Source of the DNA: Terriglobia bacterium
GTDB taxonomy: Bacteria; Acidobacteriota; Terriglobia; 20CM-2-55-15
Direction of reading: 5' to 3'
Length of the DNA stretch: 64,000 nt
Assembly (NCBI GenBank): GCA_965198225.1
Contig: CBDAOY010000004.1
Span: forward strand, 256,001-320,000
The notes under the pieces were generated by a model that was not told the DNA's origin, ran no database searches, and saw only the letters and a list, made by a program, of their open reading frames with translations. Shown in pieces: positions 1-64,000 of this stretch. The translations under genes were made by a program, and so were the position numbers. Every line of letters begins with the position of its first letter. Positions within the stretch are counted from its first letter, which is position 1.

Positions 1-474
1 TCTGTTGCAATATCCCCGGTCAGTCAATGGATGTGTGAAGGTATCTTCGCGAACGTCGAGCTGAGTCGTGGAAAACTGCTGTCGTCTGACATTCGGTTGC
101 GACCAAACTGTCTAAAGTAAAACAACCTTTGTAACATAAGTGTCCAGCCCATTTCAGCACCGGATTGAGAACCAGCTGCGGGAAATCAAGTGACGAGTGG
201 CAAGTGACGAGTCGGAAAGCTACCGTGCGATTATTTCCTAAGGCACCACGGGGACTGATCACACGACTGACCTTTGTTAATAGATGCTCCCGCCTCTTGC
301 TCGTCACTTGTCACTCGTCACCTCTTCTTCTCACTTTTCCATTCCCTCCTCGTCGAAGCGGGTAGTAGCTACAAGAAAAACCAGACCCGGGTCTGATCTT
401 CTGACGAATCATCGCAGAAACTCTCGCCCCTGGGCGTTCCGTTCCGTGTGCGGAGGCCCGGGATGGAGGTGCTT

Positions 475-1074
475 ATGAGGGTCCGTATTCTTGGGGTCTG
501 TCTCGTGATCGTACTCACCGTCGTCGCCTGCGGCAAGAACGTGGACACCGTAAATCCGGCGCTCGAACCGACTTCAGTTCTCTATCCATTCGAACCGATA
601 CCGGTCGCCTCGTACGAAGGTATGGGGTTGGCCAAACACAAGGAACTACGGATCGCCCAGGAAATGGCGCGCAGCCAGGCGATGTCCGACCTCGGATCGA
701 ACATCTTCGACACCGTGACATCGCGCGTCAACGAGGTCATCAGCAGTCGTGAACGCTCATCCGTGTTCACGGCGGTTCGAAACCTCACGACCAGCGTGCC
801 GCTGGCCGGCAAGAAGTTCGTCGAGTACCGGATCGGCCAGAACACAGGAACCGTGTACTGCCGGATCTACATGGCCAAGAGCGAGGTCGACGGGTACCTG
901 ATGGACCGGCTCGTCAAGCTGAGCCAGCATCTCATCGACAACCCGATCAAGGAGCAGCTGACGAAGCAACTCTCCGGGCAGGGAGCAGTGAGCGCCGGCA
1001 TCCAGACGCTCACGCTGTTCCATGAACAGCAGTTGACCCGGGCCCGGGCGGAGAACGCGAAGAACAGGAATTGA
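475..1074 (+). CDS. Lipoprotein, LPP20-like domain
   Basis: GGAGG upstream of ATG 475; lipobox-like VVAC; A..MARSQAMSDL..I...V.S segment resembles LPP20-type proteins. Confidence 0.6.
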   Translation: MRVRILGVCLVIVLTVVACGKNVDTVNPALEPTSVLYPFEPIPVASYEGMGLAKHKELRIAQEMARSQAMSDLGSNIFDTVTSRVNEVISSRERSSVFTAVRNLTTSVPLAGKKFVEYRIGQNTGTVYCRIYMAKSEVDGYLMDRLVKLSQHLIDNPIKEQLTKQLSGQGAVSAGIQTLTLFHEQQLTRARAENAKNRN

Positions 1075-1098
1075 CCCGTCCCCGGGAAGGAGGCCGGC

Positions 1099-2415
1099 AT
1101 GAAATCGAGGTTTCTCCTGATGGCCAGCACCCTGTTGGTGGTTTCGTGTGCCGGAATTCGCCCCGTCCAACTCCAGCCGCCCACCGCGGTCCCTCCGGGC
1201 CTGCGGTGGGGTTACGGCGTGGAGAAGATTCGTGGCAAACCGGACCTCGCCCGCCGAAAGGCGTATTTGAGTGCCGTCGACGACCTCATCACTCGTAGTG
1301 GCCCTCTGATCGTGTCGAAGGTGGTTCACGACCGAACGTCAGTCGTCGACGACCAATCGGCGCGCCGGAATATGGAATCGACGTTCCGGCTGCGGGCTTC
1401 GAGCATCATCGAGCCCAGTTATCAGGACGGCGGAACCGAGGACGGCTTCTCCTGGGCGTTGGTCGCCACCACCGAAGCCGACATCGAACGGGGATGGCAG
1501 GATTTCCTTTCGTGGCGTCAGACGCGGATCGATGAAGCGGTCGAGCTATTCGAAGCGGCGGCCGGACCGACACGCCTGGGCTTCCTCGAGGCCTCTCTAC
1601 GGATCCTGGATGAGGTCGGCGCGCAGGATGACGCCGGGCTGATCTACTATCGTGTCAAGACCGCCCTGGATTCCGAACTTGCGCGGATCGCCGAGTTGGA
1701 ATCGCTCCGAAGACAGGTGCGGGAGTTGCTCGCGTCCGGCCAACTCGTGGGCGCTGATAAGACCCTGGATCGCGGCCTCCACTCCGGGCTGCCATCGGCC
1801 GACTACGAATCCCTGAAGTACCAGATCGCCAACCAGCGTGTCCGCGCCCTGTCGATCGCCCAGGCGGGAGACGCCCTATACGGCGAGGGGAAGTACAAGG
1901 AAGCCCTCGACCGTTACGGGGAGGCTCGACGCCTGGATATCGATCACCCGGGGATCGCCGGCAAGATCGCCAAGGCCGAAGCGTCCCACCGAACAGCCCG
2001 GTCCGAATCCCAACGCCGTTGGCTCGGCATCATCGGCTTCACGGCAACGCGTGCTATCGGAGAGTACTTCGAGCACAAGCAAAATGACGAATCAGAGGAG
2101 ACCGATGACGAAGAGGAGAAGGACTCGGAGCAACTGAAGAAGCCCGAGCAGGACGAGCGCGACGACGGAATTCCGGTGTGGATGAAGCGCACAGGAGTCC
2201 GCGTAGATGATGAGAGCTCCGAGCGGGCGGACGACGCCTCGGATGAGGAATCGAGGGACGACTCTGAATCCCAGGACGAAGACTCGGGAGACGACAACCC
2301 GGACAACGTCGGCACAGACGAGGAGGATACGACCGAAGAGGACAGGCCACCTACGGTCGAACCCGTTCTCCGGCGGATTCCCGCCAAGAGGGTCAAGAAA
2401 CCCGGGCCACATTGA
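1099..2415 (+). CDS. Lipoprotein with LPP20-like N-terminus, TPR and acidic disordered C-tail
   Basis: GGAGG RBS; LVVSC lipobox; TPR-like GDALYGEGKYKEALDRYGEA; long D/E-rich tail. Confidence 0.65.
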   Translation: MKSRFLLMASTLLVVSCAGIRPVQLQPPTAVPPGLRWGYGVEKIRGKPDLARRKAYLSAVDDLITRSGPLIVSKVVHDRTSVVDDQSARRNMESTFRLRASSIIEPSYQDGGTEDGFSWALVATTEADIERGWQDFLSWRQTRIDEAVELFEAAAGPTRLGFLEASLRILDEVGAQDDAGLIYYRVKTALDSELARIAELESLRRQVRELLASGQLVGADKTLDRGLHSGLPSADYESLKYQIANQRVRALSIAQAGDALYGEGKYKEALDRYGEARRLDIDHPGIAGKIAKAEASHRTARSESQRRWLGIIGFTATRAIGEYFEHKQNDESEETDDEEEKDSEQLKKPEQDERDDGIPVWMKRTGVRVDDESSERADDASDEESRDDSESQDEDSGDDNPDNVGTDEEDTTEEDRPPTVEPVLRRIPAKRVKKPGPH

Positions 2416-2535
2416 TCCACAATCCAGAACTGGATCGCGACCACCGACGGCCACCGAGTGGCCCTCATCCGACGACATCGGTGAGCCGGTCCCCAGCCGA
2501 ATAGAGCTTCCGCGGCGGGTGGTATACTCAGCCGC

Positions 2536-3105
2536 ATGAATGACGACCGTCATCGACTACTGGCGGTGCTTCGCGAGCAATCCCTTAAAATCGGCGACTT
2601 TACACTGACATCCGGCAAGAAGGCTTCCTACTACCTCGACTGCCGGACGACGACTCTGCACCCGCTCGGGGCACTGCTGACGGCCCGACTGATGCTCGAG
2701 ATTGTCCGGAAGCAAGGAATCGCAGCTGACGCGATCGGCGGTTTGACACTCGGTGCAGATCCGATCGTGGCCGCCGTGGCAGTAGTGAGCGAAATCGAGA
2801 AGGCGCCTCTTCCGGCGTTCATCGTGCGCAAGGAGAGCAAGGGTCACGGTGCAAGGCGGTTGATCGAAGGATGGCAAGGGGAGTCCGGGTCCCGCGTGAT
2901 TATTGTAGACGACGTGTGTACGACCGGCGGGTCCATCATCGAGGCGTGCGAAAAGGTCGAAGCCGCCGGCTACGAGGTCGCGGCCACGCTGTGCGTCGTC
3001 GACCGCGACGAAGGCGGCGCGGAGGCGATCCGGGCCAGCTACGAATTCCATCCGATATTCACCGCAAGGGATCTACTGGGTAACGGAGCCGGAGGGGGCG
3101 AATGA
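2536..3105 (+). CDS. pyrE: Orotate phosphoribosyltransferase
   Basis: GDFTLTSGKKASYYLD, RKESKGHG and PRPP-binding IVDDVCTTGGS motifs. Confidence 0.95.
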   Translation: MNDDRHRLLAVLREQSLKIGDFTLTSGKKASYYLDCRTTTLHPLGALLTARLMLEIVRKQGIAADAIGGLTLGADPIVAAVAVVSEIEKAPLPAFIVRKESKGHGARRLIEGWQGESGSRVIIVDDVCTTGGSIIEACEKVEAAGYEVAATLCVVDRDEGGAEAIRASYEFHPIFTARDLLGNGAGGGE

Positions 3106-3760
3106 CTTCCCGACGTATGACACTACTGCTTGCGGGGATCGTCGCCTTCGCCGCTCTGGTGATCTCGGCCTCCGTTCGTACTTCGGAAGGGTTCTTCCGG
3201 GCGAATCCAGGGTTGCGGGAGAGAGTTGAAGAGATTCCCTACTTTATCGGAGACGGTGCGAATGTCCCGGGTTTCGAAACTGCGGACCGAGGGCTGGCCC
3301 GTGCGGCCTTTGCCGCCTGGTCGCGCGAGAGCGAGGGTCGCCTGCGATTCATCGAAGCGGAATCCGAAGACGAAGCGCAGATCCGGCTGGTTTGGATCGC
3401 TGCCGATCAGGGACTGTTTGGGGAGATGCGTCGGTTTCAAGCGGGGGACAAGGTCGGAGCGTACGTGCACGTCATGCCGGATGTCACACAGTTGGGCCCC
3501 GAGCTGGCACGGCGTTCGAGGGAGGACCGCCTCCTGCGCGACACGATCGTCTACCTGACCTGTGTCCACGAACTGGGGCACGCGGTCGGATTGGACCACA
3601 CCCGCAACTTCGCCGACATCATGTACTCGTTCGGATTCGCGGAAATCTCGTGGAGTACTTCCTTCGCTACCGCCGGCTTTTGAACAGCCCCGACGACATC
3701 CGCAAGCATTCCGGACTGTCTCCCAGCGACGTCCAGGTGCTCCGGAACCTCTATCAGTAA
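3102..3760 (+). CDS. Matrixin-family (M10-like) zinc metalloprotease, frameshifted near 3639
   Basis: HELGHAVGLDH zinc motif and Met-turn IMY; C-terminus continues in another frame (GNLVEYFLRYRR...LSPSDVQVLRNLYQ) to stop 3760; ATGA overlap with pyrE. Confidence 0.75.
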
Positions 3761-3800
3761 CCGCGTTCCCCGCACTCACAGGCTGCTGGCCCCAAGAATC

Positions 3801-3925
3801 CTAACCACGGAGGCACGGAGGCGCCGAGCAGGACGTATTCTCTGGTGATCCGCTGACCTCGTGTATTGAAAAGGCGGCTGGTTCTGGCCGCAGAGGTCTC
3901 CGTGCCTCTGTGCCTCCGTGGTTAG
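3801..3925. repeat. Inverted-repeat element of the ACCACGGAGGCACGGAG family
   Basis: ctaaccacggaggcacggag ... ctctgtgcctccgtggttag inverted pair; related copies at 41066, 44504, 54735 and 57431. Confidence 0.8.
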
Positions 3926-3944
3926 TCTTTTCTTCGGCAGCCGG

Positions 3945-4685
3945 CTAGTTCCGCTTCTTGAGTTTCTCGACCAAGTCAGCCTGAGACCGAACTCCGAGTT
4001 TGATGAAGATCGACTTGAGGTGGTTCCGGACAGTATTCGGCGCCAGCTTCAGGGTGTTGGCGATCGTGCGGACCCGGTCCCCCGTGACGATGGCTCGGAG
4101 AACCTCCGTTTCCCTCCTGGTCAGCGACTTGAAGCCTGCCAGTTCACTGGGATTGAGTCGATCGACCTGAAAGCTCCGGTCCATGCCGATCAAGGCGAGT
4201 TCGGATGCGATACGGTGCAGGGCGCTTTCCATCCGCGCGACCCGCGTACGCATCTGATCCGTCTCATCTGCCCGGGCTCCGTTTCCCGACGAAACGGGCG
4301 GTTTCCGTTCGGTGATGTCTTCGATGATTCCTTCGGTATAGCGCAGTTTGTCCTGCGCATCGAAGGTCGCCCGCCCTCGAATCGACACCAGGATGGTCGT
4401 CCCGTCCTGCCGCCGCAAGGCACTTTCGAAAACCGGCAGCGGACCGTCTCGCTCCACCGCCGCGATCCTGTCCAGCCTCTCCTGAGGATTCACGTAAAGG
4501 TCGGCTCCGATGTCCTGGACACGAGACATCAAATCATCCGGATCCTGATACCCGAGCATCTCGGCTAGCGCCTGATTGACGGCCAGGAGGCGGCCGTCCG
4601 GTGTCGACCGATAGAAACCGACCACCGCGTTCTCGAAGAAGTCCCGGTAGATATCCTCTGTTGCTGTCACCTCTCCTCCAATCAT
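3945..4685 (-). CDS. PAS-domain plus LuxR HTH transcriptional regulator
   Basis: PAS (FENAVVGFYRSTPDGRLLAVNQA...EDITERK) and LuxR HTH (LTRRETEVL...TVRNHLKSIFIKLGV). Confidence 0.9.
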   Translation of the reverse strand: MIGGEVTATEDIYRDFFENAVVGFYRSTPDGRLLAVNQALAEMLGYQDPDDLMSRVQDIGADLYVNPQERLDRIAAVERDGPLPVFESALRRQDGTTILVSIRGRATFDAQDKLRYTEGIIEDITERKPPVSSGNGARADETDQMRTRVARMESALHRIASELALIGMDRSFQVDRLNPSELAGFKSLTRRETEVLRAIVTGDRVRTIANTLKLAPNTVRNHLKSIFIKLGVRSQADLVEKLKKRN

Positions 4686-4826
4686 GAGCAGAATTACACC
4701 ATGATTGAAACTGGCCGGTCATCGGAGCCTGGTCCCATTCGGACTGGCAAACTTCGGCCTTTCCAATGGCAGAATTTAGCCAGTCCGGACAACGAAATGG
4801 GCTGAGTCTATGAGATCGATAGGCTT

Positions 4827-5756
4827 TCAGAGGATTTTCTCGAGATCGAGATTGCCTCCCGAAATAATTGCGACCATTGACCCAGTCCCGGCGATCTTGC
4901 CCGCGCGGAACGCTGCCACCGTTACGGCAGCGGCACCCTCGGCCAGGACCTTTTCCTGGAAGAGCAGGACACGGATCGCCTCGCGGATTTCGTCTTCGGT
5001 GACCGTCACCACATCGTCGAGATAGTTTTGGATGAGGTCGAAGGTCATCGAGCCGGCCTCGACGTTGCCTTGAATGCCGTCGGCCAGCGTCGGCTGATCC
5101 GGAATCGTGACCAGCTTTCCTTTCTTGAGAGAATGGTAGATCGCCGCCGACGCGTCGGCCTGTACCCCGACGATCCGGACCGAAGGGCGCAGTTGCTTCA
5201 TCGCCGCCCCGACACCGGCGGCGAGGCCGCCGCCTCCGATCGGGACGATGATGTGGGTGAGGTCAGGCTGTTGCTCGATCAACTCCAGAGCCAGAGTCCC
5301 CTGGCCAAGGATGACGTCGCGGTCGTTGTAGGGTGAGACGAAAACCCAACGGTTCTCCTCTTCCGCCAGGCTCAGGGTGTACGCTTCTGCTTCATCATAG
5401 GTGGAACCTTCGATGACGAGATCGATCCCGTAGGAGCGGATGGCGTCGACCTTCGCTTTTGGGGCAGCCTCGGGGACGACGACCGTGCATGACTGACCGA
5501 GGACCGATGCGGCGCGTGCCACGGCCTGGCCGTGGTTGCCGGCCGACACCGTCAGAACCGCCCGTTGATCCCCGGCCCGCCGAAGCTCCAGCATCCGGCT
5601 GAAAGCGCCGCGAACCTTGAACGAGTGCGTGTACTGAAGATTCTCGAGCTTCAGGTGCAGACCCGGCCACTCGGTCTCCACCACCGGCGTCCTGCGGATG
5701 TAAGCTTGTATCCGGGCCCGCGTCCTGCGGAAATCACTGAGTCTCATCTCCGTCAT
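4827..5756 (-). CDS. PLP-dependent threonine/serine dehydratase (no regulatory domain)
   Basis: KLENLQYTHSFKVRGA, SAGNHGQ, IGGGGL and SGGN motifs; start placed at MTEM. Confidence 0.9.
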   Translation of the reverse strand: MTEMRLSDFRRTRARIQAYIRRTPVVETEWPGLHLKLENLQYTHSFKVRGAFSRMLELRRAGDQRAVLTVSAGNHGQAVARAASVLGQSCTVVVPEAAPKAKVDAIRSYGIDLVIEGSTYDEAEAYTLSLAEEENRWVFVSPYNDRDVILGQGTLALELIEQQPDLTHIIVPIGGGGLAAGVGAAMKQLRPSVRIVGVQADASAAIYHSLKKGKLVTIPDQPTLADGIQGNVEAGSMTFDLIQNYLDDVVTVTEDEIREAIRVLLFQEKVLAEGAAAVTVAAFRAGKIAGTGSMVAIISGGNLDLEKIL

Positions 5757-5809
5757 GGCCACTGAGTCTACCGCATCAAACACCTGCCGACGTTTCTGCC
5801 TAACCGACC

Positions 5810-5844
5810 CCCGGGGACAGGGCCATGCCCCTGTCCCCCTCACA
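5810..5844. repeat. GGGGACAG...CTGTCCCC palindromic repeat
   Basis: ggggacagggccatgcccctgtcccc; near-identical copy at 62427-62461; related copy at 15720-15751. Confidence 0.8.
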
Positions 5845-5882
5845 CGGTTCATATCGCGACACGTAAACGAGGTCGGTCTCCG

Positions 5883-6047
5883 GATTGCAAATTGCGGTAT
5901 TTAAAGAATCCACATTGCAGGTTGCCCATTTGGAAATTGCTTCATCTCAGATTTTTTTCAACCCCGAAGCTCCGAACGATAACGAAATCGAGCAATCTCG
6001 AATTTCCAACTTCCGATGCGGATTTGTCCATTAACCAATTTGCGATA
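5883..6047. repeat. AT-rich imperfect inverted-repeat element (units A then B)
   Basis: Both units recur at 22035-22180 in swapped order. Confidence 0.65.
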
Positions 6048-6117
6048 GCTCGGGTGTCCGTTAGGTGGGAGTGTTGGGGAACGACGGTCCTCAGGCCATT
6101 GTGCTAGAGTGCCCCGC

Positions 6118-7371
6118 ATGTCGCTGGCTGCCCTTTCGATCCTCGCGTTCGCAATCTGTATCGTCCTGAGCTGCGTGACGGCGATCAACGTGGGGATGGT
6201 TTCGATCGCCTTCGCGTTCATCGTCGGCGTCTTCTTCGGTGGCATGAGCGTGCGCGAGGTCGCGGCCGGCTTTCCTTCGAATCTGTTTCTGATCCTGGTC
6301 GGCGTGACGCTGCTCTTCAGCATGGCCGCCGTCAACGGGACGCTGGAGAAGCTGGCGCGTCGAAGCGTACATCTCGCGCGTGGGCGTGTGGGTGTCATCC
6401 CGGTGGTGTTCTTCGGGCTCTCCGCGTTCCTGGCCGCGATCGGGGCAGGAAACATCGCCGCCACCGCGCTGCTGGCCCCGATGGCCATGGCCGTCGCACA
6501 GCGGGTAGGGGTGAGCGCCTTCCTGATGACGATTGTCGTCGCCACGGGCGCCAACGCCGGCGGGCTGTCGCCGATCGCCCCGACCGGGGTCGTCGCGAAC
6601 GCGCTGCTGGCGCGTATGGACATCGTCGGCCAGGAGTTCAGCACGTTTGCGAACAACTTCACAGCCCAGGCGTTCGTCGGGCTTTCCGGATACCTCGTGT
6701 TCGGCGGCTATCGACTCCTGCGCTCAGGAGCGTCTGTGGGTGCAGGCGCGTCCGAATCCGCAGAGGACGATAGTCTGACCCTCCATCAGAAACTCACCGT
6801 TGCGGCCATAGCCGTACTCGTGGTGTCGGTCGTGTTCTTTGGCACCAACGTTGGAATGGGTGCCTTCATCGCCGCGGCGTTCCTGACACTCCTCCGGTCC
6901 GCGGACGAAGGCGCCGCGATCAAGGCCATGCCCTGGCACGCGATCATGATGGTCAGCGGGGTCACCGTCTTGATCGCCATCCTGCAGCAGACGGGAGGGA
7001 TGGACCTGTTCACGGCGGCGATCGCCCGCTTCTCGAATGCCACGACAGTGACCGGGACGATCGCGTTCATCACGGGCCTGATTTCGGCCTACAGTAGCTC
7101 GTCCGGCGTGGTCCTGCCCGCGTTCCTGCCCACGATCCCGACGCTGATCGAACAACTCGGCGGCGGGGATCCCATCGCCATCGCCGCATCGATCAACGTC
7201 GGGGCGCACATGGTCGACGTCTCTCCGCTTTCGACCCTCGGCGCCATCTGCATCGCCAGCGCTCCGGCGACGGAGAACCGCACGAGGCTGTTCAACAAAC
7301 TGCTGGCGTGGGGTTTGTCGATGAGTGTAGTTGGCGCACTCGTCTGTTATGTCTTCTTTGGACTTCTATGA
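6118..7371 (+). CDS. SLC13/CitM-like (IT superfamily) dicarboxylate permease
   Basis: About 12 hydrophobic segments; GANAGGLSPIAPTG and DVSPLSTLGA motifs. Confidence 0.85.
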   Translation: MSLAALSILAFAICIVLSCVTAINVGMVSIAFAFIVGVFFGGMSVREVAAGFPSNLFLILVGVTLLFSMAAVNGTLEKLARRSVHLARGRVGVIPVVFFGLSAFLAAIGAGNIAATALLAPMAMAVAQRVGVSAFLMTIVVATGANAGGLSPIAPTGVVANALLARMDIVGQEFSTFANNFTAQAFVGLSGYLVFGGYRLLRSGASVGAGASESAEDDSLTLHQKLTVAAIAVLVVSVVFFGTNVGMGAFIAAAFLTLLRSADEGAAIKAMPWHAIMMVSGVTVLIAILQQTGGMDLFTAAIARFSNATTVTGTIAFITGLISAYSSSSGVVLPAFLPTIPTLIEQLGGGDPIAIAASINVGAHMVDVSPLSTLGAICIASAPATENRTRLFNKLLAWGLSMSVVGALVCYVFFGLL

Positions 7372-7429
7372 GGAGGAAAGAACCACCGGGTACGACAGGT
7401 TATAGGGACAGCCAACATAACTGCTCGAA

Positions 7430-7933
7430 ATGAGGAGGCCGACCGTGACGCGGATCAAACTGGCACATATCGTATGGGGGGGGCTGCTCGCAGGTGTGGT
7501 CATCAACACCTCTGAGTTCGTCGTGAACTTCTTCGTTCTTGGCGACGAGTGGATCAACAGCCCCGCGGAATCCACCGAAGTCGAGGATTCTTCGGAATCA
7601 GATAGTCAAACTGTGATGACAGGTGGACAGATCGCGGCGCTGAACCTCTGGGGCTTCCTCGTCGGTCTTACCGCCCTATGGCTCTATGCCTCCATCAGGC
7701 CGCGTTATGGTCCAGGACCGAAGACCGCGATGTTCGCCGGAACTGCGGTGTGGGCACTGGCTTCTCTCTTGCCCGCGGTGAGACCCACCATCGGGGAGGG
7801 CTTTTCGACCGATGCTATCGTCATCAGCGTTGTCATGGGTCTGGCCGCGATCAATCTCGGCACGATGCTCGGAGCCTGGCAGTATCGGGAGGACGAAGCC
7901 GGAGTCACGGACGGTGGCGCCTCCGAGAGCTGA
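7430..7933 (+). CDS. Hypothetical membrane protein (about 4 TM)
   Basis: GGLLAGVVIN...WLYASIRPRYGPGPKTA hydrophobic pattern; start may be GTG 7446. Confidence 0.7.
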   Translation: MRRPTVTRIKLAHIVWGGLLAGVVINTSEFVVNFFVLGDEWINSPAESTEVEDSSESDSQTVMTGGQIAALNLWGFLVGLTALWLYASIRPRYGPGPKTAMFAGTAVWALASLLPAVRPTIGEGFSTDAIVISVVMGLAAINLGTMLGAWQYREDEAGVTDGGASES

Positions 7934-7942
7934 GGGTTCACG

Positions 7943-8542
7943 ATGGATCGACTCCAATTCCGCATTGCGGGCCTGACCCGCCGTCGGGCGAGGCGCTTCC
8001 AACAGCTCACGCGGCCGGCTGCGATCCAGCCTGTCCCCCTGGCGACAATCGGACTGGGGGCCAAGGGCCTCATTCTTGCGCCGTTGATCGTCGTGGCTGC
8101 TTCGGGGCTGTTTGAACCGACCCCCGTCCTTGTCGCACCCGGCATGCCGATTCGGGCGCGGGAAGTCATTGTGCTGCGCGACACAAGCGGTTCCATGGAC
8201 GACTTCGTTCCACAAACACAAACGGCGTTGAACAGGCTTCGCGCGACCGGGCGGTGGGATGGGACTTGGGTTGAGATCTTCGGTTCTGCAGACGGGATTC
8301 TGGAAAAGATCACTAGCGAATTGGCCGATCAGCCCGGCGCTGATGCCGTCTGGATCGTATCCGACTTCCACGACGGGACTGACCTAGTCAACGGTGAGGA
8401 CACCAGACGCTACGACCAACTGCTCCGCCTGCTTCTCGACAGAAGGGTCCGGCTCTACCTCAGTACGGTGAGCCGCGAACCTCCCCCCGATCAGATTCAG
8501 GCGGCCCTGCGATCACACGGAAGCTGGCGCAAGTTCGAGTAG
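7943..8542 (+). CDS. Membrane-anchored VWA-like protein
   Basis: MIDAS-like DTSGSM and later IVSD; N-terminal TM helix. Confidence 0.6.
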   Translation: MDRLQFRIAGLTRRRARRFQQLTRPAAIQPVPLATIGLGAKGLILAPLIVVAASGLFEPTPVLVAPGMPIRAREVIVLRDTSGSMDDFVPQTQTALNRLRATGRWDGTWVEIFGSADGILEKITSELADQPGADAVWIVSDFHDGTDLVNGEDTRRYDQLLRLLLDRRVRLYLSTVSREPPPDQIQAALRSHGSWRKFE

Positions 8543-8586
8543 CCCTCGCCGTGAACTGACATCGTGACTCTAAGGAGGTGTAACCC

Positions 8587-9049
8587 ATGGACTTCGACCC
8601 CATACGCGCCATTGCCATGATCCTGATCGGGTCGTTCGCGATCGACCGCGTCGTTACCGGGCTTTTCTTCCTGCTCTCCTACGATCCCGACCTGCGCAAG
8701 TCGTTGGATCCGTCGTCGGTCACGGATCCCCGGGAGCAGGCCGAGGCGATGAGGAACTACAAGTTGCTCTACGCCATTCTCGGAGGGTATCTGGGCACCG
8801 TCGTCATTGCCGGCTACATGAACATCCGGCTCTTTGCCTCGACGGTGGTACCCGGTAGCGAGTTCATCGGAGACTATCCCCTGCTCGACATCTTCCTGAC
8901 CGGCCTGGTTCTGCTCGGCGGAGCCGATCGCCTGGCGGAGGCCCTGAAGATGCTCGGTGGTTCGGGGGTTCCCGCTAGCAGGATACTCCGCTCGAGATCA
9001 GCGGAAAGCTGGTCGTGGAGCAGTCGACGACGCGAAGCGACAACGCCTA
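8587..9049 (+). CDS. Hypothetical membrane protein, probably frameshifted near 8978
   Basis: AAGGAGG RBS; 3 TM segments; alternative frame gives a plausible C-terminus QDTPLEISGKLVVEQSTTRSDNA* that avoids overlap with the opposite-strand gene. Confidence 0.6.
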
Positions 9050-9063
9050 GTCGAGACAGTTTT

Positions 9064-9650
9064 CTATTCTCCCGACTTGCCCGACTTGCCGGATTTGTCC
9101 GATTTGCCGGATTTCGCTGACTTGCCCGACTTGTCTGATTTGCCGGACTTGCCCGATTTTTCCGACTTATCCGATTTGGCCGACTTGTCGGACTTCTCCG
9201 ACCGGCCGTCGATCGCGGCAGTGACGCTTTCGGTTCCCCGGTCATCGCCGACGATCAGCGTGATTTCTGCTGGATTGACCGCAAAAAATCACCCGCATTC
9301 AGCCCGCCGGTAAAGCCTCCTTGAGTATTGGATATTTTCTGCTCCGAAGCGACCGTTCCGTTGGCGTTCATGAAGAGGATCCAGACTGCGCCGCTTTGTG
9401 GACCAAGGTCATCGTCGTTGTTTGCTCCCACCGCCAGATCCGTGACACCGTCGCCATTCAGGTCGCCGAGGTTCGCCACCGAGGCACCAAAAGCGTCGAA
9501 GTCGTCCAGCGTTCCAACGAAGTTTCCCGCTAAATCCGATATCTTTTGTTGCGAACTTACCGTCGTTGCGGCCTCCGCCCACCTGGTGGTTCCTGCCACA
9601 AGCATTCCTGTCACCAACACCGCTGCTGCCACAGTTTCTGCGCGCTTCAT
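9064..9650 (-). pseudogene. FG-GAP (integrin-like beta-propeller) secreted protein with internal deletion or frameshift and an xKS-repeat tail
   Basis: Signal peptide and one FG-GAP repeat (FGASVANLGDLNGDGVTDLAVGA); breaks at GDF near 9282, then another frame reads NPAEITLIVGDDRG...(xKS)14-GE-stop. Confidence 0.65.
9070..9200 (-). repeat. Degenerate 9-bp tandem repeat encoding (E/D/A/G)-K-S x14
   Basis: Minus-strand translation SEKSDKSAKSDKSEKSGKSGKSDKSGKSAKSGKSDKSGKSGKSGE; K and S codons vary synonymously. Confidence 0.85.
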
Positions 9651-9805
9651 GACACCCTCCCGGACCTTTTTGGTGCCCTACTCTACATCCGTGCCTTCGC
9701 AACCGGACAAAAAAAGCTCTTCGGGGATTGTCATTGTGGCGCGATCTTCTCCCTCAGCCCCATGTGGCCTGATTCCTTAATTAGATTAACGGCGAGAAAC
9801 CGCTT

Positions 9806-11212
9806 CTAGCCGGGTTCTGCCGCGGCCGCGAGCCGGTCCAGAACGTGATCCTGGATCCATTTCGGATCCCACCATTCGATGGGGTTGACGGGGACGCCGT
9901 GGAGGAACAGGCCGAAGTGCAGGTGGTCTCCGCCGGCAAGGCCGGTGGCTCCGCTGCGGCCGAGGATCTCCTCTTTCCCGACCATCTGTCCGACCTCGAC
10001 ATCGATCGAGCTCATGTGGGCATACAGGGAAACCAGGCCGGCGCCATGGTCGATGGCAACCGAGTTGCCGTAGATGCCGAAGTAATCGGCGAGGATCACC
10101 CTGCCCGCATTGGCGGCTTCGATGGGGTAGCGTTGGACGACCGACAGGTCGAAGCCGACGTGATCCTGCCGATCGACCTCTTCACCCTGGTACATGTAGG
10201 TCCGCCGGTCGGCGAAGGAGGATTCCACCTGTGAGTTGCTCAGCTGCAGGAACGCACCCTCCCAGAGAAGGCGCTCCTCCGATTGCTTTGAGATTTCCGC
10301 CAGTGTTTCGTGATTTTCCCGCCGAAGCCGGCTGTTGATCTCCACGTAGGTATCGATGAGCTCTCCCTGGTCCCGAACCCCGGGGGTACGGCTGACGATT
10401 TCCGGGACGACTTTCTGGAGAAAGGTGTCGGACAACACGATCTGCCGCCGTCTGAATTCGCGGGGCGTCACGCGGTGACCGATCCCGGCCGTAGACTGGT
10501 TCCCGGCCGCGTCGCGGGCGACGAGTTGAACCGGGGTGTCGGCCGGGAGATCGTATGCGAAGGCGAAAAGCGCGAAGCGCAGTTCCGGATCGGCAGGATC
10601 AACCGGGAGACCCGGGAAGAAGTGTGGGCCGACCTGAATGCCGGAGGCCTCCGCGTCGTCCGACACCCGGTAGAGGGCGCACTCGGACCCGCCCTGGTTG
10701 ATGTAGTGCAGCCCGGATAGTGCTTCGAGCCGGGGCGGGTAGATGTCGAACACGAATTCGCGGGTCATCTCGGTTTGGTTCCCGCTGCCGAAGCCGCGTA
10801 GCGCGTAATCGGCCGCGCTGACGCTCAGGCGGGCCGGTCCATCCTGAACCTGGTACTTCTCGGTGATCAGCATCCCGATGTCGTAGGTCCTGGACTTCTC
10901 CGTTCCGGTTCTCCACAGCGCCAACGCTCCCGGCCCGTCGAACGATTCTTCGACGAGGACGACTTCGCCGTCGTCCTGCGCCAGGACGACGCGCACCTTT
11001 TTCAGGCCACTTGCGGGGTCTTCCACTGTCAGTGCGAGGGCGGGGGTCCGGCCAAGGGCTTCGAATTCCCGGTCGAACAGGACCCGGGGCTCCCGGCTCT
11101 CCAGGCGCGGGTAACCCAGCGCGACTACGACCACGAGGGCCAGGGTTGCGGCGACACCCAGTCGGACAATCAGGGTCTTGCTTGAGAGGGCCGGCTTCGT
11201 GTGTCTGATCAT
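9806..11212 (-). CDS. M23 family metallopeptidase
   Basis: HVGFD (HxxxD), YGN, SLYAHMS and HLHF motifs; N-terminal TM anchor. Confidence 0.92.
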   Translation of the reverse strand: MIRHTKPALSSKTLIVRLGVAATLALVVVVALGYPRLESREPRVLFDREFEALGRTPALALTVEDPASGLKKVRVVLAQDDGEVVLVEESFDGPGALALWRTGTEKSRTYDIGMLITEKYQVQDGPARLSVSAADYALRGFGSGNQTEMTREFVFDIYPPRLEALSGLHYINQGGSECALYRVSDDAEASGIQVGPHFFPGLPVDPADPELRFALFAFAYDLPADTPVQLVARDAAGNQSTAGIGHRVTPREFRRRQIVLSDTFLQKVVPEIVSRTPGVRDQGELIDTYVEINSRLRRENHETLAEISKQSEERLLWEGAFLQLSNSQVESSFADRRTYMYQGEEVDRQDHVGFDLSVVQRYPIEAANAGRVILADYFGIYGNSVAIDHGAGLVSLYAHMSSIDVEVGQMVGKEEILGRSGATGLAGGDHLHFGLFLHGVPVNPIEWWDPKWIQDHVLDRLAAAAEPG

Positions 11213-11292
11213 GCGACATTCCTACCAGAGCGGGGGATCGATTCTGGTCCCTTTAGGGTATGATCCTCTGACACTTACATGGGAGGGATGAC

Positions 11293-12534
11293 ATGCGGTG
11301 GAATGTGTTCATCGTCGCAGCGGTACTTGGCTTGATCGTGGGTTGGGGCCCCCCGGCAGCGGCCGGACAGGCGCCGGGAGCCCAGGCCGCCGAGCAGGAA
11401 GACCCGGTGGCGGAGCTTGTCGGGCGATTGAGCCTCGAAAGTTACAAGGAAACGCTCCGGGGACTGGCTCAGTTTGGCGACCGCCGGCAGGGCACGGATC
11501 GGAACCGGGCCGCGGTCGACTGGATCGAGCAACAGCTCGAAAGCTTCGGTTGCTCGACTGACAGGATCCACTACGAGTACAACCCGACACCCCGTAGGGG
11601 CGGAGGCGGAGGTCGTGGACGTCGTCCCACGCGGGATCCCGTGATCGCCAGCGGGGAGATCCGCAACGGTCCGGGCGGGTCCCGGTACTACGGCATCACG
11701 CGGCGGACGGGCGTGAACAACGACGCTGACGCCCAGCCGGACGAAAGGCTCCGTGAGCTCAACCGGCAGCCGACGACCCCCGGCGCGCGCGAAGAAGTCT
11801 ACTGCACGAAGGTCGGTTCGACCCGCCCGGACGAGATGTACATCATCGGCGCGCACATGGATGGACACGGCTGGGGCGAGGCCCTGAACGACAACGGGTC
11901 GGGGACCGCACTGGTGATCGAGCTCGCACGCGTCCTGAACATGCCCGACGTCGAGACCGAACGGACGATTCGGTTCGCTCTGTGGAACAACGAGGAAACC
12001 GGTCTGAACGGTTCCCGAGCCTATGTGGAACAGCGTGCGGAACTCCAGGGCATCGAAAACCCGCCTGGGTCGGGACGGTTTCCAGAACCAAACTGGATCG
12101 GAATGATCCAGCACGACATGATGATGTGGGACCATGGCATGCCTCGTGTGGACGGCACGTGGAACCCGGAGCAGCGACCCGAAGCCGACGTCAACATCGA
12201 ATTCCAATCCAATTCAAAGTTCTCCGATCGGGCGATGAGGCTCGCGTTCTTCTTCCGCGCCGCCAACGAGCAGTACGCCACGGATTATCCGGCGGCGGTC
12301 GGGCCTCACATGACCAACACCGACTCGACGCCATTCATGAACCTGGTCCCATCGATCAGCCTTCGTGAAAACGAGCGCGGGATGCACACCGGGGCTGGAT
12401 GGAACCCGACCTGGCATCAGCCGATCGATGTGTTCCCCACGTTCAGCGACAAAGACTTTCGGCTCGGGCTGAATGCCGCGCAGACGACGCTGAGCGCCGT
12501 CAGCCAACTGGCAGGTGCGACGCCGAAGCAATAG
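11293..12534 (+). CDS. Secreted M28 family peptidase
   Basis: GAHMD, NDNGSG, NNEETGLNGS and HDMMM motifs; signal peptide; GGAGG RBS. Confidence 0.9.
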   Translation: MRWNVFIVAAVLGLIVGWGPPAAAGQAPGAQAAEQEDPVAELVGRLSLESYKETLRGLAQFGDRRQGTDRNRAAVDWIEQQLESFGCSTDRIHYEYNPTPRRGGGGGRGRRPTRDPVIASGEIRNGPGGSRYYGITRRTGVNNDADAQPDERLRELNRQPTTPGAREEVYCTKVGSTRPDEMYIIGAHMDGHGWGEALNDNGSGTALVIELARVLNMPDVETERTIRFALWNNEETGLNGSRAYVEQRAELQGIENPPGSGRFPEPNWIGMIQHDMMMWDHGMPRVDGTWNPEQRPEADVNIEFQSNSKFSDRAMRLAFFFRAANEQYATDYPAAVGPHMTNTDSTPFMNLVPSISLRENERGMHTGAGWNPTWHQPIDVFPTFSDKDFRLGLNAAQTTLSAVSQLAGATPKQ

Positions 12535-12727
12535 GCGACGACACGCCTTCCGGCGCCAAATCAGGGTGGCAGTAACCTCGCGCGTTCGCGAGACGTAGTC
12601 AATAGGGGAGCCACAGAGACGTTTTTACAAACCTTAACCGGACGACGCTTGAAATCGGGATCACGAGCATGCTTCTCTCAGAAGGTGCTCCTTCTTTGTC
12701 GTGTCTTGTGTTCGAGCGCGCCTGTGG

Positions 12728-13477
12728 ATGAGTAACGTCACCACAACCGAGACCCGCAGCAGCGGTTTTGAAATCAAGTTCGTTCTCGACGCGCCGGTCG
12801 CCGAGGGTATTGTCGATTGGGCGCGCGCCAACCTGAAGCCCGATCCCCACGCTTCGGGCCCCTGGGGTGACGAGTACCTCACCACAAACCTCTACTTCGA
12901 CACCGACGCTTTCGACACCTTCCATCGCCGCGGTTCCTACGGCCGTGCCAAGTATCGCACCCGCCGCTACGGCGACGACGAGAGCCTTTTCCTGGAGCGC
13001 AAGTTGAGGAAGGCCGAGCGCGTGAACAAGCGGAGAACGAAGGTTCGCGTCGACGAGATGAGCCGGCTCAACGGAAGCGAGAGGGTGTCGGGGTGGGCTG
13101 GCAAGTGGTTCCACCGTCGCTTGCGGCTGCGGAGTCTTCAGCCCGTGTGTCAGGTTGCCTACCGGCGGATGGCGCGTGTCGCCACCGGGGTGCACGGACC
13201 GATCCGTCTCACGGCCGACCGCGACATCCGCGTCTGGCCGACCAGGGAGCTGACCTTCGTCAACGGCACCGGGAGGCCGATCGAAGAGTCGAAGGTCCTG
13301 GTCGAGTTCAAGTTCGCCGTCGCCATGCCTGCACTGTTCGAGGAACTCGTCGAAGATTTCAAACTGGAACCGGTGCAGGTGTCGAAGTACCGCGTGGGCG
13401 TCGGTGCGCTCTACGGGCTCGAAGACTCCGCCGACGCCGAGCTGGTGCGCGACGTCGGAGGTTCTGGCGATGCCTGA
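12728..13477 (+). CDS. VTC (polyphosphate polymerase, CYTH-like) domain protein
   Basis: EIKF (ExK) start, LYFDT, KYRTRRY, FLERK, RLTAD, EFKF and SKY motifs. Confidence 0.85.
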   Translation: MSNVTTTETRSSGFEIKFVLDAPVAEGIVDWARANLKPDPHASGPWGDEYLTTNLYFDTDAFDTFHRRGSYGRAKYRTRRYGDDESLFLERKLRKAERVNKRRTKVRVDEMSRLNGSERVSGWAGKWFHRRLRLRSLQPVCQVAYRRMARVATGVHGPIRLTADRDIRVWPTRELTFVNGTGRPIEESKVLVEFKFAVAMPALFEELVEDFKLEPVQVSKYRVGVGALYGLEDSADAELVRDVGGSGDA

Positions 13478-14168
13478 GTTCCTGCGGGCACAGTTTGAGG
13501 GAGGGTTTGCGTTGTCGCCCCTTACTGTCGCCGTTCGGCTCGTCGCGGCGATGGTCCTGGGCGGTGTCGTTGTGTTCGTCTACAGACGCACCCGGGCGGC
13601 CGAAGATGTCGTTCCGTCGTTTACGACGACGTTGCTGCTTCTTGCGATTCTTATCGCGATGGTGACGCAGGTGATCGGCGACAACGTGGCCCGTGCGTTC
13701 AGTCTCGTCGGCGCCCTGTCCATCGTCCGGTTTCGTACGGTTGTTCGAGACACGCAGGATACCGCTTACGTCATTTTCGCCGTCGTCGTCGGTATGGCCG
13801 CGGGCGCCGGCGATCCGTGGGTGGCCGGGATCGGAATCTTCATCGTATCGTTTGCCGCCTACCTGGCGCGCAGCTCGCAGGGAGCTCCTGTGATACAGGC
13901 GATCGAGGGCGGGGAGACATGCACACTCAAGCTGAAGGTTGGGCTCGGACACGATGTGAACCGAGGGGTCGTTCCCGTCATCGACGAGCATCTCTCCGGG
14001 CGACGCCTCAAATCGATGGGAACGTCGGCGGAAGGCTCGGCCATCGATGTCGCTTACGAGGTGGACCTTCCGGCGGACGATTCCGCCGAGGCGTTGATCA
14101 AAGCACTGAACCAGCTGGACGGCGTACAGAACGTGCAAATACAGCGTCGCAAACCAAAGGGGAATTGA
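13470..14168 (+). CDS. DUF4956 / MgtC-like membrane protein with ACT-like C-terminus
   Basis: VIGDNVARAFSLVGALSIVRFRTVVRDTQD signature; overlaps the VTC stop. Confidence 0.85.
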   Translation: MPEFLRAQFEGGFALSPLTVAVRLVAAMVLGGVVVFVYRRTRAAEDVVPSFTTTLLLLAILIAMVTQVIGDNVARAFSLVGALSIVRFRTVVRDTQDTAYVIFAVVVGMAAGAGDPWVAGIGIFIVSFAAYLARSSQGAPVIQAIEGGETCTLKLKVGLGHDVNRGVVPVIDEHLSGRRLKSMGTSAEGSAIDVAYEVDLPADDSAEALIKALNQLDGVQNVQIQRRKPKGN

Positions 14169-14181
14169 GGAGGGCAAGACT

Positions 14182-15702
14182 ATGAAAGCACTCGCCGGCT
14201 TCATCGCGGCATCGACCGCCTGTTTCGCCGTGATTGCGATCACCCACGGATCTACCGCCGAGCTAACGCAGCGGGCCGGTCGAGGCCGAGGAGGCGGCGA
14301 TCCCACTGCCGGTCTGGTCGAGTTGGAGATCGTCGACCGGTTCGACACGGATGGCGATGGCATGCTGAATACCGAAGAACGCGTTCCAGCCCGTGAGTTC
14401 ATGGCGAGTCAACCCGCCCGGCGCGGCCCCCGGGGGGATCGCCCGCCGGCGCCCGAACCCGGCGCCATGCTGTCACCGGAAGATGTGACGATCTATGACA
14501 ACGAGCCGCTCTACGACATGTCGGTGCTGCGCACCCTGTTCTTCGAATTCGAGAGCGAGGAGTGGGAGGATGAACTCGGCGTGTTCCGGTTCTCGGACGT
14601 CGAGATACCCGCCACCCTGAGGGTCGACGGCGGGGTCTACAACGATGTCGGCGTCTCGTTCCGGGGCGCGTCGTCGTACTTCACGGTGTGGCCGGGACTC
14701 AAGCGTTCACTGAACGTGTCGCTCGATCTGGTGCTTGGTGATCAGCGGCTCGCCGGCCACCGCACGCTGAACCTGCTCAACTCGCACGCAGACCCGACGT
14801 TTCTGCGTTCCGTGCTCTGCTTCGAAGTATCGCGCGACTACCTGCCGGCTCCGAGGGCCAACTTCGTACGGGTGGTCATCAACGGCGAAAGCTGGGGCGT
14901 GTACGTGAACTCCGAACAGTTCAACAGCGATTTCGTGCGCGATTCCTTCCAGACCAGAGGCGGCGCCCGCTGGAAAGTGAAGGGCAATCCTCGTGGCGGA
15001 CGTGGCCTCGAATACTTCGGCCCCGACGTCGCCGCTTACAAGCGTGTGTACGATATCAAGACGAAGGACGATCCGGATTCCTGGACCGACCTCATCGAGC
15101 TGACTCGTGTGTTGAACGAGACGCCGCCGGAGGGGCTTGAAGCCGCCCTCGATCCTATACTCGACATTGACGGGGTCCTGAAGTTTCTCGCCCTGGACGT
15201 CGTGCTCCTCAACGGCGATGGATACTGGACCCGGGCGAGCGATTACAACATCTATCAGGATCCGGACGGGCGGTTCCACCTGGTTCCTCACGACGCCAAC
15301 GAGACATTCCGTGTCCCCGGGGTCGGGGGGCGTGGTGGGGCAGGCGGCCGGGGCCCCCGCGGAGGGTTTCGCGGCCGCGGTGGGAGAGGGGGTCGCGTCG
15401 GCCCACGGGCGACCATCGATCTCGATCCTCTCGTCGGCCTCGACGACGCGGGCAAGCCGCTACGCTCGAAACTGTTGGCTGTACCGGCCCTGCGGGAACG
15501 GTATTTGGGTTACGTGCGTGACATCGCGACGAAGTGGCTCGACTGGGAGAAGCTGGAACCGATCATCGAGCGCTACCGCGCAATCATCGCTGCCGACGTG
15601 GAGGCCGACACCCGCAAGCTTTATAGCCTCGAAGATTTCCAGCGGGGTGCTGAAGCCTTCAAGAGCTTCGCCGAACAGCGGCGGGCCTTCCTTCTCAAGT
15701 AG
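14182..15702 (+). CDS. CotH-family kinase, secreted, with EF-hand and RGG linkers
   Basis: VGVSFRGASS, KRSLNV, VVINGESWGVY and PHDANETF motifs; EF-hand DTDGDGMLNTEE; signal peptide. Confidence 0.88.
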   Translation: MKALAGFIAASTACFAVIAITHGSTAELTQRAGRGRGGGDPTAGLVELEIVDRFDTDGDGMLNTEERVPAREFMASQPARRGPRGDRPPAPEPGAMLSPEDVTIYDNEPLYDMSVLRTLFFEFESEEWEDELGVFRFSDVEIPATLRVDGGVYNDVGVSFRGASSYFTVWPGLKRSLNVSLDLVLGDQRLAGHRTLNLLNSHADPTFLRSVLCFEVSRDYLPAPRANFVRVVINGESWGVYVNSEQFNSDFVRDSFQTRGGARWKVKGNPRGGRGLEYFGPDVAAYKRVYDIKTKDDPDSWTDLIELTRVLNETPPEGLEAALDPILDIDGVLKFLALDVVLLNGDGYWTRASDYNIYQDPDGRFHLVPHDANETFRVPGVGGRGGAGGRGPRGGFRGRGGRGGRVGPRATIDLDPLVGLDDAGKPLRSKLLAVPALRERYLGYVRDIATKWLDWEKLEPIIERYRAIIAADVEADTRKLYSLEDFQRGAEAFKSFAEQRRAFLLK

Positions 15703-15719
15703 CCAAAAACGAATGAGAC

Positions 15720-15751
15720 AAAATGGGGACAGACTCATCTGTCCCCATTTT
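15720..15751. repeat. Palindrome AAAATGGGGACAGA/TCTGTCCCCATTTT, possible bidirectional terminator
   Basis: Perfect 14-bp stem between convergent genes; shares the GGGGACAG core with 5810 and 62427. Confidence 0.6.
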
Positions 15752-15827
15752 TCTCAGTCGCGTAAAAGTCGGGGAACTGACCTCGACTATTGCCCCCTCC
15801 GGGTCTCCCCGCCTCCGTGGTAAATCC

Positions 15828-17150
15828 TTACTGTCCAGTGCGCAGCGCCGCCCGGTCGACCGCGTCCCCTCTCAGGTACACGCTGTCAATCCTGCGCGTG
15901 TTCCTGATGTCGTCCAGAGGATTGGCGTCGAGGACGATGAAATTGGCGCTCTTGCCTCCGGCCACCGTACCCTGATCTGCCAGCATGAGGATTTCCGCGG
16001 AGGTGCTCGTCGCGGCCACGAGGACTTCGGCCGGCGTCATTCCCGCCGTCACCATGTCGGCCATTTCTTCATGAACGTTCCATCCGGCGCCCCGGCCGTC
16101 GGTACCCACGCCGATCCGGACACCTGCGTCCTTCATTCGCACCAAGTTGCGCGCTTGAATCTGGAAGGATTCACTTGGCCCATCCGAGGCTTGGTCAGCC
16201 AGCTGCTCGCGCATGCCTTCGATCTCTTCGGGCGAAAGGGTCTCACTCAGAAAGCCCAAATCGGCTTCCGTCCGTGTTCCGCTGCCCGGGAGGTTGGGTA
16301 TCAGGAAGAAGTCGGGCCGCTCGGCGAGGAGTTCCATGAACTCGTCGTCAACGTCCATGTCGCGGACCCCGTGAGCGAAACCGTCCAGGCCGGCGCGGAC
16401 CAAACCCTTGGCGTCGGCCAGGCTGAAGATGTGCGCCGTCACCCGGAGGCCCTGGTTATGGGCTTCATCGATGATCGCCCCGTAGAGTGCCGGGGTCAGC
16501 TTCTCGACAGTCCCTCTTCTGTCGTCGACCCAGATCTTGACGATATCCACGTTTTGCCCGGCCAGTTCCTGAATCGCGGTGCGGCACTCATCTTCGTTCG
16601 TTACGCCGTAGGCGACGGGTTTCATGTACGCGGAGCCCGGTCCAGCCATCGGCATAGCGATCCCCGCACCGGCGGTGCGGAACAGAGCGGCACCCGGTAT
16701 CGTCTCCTGGCGTAACTGGAACGGCGCCTCGCCCTGATCGCCGCCCATGCTCAGACCGGCAGCGATCCCGTGGTAGGCCATCCGATTCAGCTGGTCGATC
16801 AGGTTTTCCCTGGAATAATTGTCCGCCTCGCTGGTCCTCGCCATCACATCGGTGTATCCCGCGTGGTAATGGAGATCGATGATGGCCGGCATGACGGTCT
16901 TGCCGGTCAGGTCGACGCGTGTCCCGCCGGCCGGCAGCTCCAGCTCTCCGGCGCTTCCGACCGCGGTAAAGCGACCGTTCTCGACGATGAAGGCGGAGTT
17001 CTCGATCGGGCCGCTGTCGTCTCCGATGATGAGTCGCGCTCCTTCGAACAGGACCGCGTCCGACGTCTCCACCGGCGGAGCTTCCTGAGGGCCGCAACCC
17101 GCCACCCAGAGCAGACAACAAAGCGCCACCGCTATTGTTTGCAATCGCAT
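15828..17150 (-). CDS. Amidohydrolase family lipoprotein
   Basis: MPAIIDLHYH, VKIW, TAH, AHG and GTD motifs; lipobox VAGC. Confidence 0.9.
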   Translation of the reverse strand: MRLQTIAVALCCLLWVAGCGPQEAPPVETSDAVLFEGARLIIGDDSGPIENSAFIVENGRFTAVGSAGELELPAGGTRVDLTGKTVMPAIIDLHYHAGYTDVMARTSEADNYSRENLIDQLNRMAYHGIAAGLSMGGDQGEAPFQLRQETIPGAALFRTAGAGIAMPMAGPGSAYMKPVAYGVTNEDECRTAIQELAGQNVDIVKIWVDDRRGTVEKLTPALYGAIIDEAHNQGLRVTAHIFSLADAKGLVRAGLDGFAHGVRDMDVDDEFMELLAERPDFFLIPNLPGSGTRTEADLGFLSETLSPEEIEGMREQLADQASDGPSESFQIQARNLVRMKDAGVRIGVGTDGRGAGWNVHEEMADMVTAGMTPAEVLVAATSTSAEILMLADQGTVAGGKSANFIVLDANPLDDIRNTRRIDSVYLRGDAVDRAALRTGQ

Positions 17151-17459
17151 GAACCCTCCTCACAATCGTGATAATTCCCGTCACCCGATTGTCATGGAAT
17201 GCGCCATTCTACCCCAACCCTTCCGGAGTGGCCCGCACTGTTCGGCAGGTCAGTTTCGTTCCTTTGTCTTGAAACTTTGATTGACCCCGCGCTTCAGCCT
17301 GACAGATGATCGACGAAATCCGGTCTCCGCTGCAGCAGGAATGGCCGGAGAGACATCAGCGCCGTTCGCAATCATGGCGGCGACCGCATCGCGGGAGGAG
17401 CAAATGAAACTCAGAACGACGGTAGGTGTCCTTCCGGAACGGGGAAACTCTGCGAGCGG

Positions 17460-17527
17460 GTATAGCGCTCTCTATGAGCACACATCGTTGCGCCCGGAGA
17501 ATGTGCGGTCGTAGACCGCACCTACAC
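17460..17527. repeat. GTAG-type REP doublet (degenerate left arm)
   Basis: gtgcggtcgtagaccgcacctacac right arm. Confidence 0.7.
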
Positions 17528-17690
17528 CTCGTTCGGCCCACGCGGTTCTCAAACCGTCCGCCACCGTTTTCCTGACGGTGTAACTTTGGTTGCTTCCAAC
17601 CTCTTCCTTTCGTATTATTCGCCCAGTTTCCCAACGCGTACCCTCGGTCCCGGTAGAGGGTATGGAATGGCCAACAGCGCAGGAGGAAAT

Positions 17691-18683
17691 ATGTCCCGGA
17701 TGATCATTTGCTTCGCCTCCATTCTCCTCGTGGCGACGAACACCGTTGCGGCTTCGGCCCAGGGTTCGTTGCTCACGGTCCGCGGCAGAATCTCCTACGA
17801 GCCTCAACCGCCGGACCGAGAATTCCTGATCGAATTGCAGACGAGCGATCGGCGGGTGATCGACACAACCCGCCTGCGTGCGGACAACGAGTTTCAATTC
17901 CAGGGCCTCATAAGCGGCGAGTACTACATCCACATCGACGTCGAAGGGTACCAGGAAGTCCAGCAGTCCTTCGAAATCCGGGGCGGACCAACCTACGTTA
18001 ATGTTTCGCTGCGAGAAAATGTCACGACGATGGCCGCAGCACGGAGCGGTTTTGCCGGCGGCAACCCTAATGTAGTCGATATCGCGGCACTGGCGGCGAA
18101 ACATCCCGAAGAAGCGGTCGAGGAATATGAGAAGTCGCTGGAGGATTCCCGGAAGGGAGACTCGAAGCGCGCGATCGAGAGGCTCGAGAAAGCTCTTCGT
18201 CTCGCCCCGGACTTTTACCAGGCACGGAACAACCTCGGGATTCAGTACCAGCAGTCGAATCGTTATGAGGACGCCGAAAGGGAATTCAGGCAAGCCCACT
18301 CCCTGAACCGGAACGAGGCGCAACCGCTGATCAACATCGGAAACCTCTGGCTGGTGCAGGAGGATTTCCAGCCGGCGTCGATCGTCCTGCGCGAGGCGGT
18401 CCGACTCGATCCCACCTCGGCGGCGGCTTTCTACTACCTGGGGTCGGCGCTGTACAAGACGGCAGCCTTCGAGGAAGCCGAGGGCGCACTGTCCCGTTCG
18501 ATCGACCTCGATCCGGCTTCCTCGCAGGCGAGGTTGATGCTCGTCAACGTTTACATGCAGCAGGAGAGGTACAACGACGCGCTGGCACAGCTGGACACGT
18601 ACCTCGAGCGCAATCCCGACGACGACGACCGGAAGGCGGTGGAGGAAATGCGAGCCACGGTGGCGAAGCTGGCGAACCAGTAA
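17691..18683 (+). CDS. Secreted carboxypeptidase-regulatory-like domain plus TPR protein
   Basis: AGGAGG RBS; beta-sandwich (FQFQGLISGEYYIHIDVEGY) followed by several TPRs. Confidence 0.85.
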   Translation: MSRMIICFASILLVATNTVAASAQGSLLTVRGRISYEPQPPDREFLIELQTSDRRVIDTTRLRADNEFQFQGLISGEYYIHIDVEGYQEVQQSFEIRGGPTYVNVSLRENVTTMAAARSGFAGGNPNVVDIAALAAKHPEEAVEEYEKSLEDSRKGDSKRAIERLEKALRLAPDFYQARNNLGIQYQQSNRYEDAEREFRQAHSLNRNEAQPLINIGNLWLVQEDFQPASIVLREAVRLDPTSAAAFYYLGSALYKTAAFEEAEGALSRSIDLDPASSQARLMLVNVYMQQERYNDALAQLDTYLERNPDDDDRKAVEEMRATVAKLANQ

Positions 18684-18705
18684 GCGCCGAGCTTGGCCGA
18701 TACCC

Positions 18706-20418
18706 TCAGCCGTGCGCCTTGGCCGATCTTTCCACGTCGGACTGGCCTTTCAGGAAACCGAAATCACACCCTTCCTCGGCGCCGAGGACATGCTCGACGA
18801 ACATCTGCCCGTAGCCCCGTGCGTAGCGGGGCGGTCGCGGCTTCCAACGGGCAAGTCGGGCCTGGATTTCCCGGTCTTCGACGAGCAGTTCCAGCTTGCG
18901 GCCCGCGGTGTCCAGACGGATCCGGTCACCGTCACGGACCGCGGCCAGCGGTCCTCCCACCCCCGATTCAGGCGAGACATGCAGGACGACGGTGCCGTAG
19001 GATGTCCCGCTCATCCGGGCGTCGCTTATGCGAACCAGGTCGTTAACGCCCCTCTCGAGCAGCTTCGTCGGCAGCGGCAGGTTTCCCCATTCGGGCATTC
19101 CGGGCGCACCCTTTGGCCCTCCGTTTTTCATCACCATCACCGAGCTTTCGTCGATGTCGAGGTCGGGGTTGTCGACCCGGGCGTGCATGTCTTCGAAGTC
19201 CTCGAAGACGACGGCGACACCCTCGTGCTGGAGCAGATCCGCGGTTGCTGCCGCCTGTTTTAGGATGGCGCCTTTGGGGCAGAGGTTGCCGCGTAACACG
19301 ACCAGGCCCTGGGCGTCGCCCAGCGGCTGCGGTCGTGATGCGATGACGTCGCTGTTGATGGTCTTTGCATCGCTGATGTTCTCTCCGATACTTCTGCCGG
19401 AAACCGTGAGCGCATCCTGGTGGAGCAGGTCCCCCATCTCGCGCATGAGCGCCGGCAGTCCGCCAGCGTAAAAGAAGTCCTCCATCATGTAACGCCCCGC
19501 GGGCCGGAGGTTGACCATCCAGGGCGTCGTTTTCGAGAGCTCGTCGAACAGGGACAGGGGCAGGTCGACGCCGACGCGGCCGGCGATCGCGACGAGGTGG
19601 ATGACCGCGTTGGTCGAACCGCTCAGAGCGTGCAGGACGCGGATGGCATTCTCGAAAGCAATGCGTGTGAGGACATCGGAGGGCTTGATGTCATCGTCGA
19701 CGAGCTGAACTATCCGGCGACCGACAGCTTCCGCCATCTGGTTGCGACGGGAATCTGCGGCTGGGATTGCCGCGGCTCCAGGGAGGGTCATACCCAGCGC
19801 TTCAGTCATGCATGCCATCGTGGACGCCGTTCCCATCACCTGGCAGTGGCCCGAGCTTCGTCCCAGGCAACTTTCCACCTCAGCGACCTGTTCGTCGCTG
19901 AAGCGTCCGACCTTCATCTCGTCGTGGATGCGCCAGCAGTCCGATATCCCGACCTCCTTGCCGTTCCAGTGGCCGTTGAGCATCGGGCCGCCAGTCAGCA
20001 TCAACGCCGGGACGTTCGCGCTGGCGGCACCCATCAGGGCGGCCGGGACCGTCTTATCGCAGCCGCCGAGCATCACGACGCCGTCGATCGGGTAACCGCG
20101 GATGCTTTCTTCCACGTCCATCGCCATCAGGTTGCGATAGAGCATCGCCGTAGGTTTCATCAGCATCTCGCCCAGCGAGATCGTAGGGAACTCCATCGGA
20201 AAACCGCCGGCCTGCCACACTCCGCGCTTGACCGCTTCGGCCACGATCCGCAGGTGGGCGTTACAATTGTTGAGTTCGCTCCAACTGTTGGCGATGCCGA
20301 TGACCGGCCGACCCTGAAAGACCTCTTTGCTGAACCCTTCGCTCCGGATCCATGCTCGATGCATCAGCGCGTCGACGTCATTGCCCGAAAACCAGGTTTC
20401 GCTCCGGTAGCGTGCCAT
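18706..20418 (-). CDS. IlvD/Edd family dehydratase (sugar-acid, AraD-like subgroup)
   Basis: CNAHL, GCDKT, CQVMGTASTM, GSTNA and SDARMSGT motifs. Confidence 0.93.
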   Translation of the reverse strand: MARYRSETWFSGNDVDALMHRAWIRSEGFSKEVFQGRPVIGIANSWSELNNCNAHLRIVAEAVKRGVWQAGGFPMEFPTISLGEMLMKPTAMLYRNLMAMDVEESIRGYPIDGVVMLGGCDKTVPAALMGAASANVPALMLTGGPMLNGHWNGKEVGISDCWRIHDEMKVGRFSDEQVAEVESCLGRSSGHCQVMGTASTMACMTEALGMTLPGAAAIPAADSRRNQMAEAVGRRIVQLVDDDIKPSDVLTRIAFENAIRVLHALSGSTNAVIHLVAIAGRVGVDLPLSLFDELSKTTPWMVNLRPAGRYMMEDFFYAGGLPALMREMGDLLHQDALTVSGRSIGENISDAKTINSDVIASRPQPLGDAQGLVVLRGNLCPKGAILKQAAATADLLQHEGVAVVFEDFEDMHARVDNPDLDIDESSVMVMKNGGPKGAPGMPEWGNLPLPTKLLERGVNDLVRISDARMSGTSYGTVVLHVSPESGVGGPLAAVRDGDRIRLDTAGRKLELLVEDREIQARLARWKPRPPRYARGYGQMFVEHVLGAEEGCDFGFLKGQSDVERSAKAHG

Positions 20419-20459
20419 TATCGACCTCCTTGATGAGTGGGCGTCATAATCGAAGACGG

Positions 20460-21272
20460 CTACCAGTATCGTTCGACGTGGATCTGCCCCGGCTCTTTCT
20501 TCGTGTGCTCCCTATAGCCCTCGGTTTCGAGTATCTCCACCATGTTCTCGATCATATCGGGGTTGCCGCATACAAAAATGTGCGTGTTGTCGGGGGTCGG
20601 TCCGAAGTTGCCGTTCCCCTCCAACGGCCGGCTCTTCCAGAGATCCTGGATGTAACCGGTCGCGCCGCCCCACGGGGCGGATTCCTCCCGGGGCCGGCTG
20701 ATCACAGACCGGTAGGCGAAGTTCGGGCACATCCGGTTCAGCGTCATCAGCTCGCTTCGGTAACCGAGATCCCAGGAATGGCGGGCGCCATGCAGCACCG
20801 CGAAGTGGCGTACGTCTCCGCATGTCAGCCTTGTTCGTAACATGCTTATGTAGGGAGCCAGCCCCGTCCCGGTGGAGATCAGAATGATGTGCCGGTCGGC
20901 GGGCACCTCCTCGAGCGTGAACATACCCGTAATCTTGGGCGCCAGCCACAGGCGCTCTCCAGGCGTCAGGGCGAACAGGCGCGGCGTCAAGGCTCCCGAC
21001 GGGACGAGGACGATGTAGAGCTCGAGGTACTCCTTTGAAACCGATGACGACGCGACCGAATACGCCCGCTTGATCAGTTTCTGATGATCGGGCGCCGCTT
21101 CTTCCGGATCACACACGTCGCAACGCTTTGCCAGCCCCGGCAGACCCAAAACGGCGAACTGCCCCGGCACGAAGTCCGGCAACTCCCATCCGTCCGGTAC
21201 GATCCGCAGAATCCGGAGCCCGGGTGAGACTTCGATGCTCTGGACAAGAATGGCGTTGGATTGATTCCCCAT
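20460..21272 (-). CDS. Ferredoxin/flavodoxin-NADP+ reductase
   Basis: RAYSVAS, GTGLAPY, CGNPDM and terminal ERYW. Confidence 0.92.
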   Translation of the reverse strand: MGNQSNAILVQSIEVSPGLRILRIVPDGWELPDFVPGQFAVLGLPGLAKRCDVCDPEEAAPDHQKLIKRAYSVASSSVSKEYLELYIVLVPSGALTPRLFALTPGERLWLAPKITGMFTLEEVPADRHIILISTGTGLAPYISMLRTRLTCGDVRHFAVLHGARHSWDLGYRSELMTLNRMCPNFAYRSVISRPREESAPWGGATGYIQDLWKSRPLEGNGNFGPTPDNTHIFVCGNPDMIENMVEILETEGYREHTKKEPGQIHVERYW

Positions 21273-21344
21273 CTGCTTTGCAGCTCCTTCAGGAATTTGA
21301 AGAGCGGTAGGGCGGATTGTATCAGTTAGGGAGCGTGACGATGC

Positions 21345-21881
21345 TCAGGGCAGGATGGGGCGTTGGCGCTTGATCGTTACCGCCCGGAGGTCTTCGCCTT
21401 CGGGAACACCCGAGACGGTCACGCGGTCGCCCTTCTGGAGCTTGTCAGAACTTATCGGCTTTCCGTCCTGCGTGATGACGGTTTCCGACGTGATACGGAT
21501 CGTGGAGGTGATGTAGCGCGGAGCGCTTCCCGGTCGTGGCGCCTCGGGGATGGGCAGCCGGGGCGGATCAAAGGGGCCACGGACTTCGCGGCCTCCTCCG
21601 CTGCCACTGCCGACCCCAACTCCGACGTGAACCTCTCCGTTCCATCTGCCGCCTCCGCCTGCGCGTCTCGTGCGCGTGATCTCGTAGACCCGGCTCTTCA
21701 ACTCGAACGAGCGTGTCGCTTCGTCGACCTCGGTGATCTCACCGACGGTAACGACCTGCGCTTCGCTCACTCGACGCTGTTCCTCGGATTGGCTCGTCTG
21801 GGATCTCGCACCGCCCGGCACCGGCAGCAAGGCAACAGTCACCGCTGCCATTGCAGCCCAGGATAAGAGTCGGGGAATCAT
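21345..21881 (-). CDS. Secreted OB-fold / DUF5666-like protein
   Basis: Signal peptide; GEITEVD...LQKGDRVTVSG...AVTI with a Gly/Pro-rich insert. Confidence 0.55.
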   Translation of the reverse strand: MIPRLLSWAAMAAVTVALLPVPGGARSQTSQSEEQRRVSEAQVVTVGEITEVDEATRSFELKSRVYEITRTRRAGGGGRWNGEVHVGVGVGSGSGGGREVRGPFDPPRLPIPEAPRPGSAPRYITSTIRITSETVITQDGKPISSDKLQKGDRVTVSGVPEGEDLRAVTIKRQRPILP

Positions 21882-21987
21882 TACCTATGACAATATCAAG
21901 GGACAGGTTGGTTCACAACTCTCGTGCTGCCGTTTTCACGACCTCTTGCCATCCTTGTCCAAACCACCTTTCGAGCTGCCAGATCTC

Positions 21988-22180
21988 CTAGTGGCCTGTA
22001 ACAGCACTCTCTTCGAACCAATGAGAAATGCACTAATTTCCAATCTCCAACTTTCGGTGCGGATTTGTGCATTAACAAATCTGCGATTAGACGGAACTCT
22101 CTTTCTGTGCGATCGCAAATTGCGATATTTGAAAGAATCCACATTGCAGGTTGCTCATTGCAGATTTGAGGTTTGAAATC
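21988..22180. repeat. Solo IS630/MITE-type left end followed by the AT-rich repeat (units B then A)
   Basis: ctagtggcctgtaacag matches the IS/MITE end; downstream sequence matches the 5883-6047 units. Confidence 0.65.
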
Positions 22181-22197
22181 CGTCGCGGTTTGGACCC

Positions 22198-23218
22198 CTA
22201 CTTGATTCCGATCACCATGGAATCGGGTCCTACCAGGTGTTCGACACGCGACTGTCTGAACCCACAATCGGCCATCCAGCCCCGGCAATCCGCACCGGTG
22301 TAGTCGAATCCTCCCGGAGTTTCGATCAGCATATTAAGGCTCATCAACAACCCGAAAGCGTTGCGCTCGCGTTCGTCGTCGATGACCGCGTCGAACGCGA
22401 TCAGCGCTCCGCCGTCCGGCAGCGCGTCATAGGCCTTGCGGAGCAGCATACGTTTTTCGTCGAGGTCCCAGTCGTGCAGGATGTGTCCCATGACCACCAC
22501 GTCCGCTTTCGGTAACGAATCGTTGAAGAAGTCTCCCCCTCGAAACCGCAGCCGCTCCTGGAGCCCGAACGATGCCACGTATTCCTCGAAGATCGGCTGC
22601 ACCGCCGGTAGATCGAATCCATGACCGGAGAGGTGCTCGTGCGCGAGGGCGATCTGTACCGGCAGCCCCCCCTGGGCGGGCCCGATGTCGACGAACGTCT
22701 TGTAATCGTCCCAGGGAAATTTCGTGGCGATGGCCTGGGCCGCGCCCAGGCTGAGACCGGTCATGGCCTCGAGGAAGCCTCGGAGCCGTTCCGGAGTGCC
22801 GTAGATCGCATCGAAGGGATTTCCGCCGGCTTTGCTCTCATTCTGCGGCTTGCCGGTCTGCAGCGCTTCGGTCAGACTTCCCCAGAACGGATACAATCGG
22901 GCGTTGGCCATTTCGAGAATCCCGCCGATGTAGGACGGCTTTGCCGGATCCAGGAACAGGTCCGATGCAGGGGTATTGGCGTAGTTCCCGCCGTCCCGCT
23001 GGAGCATTCCCAGAGCCACCAGTGCGTCCAGAAAATCCCGGCGGCTTCGAGAGTGTAACTCCAACTCGTCGGCCAGAGCCTCACCGGCTATCGGACCCGA
23101 CGCCAGCCGGGAAAACACCCCCAATTCAATCGCGCTCAGCGAGGGTCTTCGAGCCCCAGAACCCCAGACCCAGTTGCATGATTCCATCCGGCGTGACACT
23201 CGGTTCTGCTTGCGACAT
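22198..23218 (-). CDS. SAM-dependent O-methyltransferase (Methyltransf_2 with dimerisation domain), frameshifted near 23141
   Basis: MSQAEP...GFWGSKTL joins LSAIELG after one extra base; [14 protein letters not shown] and HILHDW motifs. Confidence 0.88.
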
Positions 23219-23295
23219 GGCTAAAGTTTCTCCAATTTCATTCGACCTTGTTCATGTACAGTCCATGACCGCACGTTTCGACAGGATTTGTGCGC

Positions 23296-23562
23296 TCATA
23301 AACCGCCCCTCACCTTGTTGCTTGCTTCGATAAGCTGGCTCTTGAACCCGGTTTCCGCTTGATCGAGGGTGTTTCGCACCGCCTCCCAGTTTGCGCCGTC
23401 ATTGAATTCCGCGACATAACGGCACCCGGTGCTCGTAGAAACTACCTTGTGCAAGCCGTCATAGACGTGAGAGGTCGCGAGGCACTTGACCAATGCACTA
23501 ACCAGGCACCATTTGGCTGCTTCGGGATCCGTCGCACGGCAGATCCGGCCGTCCTCTGTCAT
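23296..23562 (-). CDS. Small hypothetical protein or remnant
   Basis: 88-aa ORF with WCLVSAL...EFND pattern in a lower-GC patch; no clear RBS. Confidence 0.35.
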   Translation of the reverse strand: MTEDGRICRATDPEAAKWCLVSALVKCLATSHVYDGLHKVVSTSTGCRYVAEFNDGANWEAVRNTLDQAETGFKSQLIEASNKVRGGL

Positions 23563-23868
23563 AGCAGGAGGGCCTGCAATCCAGTTCTCTCCGCTCTCTC
23601 CGAGCCCTCAGTTTGCGGATCGTGTTCAAACTAGATTCTAACTCTAGCTGATAAGGTGCAGAGATCATTGCGCAAACGTTTCCTCACAGTGAAACTGTCC
23701 CGTCTACCGCGCGGCAGGATCCTCGCGGGTTCGAAAGGTGGCTCAAACCAACCTCCGCGAACCTGCTGAATTTAAGAAAGAAAGGGGTTGGAGTCAATAA
23801 GATGTGGCCGTTGGATCGAGACGATGACCGATGCGATCTGTTCGAGAAGGTCGGGACGCTTCACCGCG

Positions 23869-24336
23869 CTACGCGGTGCCGTCGCCAGCCGTCGCTTCCA
23901 TGAAATAGCGATGCTGGTCGTCGCCGGTCCGGACAAACCCGAGCCGTTCATAGAGCTTTGCTGCCCGGTTCGCCTTGAGGACGTTCAACCGCACCGGGAT
24001 CGCACGACGCTTCGCGAGGTCGAGGACCTCCCGGATCACGATCGTTCCGATCCCCTGGTTCCGGAGCTCGGGGGCCAAAGCGATGTTGTCCAGCAGGAGG
24101 AAAGTTTCGTGGTCGTGCAGGCTCAGACTGCCGATGTCCCGTCCTTCGTGCCTGATGATGCGCTGGTTTTCCGGGTTGAAGTGTTGCCTGAAATTCTCGA
24201 GTTGCCACGCCTCGTCCCAGGCTCGGGCATCGCGAACGTACGGCTTCAACGTGTCCCGGTGCAACCTGTACAGGAGATCGAAGTCCTCCTCGTTCGCATC
24301 CCGGAGGTCGAGATCGTCGATCGTCACCGGCGACAT
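23869..24336 (-). CDS. GNAT N-acetyltransferase
   Basis: RNQGIGT acetyl-CoA motif and N.A.KLYERLGF. Confidence 0.88.
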   Translation of the reverse strand: MSPVTIDDLDLRDANEEDFDLLYRLHRDTLKPYVRDARAWDEAWQLENFRQHFNPENQRIIRHEGRDIGSLSLHDHETFLLLDNIALAPELRNQGIGTIVIREVLDLAKRRAIPVRLNVLKANRAAKLYERLGFVRTGDDQHRYFMEATAGDGTA

Positions 24337-24448
24337 GTTAATGACACGAAGCGACCAGGTCAAACGCGAGGCGGGGCGATGGATGTTGACCCTCTGCATG
24401 GAGGGGTCAATAATCGCAGGCCATTGGCTGCTTGGAAAGTGTTCTGCG

Positions 24449-25384
24449 ATGGCAACCGCGTTCATATACGACGCTCAATTCCTCGATCACGAGACAGGGT
24501 TTCATCCCGAGACCCCGCGGCGTCTGGAAGTCATCCGACGCGCTCTCGAGGGTGACCGCGCGCTGTGGCGTCAGCTGGAGCATGTCGAGCCCCGTCCCGC
24601 TGCGGACGAAGACATAACGCGGTGCCACTCATCCGAACTGATCGACCTCATCCGCGCCGCATGCGAGCGTGGCGACAGCATGCTCGACATGGATACGATC
24701 ATCAGCCGCGATTCATTCGATGTCGCCCGCCTCGCAGCCGGAGCCGGAGTGACGGCCGTCGACCATGTTGTCGCCGGAGAGGTCGACACGGCGTTCGCCG
24801 CCGTTCGCCCGCCGGGACACCATGCCCGCCCGGACCGGGCAATGGGCTTTTGCCTGTTCAACAACGCGGCGATCGCCGCACGCTATGCTCAGGCGGTCCA
24901 CGACGTGGAACGGGTCCTGATCATCGACTGGGATGTCCACCACGGCAACGGGACCCAGGAGATTTTCTACAGCGACCCGAACGTTTTCTATTTTTCGACC
25001 CACCAGTATCCCTACTACCCCGGAACCGGAGCGCGAAGCGAAACCGGCGAGGGCGCTGGGGCCAACACCGCGCTGAACGTCCCGCTGCGGGCGCGCACGT
25101 CGGCCGCCACCCACCGGTCCGCGTTCAGCGATGCGCTTGGGGACATCGAAGCCCGGTTTCCGCCAGACTTGATCATCATTTCCGCGGGCTTCGACTCTCG
25201 CCGGGAAGACCCGCTCGGGGGCTTATTGCTCGACGATCCCGACTTCGTGGAGATGACGAAAGAGGCGATGGGCGTGGCGAGCCGGCACGGCGAAGGTCGC
25301 GTCGTATCTTTACTGGAAGGCGGCTACAATCTGGACAACCTGGGCCGGACGGTGCACGACCACATCGCGGCCCTGGCCGGGTAG
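24449..25384 (+). CDS. Histone deacetylase family (acetylpolyamine amidohydrolase-like) protein
   Basis: HPE, RPPGHHA, GFCLFNN, DWDVHHGNGT, SAGFD and LEGGY motifs. Confidence 0.95.
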   Translation: MATAFIYDAQFLDHETGFHPETPRRLEVIRRALEGDRALWRQLEHVEPRPAADEDITRCHSSELIDLIRAACERGDSMLDMDTIISRDSFDVARLAAGAGVTAVDHVVAGEVDTAFAAVRPPGHHARPDRAMGFCLFNNAAIAARYAQAVHDVERVLIIDWDVHHGNGTQEIFYSDPNVFYFSTHQYPYYPGTGARSETGEGAGANTALNVPLRARTSAATHRSAFSDALGDIEARFPPDLIIISAGFDSRREDPLGGLLLDDPDFVEMTKEAMGVASRHGEGRVVSLLEGGYNLDNLGRTVHDHIAALAG

Positions 25385-25608
25385 GTGTAGGTGCGCTCTA
25401 TGAGCGTGACCATCTCATTTAGCGTCGGGCCCACCGTCCCGCACAGCTGTTTGGTTTGGCGAGGGCGTCTGCGGCCTATCTAAACCGGCTATTTCGGGAG
25501 CGCCAACGCCGGACGGTCCCCCCACGCCACTGTAGGTGCGGTCTATGACCGCACACTCTTCGAGTCGGAACGATGTGCGGTCATAGACGTCATAGACCGC
25601 ACCTACAC
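25385..25608. repeat. Composite REP element (single REP, conserved spacer, REP doublet)
   Basis: gtgtaggtgcg(c/g)tctatga(g/c)cg arms; spacer shared with 30230-30412. Confidence 0.85.
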
Positions 25609-25618
25609 CCATCTACTA

Positions 25619-26776
25619 CTATCCAATCATCACGGTTCTCGGGAACTGGGCGTGGTTCTCCAGTCCGGTCATCTTCTCGTCCAGGCTTTCGCGCTGGACA
25701 TTCCCGTTTTCGTCCGTCACCCGCGAAACCAGCGTGTGTTCGCCTGGTGTGGCGCCGTCCCACATGTAAGAGAACAGCTTCCAGGAGTACTTTGTGTTGG
25801 ACGACTCCATGGTGGCCGGCCGCCAGGCCCCATCATCGACCTTGACCTCGACCGACCGGAGCGGGGTCCCGTCGTTCAGGACGAAGCCGAGAACCTTGTG
25901 CCGGTCTCCTTCCCGCGTAACGCGGGCGATGACCGACTTCAACTGCAGCTTGCTGATGGCGGTTTCCTTGTACTTCACCTCCCCGTCGATCATTTCCGCC
26001 CTCAGAGTGCGATAATGGCGCGCCTGGAACTTGCCCAGGTACCGCTTCTCCTGGACATGGATGTGGGCCAGCCACTTGACGTTGGAGACGCCATACCACC
26101 CTGGCATGATCACGCGCAAAGGGAATCCCTGGTGTCGCGTCAGCGGCTCGCCGTTCAGAGCGTAGGCCAGGAGTGGCTCTCCGGTCATCGCGGTTTCGAT
26201 CGATATGCTGCGTCCGAATTCCTGCTCGACGTTGTAAGTCCGACCGCGGAACTCGACTTCCTCTTCGCCCTTATCGGCGCCGAAGAAGACCACCTCCCGG
26301 CCCGCGGGCTTCGCGCCGACTTCGTTGAGCAGCGTGCGCACCGGAACGCCCGTCCAACGCCCGTTCCCGACCAGGCCATGGATCCGGCGCGGGCTGTTGC
26401 CGGAGCACTCGAAACCGGCCGCCAGGTCCTCGCCGGCCATCCGACGCAGGTCGCCGATGGAGAGCTCCATCGGGCTATCGACCAGGCCGGTCACTTTCAG
26501 TCGAAAACTGGCGCCGTCGATTTCCGGTTGGCCATAGTGCTGCACGGCGAAGAATTGATCCCGGGGAGTAAACGGACCGTCGATCTTGCGGATGTCCAGG
26601 AAACGGACCTGCTCGCTCGGGTTCGTGTTGAAGTTCTCGGGAATGTCGGTAAACGGCACGAGCATCTCGCCCTGGGCCAGGGCGGGCAGAGCCCATTCCG
26701 GAACGCCCATTGCCGCCAGCCCCGCCGCCGCCAGACTTCCCCTGAGGATTTCTCGACGCGTGATTTCCTTCGCCAT
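25619..26776 (-). CDS. Tat-exported sulfite-oxidase-family molybdoenzyme
   Basis: ITRREIL Tat signal; FECSGN Mo-ligand Cys; GFPLRVIMPGWYGVSNVKWL. Confidence 0.9.
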   Translation of the reverse strand: MAKEITRREILRGSLAAAGLAAMGVPEWALPALAQGEMLVPFTDIPENFNTNPSEQVRFLDIRKIDGPFTPRDQFFAVQHYGQPEIDGASFRLKVTGLVDSPMELSIGDLRRMAGEDLAAGFECSGNSPRRIHGLVGNGRWTGVPVRTLLNEVGAKPAGREVVFFGADKGEEEVEFRGRTYNVEQEFGRSISIETAMTGEPLLAYALNGEPLTRHQGFPLRVIMPGWYGVSNVKWLAHIHVQEKRYLGKFQARHYRTLRAEMIDGEVKYKETAISKLQLKSVIARVTREGDRHKVLGFVLNDGTPLRSVEVKVDDGAWRPATMESSNTKYSWKLFSYMWDGATPGEHTLVSRVTDENGNVQRESLDEKMTGLENHAQFPRTVMIG

Positions 26777-26929
26777 GTCGGCCTCCTTTTTTTGAGACCC
26801 GATTTTTACCACGAGCTCCATCAATCGGGCTACCCTTTTAAGTTCAGCTATCGCCGGAACTTTGCTTCCCCACGGGCCGTTTCTACATAGTGCGGATCAG
26901 AGAAGCCGGTCCGAAAGGAGGACGAGAAC

Positions 26930-27733
26930 ATGGCAACGATGCACGAGGTGGACTTCAAGATCTTTGGTGACGACATGCAGTTCGTCGAGGTGGAATTGGA
27001 TCCTGGAGAGGCTACCGTCGCCGAGGCCGGCGGCATGATGTACATGGATGAACAGATAGAGATGGAGACTATTTTTGGCGATGGCTCCCAGCAGAACAGC
27101 GGCGTGATGGGAGCCTTGATGGGTGCCGGCAAACGGCTCCTGACAGGGGAATCGCTGTTCATGACCGTTTTCATCAACCAGGGCCAGGGAAGGCGGCGCG
27201 TGGCCTTCGGGGCTCCTTATCCCGGCAAGATCATTCCGGTCCATCTGAGCGAGATCGGTGGCCAGTTCATCGCCCAGAAGGACTCGTTCCTGGCCGCGGC
27301 GAAAGGGGTTTCGATCGGAATCGCGTTCCAGCGACGGCTCGGAGCCGGTCTGTTCGGCGGAGAAGGCTTCATCATGCAGCGCCTGGAGGGCGACGGCTGG
27401 GCCTTCATCCACGCGGGCGGAACCCTCTATGAGCGGCAGCTCGCGGCCGGAGAGAAACTGCGCGTCGACACCGGATGCATCGTTGGCTTCCAAGGTGGGA
27501 TCGACTACGACATCCAGTTCGTCGGCAAGATCAAGTCGGCGCTGTTCGGCGGCGAAGGCCTGTTTTTTGCCACGCTGACCGGTCCGGGTAAGGTGTGGCT
27601 CCAGTCGTTACCCTTGAGCCGCCTGGCGAACCGAATTGTGGCGGCGGTGCCGGCTATGGGCGGGAGGTCCAAGGGTGAAGGCTCTCTGCTGGGCGGGATC
27701 GGCCGTGTCCTGGATGGGGATAAACCGTTCTAA
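26930..27733 (+). CDS. TIGR00266 / AIM24 family protein
   Basis: AEAGGMMYM, LTGESLF, FGGEGF and GPGKVWLQSLP motifs. Confidence 0.92.
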   Translation: MATMHEVDFKIFGDDMQFVEVELDPGEATVAEAGGMMYMDEQIEMETIFGDGSQQNSGVMGALMGAGKRLLTGESLFMTVFINQGQGRRRVAFGAPYPGKIIPVHLSEIGGQFIAQKDSFLAAAKGVSIGIAFQRRLGAGLFGGEGFIMQRLEGDGWAFIHAGGTLYERQLAAGEKLRVDTGCIVGFQGGIDYDIQFVGKIKSALFGGEGLFFATLTGPGKVWLQSLPLSRLANRIVAAVPAMGGRSKGEGSLLGGIGRVLDGDKPF

Positions 27734-27773
27734 AGAAGTGACGAGTGGCAAGTGACGAGTGGGAGGGAAGTGA

Positions 27774-28139
27774 GTGCCTGAATTGATTGAGAAGCCGAGT
27801 GTGATCGAGTCGGCGGGAAACAAACCGAAGCGGATCGAGGAGTTTGCCGGGCGGGTGAATTCCCGCCACGAGGGAGTGAGCGTCGCGCGGATGGTTTCAC
27901 CCGAAGGGTGGCGGGAACCGGGGCAGAGGCCCGATTTCGAAGAGATCACGCTCGTACTGAAAGGGAGACTGCGCGTCGAGCACGAAGACGGCGTTCTAGA
28001 CGTGGGCGCAGGTCAGGCCGTCGTGGCGCGACGCGGAGAATGGATCCGTTACAGCAGCCCCGACCCGGGTGGAGCCGAATACGTGGCCGTCTGTCTTCCG
28101 GCCTTCTCGCCGGACACCGTTCACCGCGACGACGAGTGA
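27774..28139 (+). CDS. Cupin domain protein
   Basis: EPGQRPDFEEITLVLKG...AEYVAVCLPAFSP. Confidence 0.85.
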   Translation: MPELIEKPSVIESAGNKPKRIEEFAGRVNSRHEGVSVARMVSPEGWREPGQRPDFEEITLVLKGRLRVEHEDGVLDVGAGQAVVARRGEWIRYSSPDPGGAEYVAVCLPAFSPDTVHRDDE

Positions 28140-28150
28140 GGTGAAGGTCC

Positions 28151-28220
28151 GTGTAGGTGCGGTCTATGACCGCACATCCTGCCGTCCGAAACAATGTGCG
28201 GTCATAGACCGCACCTACAC
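28151..28220. repeat. GTAG-type REP doublet (REPIN-like)
   Basis: gtgtaggtgcggtctatgaccgcacat and its perfect inverted copy. Confidence 0.9.
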
Positions 28221-28256
28221 TTCCATTTCGGGAAGACAAGCCTGGAACCGCTTCCG

Positions 28257-30098
28257 CTACTCCCCTTCGTGTTTGAAGAACAATGCCGCAAGAGGCGGCA
28301 GGGTCAATTCCAGTGCGTAAGGTCGGCCGTGGCTCGGCTCCTCCAGGGTTTCCAGACCGCCCAGGTTCCCGCGACCTGATCCTCCGTAGAGGCTGGCGTC
28401 GCTGTTGAGCAGCTCCTTCCAGAACCCCCTCGCGGGCACCCCGATCCGGTACACTTGCCGCGGCATCGGGTTGAAGTTACAGATGACCAGTGCCGTGTCG
28501 TTCGAGTTCGCCGCTGTGCGGATGAAGCTCACTACGTTCTGGCTGACATCATTCCCGTCGATCCACTCAAAGCCTTCGGCCACACAGTCGCCGTGGTGCA
28601 GCGTTGGTTCGGTTCGGTAGGTACGGTTCAAGTCCCGAACCCAGTCCGACAGCATCCGGTGCCGCGGCGAGGCCAGAACTTCCCAGTCGAGTCCCTCGTC
28701 GTGCGCCCAAGAACCCTGGTGGCCGAACTCCGCGCCCATGAACAGGAGCTTCTTGCCCGGCTGCGCGTACATCCAGGCCAGGATCAGCCGGAGGCCTGCG
28801 AGCCGCTGCCATTCATCACCGGGCATTCGCGCGATCAGCGATTTCTGATCCCCGGAAAAGTCGTCGTGGGAAAAGGGAAGGACGAAGTTTTCATCATGGG
28901 CGTACAGCGAACGGAACGTGAGTGCGTCGTGGTGGTCGCTGCGTGCCGAAAAGTCCTGCGACACGTACCGCAGGATGTCGCGCGCCCAGCCGATATCCCA
29001 CTTCAGCTCGAACTCGAGCCCACCGACGTCTCCGGAATGAGTCACCCTCTCCCGAGCGCCGCTCTCTTCCGCGACCCTCAACACATCGGGGTAAGACTGA
29101 CGGATCTCCCGGTTCAGGCGGTGCAGGAAGTGAACCGCTTCAGGATCTTCGAGCATTTCGGTGACGGCGTCCACGCGCAGCCCGTCCGCGTGGTACCGGT
29201 CTAGCCAGAACATGGCGTTGCTGATCAGGAAACTCCGGACCTGGGGGCGGGAGTAGTCAAAGACATAGCTTTTCCAGTCGGGTTGTATCTTCCTTTTCGG
29301 GTCCGAGTGCTCGTAGAGGGCCGTTCCGTCGAAGTTGCCCAGGCCGAACTCATCGGTTGCGAAGTGGTACGGGACCCAGTCCAGGATGACGCCGATCCCG
29401 TTCTGGTGGAGGCAGTCGATCAGGTGCATGAGGTCCTGCGGTGTGCCGTACCGGCTCGTCGGAGCGAAATAGCCGCTCACCATATAGCCCCAGGAGCCGT
29501 AGAAAGGGTGCTCGGTGACCGGTAGGAACTCGACGTGTGTAAACCCAAGCTCCCTCAGGTAGGCAGGCAGGTCCACCGCCAACTGTCTGTATGTCGGGAG
29601 CCGATTACCATGCCGCCGCCATGAACCCAAATGCATCTCGTAGATGGTGATCGGGGAACTCAAGCTGTTTCGCCGTCCGCGGCCGTCCATCCAACCGGCA
29701 TCCGACCACTCGTAGTCCAACGACCAGACCCTGGAGGCGGTCGCGGGCGGCTGCTCGGCCTGGAAGGCATAGGGATCAGCCTTGTCCACGCTCGACCCGT
29801 CTGCCCGCGTGACGCGGTATTTGTAAAGGGCGCCGGTTTCCACAGATTCAACCCGGCACTCCCAGATACCCGCACTCGTCCGCTCGAGCGGCGTCGCCGT
29901 GGGATCCCAGTTGTTGAATTCGCCCACAAGGGTGACCGCGCGCGCGTTCGGAGCCCAGAGGGCGAAGCGCGTTCCCTCGAAGTCGGTCGAGGACACCGCG
30001 CACGCCCCGAGTTTCTCGTACAGTCGGAAGTGGGTTCCCTCTTCGAACAGATGTCGATCGTAGTCGGTGAGGATCGAGTTCGAATCGATTCGTGGCAT
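28257..30098 (-). CDS. glgB: 1,4-alpha-glucan branching enzyme (short form)
   Basis: WAPNA, YEMHLGSW, SWGY, LRVDAV, AEES, SHD and PGKKLLFMG motifs. Confidence 0.9.
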   Translation of the reverse strand: MPRIDSNSILTDYDRHLFEEGTHFRLYEKLGACAVSSTDFEGTRFALWAPNARAVTLVGEFNNWDPTATPLERTSAGIWECRVESVETGALYKYRVTRADGSSVDKADPYAFQAEQPPATASRVWSLDYEWSDAGWMDGRGRRNSLSSPITIYEMHLGSWRRHGNRLPTYRQLAVDLPAYLRELGFTHVEFLPVTEHPFYGSWGYMVSGYFAPTSRYGTPQDLMHLIDCLHQNGIGVILDWVPYHFATDEFGLGNFDGTALYEHSDPKRKIQPDWKSYVFDYSRPQVRSFLISNAMFWLDRYHADGLRVDAVTEMLEDPEAVHFLHRLNREIRQSYPDVLRVAEESGARERVTHSGDVGGLEFELKWDIGWARDILRYVSQDFSARSDHHDALTFRSLYAHDENFVLPFSHDDFSGDQKSLIARMPGDEWQRLAGLRLILAWMYAQPGKKLLFMGAEFGHQGSWAHDEGLDWEVLASPRHRMLSDWVRDLNRTYRTEPTLHHGDCVAEGFEWIDGNDVSQNVVSFIRTAANSNDTALVICNFNPMPRQVYRIGVPARGFWKELLNSDASLYGGSGRGNLGGLETLEEPSHGRPYALELTLPPLAALFFKHEGE

Positions 30099-30229
30099 GT
30101 TGGGGCAGTCGAGGTGGAACCCGGCTTGCCTACTTACTTTACTACGGACAGGTCCTAGCCCGGATTTCTCGCAAGAAATCCGGGCGACCGCGTTTTCACG
30201 TAAGAGAACCTGCTTCGACTCAATGGCTC

Positions 30230-30412
30230 GTGTAGGTGCGCTCTATGAGCGGAACCATCTATTAGCGTCGGGCCCACCGTCCCCCTCACGACGAAAGACT
30301 GAATGTTCACGGACCGAATTGCAGTGCGTGGGTTCGCCGAGAAAGACAGTTGGTCCGGTCCCCCACGCCATCCTTGACCCTAACAGTGTGCGGTCATAGA
30401 CCGCACCTACAC
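30230..30412. repeat. Composite REP element with long spacer
   Basis: REP arms at both ends; spacer similar to 25408-25530. Confidence 0.8.
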
Positions 30413-30588
30413 TCCGGTTGGACGCGGGCTTGTCCAGAATCAGGAGAGAAACTCGGGTTAGCTGGGTTGTAGAATGGAGATCCATGAAGCTGAAGACGAC
30501 CTCGGACAGGAAATGGACGGCGTTCGCTGGCCCCGGAGGAATGCACCTTCCTGGTCACGTCTGACGCGGGAATCGAAGTCACCGAGGA

Positions 30589-31344
30589 ATGACGTCTATG
30601 CTGACGCACCGACCTTACAGTCTCATCGCTCTCTGGTTTACGCTGCTCGCTGCGTGCGCGCCGGAACCGGCCGTGCTACCGGAATTCGCCGAACCCGAGC
30701 TTGTCGACGCGGAAGCGATCTTCCGTGAGATGGAATCGACTCTGGTTTCCGCGGACACGGTGCATTTCCAGTGTTCCATCACTTCCGAAGGAGTGGTGTC
30801 GAGCGATCTCGCCGGCAGCCTGTGGCTCGCGTCCGGGAACCGGACGCGCATCGACGTTGCGGGGACGTTTGCCGCCGAAGCGGTCGAGCTGACCTTGCTC
30901 TCGGACGGGACGCGGTTGGCCGGCGGTTCCGGGGCAGCAACCTTCGACATCGAGACTCCCGTCGGATTGCGTGAGGCGATTCTCATCGGCGCGACGCGGA
31001 TGGGCCTGTTGCACAACCTGGCCATGCTGACCGGAGGCGCACCGCCTGATCGGGCGGACGGATCGGTGCGGGAATGGGTTCAGGCGTCGGGTTTCACGAC
31101 CGGAGAGGTTGAGGTGATCGACGGAGCGGCGGCGCGGCCGATCCGGTTTGAACTTACCGTCGCCGGGCAGCCCTCCGGGGTGGCCGAGTTGTGGGTCGAC
31201 ACGGACTCGGGTCTCCCGGTGAGGCGCAACCAGACGGTGCATTTCGATGGGGGCGACATGCGGGTCGTCGAGATATATTCCCTGGTCGAGCTGGACGGAA
31301 ATCCATCGCCGGACGCGTTCATCAGAGCGGTCCGGGACGAATAA
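30589..31344 (+). CDS. Hypothetical lipoprotein, possibly LolA-like beta fold
   Basis: LAAC lipobox; ELWVDTDSGLPVR motif. Confidence 0.6.
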   Translation: MTSMLTHRPYSLIALWFTLLAACAPEPAVLPEFAEPELVDAEAIFREMESTLVSADTVHFQCSITSEGVVSSDLAGSLWLASGNRTRIDVAGTFAAEAVELTLLSDGTRLAGGSGAATFDIETPVGLREAILIGATRMGLLHNLAMLTGGAPPDRADGSVREWVQASGFTTGEVEVIDGAAARPIRFELTVAGQPSGVAELWVDTDSGLPVRRNQTVHFDGGDMRVVEIYSLVELDGNPSPDAFIRAVRDE

Positions 31345-31436
31345 TCCCGCTTCGTCGGCCCTGCTTCGGACTTCTTCGCGCATTGACGTTTTCCACCCGA
31401 TCCCGGAAGATGGGACCGCGTTTCCGGAGGCCAGAA

Positions 31437-32813
31437 ATGAGAAAGAGAATTCTACGTTTGGGCGTCGTCCCGGCCGTTTTGCTCGGGCTGATCGCGCCGC
31501 CGTCAGTCCTGTCGCAGAGTGGAAGCCGGTCCGAACTCCTGGCCCGAATCGACGATAGCGTCGAGGCCACGATGGAGCGAGATCACGTCATCGGGATGTC
31601 GATTGGCGTCAAGAAGAACGGTGAGGTCATCGTCGCAAAGGGTTACGGTTATGCGGATCTGGAGAACGATGTCCGCGCGACTGAGCACACGGTCTACCGG
31701 ATTGGCTCGATCACCAAACAGTTCACCGCGGCTTCCATCATGAAACTGGTCGAGGCCGGCATGTTGAGTCTGGATGACGAACTGACGGCATTCTTGCCGG
31801 ATTATTCGACCGCCGGCCACAACATAACGATCGACCGGCTCCTGAACCATACCTCGGGCATCAAGGGCTACACGGAAATGGAGGCCTTCGGCGAGGTAAT
31901 GCGGGAGGACCTCTCGCAGGAGGAACTCATCGCGTTGTTTTCCGCGGAACCCTTCGAGTTTGCTCCCGGCGAGAAGTACCAGTACAACAACTCCGCCTAC
32001 TATCTGCTGGGTGTGATCATCGAGAAGGTTACGGGACAGACCTACGAGGAGTATCTGCACGAAAACATCTGGGAGCCGCTCGGGATGCTGGAGTCTCACT
32101 ACCTCGACAACTCCCCCATCGTCCGGAATCGGGCCGAGGGATACGAGTTTCGGCGGGGACGCGTCGTCAACGACGATCCCCTGAGCATGCGCCTGCCCTA
32201 TTCGGCCGGCTCCCTGGGATCGAGCGTGTCGGACCTGTTCACCTGGCAGGCAGCGCTCCAGGGCAACAGGGTCATCAGCGAAGGCAGCTATGAGCGCATG
32301 ATCACGCCCGGGACTCTCAACGGCGGCAAGAAGTTGACCTACGGGTACGGGTTGGGGATTGGTGCGATGGAAGGACACCGAAAGATATCCCATGGAGGCG
32401 GCATCAACGGTTTCCGGACCCACCTTTCCTACTATCCGGATGACGACCTGACGGTCGTCGTCTTGACCAACACCGGCTCCGCCAGTCCGGCCGTGCTCGA
32501 GAGCGAGATCGCCCGAGCTGTCCTTGGCATCGCCAGGATCGATATCCCGGAGATCGACCTGACGATCGCTCAACTGGAGATGTATGCGGGCACGTACGAC
32601 CCTGGGCGCTCGCCGATCCGGGTATCGGTTCGCGACGGTCACCTGATGATGATGGGGGTAGCGCTTCGCCCGATCGGCGACCATCGATTCGTTTCGTCGA
32701 TCGATCCGTATCGCCGGGCCACCTTCACCATGGAGGGCGATCGCGCCGGCCGGGTTCGGATCGAGCGGGAAGGGCAGGTTACCGAAGCCCCACGGGTCCC
32801 CCCTGGCCCGTAA
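31437..32813 (+). CDS. Serine hydrolase (beta-lactamase class C / PBP-like)
   Basis: SITK (SxxK), LLNHTSG, YNN and HGG motifs; signal peptide. Confidence 0.92.
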   Translation: MRKRILRLGVVPAVLLGLIAPPSVLSQSGSRSELLARIDDSVEATMERDHVIGMSIGVKKNGEVIVAKGYGYADLENDVRATEHTVYRIGSITKQFTAASIMKLVEAGMLSLDDELTAFLPDYSTAGHNITIDRLLNHTSGIKGYTEMEAFGEVMREDLSQEELIALFSAEPFEFAPGEKYQYNNSAYYLLGVIIEKVTGQTYEEYLHENIWEPLGMLESHYLDNSPIVRNRAEGYEFRRGRVVNDDPLSMRLPYSAGSLGSSVSDLFTWQAALQGNRVISEGSYERMITPGTLNGGKKLTYGYGLGIGAMEGHRKISHGGGINGFRTHLSYYPDDDLTVVVLTNTGSASPAVLESEIARAVLGIARIDIPEIDLTIAQLEMYAGTYDPGRSPIRVSVRDGHLMMMGVALRPIGDHRFVSSIDPYRRATFTMEGDRAGRVRIEREGQVTEAPRVPPGP

Positions 32814-32829
32814 CCTGGACGATTCGAGA

Positions 32830-33411
32830 ATGAAGCGAATCTGCGTGTTCGCCGGATCGAGCCCTGGGTTGAGGGAAGAATATTCGGCCGCGGCCCGATC
32901 TCTTGCCCGCTCGCTCGTGTTTCGCCACTTGGGCCTCGTTTACGGCGGCGGGGATATCGGGTTGATGGGAGTCCTGGCCGACACGGTTCTCGACGAGGGC
33001 GGCGAGGTTATCGGTGTCATCCCGCGGGCGCTTCTCGACCGGGAGATCGCGCACCGGACCCTCACCGAGCTGCGGGTCGTTTCCTCTATGCACGATCGAA
33101 AAGCGCAGATGGCGGAGCTGGCCGATGGTTTCGTCGTGCTGCCGGGCGGTCTTGGCACGCTGGAAGAATTCCTCGAGATTCTGACCTGGGCACAACTCGG
33201 AATACACCACAAACCCGTCGGGGTGCTGAACGTCGCGGGCTACTACGACACGCTCCTCGAATTCCTGGATCAGACCGTCGTCGAGCGGTTCGTCAAGGAC
33301 GAAAACCGTCGGATGGTGCTGGTCGAGGAACGCCCCGAGGCGTTGCTGGACTGCTTCGAGAGGTATACCCCGCCCGAGGTTCGGCAATGGGCGGATAGTT
33401 CTGAAACCTGA
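32830..33411 (+). CDS. LOG family (TIGR00730) nucleotide phosphoribohydrolase
   Basis: VYGGG..GLMG, MHDRK and PGGLGTLEE motifs. Confidence 0.93.
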   Translation: MKRICVFAGSSPGLREEYSAAARSLARSLVFRHLGLVYGGGDIGLMGVLADTVLDEGGEVIGVIPRALLDREIAHRTLTELRVVSSMHDRKAQMAELADGFVVLPGGLGTLEEFLEILTWAQLGIHHKPVGVLNVAGYYDTLLEFLDQTVVERFVKDENRRMVLVEERPEALLDCFERYTPPEVRQWADSSET

Positions 33412-33481
33412 TGCCTGCTGATGTCCAGGCATACGGCTGGGGCGTGACGGTTCTGTCCCCGCGGCTGAAAGCTGTCGGGGA

Positions 33482-34525
33482 CTAGTGATTACGCGAAGAC
33501 CGTTCCAGTTCGTCGTCGATGATCGTAGCGTAGGTTTCGAACGGTTGGGCTCCCGACACGATACGCCCGTTGATGAACACGGCCGGCGTTCCGGTGACTC
33601 CCGCGATGACGCCGTCCCGGATGTCGCTCCGGACTCGATCCGCATTCTTGCCTGAATCCAGGCAGGCATTGAAGGCCTCGGTGTTCAAGCCCAGGCCCTC
33701 GGCCTTGGCTTTCAGACTGGCCACTTCGAGCTCGACAGGTTCTTGAAAGAGCAGGTCGTGCAGCGTCCAGAACTGACCCTGCTCATGAGCGCACAGCGAA
33801 GCTTCGGCTGCCTTCTGTGCCCGGGAGTGGATGTTGTTCAGTGGGAACTGTCGGAACACGATCTGAATCTGATCCCCGTAGTGTTCCTTGATCTGTTCCA
33901 GCGCGGGAAGGGCTCTGCGGCAGAATGGACACTCGAAGTCCGAAAACTCGACGATCTTCACGGGTGCATCACCGAGACCCAACGCCGGATGATCGGCCAC
34001 CTCCAGCTCGACGCGATAGGGTTCGAGCAACGACTCCACTCCGTACGACTCCTTGAGGCGTTCGACGAACTCGCCGAGCGCTGTCTGGTAGCTCTGCTCG
34101 TTGAGGAAGTTCCGAACCTGCTGCAAGCCGTCTTCCTGGGAGAGGTTCGCCAGCCTGCTTCTGTTCGCGTTGTACACGTTCTGGACCTCGGCTTCGGTCG
34201 GCGCTTCTTTGTTGGCCGTTACTTCGGTGGCGAGCATCTCGTCCATCGAGATGCCCCGCTCCGCTGTCTCGGCCTTCAGGAGCCGGTCCGCGATCGCTTC
34301 GTTGAGAGCATTCTCGATGATTCCGTGCTCCTCTCTTCGGGTGTTGGCCGCGGCCTGTAGACGCTGTGTTTCCAGTGCCCCGAGCTCAGCCGCGGCCACT
34401 GCCCTCATATCCGCTTCAGTCAAGGTCTCGCCGTTGACGATGGCCAGAGGCCTCGACGATTGGGCCCGGGCGGCCGGAATCAGGATCAACGCCAGGGCAC
34501 ATACGCCCACGATGCGTGTGCACAT
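33482..34525 (-). CDS. DsbA/thioredoxin protein with SurA-like N-terminus
   Basis: FSDFECPFC, GVTGTP cis-Pro loop; signal peptide; GGAGG RBS. Confidence 0.9.
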   Translation of the reverse strand: MCTRIVGVCALALILIPAARAQSSRPLAIVNGETLTEADMRAVAAAELGALETQRLQAAANTRREEHGIIENALNEAIADRLLKAETAERGISMDEMLATEVTANKEAPTEAEVQNVYNANRSRLANLSQEDGLQQVRNFLNEQSYQTALGEFVERLKESYGVESLLEPYRVELEVADHPALGLGDAPVKIVEFSDFECPFCRRALPALEQIKEHYGDQIQIVFRQFPLNNIHSRAQKAAEASLCAHEQGQFWTLHDLLFQEPVELEVASLKAKAEGLGLNTEAFNACLDSGKNADRVRSDIRDGVIAGVTGTPAVFINGRIVSGAQPFETYATIIDDELERSSRNH

Positions 34526-34601
34526 AGGTTCCTCCGTTAACCAGTTGAAGCTAAATGCTACCAACTCTGAAGGGATTGGGACAGGTAAAGAAAGTGGCCG
34601 A

Positions 34602-34674
34602 GGTGACGAGTGACAAGTAGGAGCGGGCGATCTCTAACTGACTACTGACTACCGACTACTGACTACTGACTACT
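34602..34674. repeat. Heptamer tandem repeats (GTGACGA/CTGACTA type)
   Basis: ctgacta-like unit about five times; related arrays at 188-212, 300-321 and 27736-27762. Confidence 0.75.
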
Positions 34675-34703
34675 CAAAAGGGGCGGCTTCGCCGCCCCTT
34701 TTG
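34675..34703 (-). terminator. Rho-independent terminator (bidirectional shape)
   Basis: caaaaggggcggc ttc gccgccccttttg, just after the stop of the MBL gene. Confidence 0.85.
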
Positions 34704-34711
34704 TTCCCCGG

Positions 34712-36301
34712 TCAGTTTTCCGCCGTGGCCATCACCCGCGCCAGATCCCGGTACGGGCCGACACCGCCGTGACCGCCCACGACCTGATTCACGTCCAGGC
34801 CGGCCGCCGTGACGCCCCTGTAGAAAGCCAGCGCGTTCGCGTTGTCCGCAGTCACAGGTCCACCCGGTGAGTAAAGGTCACTTACGAAGGCGGTCCCTGC
34901 GTCGGCCACAAACGCGATGAGCATTCCTGTGGCGTGCTCGTTCTCGACATGATGGAACTGGACGGTTCGTGTTCCGTCGGTCAGCTCCATCGGTTCGCCA
35001 ACTCCCTCCACGGTTGGGCTGGCACCCGACGCTTGTTGGAGAGAGTCCGGCCTCTGCGTGTGTTCGGCGCCAAGAACAGTCTCCAGGAACGGCACGATAC
35101 TCTCGTGACCGACGATAGTTGCGCCCTTTGCGGCGTATGCCCGGACTCCTCCGCTGTGGTCCATGTGGAAGTGGGTCAGCACGGCGTAGCGGATCGGCTT
35201 GTCGGGAAAACTTTCCTCCAGAGCTTCGATAACCGCCGCCGATCTTTCCTCATACAGCGGCGTTCCCACGACGATCAGATGGTCTTCCATCTCGACCACC
35301 ATGCTGTGATGGCTGCTTCCGGTGGCATGGAGGATTCCCGGGGCGACTTCCCCGAGCACGACGTTCTGCGGCTGGGCAAACCCCTGGTATCCGACCCCGA
35401 GTGTCGCCCGGCGCAGAGTCCACTGCGAAACCTGGCGCTCACCAACCTCCGGTGTGTCGCGAACTTCCTGAGGGATATCGAAGGTCCCCTCGTCGAACGT
35501 CCCGTTGTTGATCAGGTTGCGGAACTCTTCCAGCCTGAATCGTTCGCCGTTCAGGAACAACGCTTGCGCATGAGGCAGCCTGACGTTGATCGGTGTTCCG
35601 TCGGCGGCCGCGTCGACCTGGGCTTCACGCCACTGGTCGTAAACCAGCGTGTTCAGCGTGTCGCCGTAAAGCGGATCGTCTTCAGTGTAGGTAACCTGTA
35701 TCGGGAGCTTCGTGAAGTTGTCGATCTGGAGTTCGACCGGCTGGCCGCCGTCCCGATACTGCAGAAACTCGATGGTCGTCCCGTCGACCGTTTGATCCTC
35801 CACTCGCGTTAGTTCCGCTGAGTCTCTTGCAACGAAGAGCAGCCGTGTTGCCAGGCGGTTGAAATCTCTCATCCGCGTCGCAAACCGGCTCGGATGCATC
35901 CGGGTGTACACGGGTTCGCCTTCCTCGTCGGTCCCCCGGAGAGCGCCGACGTTGCCGTCGATCACCTCAGTGAACTGAACAGCCTGATTGTTCGGATAGA
36001 TTCGTTCGCCATCAAAGTTGAGGTACATACTCGAGTTCGTGAAGTCGACCATCAGTGTCCGGCCCCAACCATTGACCTGGCGTTCGGCCCCGGGCTCTAC
36101 TGCCTGCATCGGCTCCCAGTCATTGCCCTGCGAGACGATTTCCTGTCGTTCGATCGCGGAGAGCACGTCCCAGCCGCCCATGGATTGCGCAACCTCGTCG
36201 AGCAGCGCACGTGCCGCTTCCGGGCCGGTTGTGGGCTCCGAGCCGCAGGCGGAAATGGAAAGGACCGTCAGCGTGAGAACGATAATCCAGCGGGTTCTCA
36301 T
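34712..36301 (-). CDS. MBL-fold metallo-hydrolase lipoprotein
   Basis: THFHMDH motif, later H, SD and GHG; ISAC lipobox. Confidence 0.85.
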   Translation of the reverse strand: MRTRWIIVLTLTVLSISACGSEPTTGPEAARALLDEVAQSMGGWDVLSAIERQEIVSQGNDWEPMQAVEPGAERQVNGWGRTLMVDFTNSSMYLNFDGERIYPNNQAVQFTEVIDGNVGALRGTDEEGEPVYTRMHPSRFATRMRDFNRLATRLLFVARDSAELTRVEDQTVDGTTIEFLQYRDGGQPVELQIDNFTKLPIQVTYTEDDPLYGDTLNTLVYDQWREAQVDAAADGTPINVRLPHAQALFLNGERFRLEEFRNLINNGTFDEGTFDIPQEVRDTPEVGERQVSQWTLRRATLGVGYQGFAQPQNVVLGEVAPGILHATGSSHHSMVVEMEDHLIVVGTPLYEERSAAVIEALEESFPDKPIRYAVLTHFHMDHSGGVRAYAAKGATIVGHESIVPFLETVLGAEHTQRPDSLQQASGASPTVEGVGEPMELTDGTRTVQFHHVENEHATGMLIAFVADAGTAFVSDLYSPGGPVTADNANALAFYRGVTAAGLDVNQVVGGHGGVGPYRDLARVMATAEN

Positions 36302-36404
36302 CAGTTTCACCCCCATTGCAATGTTTGAATCAGTGAAGGGTACGTCAAGCGGGCTCAAAGATCAATTGAATGAGAGGGTTTGGTGGAGGGTTCGACGCCT
36401 TGGG

Positions 36405-37184
36405 TCAGACGCCGCGGGGCAATTTTTCGGCGGGGACCCATATGGAGCGCCCGGTCAGTTCACGATGGTCCAGACCCGCAGCCTTGTCCATCAGCCGAAG
36501 AGATTCCGGCTGCGGCACCTCGAAACGCCAGTCATCGGACCGCCCACCCACGTCTTCGAGAGCCGACGTCCACTCGCCCCACCACGGCGTCAACCGTCGG
36601 GCAATCGGTTCGACGATCAGGGCCGATGCCCCACGGCGGGCAGACCGTCTGAGCCTCTCGAGCAGTTTGCCGCGCGACGAAGCGGTAAGCTCATTTACCG
36701 TAAAAGCCGCCAGAATGCCGGCACCCTTGCCGGGCAGATCGAAGCCTGCCAGGTCGGCCCGGTGTACCTTCCCCCGCAGTCCGAGTGTCTGAAGAGCCCA
36801 TCGCGCCTCGTCCGCGGCCCACGAGTTCCGCTCGACACCGACGATTTCAGGTCGCGTTCCGGAAGACAGCGCCCAGGCGGCCCCTGCCGCACCGGTTCCG
36901 CAACCGAGATCGACGACCCGAGTCAGCTCGCAGCCGTCAGCCCCGAGCGCGAGCACGATTTCACGGACAAGAAGGAAGTGGAGTGGTGCGTAAAAAAGGG
37001 CGAACGCGGCCCGCTTTCCGGCGCTCTCCAGAGCCCGCCCGGCTCTAGAGAGCCGGCGCTCGACATACCCGACCGATAGCGCCTGAACGGCCCGCCGGAC
37101 CTCCTGGAAGGTGAGATCGGCGAGGTGCCGATCTTCCAGAGCCGAGAACCAGGTTCGGAACGCGTCTGTCTCGTCTGAGGTCAT
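36405..37184 (-). CDS. SAM-dependent methyltransferase (Rsm22-like)
   Basis: AFALFYAPLH, VDLGCGTGA and LIVEP motifs. Confidence 0.75.
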   Translation of the reverse strand: MTSDETDAFRTWFSALEDRHLADLTFQEVRRAVQALSVGYVERRLSRAGRALESAGKRAAFALFYAPLHFLLVREIVLALGADGCELTRVVDLGCGTGAAGAAWALSSGTRPEIVGVERNSWAADEARWALQTLGLRGKVHRADLAGFDLPGKGAGILAAFTVNELTASSRGKLLERLRRSARRGASALIVEPIARRLTPWWGEWTSALEDVGGRSDDWRFEVPQPESLRLMDKAAGLDHRELTGRSIWVPAEKLPRGV

Positions 37185-37270
37185 TAGCGATGAATACTTC
37201 GCAGGCGTCGCAAAGGCTGACACCAAAGGTAATGTACACGCCCGTACGTCGTTTCCCCCCCTTTCTTCGC

Positions 37271-38086
37271 TCAGTCTCCGTCGGCGTCGTTCGACCAGTC
37301 CGGGAAAACATCCGGCTCCAGATCCAATCCACTGGCGAACTTTGTCAGGCCCGCAAAACGTTGGACCACACACAGTGTTTCCCAGACCTCTTCCTCGTCG
37401 ATCTCTAGCCTCCTGGCTTCGTTCCCGAAGAAGTCGGTACCGTAGTCCGATCCCGCGGCAGCGGATACAGCCAGCGCAATCAGTGTCTTCCGTTCCCGCG
37501 TCAAGAGGTCCGCCTCCAGGACCTGACGAACCCAGGACCAGGTCACCCGCAGGTAGAGCCCTCTTCGCGCGAGGGCGCGGAAGACGCCCGGAGCCTGCTG
37601 CATGCCGAAGAACTCGGCGATTTCGCCCAGCGGTCCGGCGTCGCCGGAATCAACAGGGATCGAAACCAGCGGACGGCGCCGGGAGCCTTCGTCGAACTCC
37701 AGCGGAAGCCGCAGGCCGTCGGCAAGCCGAATCAGTCCGTGGACGGCCATGACCACATAGATGGCTTCGACCCAGATTTCCGGATTCTTTGCCTGTTTGT
37801 TCTGCTGCATCCCGGCAGCAGTGTGTGAGACTACTCAGTAGTCGCATGTGTAGATGGTCGATGTCGCCACGGCCAGCATCTCCTTGAACCAGCCGGGGAG
37901 CACGCCGCTTGTTCCCATCAGCGCGCCCATGCCTTTGGAGTGTTCGATCGCCAGGTCGAGCTTGTAGGCCATGGCGCGGCTGATCATCGGGACGCGATCC
38001 CAGCTCATCCGTTTCATGACGGCGTCGAAATAGGCTCGTTGTTCCGGAGAGTTGTCTTCGATCGGTGGTATCGGGATCGTGGGCAT
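37271..38086 (-). CDS. Selenoprotein: tandem AhpD/CMD-like protein, 271 aa, with CDYU motif
   Basis: ORFs 37835-38086 and 37271-37810 are in frame across one TGA (37835-37837), giving EMLAVATS..TCDY-U-VVSH; AAGGAG RBS; SECIS-like hairpin follows. Confidence 0.85.
37802..37821 (-). promoter_or_regulatory. Candidate bacterial SECIS hairpin
   Basis: CTGCTGC-CGGGAT-GCAGCAG stem-loop starting 13 nt after the UGA. Confidence 0.7.
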
Positions 38087-38248
38087 CGGGATTCTCCTTT
38101 TTCCTTGTGAAAGACCTGCCGCCCCGAAGCGCGGACGACAGCGAATTGAAACATGCCTGGCACGGCGCTGACAACGACCAGCAGCCGCGGGCTGCTACGC
38201 TAACGGCAGCCGAGTTCGCTCGTCTATTCCTGTTGCGAGAGTGATGTT

Positions 38249-39622
38249 ATGCCTGTTTTGTTCCTGACGCTGCTGCTCCAGAGCTTCTTCCCCATCTTTG
38301 ATGCACCCGGCGTGGAGTACGTCGGCCTCTCAGCTGTCAACGCATCGGACGAATCCGCCCAGGTTACGGTCACGCTCACCGGGAATAGCGGCTCTGTTGT
38401 GAGCGTCGCCGGAATGACACTGGCGGCCGGGAATCAGAGTGCACTCCTCCTCCGGGAGGTCCTGGACGTCGAAACCACCCCCGCGTCAGGATGGATTCAG
38501 CTGGATTCTTCGCAGCAGGGGACAGAGTTCTTCCTGGCGGCCGGCGGTGATGGACTGCTGGGCGGCGCGGCGCCGGCTAGGTCGCTGTCGACGATGATCC
38601 TGCTCCCGAACGTCCGGGTCGATACCGGGTTCAAGGAATTGGGCGCTACCGATACGCTGGTGGCCATCGTCCATCCGGGCTCTGCCTTTGCAACTACTGT
38701 TACGCTCGAGTTGATCGGGCTCGACGGCGCGGTCGCCGGCAGTGTGACCAGGGTTCTGCCGACCCGAGGCAGCCTGACTCTGCGAGTCTCGGAAGCCTTC
38801 CGCGACTTCATGCCTGACAATGGAGTCGGGGGCCGGACGTTCGAGGGTTATCTCCGACTGAGGTCGACACTGGGTATCTCGGCGTGGCAGCGCGTCGAGA
38901 CGCCTCTCGTGCACACGGTGCTCCGCGGACGCGGTCTCGAGGAGTTGGATTCTTCCGGTGTCGTGCTGGCTCCGTATTTCGTGTTCGGCGGGCTCTATAG
39001 GTCCACCTTGAATCTCATCAATCCCTCGGCCGAGTCCGTCAGCCTGGAACTCGTCGCCGAGAATGGCAACGGCGGCACGATCGGCGAGACCGTCCAGCGC
39101 ACCCTCGGACCTGGAGAGGTGCTCCGTTCCGATGTCGAGGCGCTCTTTCGCGTCGTCACGATCCAGACTTTTCCCGGCCCGACGATTACCGGTTATGTCC
39201 GCATCCGTGGGACCGGTGGCGGTTCGATCCAACTGATCGGAAGCCTCGACGTTGCCAGTACCGGGCAGGGGACGTTCTCGCAGTCCGGGATGTCCTACCC
39301 CATCGGTGATCGAAGGACCGAGATGTGGGTGATCCCCCTGGCACTCGGCGGGTCGGACTACTACTCCGGATATTCCATTGCCAACCCCAACGAACTGCTC
39401 GCGGTCCAGACGGATGTGACGATCGAAGTCCGCGACTCCAGTGGGGTGCTGATCGACACATCGTTGGTGTCGCTGTCTCCGCGCCGGCAACATGCAGCCG
39501 TGACGCCACGCGAGCTGGCATCGGGCTGGGTCCGCATCACCGCGAACATGCCGGTCGGGCTTGTCGCTGCAATCGGCACTGCCGACTCGAGCGTCCTCGA
39601 ACAGGTGCCGGCAGGCAACTGA
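38249..39622 (+). CDS. Hypothetical secreted protein with four repeated beta-rich modules
   Basis: Repeated pattern [SA]..N/HP....V.L......G...SG[WY]..I/L; hydrophobic N-terminus. Confidence 0.65.
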   Translation: MPVLFLTLLLQSFFPIFDAPGVEYVGLSAVNASDESAQVTVTLTGNSGSVVSVAGMTLAAGNQSALLLREVLDVETTPASGWIQLDSSQQGTEFFLAAGGDGLLGGAAPARSLSTMILLPNVRVDTGFKELGATDTLVAIVHPGSAFATTVTLELIGLDGAVAGSVTRVLPTRGSLTLRVSEAFRDFMPDNGVGGRTFEGYLRLRSTLGISAWQRVETPLVHTVLRGRGLEELDSSGVVLAPYFVFGGLYRSTLNLINPSAESVSLELVAENGNGGTIGETVQRTLGPGEVLRSDVEALFRVVTIQTFPGPTITGYVRIRGTGGGSIQLIGSLDVASTGQGTFSQSGMSYPIGDRRTEMWVIPLALGGSDYYSGYSIANPNELLAVQTDVTIEVRDSSGVLIDTSLVSLSPRRQHAAVTPRELASGWVRITANMPVGLVAAIGTADSSVLEQVPAGN

Positions 39623-39647
39623 TCCACCCGCTGTTTGTCTCAACGAA

Positions 39648-39800
39648 GTGTAGGTGTGGTCTATGACCATCCTTGTCCAAAAGAGGCCTTCGAGGGGAGG
39701 GAATTTTGGAGAGGCGGATCTCCTGAGGAGGTGTAGGTGCGGTCTATGACCGCACATTCTTCGAGCCGAAACGATGTGCGCTCATAGAGCGCACCTGCAC
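39648..39800. repeat. Single REP plus REP doublet
   Basis: Three gtgtaggtg(c/t)g..ctatga arms between convergent genes. Confidence 0.85.
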
Positions 39801-39822
39801 CCGATCCTGAAGTTTCGTTGTC

Positions 39823-40980
39823 TCAGCCGCTGAGCGCCTGTTCGAAGTCTTCGATCAGGTCCTCGATCGATTCGATTCCGACCGACAGCCGCAGCAGTCC
39901 GTCGGGAATCCCCAACCTTCCGCGATCCTGGTCGGACATGGCCGAGTGTGTGGTGATGGCCGGCCGCGTGATCAGCGTCTCGATGCCTCCCAGGCTGACC
40001 GTGTTGATCGGCAGCTCCAGTCGCTCCATAAACTCTTCCGCGGCGTCGGCGGCGCCCGAGAGTTCGAAACTAAGCATTCCCCCAAACCCGTCGAACAGAT
40101 CCCGCGCCAGTGTGTATTCGCGATGAGATTCGAGTCCGGGGTAGTTCACGTTCTCCACGGCCGGGTGTTTTTCCAGGAAGCTGGCCAGGAACATCGCATT
40201 GCTGTTCTGCCGGTCGACGCGGACCGCCAGTGTCTTGATGCCGCGGTGGAGCAGGAAGGCGGCATGCGGGTCGAGCGATCCGCCGAGATGGTTGAGCCGG
40301 TGGGTGATCCTCTCGATCAAGTCCGCACGGCCGATGCATGCACCAGCGACCAGGTCGGAGTGTCCGTTGAGGAACTTGGTCGCGCTGTGCAGTGACAGAT
40401 CGATGCCGACCTCAGACGGCCGGAAGTTGACCGGGCTGGCGAAAGTGTTGTCGATCATCGAAACCAGGCCGTGTGTTCGCGCGAATTCGGCTGCCATCTT
40501 GATGTCGGGGACCCGTAGGGCCGGGTTCGACATGGTTTCCAGGTAGATGGCCCGCGTGTTGTCTCGCAGCATCTCCTCCCAGGACGCCGGAGCGGCCCCA
40601 TCGATGAAGTCGAACTCGATCCCGAATGACGGAAAGTCTTCGGTGACGAGGTAGTGGGTCCCGCCGTAAAGACAATCCTGGACGAGGACATGATCGCCGG
40701 CCGACAGGAAGGTCAGCAGGGACGTCGAGATTGCCGCCATACCGCTGGAGGTGACCACCGCCGCTTCGGCGTTCTCGAGTGCCGCGAGCTTGCTGGCGAC
40801 CGCGACCTGGTTTGGCGTGTTGTTCAGCCGGATGTAGGGAATCGCATCATACCCGATTTCGTCAGCCCGCTCGTACATCGCGGTCTGGAAAATCGGCATC
40901 GTGATCGCGCCGCCGATGCGTGGCGAAGGCTCGCCGCTTCGGATGACTTTCGTATCGATATGCTTGAAGCTGTTTGGCAT
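39823..40980 (-). CDS. Cys/Met metabolism PLP enzyme (cystathionine gamma-lyase/synthase family)
   Basis: SGMAAI, DNTFASP, HSATKFLNGHSD and SLGG motifs. Confidence 0.92.
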   Translation of the reverse strand: MPNSFKHIDTKVIRSGEPSPRIGGAITMPIFQTAMYERADEIGYDAIPYIRLNNTPNQVAVASKLAALENAEAAVVTSSGMAAISTSLLTFLSAGDHVLVQDCLYGGTHYLVTEDFPSFGIEFDFIDGAAPASWEEMLRDNTRAIYLETMSNPALRVPDIKMAAEFARTHGLVSMIDNTFASPVNFRPSEVGIDLSLHSATKFLNGHSDLVAGACIGRADLIERITHRLNHLGGSLDPHAAFLLHRGIKTLAVRVDRQNSNAMFLASFLEKHPAVENVNYPGLESHREYTLARDLFDGFGGMLSFELSGAADAAEEFMERLELPINTVSLGGIETLITRPAITTHSAMSDQDRGRLGIPDGLLRLSVGIESIEDLIEDFEQALSG

Positions 40981-41065
40981 CGAATTCTCCCCGGCAGAAG
41001 TTGTCGTCGAACCAGCGGCAGTTTACCACCTGACATAATTTCGACAGGCGGGAACGAAAAGAACT

Positions 41066-41151
41066 AACCACGGAGGCACGGAGACGCGGAGGGATCCGTT
41101 GGCACTCAGAAGTGCCATTCATATCCTCCGTGCCTTCGTGCCTCCGTGGTT
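41066..41151. repeat. ACCACGGAGGCACGGAG inverted-repeat element
   Basis: aaccacggaggcacggag...gtgcctccgtggtt. Confidence 0.8.
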
Positions 41152-41268
41152 GAATTCCCGCCGGACCGGTCTTAGACCGAACTAGCAATCAGGTGTGCAC
41201 CGGGGTTGATTGACCGGGGTTTCGCTGTGAGCTAGCATCGCGGAGACACTTCCGCAGAGGAGGAGATA

Positions 41269-44200
41269 ATGATTCCGCGCCTTGCCCTCTCCCTGGCGAT
41301 GATTCTCGCCGCTTCCATGCCTGTGCTGCCGCAGGACACCGACCCGGAGAACGACGAAAACAAGAGCGATGGCCTGACGATCGAGCCGACGCGCACGATC
41401 GCGTTCGAGACGACCGAGGGAACGTACATGAACCTCGACGTGTCGCCCGACGGGAATAAGATCGTTTTCGACTTGCTCGGGGACATCTACACGGTTCCGG
41501 TTTCGGGAGGCCAGGCAACCCGCCTGACGGCGGGCATGGCATACGACATCCAGCCGTCGTTCTCGCCGGACGGGAACCGGATCGCTTTCATCTCCGATGA
41601 GAGCGGCAGCGACAACATCTGGGTGATGGGGGCCGATGGGGCCGAACCCCGGGCGATCACCGAGGAGACGGATAAGCCGGTCGCCGCTCCCCGGTGGGCG
41701 CCGGACGGCGAGTACCTCGTCGCCCGGCGTGACGGCAAGCTCTGGCTCTACCACCGGGATGGCGGCATGGGATGGAGTTGACGAAGTCCGACGACGCCGA
41801 GGGTGCGTACGGGCCGGTCTTTTCTCCCGATGGTCGCTGGGTCTATTTTTCCACCCGTGCCGAGTCTGCGGACGCTGCCCGGGGGCCGACGGCGGCTCTG
41901 GCGCGTCTCACTTCCTGGCAGGTGAAGAGATTGGATCGGAAGACGGGCGACGTCGCGACCATCACGGCTTCGCCCAACGGCGCGTACCGCCCCGCCATTT
42001 CCGAAGATGGAAGCTGGATGGCTTACGGTGTCCGCCTGGACGCAAAGACCGGACTGCGCATTCGCAACCTCGACAGCGACGTCGAGGATTGGCTGGCATA
42101 TCCCATCGATCGGGACAACGCCGAGCGTCCGGGTGTGCTGGATCTGATGCCCGCTTACGATTTCACGCCGGATGGGAGCGCGCTGATCATTGCCACCGGC
42201 GGGACGTTCCATCGAATCGATCTGGAAACGAAGGCAGATACGCCGATCGCATTCACAGCCCGGGTCGAGCAGGAACTCGGACCGCTCGTCCTCTTTGAGA
42301 GTTCGCACACCAACGATCCCGTCAAGGTGCGCAACGTGCGCTACGGCAACCGGAACAGGCAGGGTGACCGCATGGTCTTTTCGGCGCTGAACAAGATCTG
42401 GTTGATGGATCTACCGAACGGCGCGCCGACACAACTTGCCGACCAGCCCTTCGGGCAGTTCCATCCCGTGATGTCGCCCGACGGTCGGTGGGTGGCTTAC
42501 GTTTCCTGGGACGACGTCGACGGAGGGCACGTCTGGAAATTATCCCTGGAAGGGCCCGAGGGTCCCCGGCGCCTCACCGAACACGCGGGCTACTACATGC
42601 ATCCGTCGTGGTCTCCGGATGGAGGTAAGATCGCCTTCCTCAAAGAGGAAGGTGCTGCCTTCAGGAACGTCTGGACGCGCAACACGGGCCAACTATTGTG
42701 GGTAGATGCCAACGGCGGTGCGGCGCACTATGTCGGTTCCGCCCCGACCGATAACCGCGTTTCGTTCACCAGCGAGGGGGACCGGTTGATTTACGTCGCC
42801 GAGGTTACGCCGGAGAACAGACGAGAGGAAAAACCGGCGAAGTCCGAGGTCGTTTCCCTGCGTCTGGATGGAACCGACAGGAGGGCTCTTGCCAGGATCG
42901 ACGCCGAGACCTACGAGGTCGTTCCGTCTCCCGACGGCTCGTGGGTCGCGTTTTCGGTCCGCGAGGACGTCTATCTGGCCGCGATGCCCTTCGCGGCCGA
43001 GGTTCCCACGATCGGAGAGACCAAAGGCCCCGGCCCCGTCAAGCGGATCACGCGCGAAGGGGGCTTCGATATCCGGTGGGAAGACCAGGGTCGGACGCTG
43101 ACCTGGTCGTTTGCCGACCGGTTCTACAGTGTCGACCGCGCGCAGGCGATGGGAGCCGAGGATGACGTCGAACCCGACCAGATCGCGGTCGACATCACCG
43201 TGCCCAGGCACTATCCGCGGGGAACCCTCGCACTGCGCGGAGCCGACGTCATCACGATGGCCGACGAGCGGACGATCGAGAACGCCACCGTCATCGTTCA
43301 AGACAACCGGATCGTCGAAGTCGGCCCCTCCGCGAGTGTCCGTGTTCCGGCTGGCGCCGATATAGTCGATGTGACCGGAAAGACGATAATGCCGGGTCTG
43401 ATCGACATGCACGCTCACCTGCGTCCCCCGCGGGACGTCTTCGTCGAAGCCAGTTGGTCCTACCTGGCGAACCTCGCCTACGGTGTGACGACGACGCGGG
43501 ATGTGTCCAGCAGCAACGATTCGTTCGCCTACGGTGAACTGGTCGAGGCCGGCCGAATAGTCGGGCCGCGGATTTACAGCACCGGGCGCGCTATGACGAC
43601 CGGCAACGCGAAGATCGAAGATCTCGACGACGCCAGGGCCATGGTGCGGCACTACAAGAAGCTCGGCACGAAGGTCATCAAGCAGTACATGCAGCCCCAC
43701 CGCCGACAGCGGCAATGGGTCGTGGCCGCAGCGATGGAAGAGGGCCTCAACGTCACCAATGAGGGTGGCGGCGACTTCCGCCTCGACATGACGATGGTCC
43801 TGGACGGCTACAGCGGCTTCGAGCACAGCCTGCCGCTGGCCAACATCTACGGTGACGCCGTCCGGCTCCTGGCGGAGTCGAAGACCTGGTACACACCGAC
43901 GCTAGTGGTCTCCTACGGCGGTCCGACGGCCGAGTGGTATTTCTACCAGACGACGAACGTGCACGATGACGTGAAGCTCGCCCGGTTCACGCCGCACGAC
44001 GTCATCGACCGGAGGACCCGTCGGGGCAACATGTCCGCGATCGACGAGTACCACTTCACGAGCGTTTCCGAAATTGCGGCCCGGGTTCTCCAGGCGGGAG
44101 GCAACGTTGCTCTCGGAGCACACGGAGAAGAGCAGGGCATCTGCGCTCACTGGGAGTTGTGCCCTCCAGGGGCCCTCCAGATGGGTGGTCTGAGCAACTA

Positions 44201-44492
44201 TGACGCGCTGCGAACGGCCACGAGCGTCGCGGCCGAAGGACTTGGCATGGCGGCCGACCTCGGCACCGTGGAAGCCGGCAAGCTCGCCGACCTGCTGATC
44301 CTGGACGAGAACCCGCTCGACGACATCCGGAGCAGCAACACAGCCCACATGGTGATGAGCAACGGGGAGCTCTTCGATGCCGATACGCTCGACATGATCT
44401 GGCCCGAGAGAGTCCCGGCGCCCCCGTTGAAGTTCCTGGACTACGGCCCCCCGACCGAAGCCACCTCGGATGGAAACCAGAACCCAAACTGA
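41269..44492 (+). CDS. Secreted amidohydrolase with N-terminal PD40/TolB-like propellers, split by a frameshift near 41771
   Basis: Repeated P.FSPDG units continue across ORFs 41269 and 41772; PGLIDMHAH; GTVEAGKLADL. Confidence 0.88.
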
Positions 44493-44503
44493 AGATCGGG
44501 GAG

Positions 44504-44584
44504 TTAACCACGAAGGCGCAAAGGCACGGAGAAAGACCGAATTCCAGCTGATCCGCCCCGGTGCCTCTGCGTCTCCGTGGTAAA
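44504..44584. repeat. ACCACG-family inverted-repeat element
   Basis: ttaaccacgaaggcgcaaaggcacgg...ccggtgcctctgcgtctccgtggtaa. Confidence 0.75.
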
Positions 44585-44664
44585 GATCGAGCCGTACGAG
44601 TCCGCGAACAGCTTCCCACCCTGCTCTTCGATTCCCCGATGCAGCTTATTCGCCTCGAACAGTT

Positions 44665-44841
44665 CCAAACCGCACCCAGGGCAATCAGGAAGATGCCGTT
44701 CATCAAGCCCTCGAGATGACCAGATAACGCCATTCTCGGATTGGTCATGGCGGGTATGGCGAGGCCTGTGATCAGCCCAAGGAGGAACAGCACCGCGCCG
44801 GCGGCGATTAAATGCCTGGATTCTTGATCGGTGGCGCGCAT
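44665..44841 (-). pseudogene. 5' fragment of a small membrane protein (styrene-oxide-isomerase StyC-like family)
   Basis: GAVLFLLGLITG...NPRMALSGHLEGLMNG.FL.ALGAVW, then family-like sequence stops abruptly. Confidence 0.55.
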
Positions 44842-44858
44842 TTTCGGTGAAGGACTGT

Positions 44859-45133
44859 CTAGTGGCCTGTAACAATGCTATCGGTACCATCGCCGATGGG
44901 TCTTGCGGGCGAGGTCGAGGAGGGAGACGGAAAGCGATGCTCTTTCATCGGTGACGGCTTCCGACAAAGAGATCGCCCGCAACCCCCATCGGCCCGAAGG
45001 GTTCGGCGGAACGGCGCCGTCTTCGGTGTCGTAACGCCCTCGCAATGAAACAGCATTGGCTCGAGCGTCACTCCTAAAATCCGACGCCGTTCCGCCGAAC
45101 GCTGGTACCGATAGCATTGTTACAGGTCACTAG
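44859..45133. mobile_element. MITE, 275 bp including flanking CTAG, IS630-derived ends (copy 1)
   Basis: 27-bp TIR with 1 mismatch, CTAG on both sides, near-identical to 60681-60955. Confidence 0.92.
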
Positions 45134-45232
45134 TTCAGCCACTTTGTCAGATCCCTTCTTCGAATCGTTTTCGTGTTCCCATCCCGGCGATCTCCACAGG
45201 TAGCATGAGCGACACAATCGGGCAGCGGATCT

Positions 45233-45709
45233 TTAGGAAGCAGTAGTTACGATTCTGATTCCGTATTCTCTACGGATTTCGGCCAGGGGAACGTCCATGT
45301 ATCGATCGAAGTCGGACCACGGCCAACGCTTGCGCATCCGGAGGCAGCGGAAGAGGACGAGCGGGACATTAGCCACGGAACGCAGTGCAGTTCCCCCGAC
45401 ATCTGTCCACTTGATCTGCTCGTAGGTCTCTTTCGATTCCGGAGATCGATAGTCTCGAAGAAGCGAAAAGCCGGCTGTCGTGCCGAAAAAGCTCCAGACC
45501 TTCACCATCGCCTCGTTGGTGAGAGTCGTGCTGCAGCCAAATACCACGTGAGCGGCATCATGACAGCGGAAGAACTTTCGGGCCGAATCCGACATGCCGC
45601 GTCCGGTCAGAAGGTCGTCGCGGCTGCCATAGTACTCGGTCAGGGCCTCTCGAAGAGTGCTTTCGCAATCGGGGAACTGAAAACTCAGCATCGCCGCCAC
45701 CGAGCGCAC
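45233..45709 (-). CDS. Hypothetical protein with Coq4-like HDxxH...E metal motif
   Basis: CHDAAHVVFG...NE; C-terminal PLAEIRREYGI; start uncertain. Confidence 0.6.
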   Translation of the reverse strand: MRSVAAMLSFQFPDCESTLREALTEYYGSRDDLLTGRGMSDSARKFFRCHDAAHVVFGCSTTLTNEAMVKVWSFFGTTAGFSLLRDYRSPESKETYEQIKWTDVGGTALRSVANVPLVLFRCLRMRKRWPWSDFDRYMDVPLAEIRREYGIRIVTTAS

Positions 45710-45959
45710 TCTTCAGCGGCCGCAGCGCCGTCCAACGGAACCGGGTGCTGGTTCAGTCATCGTTCTCTCGCATGTCAACCGAAGAAGCCGTGAAGAGAGA
45801 TCAGGCCTGGTGACGGATATTGTCTTCGGCATATATACGGCGCTCGGCGGCGGCTCGCCGCCCGCTGCCGTGGCTTGTCTGGCTCCTGCCTGCGACCCAA
45901 CGCCGGGTGGGTGCTTGATCGAGGCCTTGATTGCGGAGTGCCGTCCACCATCAGCCGAC

Positions 45960-46223
45960 TCAGCCGGGAGCATCCTCAATAGCTTCCCGCACAGCCGCTA
46001 GGACGTGCTCGGAGGTTGGCCAGGGTCTGCCCAATAACTTGGCGAGCAGTCCGCCCTTTCGGGAAACTACCAGCCGATCGTTGACGACGATGTCGAACTG
46101 GCCCCGTCGACCCTTGTCGAGCTCGACGGGAGTTCCCAGATTGTCATGGATGAGAGCAGCGAAACTCGCTGCCTTTCTGGCGATCGCGCCTCAGGTTTCG
46201 CAGTAGACGATCCGGATGCTCAT
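45960..46223 (-). CDS. Selenoprotein: Rdx (SelW/SelT/SelH-like) family, 87 aa, CETU motif
   Basis: GGAGG RBS; MSIRIVYCET-U(TGA 46191-46193)-GAIARKAA...GRRGQFDIVVNDRLVVSRK...WP, open to TGA at 45960; full gene absent from the ORF track. Confidence 0.88.
46156..46172 (-). promoter_or_regulatory. Candidate bacterial SECIS hairpin
   Basis: GCAGCGA-GTT-TCGCTGC starting 18 nt after the UGA, with G first in the loop. Confidence 0.7.
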
Positions 46224-46400
46224 AGCGTCGGTAGTCCTCCATGGGTCGGCAATGTTGATAGAGTGAGCTCTGCGCGACATGGGTTGGCCGTGAAGAAAGC
46301 CGCCCACCGGGGACGACGGAAAGCCACGAGCGTGCTCCTGTGCAACCCCTTGTTTTGCGTCCGTTGCAGGCAACTCGACGCAAGTCCATTGTATCCACAT

Positions 46401-46772
46401 TCAGACGTGCTGATCGACAAGGATGGGGTTCCCATCAGGGTCGACTGCGAGAAAATTTGCTGGCCCCGCGGTTGTCTCGTCTGCTTCGGTCGTTAGCTGC
46501 ACGCTTTGCGCTTTCAACTGGCGCTGTAGATCACGGATATCGGTGAATGTATCGAGCTTGCTTGCGTTGCTGTCCCAGCCCGGATTGAAGGTCAATGTGT
46601 TCTTCTCGAACATGCCCTGAAAAAGACCGATTACGTGATCGCCGTTCTTGAGAATGAGCCACTTCTGTGAGGCATCTCCACCGAACACCTGGAAGCCGAA
46701 TTTTTCGTAGAAATCCCTCGATGCTGCAATGTCTTTTACAGCCAAACTGATTGAAAACGCGCCGAGTTGCAT
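46401..46772 (-). CDS. VOC / glyoxalase family protein
   Basis: [19 protein letters not shown]...[12 protein letters not shown]; AAGGAG RBS. Confidence 0.9.
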
Positions 46773-46839
46773 GATTCGCTCCTTTGAAAGGTAACAGTGC
46801 CGGGAAATGAAATGTGTCGGTTTGCGGACCGCTGCCGGG

Positions 46840-48411
46840 TCAGGAGTCGGTGTCCCCTGCACGGTCTTGCTCGATCAGCACGCGCCGGAGGATCTTGCCG
46901 GAGGCCGACTTCGGGATCTTGTCGATGAACTCGACGCGGCGAATTTTTTTGTGGGGTGAGACGCGCTCGGCCACCCAGGACATGATAGTTTCTTCCTCCG
47001 TTTCCTCCCTGGTGACCAGGTAGGCCTTGGGAACCTCACCGGCCTCGTCATCCGAGCTCGGGATGACGGCGGCGTCGGCGACGGCCGGGTGCGTCAACAG
47101 CAGCGCCTCCAGTTCGGCCGGCGCTACCTGGAAACCCTTGTACTTGATCAGCTCCTTCACCCGGTCGACGATGAAGAAATTCCCGTCTCTGTCGGAGTAG
47201 CCGACGTCGCCGGTACGCATCCACCCGTTGCTGTCGATCATCTGAGCCGTCTGATCCGGCTGGTTCAGGTAGCCCTTCATGACCTGGGGCCCCCGAACCC
47301 AGAGTTCACCGGTTTCTTCGGGTCCGAGTTCCCTGCCGTCGTCCAGCGCCAGGATTCTGCATTCCGTGTTCGGCGCGCAGGGTCCGACCGAATCCAGCGG
47401 GGTCGAGGTCCCGGTGATGGGCACCAGGTGGGTGACCGGGCTGGCTTCGGTCATGCCGTAACCCTGTGTGATCCGGCACTTCATCTTTCGAGCGAACGCC
47501 TGCGCAGTCTCGGCCGCGAGCGGTGCCGCTCCGCACATGACAGTTCCGAGCTTCGGCAGCCGCAAGGCATCGACGCTCGGACGGCGGGTCAGAGCCAGGA
47601 CCAGGGGCGGGACGAGATTCGCGTAGGTGATGGAATGCTCCTCCATGGTTGAAACGAAACTGTCCATGTCGAATCGAGGCAACGTTACCAACGTCGCCCC
47701 GAGGTACAGGCCAGACGCCAAGACGACGACCATGCCATAGATGTGAAAAAACGGCAGGACGCCGATGATCGTGTCCGACTCCGTGAAGATACCGGCGACC
47801 TCGACTTGCCTGAGGTTGGCCACGATGTTCCGGTGCGTCAGCATGACGCCTTTGGACACTCCCGTAGTTCCGCTGGAATACGGCAGCGCGACGACGTCCT
47901 CGCCAGGGTTGATCGATCCGGGAGCAACGGTGGGTCTTTCGTCCAACAAGTCGGAGAACGGGATCGTTCCCTCGAGGGCTCCCAGGACGAAGGTGCGCCG
48001 CATCTGCGAGGCGCGCAGCGCCGCTGGCACCTTTTCAATCAACTGCGGGTGTGTGAAAAGAAAAGAAGCCTTCGAGTCGGCGAGCTGGGCGCCTATTTCT
48101 TCCACCGTGTAGGTGGGGTTGAGTGTCGTGTTGACCCCGCCCAAGTAGGCAGAAGCCATGAAAATGATCCCGTACTCCGCGCAGTTCGGACATATGAGGG
48201 CCAGGACATCCCCCTTCTTGAAACCATTGTGGGCGAGCCCCGTCGCAACCTTCAGGACGGCGTCCCGAAATTGGGCAAACGTCAACGACGCTCCCGTCGA
48301 CCCGTCGATCAAGGCCGTCTTGTCGCCGTAGTCGGGGATGCGGCCGAGGATCAGCTCGGTCAACGATATGTCCGGGATGTCGATTTCGGGATACGGTCCG
48401 CGAAAAATCAT
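46840..48411 (-). CDS. 4-coumarate-CoA ligase-like AMP-binding enzyme
   Basis: [41 protein letters not shown] and [11 protein letters not shown] motifs. Confidence 0.92.
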
Positions 48412-48538
48412 GATGTTTCCTGTTTGAGATTCGAAATTGTAGCCGCCCGAACGGGGGAAATCCAGTCACCGGGGTTTTTGCAGTCCCCCGTATTAAACGA
48501 TAGACTGGCAGGGCCGGTCCAAACGGGAAGAGCCTGAA

Positions 48539-49177
48539 ATGCGCCGACTCATTCGATCGAGACGGATCTTGATTCTCTCGCTATCGGTATGTTTTGTCGC
48601 GCTGCTCGAGGTTGCACCGGCGCAGACACCGTCTCCGGCCCAACGATCAGCAACCTTTGACGCCGCGCAGCGTGGCGGTCGCGGTGGGGGTCGTCGAGGA
48701 CGCGGTGGTGGGCGCAGGCGTGGGCCCGAGTTCGAACGTCGGATGAAGTACCGCCAGGCCGGCGAGTTGCTCAATCAACTCGACGATGAGTTGCGCAAAC
48801 TCGAACTCCTGACGCGCGAAGACGTTCCCGACCTGGTCGCGCGTCGCTGGGGTATCGCCACCGGAATCCTTCACGACATGCGGAAGAACACCGAAAGATT
48901 CGTGGAGGCTCTATGGTTGGAGTCGATCGACGTCGAGGAGCTGGTCGCCTCGGTGGAACCAATCGGTTCCATGACGCCGGACATCGGTATCGCGACCCTG
49001 CGCGGATCCATCGACCACTTGAGGCACATGTGGCGTGGCTGGCGAGCCAATCGGGACATCGTCGACGTCGAGCGCTATGAGGAGCTTCAGAACGAAGCGG
49101 TCGAGCTGCTGGTTACAATCGATGCGATGTTGACCGCCACCACCGAAGACGTAATGGCCGGTTCGGGAGGACAATGA
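48539..49177 (+). CDS. Hypothetical secreted helical protein with RGG tract (paralog A)
   Basis: Signal peptide; aligns by eye to the downstream gene. Confidence 0.7.
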   Translation: MRRLIRSRRILILSLSVCFVALLEVAPAQTPSPAQRSATFDAAQRGGRGGGRRGRGGGRRRGPEFERRMKYRQAGELLNQLDDELRKLELLTREDVPDLVARRWGIATGILHDMRKNTERFVEALWLESIDVEELVASVEPIGSMTPDIGIATLRGSIDHLRHMWRGWRANRDIVDVERYEELQNEAVELLVTIDAMLTATTEDVMAGSGGQ

Positions 49178-49764
49178 ATCTTGTCAGTCAGCTAACGTTC
49201 GCGGTTCTGTTGGTTCTCGCGTGTCCAGTGTCGGCGATTTCCGGGTCCTTCCGTCCCGCGACTGCCGATCCTCCGGGTATCGCCGGAACTTCGAACCTCC
49301 AGTCGCGAATCCCCAGGCTACGCACTTTTTCCCCGGGCCGACGAACTCCCGAATCGAGGGCCGAGGAGCGGCACCGGAAAGCGGGGCGGTATCTGGACAA
49401 GTTGGAAGACGAAGCGCGCATGGTCGAGCTGCTGTCGCGCGCGGACGAGCCCGAAACACTGGTTCGGAGGCGCGCGATTGCCGAACACGTTCTCAGAAAG
49501 ATGCGGAAACACTCGCTCGCCTTCGTCGAAGCTCTGTGCGAAAACTCGACTCACACGGACACGCTTGCGTCAGCCGCCGCCGCCCCCGGGATACTTCCAA
49601 GGGTGGCCGCCGACACGATCCAGGAGTCGCTCCGCGAATTGAGAGCTATCTGGAGCAGTTGGCTGGAACACAAGAACACCGTCGAGGTGGGGCGGTACGA
49701 ACGGCTCCAGCGCGAGGCCGCCAGACTCGTTGTTGCCGTGGACGCCCTACGTTCGATTCCCTGA
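49174..49764 (+). CDS. Hypothetical secreted helical protein (paralog B)
   Basis: ATGA coupling; GGAGG RBS; shares MRK...FVEAL and V.V.RYE.LQ.EA with paralog A. Confidence 0.7.
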   Translation: MNLVSQLTFAVLLVLACPVSAISGSFRPATADPPGIAGTSNLQSRIPRLRTFSPGRRTPESRAEERHRKAGRYLDKLEDEARMVELLSRADEPETLVRRRAIAEHVLRKMRKHSLAFVEALCENSTHTDTLASAAAAPGILPRVAADTIQESLRELRAIWSSWLEHKNTVEVGRYERLQREAARLVVAVDALRSIP

Positions 49765-51447
49765 GTTCGAGTTCCCGACGTCGAACTCTCCCGCCCTCAA
49801 CCTCGTAATGTAATCGCCGTACTTTGCCATCGCCTGCCTGGAGAAAATGAGGATGATGGGAATGTTGGCGAACAGCATGACGCCGGTCCCGATGGAGGTG
49901 AAGCTGTCGAGTTCGCGGTCCGTCGAAATGAAACCCGCCGTCGCGACGACGACCAGAAGGCAGTAGATGAACTTGTAGGTGCGAACCCACTTCGCTCCGA
50001 ACATGAACACAACTCCCTGCTCTCCGTAGTAGCTCCAGGAAATCATCGTCGATATCGCAAACAGCCAGGCGGCCAGGGTGATCAGCCAGCGACCCAGGCC
50101 CCGGTAGCCGCGATCAAAGGCATGGCTGGTCAGGCTGGCTCCCGTGTAGTTGACGTACACCTCCGGATCGGAGATCGTCGGGGCGATATCACCGCTGTAG
50201 GTGCCCCAGTCGACCGTGAACGTGGGGCCGGCGCCGACCACTGTGCCCGGGATCTGGGCGAGAGTCGTCCCCTGTCCCTCGTTGAGGGTCCCGACGTCGG
50301 CCACCATGAAAACACCCTGGCCCGTGGTCCATGCGGTCTCCGTATTTGGCGGGAGCGGTCCGGTTTCCAGCGTCCACTCCCCCGGCCCGGCTTCCACGAC
50401 CTGCGGGAGCTCTGTGAAGACGCCCTCTCCGCTTCGGTTCCAGGCGCCACTGGACAGGATCACGAGAGAGGTCAGCGTACAGACGACCAGCGTGTCGATG
50501 AATGGTTCCAGGCCCGCAACGATGCCTTCACGTACCGGCTCATCGGTCCGCGCCGCGGAATGGGCAATCGGGGAAGATCCCTGTCCCGCTTCGTTCGAGA
50601 AGAGTGCGCGTTTCATCCCCCAGAGAAACGCGTACCCGAACGTGCCGCCGAGGAACGCCCCCTGAGCTTCGGTCGAGCTGAAAGCCGAAGTGAAGATCAG
50701 CCGGATCAAACTCGGAATCGCTTCGATGTTGACTGCCAGGACGTAGAGGGAGGCTACCAGGTAGAGCCCGCACATGAACGGGACGAGCTGGCCGGCGACC
50801 GAGCCGATTCTTTTGATGCCGCCGATGATGACCAGGCCGGTCACGACCGCCAGGATGATGCCGGTGAGAATCGACGGGATACCGAAGTTCAACTCCGTAA
50901 CGGTTCCCACGTTCCAGGCCTGGAACATGTTCCCGCCCGTGATGGTCGACACCAGAAGCGTGACGCAGAAGATGTAACCGATCCAGCGGCCCAGCGTCGC
51001 GTAGGCCGGGTTCATGTTGGCCAGGCCGTGACTCACCACGAACATGGGTCCGCCATGCGGGTTGTCCGGGTCTTCGGTGTTGCGATACAGCATCGACTGG
51101 GTCACTTCGGTGGTCTTGATCGCCATGCCGACAAAACCCACGATCCACATCCAGAAGACCGCGCCGGGTCCGCCAAGCGAGATGGCCACTGCGACGCCGC
51201 CGATGTTGCCCAATCCCACCGTCGCCGACAGGGCGGCCGATAAGGCCTGGAAGTGATTGATCGCGCCGGGATCGTCCTTCCGGTCGTACTTGCCTCGGAT
51301 AACCTGAAACCCGTGAGTGAGGGCCACCAGCGGACCGAATTTGGTCCAGATCATCAGGATGATCCCGACGAGCAGGACGGTGTAGAGAACGAAGTCGTGC
51401 CACAGCACACCGTTGATCGTGTCAACGACGGTGTTTACGGTTTCCAT
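49747..51447 (-). CDS. Alanine/glycine:cation symporter (AGCS) family
   Basis: ATVGLGNI, GGPGAVFWMW, GGPM, FSNEAGQGS and EPFIDT motifs. Confidence 0.93.
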   Translation of the reverse strand: METVNTVVDTINGVLWHDFVLYTVLLVGIILMIWTKFGPLVALTHGFQVIRGKYDRKDDPGAINHFQALSAALSATVGLGNIGGVAVAISLGGPGAVFWMWIVGFVGMAIKTTEVTQSMLYRNTEDPDNPHGGPMFVVSHGLANMNPAYATLGRWIGYIFCVTLLVSTITGGNMFQAWNVGTVTELNFGIPSILTGIILAVVTGLVIIGGIKRIGSVAGQLVPFMCGLYLVASLYVLAVNIEAIPSLIRLIFTSAFSSTEAQGAFLGGTFGYAFLWGMKRALFSNEAGQGSSPIAHSAARTDEPVREGIVAGLEPFIDTLVVCTLTSLVILSSGAWNRSGEGVFTELPQVVEAGPGEWTLETGPLPPNTETAWTTGQGVFMVADVGTLNEGQGTTLAQIPGTVVGAGPTFTVDWGTYSGDIAPTISDPEVYVNYTGASLTSHAFDRGYRGLGRWLITLAAWLFAISTMISWSYYGEQGVVFMFGAKWVRTYKFIYCLLVVVATAGFISTDRELDSFTSIGTGVMLFANIPIILIFSRQAMAKYGDYITRLRAGEFDVGNSNSGNRT

Positions 51448-51605
51448 CAGGGTGCTCCTGCCTCCAGCGTCGCCGTGGAACGAACCGACGCCACTCTTCG
51501 TGAAATCTGTACGGGATTGTACTTTTGATTACGGCCTTCTCAAGGACTTTTTTGGCGGTTGCGCAAACCGTGACAGGCTTGTCTTCAGTGAGATACACTC
51601 GCCCC

Positions 51606-52127
51606 ATGTGGATATCGACATGGATTCTTTCCGCCTCGCTGCTATTCCAGGGCGGCGCAGGGCCGGACCGGCAACTCTTCAGCCGGATTCTCGCGGAGTC
51701 GAGCCCCGCGGAGAAACTGCGTCTGGTCGATGAGCTCGCGAAGAAGTATCCGGAATCGGACGTGCGGGACGACGCCTACTTGATCGCCATGGGCATCTAC
51801 CAGACCCAGGGGGATGCCGCGAAGACGGTCGACTACGGAGAGCGCGCGATCAAGGTCAATCCGGAGGCGCTGGAAGCGCTCGTGACACTTTCCCGTCAGT
51901 ACGCTGTCGAGGGACGCAACTTGAATCGGGCGTTCCAGTATGCCCGACGCGCAATCGACGTGGCCGACAGGGCGCGGAACAACCCGCCGCCTGGCTACAA
52001 CGCCGACGTCTGGGCGCGATACGTTTTGCAGAGCAAGGAGACGGCGGAAGGGACCATCAAGTACATTCAAGGATTCGCGAACTCGGTCCTGGGCCGCAAG
52101 AAGGGGCCGGGGGGACCGGAATCGTAG
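51606..52127 (+). CDS. Secreted TPR protein
   Basis: KYPES..RDDAY and YGERAIKVNPE helical repeats. Confidence 0.7.
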   Translation: MWISTWILSASLLFQGGAGPDRQLFSRILAESSPAEKLRLVDELAKKYPESDVRDDAYLIAMGIYQTQGDAAKTVDYGERAIKVNPEALEALVTLSRQYAVEGRNLNRAFQYARRAIDVADRARNNPPPGYNADVWARYVLQSKETAEGTIKYIQGFANSVLGRKKGPGGPES

Positions 52128-52141
52128 GCCGTTGTCCGTTG

Positions 52142-52211
52142 GTGTAGGTGCGCTCTATGAGCGCACATTCCTCATGCCGGGACAATGTGCGGTCAGAGAC
52201 CGCACCTACAC
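52142..52211. repeat. GTAG-type REP doublet
   Basis: Inverted arms; supplies the TAG stop of the GNAT gene. Confidence 0.88.
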
Positions 52212-52655
52212 ATCTCTACCCGGATACCTCACGTTCTCAAACGGCCACACCTCCAACATCCACCGCTGAATCCTATCAAACAGGTCCCCATCCAGCATCT
52301 CGCATTCCTCCTTCCGAACCCACATGAAGACATCGGCATCTGCCGTTTCAGACGGATAGATGTAGACGCATCCCAGGCAGCGTTCTTCGTCCAGGCTCAT
52401 CATCGTAAAGGCGAATGAGGAACATTTCTGGAATTCTTTCTGATGCCAGCCCAGGTCGATCAGGTCCTGTTCCAGGGTGAGGCCTTCCGGCCACGGGGAG
52501 GTGGAGTCGAGCACGCCTTTCAGGTGATCGATACTCGACATCACCGCGTCATAGTCCTTCACGACGTCGTTGATGGTGAGTATTCGCAGGCGGTAGCGGT
52601 CGGTTTCGATACCGACCGGTACGTCAAAATCGTCGGGTACCAGCCTTCTGGTCAT
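52206..52655 (-). CDS. GNAT (RimJ/RimL-like) acetyltransferase
   Basis: DYDAVMSS, WP, HQKEF and CLGCVYIYP pattern. Confidence 0.75.
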   Translation of the reverse strand: MTRRLVPDDFDVPVGIETDRYRLRILTINDVVKDYDAVMSSIDHLKGVLDSTSPWPEGLTLEQDLIDLGWHQKEFQKCSSFAFTMMSLDEERCLGCVYIYPSETADADVFMWVRKEECEMLDGDLFDRIQRWMLEVWPFENVRYPGRDV

Positions 52656-54208
52656 GGCAGCGGCGGCGTGCTCACGGGCGGGCGTCGATGCCGCGTGGCC
52701 TGTTCGTAGGCATACACGAACCTGATCAGGGTGCCCTCGTCAAATGCGCGGCCCACGAACGACAGGCCGGCGGGAAGCGTGCCGTCGACGTAGCCCATCG
52801 GGACGGTGATCGCCGGAAAACCCGTTCCCGGTGAGAGGCGCTGGCTATTGTCGCCGTGCGGGGAGGAAAGATCTCCGACCAGTCGTGGGGGATTGTTCCA
52901 GGTCGGGTAGATCACAGCATCGACATTGGCGTCTTCCATTGCGCGCAGCAGAGCCTGACGCAGTTGTTCTTCGCCTTCCGCCGTGGTTTCGCAGCCGGGG
53001 TTCTCTTCGGGCGCCAGCTCCGTTCGCTGGTTGCGCTCCAGGCGTGGGCGGACCGAAAAGTGAAAGTCGCCCGAGGCGATAATCTCTTCGAGGCTTCCGA
53101 TAGGAGCCTCGTCGCCCAGACCGGCAAGGTAGCTGTTGATGTCGAACTTGAAGCGGCTGCAGCTGCCGAACCGAATCTGCCGGTATTCGGGAAGCGGGAC
53201 GGGATCGACGACGATCGCGCCCTCGCGCCGCATGTCGCCGATCGCGCCCTCCATCAACTCCAGGATCCTGGGGTCCGCGGTGTCGGTATTCGAAATCACG
53301 CGCATCACGCCGATGCGCGCACCCCTCAGGCCGTCCCTCTGGAGGTATGAGGCGTAGCTTTCTTCTTTCCTTCCCTGGCTGGCGGCCGTCACGGGATCGT
53401 CGGGGTCGTATCCGGCGATCGCGTCGAACACCGCCACGGCGTCGGCCACGGTTCGCGCCATCGGTCCACCGATATCACGGGCGTAGCTGAGCGGGACGAT
53501 CCCGGCCCGGCTGGTCAGTCCCATCGTCGAGCGGATCCCGACGAGAGCGTTGTGCGAGGACGGACCACGGATCGAGTTGCCGGTGTCGGTACCCAACCCA
53601 ACGGTCCCAAAATTCGCGGCGATCGCCGCTCCGGTCCCGCCGCTGGACCCGGCAGGCACTCGGTTCAGGGCGTACGGGTTGAACGTGTATCCAGGGATGG
53701 TCGACCCGATCGTCTCGTACGGGGTGAACGCGAACTCCGCCATGTTGGACTTGGCCAGGACGATCGCTCCGGCTTCCCGGATCCTGCGGACCTGGAAGGC
53801 GTCCTTCGACGACACCCAGTTTCCGAACGACGCGGAGCCGGCTGTGGTGGGCAGGTCGATAGTTTCGTAGTTGTCCTTGACGATCATCGGGACGCAGTGG
53901 AGCGCACCGACCGGGCCGGATTCGGCGTAGGCACGATCCAGTTCGTCCGCTCGCGCCAGGGCGTTCGTATTGACGACGATGATGGCGTTCAGGGAAGGGC
54001 CTCTCTTGTCGTAGGCCTCGATTCGATCCAGGTAGTGCTGGACCAACTCGCGACACGACAGGCTGCCGGTTTCAAGCGCCGAGTGAATGTCGCTGATCGT
54101 GGCCTCTTCGGTCCGGTAGAGGTCGAAGCCCTGAGCGCCGGCGTGGGCGCAGAAAATCAGAGTCGTCCATATCGGCAGGCACCGACAAAGGTTCCAGGCT
54201 CTCCTCAT
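52652..54208 (-). CDS. Amidase signature family protein
   Basis: VKDN, GSSGG and GTDTGNSIRGPS (Ser-cisSer-Lys triad). Confidence 0.93.
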   Translation of the reverse strand: MRRAWNLCRCLPIWTTLIFCAHAGAQGFDLYRTEEATISDIHSALETGSLSCRELVQHYLDRIEAYDKRGPSLNAIIVVNTNALARADELDRAYAESGPVGALHCVPMIVKDNYETIDLPTTAGSASFGNWVSSKDAFQVRRIREAGAIVLAKSNMAEFAFTPYETIGSTIPGYTFNPYALNRVPAGSSGGTGAAIAANFGTVGLGTDTGNSIRGPSSHNALVGIRSTMGLTSRAGIVPLSYARDIGGPMARTVADAVAVFDAIAGYDPDDPVTAASQGRKEESYASYLQRDGLRGARIGVMRVISNTDTADPRILELMEGAIGDMRREGAIVVDPVPLPEYRQIRFGSCSRFKFDINSYLAGLGDEAPIGSLEEIIASGDFHFSVRPRLERNQRTELAPEENPGCETTAEGEEQLRQALLRAMEDANVDAVIYPTWNNPPRLVGDLSSPHGDNSQRLSPGTGFPAITVPMGYVDGTLPAGLSFVGRAFDEGTLIRFVYAYEQATRHRRPPVSTPPLP

Positions 54209-54233
54209 CCTTCCTTCCTCCCTCCCCGATCTC

Positions 54234-54596
54234 TCAACCCGCGCGCGTTCCGTTGGGGACCGGGCGCTCCGGGGTGAGTAGTGCCGGCTGGACGCCGTCC
54301 TCGTAGCCGACATCGAACAGCATTCCCTCAGACACCTCGCCCATCATCTTCCGGGGTTCCAGGTTGACGATGAACAGCGCCTGCCGGCCTTCGATCTCCG
54401 TCGGATCCGCGCGCTCCTGTTTCATTCCCGCAAGTATCGTCCGCTTGTGGTTGCCGAAATCGACGGTGAGCCGAACCAGCTTGTTGGACCCTTCGACCTC
54501 GGCGACACGCTCGATCGTACCGACGCGGGCGTCAATCTGATTGACGACATCGATATTGATCGAGGGTTTGACCTGGGCAGGTTTCATTTCTTGCAA
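54234..54596 (-). CDS. tRNA-binding / CsaA-like OB-fold protein
   Basis: D.RVGTI, LTVDFG, VNLEPRKMMGEVSEGM and VPNG motifs. Confidence 0.88.
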   Translation of the reverse strand: MQEMKPAQVKPSINIDVVNQIDARVGTIERVAEVEGSNKLVRLTVDFGNHKRTILAGMKQERADPTEIEGRQALFIVNLEPRKMMGEVSEGMLFDVGYEDGVQPALLTPERPVPNGTRAG

Positions 54597-54734
54597 TCGA
54601 TCCTCCCGATCTCAATTCGCGGCCAGTTCTTTCATCAACTGCCCGGTGAGCTTACAACGCGGGAAAAGGCGGGTCAATTTGGACAGGGTAGAGGTCGTGC
54701 CCTGGGACTGGTTCCGATCCTCGAGATGTTCCTG

Positions 54735-54790
54735 ACGCCAAGACGCAGAGGCGCAGAGGAGGAAGTCCAGTTCTTCAGACTCTGCGTCAC
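54735..54790. repeat. Degenerate ACCACG/GACGCAGAG-family inverted repeat
   Basis: gacgcagaggcgcagag...ctctgcgtc; similar copy at 57431-57497. Confidence 0.55.
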
Positions 54791-54869
54791 AACCGCTTGC
54801 CGGTAACCGAAAATTCCAGTTCAGGCGTTGACGTGCCGTTCAACGGGTAACGGCCTACGGCCTACGTCT

Positions 54870-57316
54870 TCACTCATACCGCAGCGCGACCATCGGGTCG
54901 ACCCGCGTGGCGCGGCGGGCGGGCAGGTAGCATGCCGCCAGTGCGATGAGGCCGAGCGTGGCAGCGACGGCCCCAAAAGTGACCGGATCGGTGGCCCCGA
55001 CACCAAACAACAGGTCCGCCATCACCCGCGTGATCCCGAACGATACGGCCAGGCCGATGCCGAGGCCGATGAAGGTCAGGACCATTCCCTGACGGACCAC
55101 CAGGCGAAGCATCTGTCGGTCCGCCGCCCCGAGCGCCATGCGCAGGCCGATTTCGTGGGTGCGCTGGTTCACCGAGTAGGACATGGTCCCGTAGATCCCG
55201 ATCGATGCGAGGAACAACGCCACTCCAGCGAAGATGCTCAGCAGCAGGGTGTTGAATTGAGCCCGCCCCATCCAGGCGGACAGGACCTGCTCCATTGAGC
55301 GGACGTTCGACACCGGCTGATTCCGGTCGACTTCGGCGATCGCAGCCTGCACATCGGCCGAAAGCTGAAGAGGTTCGCCGCGTGTACGCGCGACCCAGGT
55401 CACCGGCAGCAGCGTGGCCGCGAGGGCCGTGAGCTGGTCGGGGACCTGCGCAGCGGGTACGAACAGTGTCGCCGGCGCATCCTGGTCGAGGCCGAATTCT
55501 CTTGTGGCTCCGACGATGCCGACAATCTGGCGCGAAGGATCCTCGAACCCGGGTCCCATTACGCGGCCGATCGTGATGAGCTGGCCGATCGGATCCCCAT
55601 CCGGGAAGTCGCGTCGGGCGAGCACCTCGTTGATAATGACGACCGGCGTCGACGCTGCAGTCTCACCAAGGTCGAAGTGTCGGCCGCGGGCGAGAGCGAT
55701 GCCCATGGCCTTGAAATAGCTCGGCGAGATCACGCGGTATTGCGAGTTCAGAAACTGGCCCTCCTCCATCTGCCGGCCCTCGATCTCAAACGGAAGGTCC
55801 GGTCCGGGTTCGGTCGGGAGGTTCGTGATCGTGGCTGCGTGTTCGACCTCCGGGATGAGTTCGATCCGCTCGATCGCGTTTCGGAAGAGGCGGTGCTGCG
55901 ACTCGGTCGTTTCGTAACGTCCGCCCGTCATCGACATCTGCATCGTGAGGATATTCGTGGGATTGAAGCCCGGATCGGTGTCTCGAAGCTCTGAGAAGCT
56001 GCGAAGCAGCAGCGCGGCGCCGATCAATAGCACGAGTGAGAGAGCCACTTCTGCGACGACCAGGGCTCCGCGAATACTGCGTCCTCCGATTCCCGCGGTC
56101 GTCCGCGTGCCGCTTTCGTGCAGCGTGTCCCTTAGATTCTGCCGCGACACTTGCAGTGCGGGAACAACGCCGAAGAGCAATCCGGTCAGGAGGGCAATGC
56201 CGAGAGTGAACAGGAGGACCCGAAAGTCCAGCCCGATCTGGACGAGCTCGGGGATATCGGCAGGACTCATCGCCAGCAGCGCCTTCAGGCCCCAGTGCGA
56301 CACCGTTAGACCCAGTGCGGCCCCGGCAAGCGACATCATCGCGGCCTCGGTCAGGAGCTGACGAATCAACCGCATCCGAGGGGCGCCCATCGCGGTCCGA
56401 ACAGCGATCTCCTGGCTCCGGGAAGCGGCGCGCGACAGCAGCAGGTTGGCCACGTTGGCGCACGCGATCAGCAGCACGAACGCCACCGCGCCGAGCAGGA
56501 TCAACAGCGCCGGACGGACTCCATCGGTGAGGTTGTAGTGGTAGCTGATCCCTCGGATCGATTCTTGGTCCGACATCAGCTCCGGATAGGTCTCGCGGAA
56601 CTGCCCTGCCAGAGGTTCCAGTCCGGCGTTGGCCTCCTCGAGCGTCATCCCGGGCTTCATGCGGCCGGCAGCGCGATCAGGTTGGCCTGATCCTGGCTGT
56701 CGGCGACGGGCTGCAGCGGCGTCCAGACGTCGGATGGAGGCGTAAACTGAAATCCTTCGGGCATCACGCCGATCACGGTATACCTCTTGTTGCTCAGCAT
56801 GATGGACTGGCCGACCAGGCTCGGATCGGCGCCGAACCGGCTCTTCCACAAACCCTCGCTGACGATGACGACCGACTCCGCTCCGGGCCGTCCCTCTTCC
56901 GGCAGGAAGCTTCGGCCGATCTGAGGTTCCACCCCGAGGACGGAGAACAGTTCGGTCGAAACGCGGATGCCGCGGATGCGTTCGGGACGGTCGCCTCCAG
57001 TGAGGTTGTGGCCAGCGCCGAGTACGTCGTATGCTCCGAGTTGATCGAAGACGGTGTTGCTGTCTCTCCAGAACACGAACTTCGTCATCGACACCGAATC
57101 GCTCGTCCCTCCACCTTCGAACGCACGAACCACCGAAACGAGTTCGTCCGGCTGTTCGTAGGGCAGCGGCCGCAGCATCACCGCGTTGACGACGCTGAAG
57201 ATGGCGGTGTTGGCACCGATTCCGAGAGCCAGCGCGCAGACCGCGACGGTCGTGAAGGCCCGGTTCTTGATCATCACCCGGTAGGCGTACCGGACGTCCT
57301 GAAGCAGGTTCCTCAT
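54870..57316 (-). CDS. ADOP-type duplicated MacB/FtsX ABC permease, frameshifted near 56670
   Basis: QDVRYA.R...LALGIGANTAIFSVVNAV.LRPLPY; LLIACANVANLLL; RRATRVDPMVALRYE; the two halves lie in different frames. Confidence 0.9.
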
Positions 57317-57544
57317 CGCTTTCCTCCGTAAGGTATCCCTTACGGATTGGGTCCAGTGGGTGTTCCACCGTAATTGTGGGACGAGTCAGTCTCGGGGCGT
57401 GAACCCGCGGGGCCGTTCCGCCGGGGTCTTTAGTCGCAGAGTCGCAAAGACGCGGAGTCTGAATAACCAGGTCTTTGCACTCTGCGTCTTCGCGTCGATG
57501 CCACGGGGCGGGCGGAATCGTGTCTCGGCCAGGGTTGCCACTGG

Positions 57545-58095
57545 CTACCGGATGCGAATGCTGCCCGACGATGTCCGAGGCCGGATCTGGACACCGCCGC
57601 CGTTGACCTGGCCACTGAGTCTGTTTCGGCGCTGGTTCTGGGTTGTGATGGGCTGATCCATCGAGATCGAGCCTGACGATGTTTCCGCGTCCAGGTCGAA
57701 GCCGAACTGTGCGGGCAGGTCGAGCGTGATTCCGCCCGAGCTTGCACTCACGCTCCAGTCGTCGGTGGGTTCTCCGTCGACTTCGATGTCGCCGCTACCC
57801 GAGCTGGCGCTCAACCCGCCTCGGATATCTCGGGCCTCGATGTCTCCGGAACCCGTACTTATCGCGACGTCTCCCGGGCCGGACTGTTCCACCTCGATCT
57901 CGCCGCTGCCGGTCTGAGCCTGGAACGAACCCGCGATTCGCTCTGCCGTGATGTCACCGCTGCCGGTACGCGCCTCGACGTCGCCGTCGATGTTGCTCAA
58001 CTCGACGTCTCCGGAACCCGAGGTCACCTCGACGGGCCCCGCCACATCCATGACGTCCTGGTCTCCGGATCCGCTGCGTGTTTGCACTTCCGTTA
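57545..58095 (-). pseudogene. 3' fragment of a DUF4097 (putative adhesin, beta-strand repeat) protein
   Basis: Repeated T/S-GSGD units and terminal TSSGSIRIR; no start or signal peptide; upstream in-frame sequence is not protein-like. Confidence 0.7.
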
Positions 58096-58129
58096 CCTCG
58101 ACAAGCTGGAAAACGGCGCCGCGCCCAGT

Positions 58130-58640
58130 TTTGTTCCCTCCCCGTGGCATTTTTGAGCCATGCGAAATGGGAGCGGCATCCGATGTGTTGCGAGTGTGCA
58201 GATGTTTGAATGAACTTTGCCGTCGCCGGACCGGATGGAAGGCCAAGGGTAAAGCGTGCCACTCCAACCCGGAGGCACCGGCGTTCGAGGGTTGACCAGC
58301 TATCCTCCTCTGGACCCTCTGAAGGCGGCAGCGCGGGTTGGATTCCGTGCCGCCGATTTCGAACGGCAACGGGTTTTTTCTCGGTACGCCTGCGAGAGCG
58401 GGTGTGCCGCCGTGTCGGCAGGCGTTGGGGAACGTGCTGCTGCAGGTGTGGCTTGCTGCGGGCTGCACCTGCGGACACGGTTTGCGCATTACCTTCCGTT
58501 TCCTTGCCGCCGCGACCGGCATCGTTCATGATGAAGGCCGGTCGGTTGTCCGGAGCCCCCACCGGTCGGAACCGTTCAGGAGCAAGCAGCCACTGGCTGC
58601 TACACTTGACGACAAGTGGCTGGAATGGTTCTGTAGCTGT
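58130..58640 (+). ncRNA. Candidate large structured non-coding RNA (family unidentified)
   Basis: At least 9 stems including a nested multibranch domain; G-U wobbles and a GAGA tetraloop work only on the + strand; no credible ORF; boundaries approximate. Confidence 0.6.
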
Positions 58641-58642
58641 TT

Positions 58643-59395
58643 ATGTCCTCAGAAGATAGGAAGGATTCCTCACCAACGGCGCCGCGGATTCTCGTGGCCG
58701 AAGACAATCCTGTCAACGTGAAGCTGGCCGTGCTCCTGCTGAAGCGATTTGGCTACGACGCCGACACCGTCTCGAATGGTAGCGAAGCGCTCGACGCGAT
58801 GGCCGGCCGGGCGTACGACGTGGTGCTGATGGACGTTCAAATGCCTGTCATGGACGGTCTGGAGGCGACGCGCCGGATTGCCGGCCTCGGCGCCGGGACA
58901 CCCCGCCCGGTGGTCATCGGCATGACGGCGAATGCGGTTGAAGGCTTTCGCAAGACATGCCTCGAGGCGGGGATGACCGACTACATCAGCAAGCCGGTAC
59001 AGCCTGAGGAATTGAAGGCGACCCTCCTCCGTGCGCTCGAAGAGCGGCAGGCCACACGTCCCATGGCCGACGCCCCGGAAGATCAGACTGCCCCCTTGAT
59101 GTCTGACGCACACCTGGATTTCCTGATCCAGCTTGCCGGGCCGTTTGTCGACGATACGACGCGATCGCTGAACGAACTGTCTCGCAGAGCCGAGCGGGGT
59201 GAGCCAGCCGAGCTCGGTCGTATCGCCCATCGTCTGAAAGGCAGCTGCCAGATCTTCGGCGCCCACCACATGTCTTCGATCTGCGGGGAACTCGAAGAAC
59301 TCGGCCGTTCGGGTTCGACGGTTGCCGCCGCGGAGCTGATCTCCCGCCTGGAGGAGCAGTTTCTGCTCGTGAAGTCTGAATTGACCGCCGACTGA
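58643..59395 (+). CDS. Response-regulator receiver plus Hpt domain protein (possibly the 3' part of a hybrid kinase)
   Basis: ILVAEDN, LMDVQMPVMDG, TANA and SKP; Hpt AHRLKGS. Confidence 0.85.
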   Translation: MSSEDRKDSSPTAPRILVAEDNPVNVKLAVLLLKRFGYDADTVSNGSEALDAMAGRAYDVVLMDVQMPVMDGLEATRRIAGLGAGTPRPVVIGMTANAVEGFRKTCLEAGMTDYISKPVQPEELKATLLRALEERQATRPMADAPEDQTAPLMSDAHLDFLIQLAGPFVDDTTRSLNELSRRAERGEPAELGRIAHRLKGSCQIFGAHHMSSICGELEELGRSGSTVAAAELISRLEEQFLLVKSELTAD

Positions 59396-59554
59396 CCCGC
59401 AGCAGCTCCTTCTGGCCGACGAGGTCGCCATTCAGCGGCACCTCTTCGACGCTGCTCGAACGGAATCCTTTCTTCCCGAAGAACCCATCTAAAGATGGAT
59501 TGTGCGCCGGGGCTGTGTGCCGATATCCTCATGTCCCGGGCTGGTTGGTGCTAA

Positions 59555-60684
59555 CTAGTGGCCTGTAACGTTGAAAGTGGGACCAGTAATGTCCCTGCGT
59601 TGAGTTAACGTTCGTGCATGACCTATACAGCTGTGCGAGTGACGCCGAAAGTCGAGCGGGAACTGCAAAGACGAGTGCGCTCCCGAGCGCTGCGGGCCGA
59701 TGATGTGCGACGGGCTCGTTTGATACTGATGCTTGCCGACGGTCAGTCGTTCTCGGTGATCCGTGAAGCGCTGGGCTGTAACCGCAGCTACATCACGCGA
59801 TGGAAGAACCGATTTCTCGAAGACGGATTGTCGGGGTTGTACTCGCGACATGCGGGCCGAGCAGTGGAAAAACGAACGCCGAAGATGGAGGCTCGAATAC
59901 TGGCGTGGACAAGCAAGCCGCCGCCGGATGGATCCACGCACTGGAGTAGCCGCAAGTTGGCCGCTCATCTGGGAACGACTCACATGATGGTCGCCCGGGT
60001 TTGGAAACGCGCCGGACTGCAACCCCACCGAATCGAGCGCTACATGGCTTCCAACGATCCGGACTTTGAGAAGAAAGCGGCCGATATCATCGGACTCTAC
60101 GTCAATCCGCCGCAGCATGCGGCCGTCTTTTGCGTCGATGAAAAGACGGCTATCCAAGCCTTGGACCGTTTGGTTCCGGTGCTTCCGCTTTCTCCGGGCC
60201 GTGCGGAACGTCACGGCTTCGAGTATTTCCGCCATGGGACGCTCTCGCTCTATGCGGCGCTGAATACGAAGACCGGGGAGGTTGTCGGCAAAACGGCCCC
60301 ACGCCACACCAGCGAAGAGTTCGTGGCTTTCCTGGCGGATCTGCTGGTTCACCAACCACCGAACAAGGAGATTCACGTTATCGCTGATAACCTTTCCGCT
60401 CACAAGACCAAGCGAGTCCGGCAATTCCTCACCGATCATCCCCACGTTCACATTCACTACACGCCGACCTACTCGTCCTGGTTGAACCAAGTCGAACTCT
60501 GGTTTGCGAAGATCGAGCGGGATGTCATCGTCCGCGGCATCTTCACTTCCGTTAAAGATCTGGCTCGCAAGCTCATGCGATACGTTCGTCATTACAACAA
60601 ACAACCTAAACCCATAAAGTGGACCTATCGGGACGCCTCCAAGCGAATTCTCCCGGACCCGATTTAACTGTTACAGGTCACTAG
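59555..60684 (+). mobile_element. IS630-family insertion sequence (coordinates include flanking CTAG)
   Basis: Imperfect TIRs TGGCCTGTAAC.. / ..GTTACAGGTCA, CTAG on both sides, intact transposase. Confidence 0.93.
59618..60667 (+). CDS. IS630 family transposase
   Basis: HTH region (THWSSRKLA), DDE triad VDEK / ADN / NQVE, TPTYSSWLN and KPIKW. Confidence 0.95.
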   Translation: MTYTAVRVTPKVERELQRRVRSRALRADDVRRARLILMLADGQSFSVIREALGCNRSYITRWKNRFLEDGLSGLYSRHAGRAVEKRTPKMEARILAWTSKPPPDGSTHWSSRKLAAHLGTTHMMVARVWKRAGLQPHRIERYMASNDPDFEKKAADIIGLYVNPPQHAAVFCVDEKTAIQALDRLVPVLPLSPGRAERHGFEYFRHGTLSLYAALNTKTGEVVGKTAPRHTSEEFVAFLADLLVHQPPNKEIHVIADNLSAHKTKRVRQFLTDHPHVHIHYTPTYSSWLNQVELWFAKIERDVIVRGIFTSVKDLARKLMRYVRHYNKQPKPIKWTYRDASKRILPDPI

Positions 60685-60955
60685 TGGCCTGTAACAGTGC
60701 TATCGGCACCATCGCCGATGGGTCTTGCGGGCGAGGTCGAGGAGGGAGACGGAAAGCGATGCTCATTCATCGGTGACGGCTTCCGACAAAGAGATCGCCC
60801 GCAACCCCCATCGGCCCGAAGGGTTCGGCGGAACGGCGCCGTCTTCGGTGTCGTAACGCCCTCGCAATGAAACAGCATTGGCTCGGGCGTCACTCCTAGA
60901 ATCCGACGCCGTTCCGCCGAACGCTGGTACCGATAGCACTGTTACAGGTCACTAG
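60681..60955. mobile_element. MITE, 275 bp (copy 2), directly abutting the IS630
   Basis: Shares one CTAG with the IS right end; near-identical to 44859-45133. Confidence 0.92.
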
Positions 60956-61374
60956 GGCATCAGCCCCTTGTACGCCAGAGCGACGGTGGTGCGGTTCTTG
61001 AGGCCGGTTTTTTCAAGAACCTGATGAACATGGTCCTTGACCGTCGCCTGCGAAATGAAGAGGCGCGCTGCGATCGCTTTGTTGGACATGCCTTCCGCGA
61101 TCAGTGCCACGACCTCCATCTCCCTCGGCGAGAGGCTGTCCAGGCACGCGTCCGGTGTTGGTTCGAACGGGACCCGGACGACAACCAGTGGCTCACCAAG
61201 ATCTTCAGCGGCCCTGAAGTCGACCGTGATGCCTGTTGCGATCCGGACCTGCTCAGCTATGTGAACCAGTTCAGCCGAGGGCACCGAAGAGCCTGGAGTT
61301 CGGTGCATCTTTCCCACGAGGACCCGGAGTCGCTCGAGAGCGGCGGAATCGAGATGTGACCGTCGGTTCGGCAT
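60952..61374 (-). CDS. LuxR-type HTH regulator without receiver domain
   Basis: LSPREMEVVALIAEGMSNKAIAARLFIS.ATVKDHV; stop TAG lies in the MITE CTAG. Confidence 0.85.
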   Translation of the reverse strand: MPNRRSHLDSAALERLRVLVGKMHRTPGSSVPSAELVHIAEQVRIATGITVDFRAAEDLGEPLVVVRVPFEPTPDACLDSLSPREMEVVALIAEGMSNKAIAARLFISQATVKDHVHQVLEKTGLKNRTTVALAYKGLMP

Positions 61375-61421
61375 TTGAACGGTTCGGTAGTCGGGTGAGT
61401 TTATCAGACGAGGAGACCGAG

Positions 61422-61802
61422 ATGTCAGTAAGCGAGGGCGAACGGCAGTTGGTCGATGACATGTTCCGCGTCATGCAGTCCGGGGCGGATGGCGTGGACG
61501 AAATGGTGGCGCTTTTCAACGACGATGCGGTGTTCGTCGAGCCTTTCAGCGGCACGCCGCGAACACACCGCGGCAAGGACGAGATACGTGAGGCTTACCT
61601 GGACATGGAGAGGGATCCTGTGCCGGACTTGAAACTGGTCTTGGATCGGCTCGACATGGACGGCGAGCAGTTGCGTGCCGAATGGACCTGCACGGCGCCG
61701 GTGTTTCCCGCACCGATGAAAGGCTATGATCTGTTCACGATCCGCGACGGCAAGATCGCGTGCCTGGAGGTAGTGGTCACCGATGCGCCGCCGATGGGTT
61801 GA
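61422..61802 (+). CDS. SnoaL / NTF2-like protein
   Basis: GAGGAG RBS; LFNDDAVFVEP, GKDEIR and G.D.FTIRDGKI. Confidence 0.85.
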   Translation: MSVSEGERQLVDDMFRVMQSGADGVDEMVALFNDDAVFVEPFSGTPRTHRGKDEIREAYLDMERDPVPDLKLVLDRLDMDGEQLRAEWTCTAPVFPAPMKGYDLFTIRDGKIACLEVVVTDAPPMG

Positions 61803-61830
61803 CCGCGATGCAGGTTGGGGAGGTGTTGTC

Positions 61831-62388
61831 ATGAGCGGTCCCAAGCATTGGTTCCTGGCGGTTGCCTCGAGTTTGGTGCTGGCTTCGCTCGCATCCGGTT
61901 TCGTGGCGGCGGCGCAGGAAACGTCCGAGGACCCATGGAGTGCATTCCGGTTCCTTGTCGGTACCTGGGACGGACAGGAGACCGGCGTCGCCGGCATCGG
62001 CAAAGGCGACAGAACATACGAGTTCATCATGGGCGGCAAGTATCTGCTGCACCGGAACACGTCCAAGTTCGAACCGCAGGAGCGAAACCCCGACGGGGAG
62101 GTTCACGAAGACTGGGCTGTCTTCAGCTACGATGAGAACCGTCAGCGTGTCGCTCTGCGAGAGTTCTACATCGAAGGATTCGTGATCGACTACGTCCTTG
62201 CCAGCTTCGATGAAGAATCGCGCCGCGCGGTTTTTGTCTCGGAGAGGATCGAGAACGGTACGCCGGGAATGACGGCCCGGTATTCCCTGACATTTACGAG
62301 TGAGGATTCGTTCGAAGAAATATTCGAGGTTGCCAGTTCGGGTCAGGACCTGCAGATCCTGATCGAGAACTCCTGGACCCGAAGGTAA
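61831..62388 (+). CDS. Secreted beta-barrel protein (nitrobindin/DUF1579-like)
   Basis: Signal peptide; FLVGTWDG calycin-like start. Confidence 0.65.
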   Translation: MSGPKHWFLAVASSLVLASLASGFVAAAQETSEDPWSAFRFLVGTWDGQETGVAGIGKGDRTYEFIMGGKYLLHRNTSKFEPQERNPDGEVHEDWAVFSYDENRQRVALREFYIEGFVIDYVLASFDEESRRAVFVSERIENGTPGMTARYSLTFTSEDSFEEIFEVASSGQDLQILIENSWTRR

Positions 62389-62426
62389 ACTTCCACGCTG
62401 TTTCAGACTCTTCTGCTTAGCCAACA

Positions 62427-62461
62427 CCCGGGGACAGGGCCAGGCCCCTGTCCCCCTCACA
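62427..62461. repeat. GGGGACAG...CTGTCCCC palindromic repeat
   Basis: Matches 5810-5844 with one mismatch. Confidence 0.8.
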
Positions 62462-62498
62462 GGGGCTCTCTCGCGGACCGTCCAGCGTGACGCACGAG

Positions 62499-62578
62499 GT
62501 GTAGGTGCGCTCTGTGAGCGCACGACGTAGCGGCCCGTCAAGTGTGTGGTCATAGACAGTCATAGACCGCACCTACAC
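62499..62578. repeat. GTAG-type REP doublet with internal gtcatagac duplication
   Basis: Inverted arms next to the BCCT stop codon. Confidence 0.85.
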
Positions 62579-64000
62579 TTAATCGGCGGGTGCTCGGGCG
62601 TCTTCGTTCCGGGCTCCAAACTGCTCCCGGGCCAACTCTGCTGCTACCTGTGGCGCGGACCACAGCAGGGGGAGCAACACCAGAGAGACCGGGACGGCGG
62701 TCACGACGATGAACGACTGCAATGCCGTGATTCCGCCGTCTCCCAGCCGCAACAGGATCGCGCCGACCGCACCCATCATGACGGCCCAGAAAACGCGGAC
62801 GGATGTCGCCGGAGTATCGTCGCCACTGACGGCCATGGCGATCGTGAACGACATCGAATCTCCCGTGGTTGCGAGGAAGACCACTATCAGGACCAGAAAC
62901 GCGGGGACGAGCAAGCCCGCCAACGGTAGTTGCTGGACGACCGCGAGCATCGTCGCCGGAAGTCCTCCGTCGTTAAGAGGGCCCGAGATGATGCCCGGGC
63001 GCTGGAGCTCGTAGTAAATCCCAGACCCGCCGAGGATGGTGAACCAGAAATTCGTCACGATGGGCGCGACGATCGCGATCGCCACCAGGATTTCCCGGAT
63101 AGTCCGGCCGCGCGAGATGCGTGCCACGAACATGGCGGTCAGGGGTCCGTAACCGAGGAACCATCCCCCGAAGAAAATACTCCAGGAACCCAGCCAGGTC
63201 GGATCCGTGCGGTTCGTGCTGATAGTGAAGAAGTTATTCAGGTAGAGGCCGAACGAGGTGAAGAAAGAATCGATGATGAATGCGCCGGGACCCGTAATCA
63301 GGATGATGACCAGCAGTGCCAGGGCCAGCAGGACGTTGAACCGGCTCAGGATCTGTATGCCCCGGTTGATACCGGTCACGGCGGACACCGTATAGATCGC
63401 AACGAGCCCTGCGACGATCGTCAACTGCGTCGCATAGACATCTGGAATTCCGATTAGGCGGTCCAGTGAATAACTCAGCTGGAGGCCCAGGAAACCGATC
63501 GGGCCTATAGTACCGGCCGCGACGGCGAGGATGCATGACGCATCGACTGTCGTGCCGAGCCAGCCACGCATCGCCCGCTGACCGAGAACGGGATAGAGCA
63601 AGGATCTGGGCTTCAACGGCAGGCCGCGGTGGTAGTGCACATACATCGCGACGACCGAACCCAGGGTTCCGATGATCGCCCAGGACAGAAAACCCCAGTG
63701 GTGGTGGCTCTGTGCCAGTGCCGGACCGACTGCCGCCGCGGTTGCCGCCTCGACTCCCCTGAAAGAGGGCGGAATGGAAGTGAAGTGGTACATCGGTTCG
63801 GCGAACGACCAGAAAACGCCGCCGGCCGCCAGGAGCGTGCACATGATGATCGCAATCCAGCGGAAGGTGCTCATCTCCGGTCGATCGATCCCACCGAGCC
63901 GGACACGCCCGCACCTGGAAAACGCCAGCCCCAGCGAGACGCCGAACGTCGCCAGGAGCAACACTTGCCAGAACGGTCCGAAGTACTTGACCGAGAACGC
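62579..64000 (-). CDS. BCCT family (betaine/choline/carnitine) transporter, 5' end outside the window
   Basis: FW..AEP, HWG, FVARISRGRTIRE and ALQS motifs; frame open to the window edge. Confidence 0.92.
   Translation of the reverse strand, partial: AFSVKYFGPFWQVLLLATFGVSLGLAFSRCGRVRLGGIDRPEMSTFRWIAIIMCTLLAAGGVFWSFAEPMYHFTSIPPSFRGVEAATAAAVGPALAQSHHHWGFLSWAIIGTLGSVVAMYVHYHRGLPLKPRSLLYPVLGQRAMRGWLGTTVDASCILAVAAGTIGPIGFLGLQLSYSLDRLIGIPDVYATQLTIVAGLVAIYTVSAVTGINRGIQILSRFNVLLALALLVIILITGPGAFIIDSFFTSFGLYLNNFFTISTNRTDPTWLGSWSIFFGGWFLGYGPLTAMFVARISRGRTIREILVAIAIVAPIVTNFWFTILGGSGIYYELQRPGIISGPLNDGGLPATMLAVVQQLPLAGLLVPAFLVLIVVFLATTGDSMSFTIAMAVSGDDTPATSVRVFWAVMMGAVGAILLRLGDGGITALQSFIVVTAVPVSLVLLPLLWSAPQVAAELAREQFGARNEDARAPAD

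Follow-up and report, generated by a model that had tools for sequence, protein, structure and literature searches.

Two adjacent open reading frames (ORFs) on the minus strand of a stretch of Terriglobia DNA (the window, that is, the whole 64,000 nucleotides analysed) very probably form a single gene, mis-annotated as two, and its identification as a tandem AhpD/CMD selenoprotein is well supported (Table 1). The frame running from 38086 to 37271 contains just one internal stop, a TGA at codon 84 in the translated context TCDY*VVSH, and a standard ORF caller reports it as two ORFs of 83 and 179 aa. The sequence-only reading of this DNA had joined both ORFs in frame through a TGA at the second Cys of the AhpD motif, and this is indeed how they lie. 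We regard selenocysteine (Sec) read-through at UGA84 as highly probable, and the two pieces present in databases are very probably one antioxidant-type selenocysteine enzyme.

Table 1. Features of the tandem AhpD/CMD gene, in positions of the window.
Feature	Position	Strand	Basis or detail
Complete CDS, 271 aa when TGA84 is selenocysteine	37271..38086	minus	terminal stop TGA at 37273-37271
Shine-Dalgarno-like AAGGAG	38094..38099	minus	7 nt upstream of ATG, from sequence
Repeat 1 (aa 1-130), AhpD core, live site	37697..38086	minus	single-domain profile 63 bits; 2OUW; TIGR00778
Proton-relay motif E69...C81-D-Y83-U84...H88	37823..37882	minus	PA0269 spacing; aligned to CSYC of 2OUW
In-frame UGA, predicted selenocysteine 84	37835..37837	minus	TGA in 4/4 DNA sequences; within predicted helix 82-95
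Predicted bacterial SECIS	37802..37821	minus	7-bp stem, 6-nt loop CGGGAU, G at loop position 2
Repeat 2 (aa 155-260), AhpD/CMD fold without redox site	37307..37624	minus	profile 70.9 bits; PF02627 on C-terminal ORF
Dead motif K200-T-L-I-A-L-A-V-S-A-A-A-G-S213-D-Y215-G216-T-D-F-F220	37427..37489	minus	from sequence

The same stop was found in other genomes. In a broad alignment of 28 sequences conservation was nowhere sufficient for scanning genomes, and patterns from the close clade were used instead. Scanning GTDB with these gave 110 pattern matches and finally three confirmed loci (L001-L003), located in one Solibacteraceae MAG and two complete Terriglobia chromosomes (OZ252023.1 and OZ253536.1), all of them Acidobacteriota. 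The three loci, which are related to each other, show long synteny with the window, which would by itself assign the window to Acidobacteriota, and encode orthologues of 267-268 aa that are 72-74% identical to the window's protein and are terminated by TAG. TGA is present at codon 84 in all three, as is the hairpin that follows it, and an AGGAGG precedes the start at a distance similar to that of the window's AAGGAG. Between the window and the orthologues, 62-63 of the 83 residues upstream of the stop are identical, as are 95-98 of the 133-134 in repeat 2. Four-fold sites are identical at 16-18 of 30-31 positions before the stop and at 17-23 of 51-54 in repeat 2. Since amino acid identity is high and four-fold-site identity much lower, both halves of the gene are under purifying selection. 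No convincing case of another in-frame TGA gene common to the window and the three loci was seen; the other TGAs that they have in common seem to fall outside genes or within shadow frames. A search for a sigma-70 promoter found none, and two terminator-like sites were seen, both at chance level.

These comparisons make it extremely improbable that the stop reflects a sequencing error, a pseudogene or a genome-wide reassignment of UGA. Errors do occur in such data, with a possible indel elsewhere in the window near 41770 and a frameshift in the near-identical record P0006, but the TGA is the same in three independent assemblies whose proteins differ from the window's to the extent given above. 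A pseudogene is contradicted by the purifying selection that persists downstream of the TGA. As for reassignment, 10 of the 15 window ORFs checked terminate with TGA, which shows that UGA is not reassigned genome-wide, and the 101 Trp codons of the same ORFs are TGG. Given that TGA is the commonest stop here, the fact that codon 84 is always TGA constitutes by itself little extra evidence.

The way in which relatives are recorded in protein databases points to the same codon. The full-length query gave 18 matches among 4638 candidates (58-100% identical, 153-187 aa), and all 18 of these close C-fragments start no earlier than residue 85, at varying points. The 83-aa query returned 12 candidates, all of 83-84 aa; one is the window's own, and each of the remaining 11 terminates in C-[DE]-Y. 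For four N-fragments the longest contig has the same length as that of a C-fragment, which suggests, short of proof, that both lie on one contig. Standard annotation thus leaves the gene as two fragments, as the sequence-only reading had anticipated, and its inference of selenocysteine read-through gains support from these boundaries at codon 84 together with the TGA in three of three other genomes. That reading would have counted homologues consistently ending at codon 84 as evidence against selenocysteine. Fragments do end there, but the C-halves begin just after this codon and stay under purifying selection, and the pattern is therefore a signature of recoding and not a refutation.

Column 84 could also be followed in more distant proteins. 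Long ones were hand-picked from 119 matches (50% library); of the 15 full-length tandem rows that span the column, 12 have Cys and the others Phe, Ser and Gly, so that the Cys/UGA pairing proposed for this column is observed in that selection. Closer relatives were delimited with a profile of repeat 2 derived from 20 of the 54 members it finally defined, which makes the assignment partly circular. Screening of 177 retrieved proteins yielded this clade of 54, of which 53 are pieces lacking column 84; no member has Cys there, and the only one that spans it, the degenerate-looking P0053, has Gly.

That all close database entries are fragments is also what one would see if UGA84 were a true conserved stop, the 83-aa piece assembling with a C-piece re-initiated at codon 85 or 93 to give a two-subunit protein with a single Cys. 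We consider this very unlikely. In its favour, TGA is the stop that most ORFs use here, and possible starts are available, with an ATG or GTG at codon 93 in each of the four genomes and a GTG at codon 85 in three. However, codon 85 is GTA in the window, and codon 93 lies within the hairpin and has no Shine-Dalgarno sequence upstream. The NTG at codon 93 can be attributed to its G, which closes the hairpin stem; in the wider clade residue 93 is Lys or Arg. Predicted starts are moreover scattered (85, 86, 89, 93, 97-99, 104, 113 and later). A true stop would also break the protein on the catalytic Cys column, inside a helix, and would part C81 from H88.

Selenocysteine insertion in bacteria is associated with an in-frame SECIS, and the sequence-only reading had pointed to a 7-bp hairpin with a G near the start of its loop, 13 nt past the TGA. 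The hairpin is present as described: the stem begins 13 nt and the loop 20 nt after the UGA. The SECIS model set out in the part of PMC13188914 covered here asks for a loop of 3-9 nt, a stem of 4-16 bp, a G in the first two loop positions and a spacing of 16-37 nt, and the hairpin complies with all four (loop 6, stem 7, G at 2, spacing 20). Its energy is -10.6 kcal/mol in the four sequences (the window and L001-L003), the limit in our SECIS test being -7.5 kcal/mol or lower. The hairpin alone is nevertheless weak evidence. Its folding z against chance is -1.03 for 60 nt, -1.77 for 100 nt and -2.45 when the stretch is cut down to the hairpin itself, and our own script, which is not bSECISearch, passes 85 of the 1773 TGA triplets of the window by SECIS rules, 31 of the 1773 being as strong or stronger. 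For L001, the hairpin is absent from the 60-nt minimum-energy fold and present in the local 30-nt fold.

Across the four sequences all seven stem pairs are invariant and the sole change falls in the loop; covariation therefore lends no support, no compensatory change being seen. Nowhere in the gene except at codons 89-95 do six synonymous codons in a row stay invariant (58 of 172 are invariant overall). The probability of such a run is about 7e-4 at this pre-named place and about 0.12 anywhere in the gene, both rough values that ignore the kinship of the three loci. It is the conjunction that goes far beyond chance, because the stop falls on the catalytic column, is kept in three of three genomes and is where 11 of 11 N-fragments end.

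The hairpin bears too on the possibility that an opal suppressor tRNA decodes UGA84 as cysteine or some other amino acid, which we hold to be very unlikely. Opal-reading cysteine tRNAs exist, and unusual tRNAs of Acidobacteria have been proposed to act as suppressors in the sections of PMC5389517 covered; P0082, a partial protein outside the 54, is recorded with Trp at column 84. Yet the selC* tRNAs of those sections belong to other phyla and to genomes that also have a full Sec system, a SECIS-type hairpin is what decoding by SelB predicts, and the Trp of P0082 could reflect gene calling under code 4.

When the UGA is decoded, the product contains two AhpD/CMD repeats. Residues 1-130 and 155-260 each match a profile made from 17 single-domain relatives. 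PF02627 is matched by the read-through protein with 49.4 bits (cut-off 23) in two stretches and TIGR00778 with 34.8 bits, above its cut-off of 27.8; the 83-aa fragment alone gives no Pfam match. BLASTP of repeat 1 against repeat 2 returned no alignment, and the repeat is visible by profile and structure only. With selenocysteine at codon 84, which is aligned to the second Cys of the 2OUW CSYC motif, the relay E69/C81/Y83/U84/H88 is intact; its counterpart in PA0269 is E36/C48/Y50/C51/H55 according to the text of PMC3141380 covered. The equivalent positions of repeat 2, at an offset of 132, are T201 for E69, S213 for C81, Y215, G216 for U84 and F220 for H88. Our comparison confirms that the C-terminal repeat is without both redox residues, S213 and G216 replacing C81 and U84, and the loss is larger than the sequence-only reading had said, since T201 and F220 are replaced too (four of the five relay residues). 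K200, S213, Y215 and G216 are invariant in the 19 sequences of alignment A5, and the S/T-x-[YF]-G form of the dead motif is present in nearly all clade members.

Structure prediction is consistent with this arrangement. The AlphaFold model of the read-through protein (43-row alignment) has a pLDDT of 95.1 and a pTM of 0.92, and places codon 84 within helix 82-95. The top nine structural matches in VIA-align comprise eight AhpD/CMD proteins and, in ninth place, Sestrin2 (Z 18.2-9.9), and Foldseek finds the same family. The best match is 2Q0T (Z 18.2, rmsd 2.9, 220 aligned); 2PFX has a Z of 17.4, and 3LVY and M. tuberculosis AhpD (1GU9) one of 16.0. Separately, 2OUW aligns on residues 1-136, that is, repeat 1 (Z 10.9, rmsd 2.6, 133 aligned), and TTHA0727 on residues 150-261, that is, repeat 2 (Z 7.0, rmsd 4.1, 108 aligned). 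The profile matches on both halves, the predicted fold and the single intact relay together favour the fused pseudo-dimer with one live site that had been suggested.

CxxU selenoproteins of the AhpD/CMD type are long known, and the live/dead tandem layout also occurs in Cys proteins. In the parts of the literature covered, CxxU AhpD-like (COG2128/TIGR01926) and CMD-like (PF02627) selenoproteins are first listed in 2005 from the Sargasso Sea (PMC1088965), are described as abundant in ocean samples (PMC2398784), are treated again in PMC9312934 and appear with NF041047, NF041238 and NF041537 in the table of a 2026 review (PMC13188914). Bacterial AhpD-type selenoproteins rest on prediction in these sources, and some are fused to methyltransferases. 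Our protein shares with them the AhpD/CMD fold, the CxxU motif with Sec in second place, the in-frame SECIS and the fact of being hidden by stop-codon annotation. It differs in that its 271 aa make up two full repeats, the second with a dead site, an arrangement absent from the descriptions covered. No description of a tandem AhpD selenoprotein was found in this literature, outside which most subscription papers lie. BSepDB uses broad AhpD-like and CMD-like labels, as far as PMC13326102 was covered, and may already file such genes under one of them.

The two-domain form lies under the cut-off of every curated selenoprotein model tested. TIGR01926, a model of about 178 positions, gave 47.9 against a cut-off of 81.8 and over residues 4-101 only (55.6 for L001, 48.3 for L002). 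Scores were far lower for NF041238 (CFYUT; 17 bits, cut-off 175), NF041537 (ArsM/AhpD; 18.8, cut-off 510) and NF045649 (MduS; 17, cut-off 380), and the read-through protein had no match at E ≤ 0.1 to NF041047 (GSU3128) or NF053654 (YciW-related). The AhpD-type core is common to the protein and the NCBIfam AhpD-type (seleno)protein models, as is the CxxU of NF041238, NF041047, NF041537 and MduS; unlike them, it has no methyltransferase domain in the chain and another length and Sec position.

All five relay positions of repeat 1 are shared with single-domain cores (2OUW from Rhodospirillum rubrum, PA0269 and the ~130-aa CxYC proteins P0149-P0156), from which the protein differs by its duplication in one chain, its Sec for Cys and its inactive second copy. 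The Cys tandems P0027, P0030, P0089, P0102, P0109 and P0118 also consist of two repeats, only the first of which has the CxYC motif, but they are only 22-36% identical to our protein and form separate groups in a quick domain tree (74 rows, 129 columns) in which 34 of 71 branches, the deeper ones among them, are open. In this tree a branch with support 94 sets off the 24 repeat-2 rows of the clade, and its 7 repeat-1 rows come together with support 97. The solved tandem 2Q0T resembles the 271-aa protein in fold. Sestrin2 is described, in the portion of PMC4674687 covered, as a pseudo-symmetric pair of AhpD-like domains, the first redox-active and the second conserved but dead. The live and dead pair is an analogy and not a sign of membership: in Sestrin a larger, 2PRR-type unit is duplicated, Sec is absent and the only Cys used stands at the first position of the motif. 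PA26/PF04636 (sestrins) scores 13.4 bits against a cut-off of 29.4, and the structural match covers Sestrin residues 66-220 only (Z 9.9).

Some further relatives deserve mention. P0113, an 82-aa fragment that ends at C-D-Y and is 35% identical, groups with the first repeats of the Sec clade and is probably the N-piece of a member of the wider clade. In the tandem proteins P0050, P0059 and P0100 (212-225 aa) the dead repeat comes first and the chain stops exactly at the C-x-Y of the second repeat, which suggests a mirror-image type of selenoprotein with Sec in repeat 2; P0050 and P0059 are well under the NF041238 cut-off. On plasmids there are 8 distant matches (24-35% identity), one of them among trxB, thioredoxin, OsmC and DsbA genes. 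This neighbourhood fits a redox role for the superfamily and is too distant for transfer to the 271-aa protein.

The 47 window ORF translations contain no match to selA, selB or selD (Pfam), and there is no tRNA or other Rfam RNA, Sec tRNA included, in the 64-kb window or in the 54 kb of L001-L003. Sec users among Acidobacteria are recorded in Table 2 of PMC1794560 and in Table 2 of PMC12013277. Directly downstream of the gene, on the same strand, lies a SAM methyltransferase (36405-37373, minus, with a likely start near 37229). An operon link to it was rejected: the methyltransferase is not ArsM-like, and a subtilase gene intervenes between it and the selenoprotein gene in L002 and L003. In L002 an insertion-sequence-like ORF pair (13687-15284) stands downstream of the methyltransferase and breaks synteny with the window. 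The divergently transcribed neighbour (38249-39622, plus) encodes a probably secreted protein of 457 aa with no Pfam match above cut-off (weak DUF5719); it is beside the gene in L002 and L003 and was not found in the L001 comparison.

Farther away, a SurA-like/DsbA thioredoxin protein (33482-34564, minus) carries CPFC, the Cys form, and is syntenic in L003; its best NCBIfam match is a (seleno)lipoprotein family, at 109.5 bits against a cut-off of 190. The window also encodes a metallo-beta-lactamase-fold protein far under all resistance-gene cut-offs (34712-36358, minus), a serine beta-lactamase-family protein (31191-32813, plus; PF00144, Pfam) and a transposase with HTH and DDE_3 domains (59618-60667, plus). 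Two overlapping ORFs with WD40-like PD40 repeats (41269-41781 and 41772-44492, plus), the second ending in an amidohydrolase domain, look like one gene with a frameshift near 41770, either an assembly indel or a pseudogene.

On the reading that we prefer, one gene would give a single selenoprotein of 271 aa belonging to the AhpD/CMD superfamily. SelB with Sec-tRNA would bind the in-frame hairpin and insert selenocysteine at UGA84, and the chain is predicted to fold into two AhpD cores of ~130 aa each that make up a pseudo-dimer, in which repeat 2 would complete the helical bundle that single-domain relatives form from two subunits. In repeat 1, the Glu69/His88/Tyr83 relay would support the Sec84 selenolate. 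By analogy with M. tuberculosis AhpD, where we take the attacking residue to be Cys133, at the position equivalent to Sec84, this selenolate may attack either a hydroperoxide or an oxidised peroxiredoxin at its disulfide; Cys81 would then resolve the product to a selenenyl-sulfide, which a cellular dithiol would re-reduce. A selenol peroxidase or peroxiredoxin reductase is thus the most likely activity on this analogy, and the combination of Sec read-through with peroxide or peroxiredoxin reduction as the function seems to us reasonably probable. No peroxiredoxin or reductase partner gene is present among the scanned neighbours (Pfam).

Bmp8, a CMD homologue that removes bromine (PMC7918430, in the part covered), raises the question of whether the same selenoprotein could act on a non-peroxide substrate. 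It would then be a reductive dehalogenase or small-molecule reductase like this AhpD-fold debrominase, with selenium attacking a halogen or soft electrophile, a possibility that we rate as unlikely. Bmp8 (6OHI) is third in the structural ranking (Z 16.2, rmsd 2.8, 177 aligned), and the family profile (alignment A7), compared with solved structures, matches group I haloacid dehalogenases over repeat 2 with an E of 4e-12, hinting at a distant homology of DehI repeats and the AhpD/CMD core. However, the whole-chain superposition on haloacid dehalogenases is poor (TM 0.23), and Bmp8 is tied with or under the peroxidase-type structures 2PFX, 3LVY and 1GU9 and is far weaker by sequence profile (E 0.005, against 4e-24 for 2OUW). 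There is no halogenase cluster among the scanned neighbours. Finally, Bmp8 uses the first Cys of the motif, whereas our protein would carry Sec at the second position. Equally unlikely is a broader proposal: that of a wide, apparently selenium-obligate clade whose dead S-x-Y-G repeat would be a substrate or partner site, as in sestrin, the enzyme being a dedicated selenium-dependent reductase, possibly a thyroid-deiodinase-like dehalogenase, and not a general peroxidase.

The identification of this gene as a tandem selenoprotein leaves the principles of recoding unchanged. It corrects an annotation gap, the clade being invisible as a full-length protein in databases: because 53 of its 54 members are pieces without the active site, there is no usable full-length entry for it. 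It also extends the catalogue of bacterial selenoproteins by one architecture and provides a marker of selenium utilisation in Acidobacteriota that have not been cultured. The protein, which combines one selenium site and an inbuilt dead copy in a single chain, offers a clean model for what selenium contributes to the AhpD mechanism and for why dead repeats persist.

Follow-up and report, generated by a model that had tools for sequence, protein, structure and literature searches.

The spacer of ~490 nt between a divergent pair of genes, DUF4097 on the − strand and REC-Hpt on the + strand, contains a compact + strand RNA structure whose core is conserved within one genus of Terriglobia at a level above that of the neighboring coding sequence. 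The core is found in a single copy per genome, is restricted to that genus, folds preferentially on the + strand, and occupies a fixed place before REC-Hpt. We analyzed a stretch of 64,000 nt, hereafter the window (contig C4, 256001–320000), from the genome of a soil acidobacterium of 6.4 Mb in which the spacer region is found once. Our preferred reading, which we hold tentatively and with slightly less than even confidence, is that the spacer encodes a new, narrowly distributed + strand RNA element that would lie in the 5' leader of REC-Hpt and act in cis. We infer from sequence that transcription covers the element, as part of the REC-Hpt transcript, and that control is exerted by one of the modes considered at the end.

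The genus is represented by three further species-level genomes (G001, G002, and G003), all with the same divergent gene pair; together with the window, they represent only three independent lineages, G002 and G003 being 94.5% identical. In these relatives, DUF4097 is full-length with a signal peptide and the spacer is ~800 nt long. The original prediction described both flanking genes as truncated at the 5' end. For DUF4097 this is correct: what remains in the window is the C-terminal two-thirds of the gene, with homology starting from residue ~131 of the relatives, such that approximately the first 130 codons of the same-genus orthologues are missing, and window positions 58112–58140 align with the upstream spacer of the relatives (alignment A1). 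Together, these two observations indicate that the 5' half of DUF4097 was deleted in the window. By tblastn, query residue 20 onward corresponds to position 468 of locus L003, and the full-length relatives begin at L003:861; the DNA lost in the window comprises the signal-peptide half of the gene and ~120 nt upstream of it. For REC-Hpt the description does not hold, as the gene opens with a complete receiver domain and shows no truncation (Table 1).

REC-Hpt lies downstream of the element in a syntenic position in 4/4 genomes, with the core 105–162 nt 5' of its ATG and in the same orientation in each, and it is likely the gene that the candidate element controls. Searching the 34 genomes of the family gave no stand-alone REC-Hpt orthologue from any other genus. 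The best matches outside the genus are instead the C-terminal tails of open frames of 334 to ~1000 aa (mostly >600 aa), and we read these long frames ending in REC-Hpt as probable hybrid kinases.

Table 1. Features of the spacer and adjacent genes, in window coordinates.
Feature	Position	Strand	Description and evidence
DUF4097 ('toastrack') gene remnant, 5'-deleted	57545–58150	−	Pfam PF13349, E 5.5e-26, residues 164–325 of the long frame
Block A	58153–58186	+	Small GGC/GCC hairpin, then GAAAUGGGAGCG...CCGAUG; blastn 91% over 34 nt (G003), 83% over 29 nt (G002)
Hairpin H1	58287–58319	+	GAGGGU/ACCCUC and CCAG/CUGG, CCUCCU-containing loop; folds and alignment A6
Hairpin H2	58324–58355	+	−24.3 kcal/mol; tail only UUU in the window; alignment A6 helix 3
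Hairpin P0	58383–58408	+	11 bp, GAGA loop, four G-U pairs, abuts the junction; hairpin at the same place in 4/4 genomes
Three-way junction core	58409–58481	+	85–87% identity to relatives; 29 pairs; 93–98 bits with model R1
P1	58410–58416 with 58474–58480	+	Closes P2 and P3
P2	58417–58441	+	Junction hairpin, GGGG loop, one bulge
P3	58442–58472	+	Junction hairpin, 7-nt loop
Helix P5	UCCGGAGC (58549–58556) with GUUCAGGA (58574–58581)	+	Predicted in three relatives; alignment A5 columns 640–652 with 672–687
REC-Hpt gene	58643–59395	+	Orphan phosphorelay gene, intact, stand-alone; Pfam Response_reg E 5.4e-27, Hpt E 5.9e-13
IS630-type (IS630-family) transposase	59618–60667		3' of REC-Hpt

When compared to 60 relatives by BLAST, the spacer yields matches in two pieces only, 58399–58483 and block A. 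The first piece is 85–88% identical in all three same-genus genomes, and the BLASTN search for relatives that the original prediction had called for thus recovers three further carriers of the core. Conservation of the core stands well above that of the gene it precedes: the core of the window is 85–87% identical to those of the relatives, while the REC-Hpt coding sequence is only 63–65% identical in DNA and 53–58% in protein, and between G001 and G002, the core is 90% identical versus 74% for the REC-Hpt coding sequence (DNA). Each of the four sequences, when folded alone, adopts the same shape, with P0 followed by P1 enclosing P2 and P3 and with junction strands of just 0–3 nt.

The pattern of variation in the core follows this shape. 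When the sequences are aligned by MAFFT without regard to structure (A3), each of the 116 cells of the 29 pairs is canonical, while controls in which the pairing is slid are 30–51% paired. Seven of the pairs vary, each on one side and each through G-U, and G-U pairs make up 15/116 cells, all of which would be A-C mismatches if read on the − strand. Bulge and junction columns hold the indels, which measure 1, 3, and 1–2 nt. The restriction of variation to G-U and of indels to bulge and junction columns favors a + strand RNA and argues against a coding region. The earlier suggestion of selection on + strand RNA folding is therefore upheld by the core, which is conserved far above the neighboring coding sequence and in which all substitutions in the 29 pairs retain pairing via G-U. 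There are no double compensatory changes among the 29 pairs in these four sequences from three lineages, and a column-shuffle control of the core, which is uninformative with four sequences, is not significant (380/500). Double changes (C-G to U-A and U-A to C-G) do occur in P0, whose distal sequence differs among the four genomes (alignment A4). A near strain found in the DNA contig sets (n = 4; ~93% identical over 58451–58834) has two pair-keeping substitutions, 58555 G>A and 58600 C>T, and also a pair-breaking combination, 58520 C>A with 58537 G>A, which produces an A-A mismatch.

Similarity beyond the core is more limited. Block A is also placed in G001 by a four-way alignment (A1), with invariant columns. 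Window positions 58186–58398 have no BLAST-detectable similarity to the relatives, and the best local alignment of 58186–58400 with them has a score of 22, matched by 16/200 shuffles; this marginal similarity is used only jointly with collinearity and structure counts. MAFFT aligns window positions 58280–58368 with a segment of the relatives, block B, in which the three hardly differ. The first hairpin of block B has its homologue in the outer helix of H1, which is 95.5% paired in the four sequences, with five pairs varying one-sidedly. H2 is 95.8% paired; both partners have changed in one of its pairs (A-U to G-C), and there are two wobble changes. Taken together in the structure-blind MAFFT alignment, H1 and H2 are 93.1% paired versus 45–52% in slid controls, with one double change; the column-shuffle control for these helices is not significant (118/500).

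The relatives additionally contain two stretches that are missing from the window and match nothing in its genome. One follows block A and occupies ~180 columns of the alignment (at most ~175 nt), and the other is a ~130-nt domain between H2 and P0 that is closed by a long helix with three double changes between G001 and G002/G003. Conversely, a short metagenome contig (run X6) matches the flanks of the window element and has 31 other letters in place of 58250–58356, the segment containing H1 and H2. This replacement suggests that the upstream helices are dispensable or labile. By these comparisons, the conserved unit that is the candidate for function is the core, and the accessory helices come and go. 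Two other ideas about block A were rejected. Its pairing with the 5' strand of P1, suggested by RNAalifold, is not conserved and was not taken as a switch: in the window, its energy is −11.2 kcal/mol, and 124/255 upstream windows do as well or better. In a sigma-54-like reading of its GGCAC...GC hairpin, the GG-to-GC spacing is, by eye, one base short of the generally known consensus.

On the 3' side of the core, helix P5 keeps 7/8 of its pairs in the window (read by eye from the sequence), and the strain variant G>A at 58555 converts one of its G-U pairs to A-U. P5 overlaps a conserved GGAACCGUUC.GGAG block. In the relatives, this GGAG lies 9 nt 5' of an in-frame TTG or GTG, and the possible 15-codon N-terminal extension there lacks third-position bias (hand count: 4 differences at codon position 1, 5 at position 2, and 6 at position 3). 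In the window, 61 nt separate the GGAG from the REC-Hpt ATG, which is without a preceding Shine-Dalgarno sequence.

In the relatives, the counterpart hairpin of H2 is GC-rich, pairs perfectly over 12 bp, runs into UUUU, and is terminator-like on the + strand (G001 and G002 were scanned, and G003 has the same H2 sequence). A terminator-like hairpin with a U-run inside a divergent spacer points to a + strand transcription unit there, and its presence in mid-spacer would be hard to explain without + strand transcription. At H2 of the window, where the tail is shorter, no terminator is called; an alternative terminator at 58346–58372 followed by six U was rejected, its energy being −12.9 versus −24.3 kcal/mol for H2. 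The terminator-like hairpin also underlies the strongest alternative to a cis-acting leader, which is that the spacer encodes one or two independent trans-acting small RNAs, with a transcript running from near block A to H2 and the junction core being separate or processed, with other targets or a protein partner. We consider this unlikely, although it is to be taken seriously. The near invariance of block B among the three relatives would suit such a transcript, as would the CCUCCU of H1, which in the window is exposed in a loop of the C-rich type that pairs with ribosome-binding sites. CcsR-type small RNAs, which have CCUCCUCCC loops (Rfam RF02791), are similar in that the H1 loop of the window exposes UAUCCUCCUC, and there is a weak CcsR1-like match from H1 (58283–58359); however, this match (E 0.46) reaches 16.2 bits where the gathering score is 65.3, and the CCUCCU of the relatives is paired inside a stem. 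Signals for an independent transcription unit are likewise sparse, with no sigma-70-like promoter on the + strand in the window or two relatives, no terminator called for the UUU tail of H2 in the window, and no terminator 3' of the core in the window, G002, or G003 (G003 by eye), while a scan of G001 gives two weak terminator-like sites, of which one falls within the core and the other at its 3' end. The replacement of H1 and H2 in the metagenome variant also speaks against a small RNA built on these hairpins, and the fixed place and orientation before REC-Hpt suits a leader equally well.

Folding energies support structure on the + strand. The 511-nt region folds to −242.7 kcal/mol on the + strand (z −5.40), with 0/100 dinucleotide shuffles as good, compared to −208.1 kcal/mol on the − strand (z −3.00). 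For P0 and the junction alone (58383–58481, 99 nt), the + strand has −68.0 kcal/mol (z −6.69; 0/200 shuffles as good), with the minimum-free-energy structure accounting for 48% of the ensemble, whereas the − strand reaches only −41.5 kcal/mol (z −3.48), without adopting this architecture. Over the four genomes, the + strand z of this piece is −6.69, −6.94, −7.00, and −5.57, and the + strand is stabler than the − strand by 6–26 kcal/mol in each. The comparison to shuffled sequence, a check named beforehand, thus comes out better than chance for both the 511-nt region and the 99-nt core. As a background, 300-nt windows were folded at 43 positions throughout the 64 kb on both strands (86 in all), each compared to 20 shuffles, which gave a mean z of −0.54 (sd 1.41) with 3/86 below −4. 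Windows of 300 nt within the candidate region have z of −1.8 to −4.5 on the + strand, and flanking coding windows are at ~0. The region is clearly structured and lies in the tail of this background, yet it is neither unique nor an extreme outlier in the window.

The minimum-free-energy folds reproduce most of the stems originally proposed by inspection. They contain 58287–58319 (GAGGGU/ACCCUC and CCAG/CUGG), 58324–58355, 58513–58544, and a hairpin pair at 58585–58622, as well as the 11-bp hairpin with a GAGA loop and four G-U pairs and the three-way junction, in which CCGUGUC(58410)/GACACGG(58480) surrounds the hairpins P2 and P3. Two proposed elements are absent from the folds of the window: the local hairpin at 58256–58278 and the outer closure CGGCAA(58364)/UUGCCG(58509), which is also not preserved at the corresponding alignment columns of the relatives.

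With the relatives included, the strand comparison bears on a second alternative, that the core acts as DNA in the form of palindromic operators for a transcription factor on the divergent DUF4097 and REC-Hpt promoters, with RNA folding being incidental. The spacer is a divergent promoter region, and P3 is a near-perfect DNA palindrome in the relatives, a 12-bp inverted repeat with a 7-bp spacer that is perfect in G001 and G003 and has one G-T wobble in G002. Folding of the − strand in the relatives is also strong (z −8.51 in G001; −4.3 to −4.5 for whole spacers), about as strong by z as that of the + strand. We nevertheless regard an operator as improbable. An operator would leave unexplained that three nested helices plus P0 all remain pairable, that the repeats of the window are imperfect as DNA and are rescued by G-U on the + strand only, and that the − strand of the window lacks the architecture; substitutions, moreover, spare both arms with the exception of wobble-compatible transitions.

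Long open frames do run across the region (for example, 325 aa on the − strand and 149 aa on the + strand), as is expected from the high GC content. Among 13 frames from the window and relatives, there is no Pfam match in the spacer, and no conservation of frame between species was found among the spacer frames, in agreement with the earlier statement that no credible ORF is present. A minus-strand 'ADTAA' frame through the core was considered and rejected: in the window, it covers 62 aa between stops, and it is shifted in G003 relative to G001/G002. A third alternative, that the spacer is a decayed coding sequence (the N-terminal part of a hybrid histidine kinase or the missing half of DUF4097) or a degraded mobile element, with structure arising by chance in GC-rich DNA, is highly improbable in light of these results. 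The idea draws on the apparent hybrid kinases outside the genus, in which REC-Hpt forms the C-terminal part of long frames, and on the rearrangement of the locus in the window, with its 5' deletion of DUF4097 and an IS630-family transposase downstream. However, when 43 long frames from kinase loci were compared to the four spacers by tblastn, the best E was 0.01, which is noise, and the sole shared minus-strand frame is the one that shifts between species. The relatives, in which both flanking genes are complete, still have a spacer of ~800 nt, and the copy number and the scan of viral contigs given next do not fit a mobile element.

The region has one copy in its own 6.4-Mb genome at E ≤ 0.001, with only chance matches of 17–35 nt at E ≤ 1, and the middle part of the relatives is single-copy across the four genomes of the genus. 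In keeping with the earlier report of no match to repeat families, we therefore find one copy per genome at a syntenic site rather than the several non-syntenic copies by which a MITE or other repeat is recognized. To examine distribution, we used a covariance model of the junction only (R1; 77 positions and 29 pairs), built from four near-identical sequences. R1 scores 93–98 bits in the four genomes of the genus, with one syntenic copy each, and finds 4 of 34 family genomes (these 34 also constitute the order as sampled), all 4 from one genus, the next best matches having E of 0.2–0.7. Across the class, it finds 4/150 genomes, or 1 of 86 genera. An exact-pattern scan recovers a single contig from metagenomes, 99.9% identical to G001, only the three known relatives from genome contigs, and no copy in viral contigs. 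Since the pattern is an exact match to 23 bases and R1 derives from four near-identical sequences, these counts apply to close copies, and diverged ones may escape.

We compared the region to Rfam release 15 (4227 families), which presumably includes the GOLLD, ROOL, and OLE models. At the gathering score, there is no match in the whole 64-kb window. At E ≤ 10, positions 57900–58900 give five noise matches (E 0.46 to 9.9, 11–20 bits), none of them to GOLLD, ROOL, or OLE, and at E ≤ 1, the homologous spacers of the three relatives (9.3 kb of loci) give nothing. Membership as a divergent representative of one of these large ornate classes is scarcely credible and already contradicted, as it has only stem density and a ~500-nt length in its favor, while the searches above return none of the three families and conservation extends over ~100 nt in 1 of 86 genera of the class. 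The original prediction had offered the GOLLD 3' domain, ROOL, or OLE as a guess, with a new class as the other possibility; the guess finds no Rfam match at any threshold tried in the window or the loci of the relatives, and it is the latter half that survives, in the form of a candidate new genus-restricted element that matches no Rfam family. The description as a large ornate RNA is weak as well. Many closely spaced stems on a single strand, extending over several hundred nucleotides, are indeed a trait in common with GOLLD, ROOL, and OLE. For those classes, however, one would expect a conserved structure of that length in many genera, whereas here, ~100 nt are strongly conserved along with three weaker helices, the middle is replaced between close relatives, and the distribution is one genus. 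The analysis removes an unsupported GOLLD/ROOL/OLE label, and of the 'large RNA', the conserved part amounts to no more than roughly one-fifth.

In placement, the element is similar to three-way-junction riboswitches, with P1 closing two hairpins 5' of a gene and a downstream helix that could mask the GGAG. The conserved core is directly upstream of REC-Hpt on the same strand in 4/4 genomes, and among features expected of an expression platform, P5 covers the GGAG in four genomes, while the terminator-like H2 is located 5' of the core and not 3'. In purine and TPP three-way-junction aptamers, the pocket is formed from several unpaired junction nucleotides or loop-loop contacts. The element differs from such riboswitches in having junction strands of 0–3 nt, no Rfam match, and a gene for signaling rather than for metabolism or transport.

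The element also resembles the orphan candidate cis-regulatory or leader motifs obtained from comparative genomics (Weinberg/Breaker-type; PMC2864571, PMC5737381, PMC8723152). Such motifs share with our element a conserved multi-helix structure, a long GC-rich spacer, a fixed orientation before one gene, a non-coding nature, and pairing-compatible variation, and the element differs in matching no curated family and in being known from one genus and three independent lineages. Among the titles and abstract openings examined on RNA motifs of Acidobacteria intergenic regions, none mentions such an element.

Under the preferred reading of a cis-acting leader, the functional core would be the ~100-nt unit formed by P0 stacked beside the tight three-way junction of P1–P3, with H1 and H2 upstream and P5 downstream as less conserved helices. 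The element would lie inside a long 5' leader of the orphan REC-Hpt gene. Because the junction has almost no unpaired nucleotides, we favor a rigid junction that may serve as a protein docking site, or as a folding scaffold or nucleus, as more plausible than a small-molecule pocket. In this capacity, the element may set the extent of leader read-through or of translation, with control exerted where transcription passes H2, where P5 masks the GGAG, or at both points. The terminator-like H2 of the relatives and the position of P5 over the GGAG fit such control of read-through or translation. In the window, the GGAG is far from the ATG and the ATG lacks a Shine-Dalgarno sequence, and the idea of an expression platform therefore rests mainly on the relatives. 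The promoter scan, which gave no sigma-70-like site on the + strand in the window or two relatives, also weighs against this reading. A fuller version, which as a whole we hold to be distinctly unlikely, is a new modular non-coding RNA of one Terriglobia genus in which the core would bind a protein or other cellular signal and gate the synthesis of the orphan REC-Hpt protein through the terminator-like and GGAG-masking helices, thus providing an RNA-level input to a multistep phosphorelay; H1, H2, and the additional helix-enclosed domain of the relatives would then be swappable modules.

The reach of the finding is narrow, with one genus and one locus per genome, and we regard it as a modest lead. 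To our knowledge, few regulatory RNAs have been characterized in Acidobacteriota, and among curated families, we found no pairing of RNA control with an orphan REC-Hpt gene. If real, the element would be a structured RNA from this phylum without relatives among the 4227 families of Rfam, and it would connect an orphan REC-Hpt phosphorelay protein with control at the RNA level.

The window differs from its three same-genus relatives in the sequence that corresponds to H1 (58287-58319) and H2 (58324-58355), the two hairpins upstream of the structured RNA core. In the relatives, this region is a near-invariant block of 80-90 nt, in which GGGGGG of the first hairpin pairs with CCUCCU, while the second hairpin has 12 bp without a mismatch, a loop of GGGGG and, after its stem, a run of U. 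This second hairpin with its U-run resembles a + strand terminator. Identity to the block falls to ~60% in the window, where the tail is only UUU. Furthermore, in a low-depth contig from sequencing run X6, window positions 58250-58356 are replaced by 31 nt of unrelated sequence between 58249 and 58357. This contig represents either a naturally occurring variant or a sister lineage, and it lacks both H1 and H2.

The relatives also contain an extra domain of ~130 nt, which is wholly missing from the window. It is enclosed by a long helix, in which three double compensatory changes distinguish G001 from the other two relatives (G002 and G003).

Features of the relatives' spacers and of the downstream neighbourhood
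Feature	Location	Strand	Details
Near-invariant block, three relatives	L004 1282-1371; L003 1250-1339; L002 1709-1798 (-)		
Extra domain, relatives	L004 ~1375-1480 and equivalents in L003, L002		columns 379-509 of A5, the alignment of the relatives' spacers
IS630-family transposase	window 59618-60667	+	DDE_3 E 1.6e-25 plus helix-turn-helix domains

In a background fold scan (300-nt windows, 20 shuffles each), three other sites were much more stably folded than shuffled sequence, namely 25501-25800 on the + strand (z -5.0) and, on the - strand, 9001-9300 and 52501-52800 (both -4.3). A further hairpin lies immediately 3' of the REC-Hpt (receiver-plus-Hpt phosphorelay) gene of G001 (L003 2494-2552, + strand); it gives a sub-threshold match to the microRNA precursor mir-2985 (34.8 bits versus 68, E 0.0003) but probably represents no more than a stable hairpin of the terminator type.

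In the relatives (L003 1645, L004 ~1650), an in-frame TTG or GTG is found 9 nt past GGAG, and this putative start would lengthen REC-Hpt by 15 codons. As it is destroyed in the window, where TAG lies 9 nt ahead of the ATG at 58643, the start codon of REC-Hpt is only putative across the genus. Directly 3' of REC-Hpt in the window is the transposase, whereas at the syntenic G002 locus its place is taken by an unknown gene of 186 aa, followed by a BCCT transporter. Thus, rearrangement has affected the window locus both upstream and downstream of the element.
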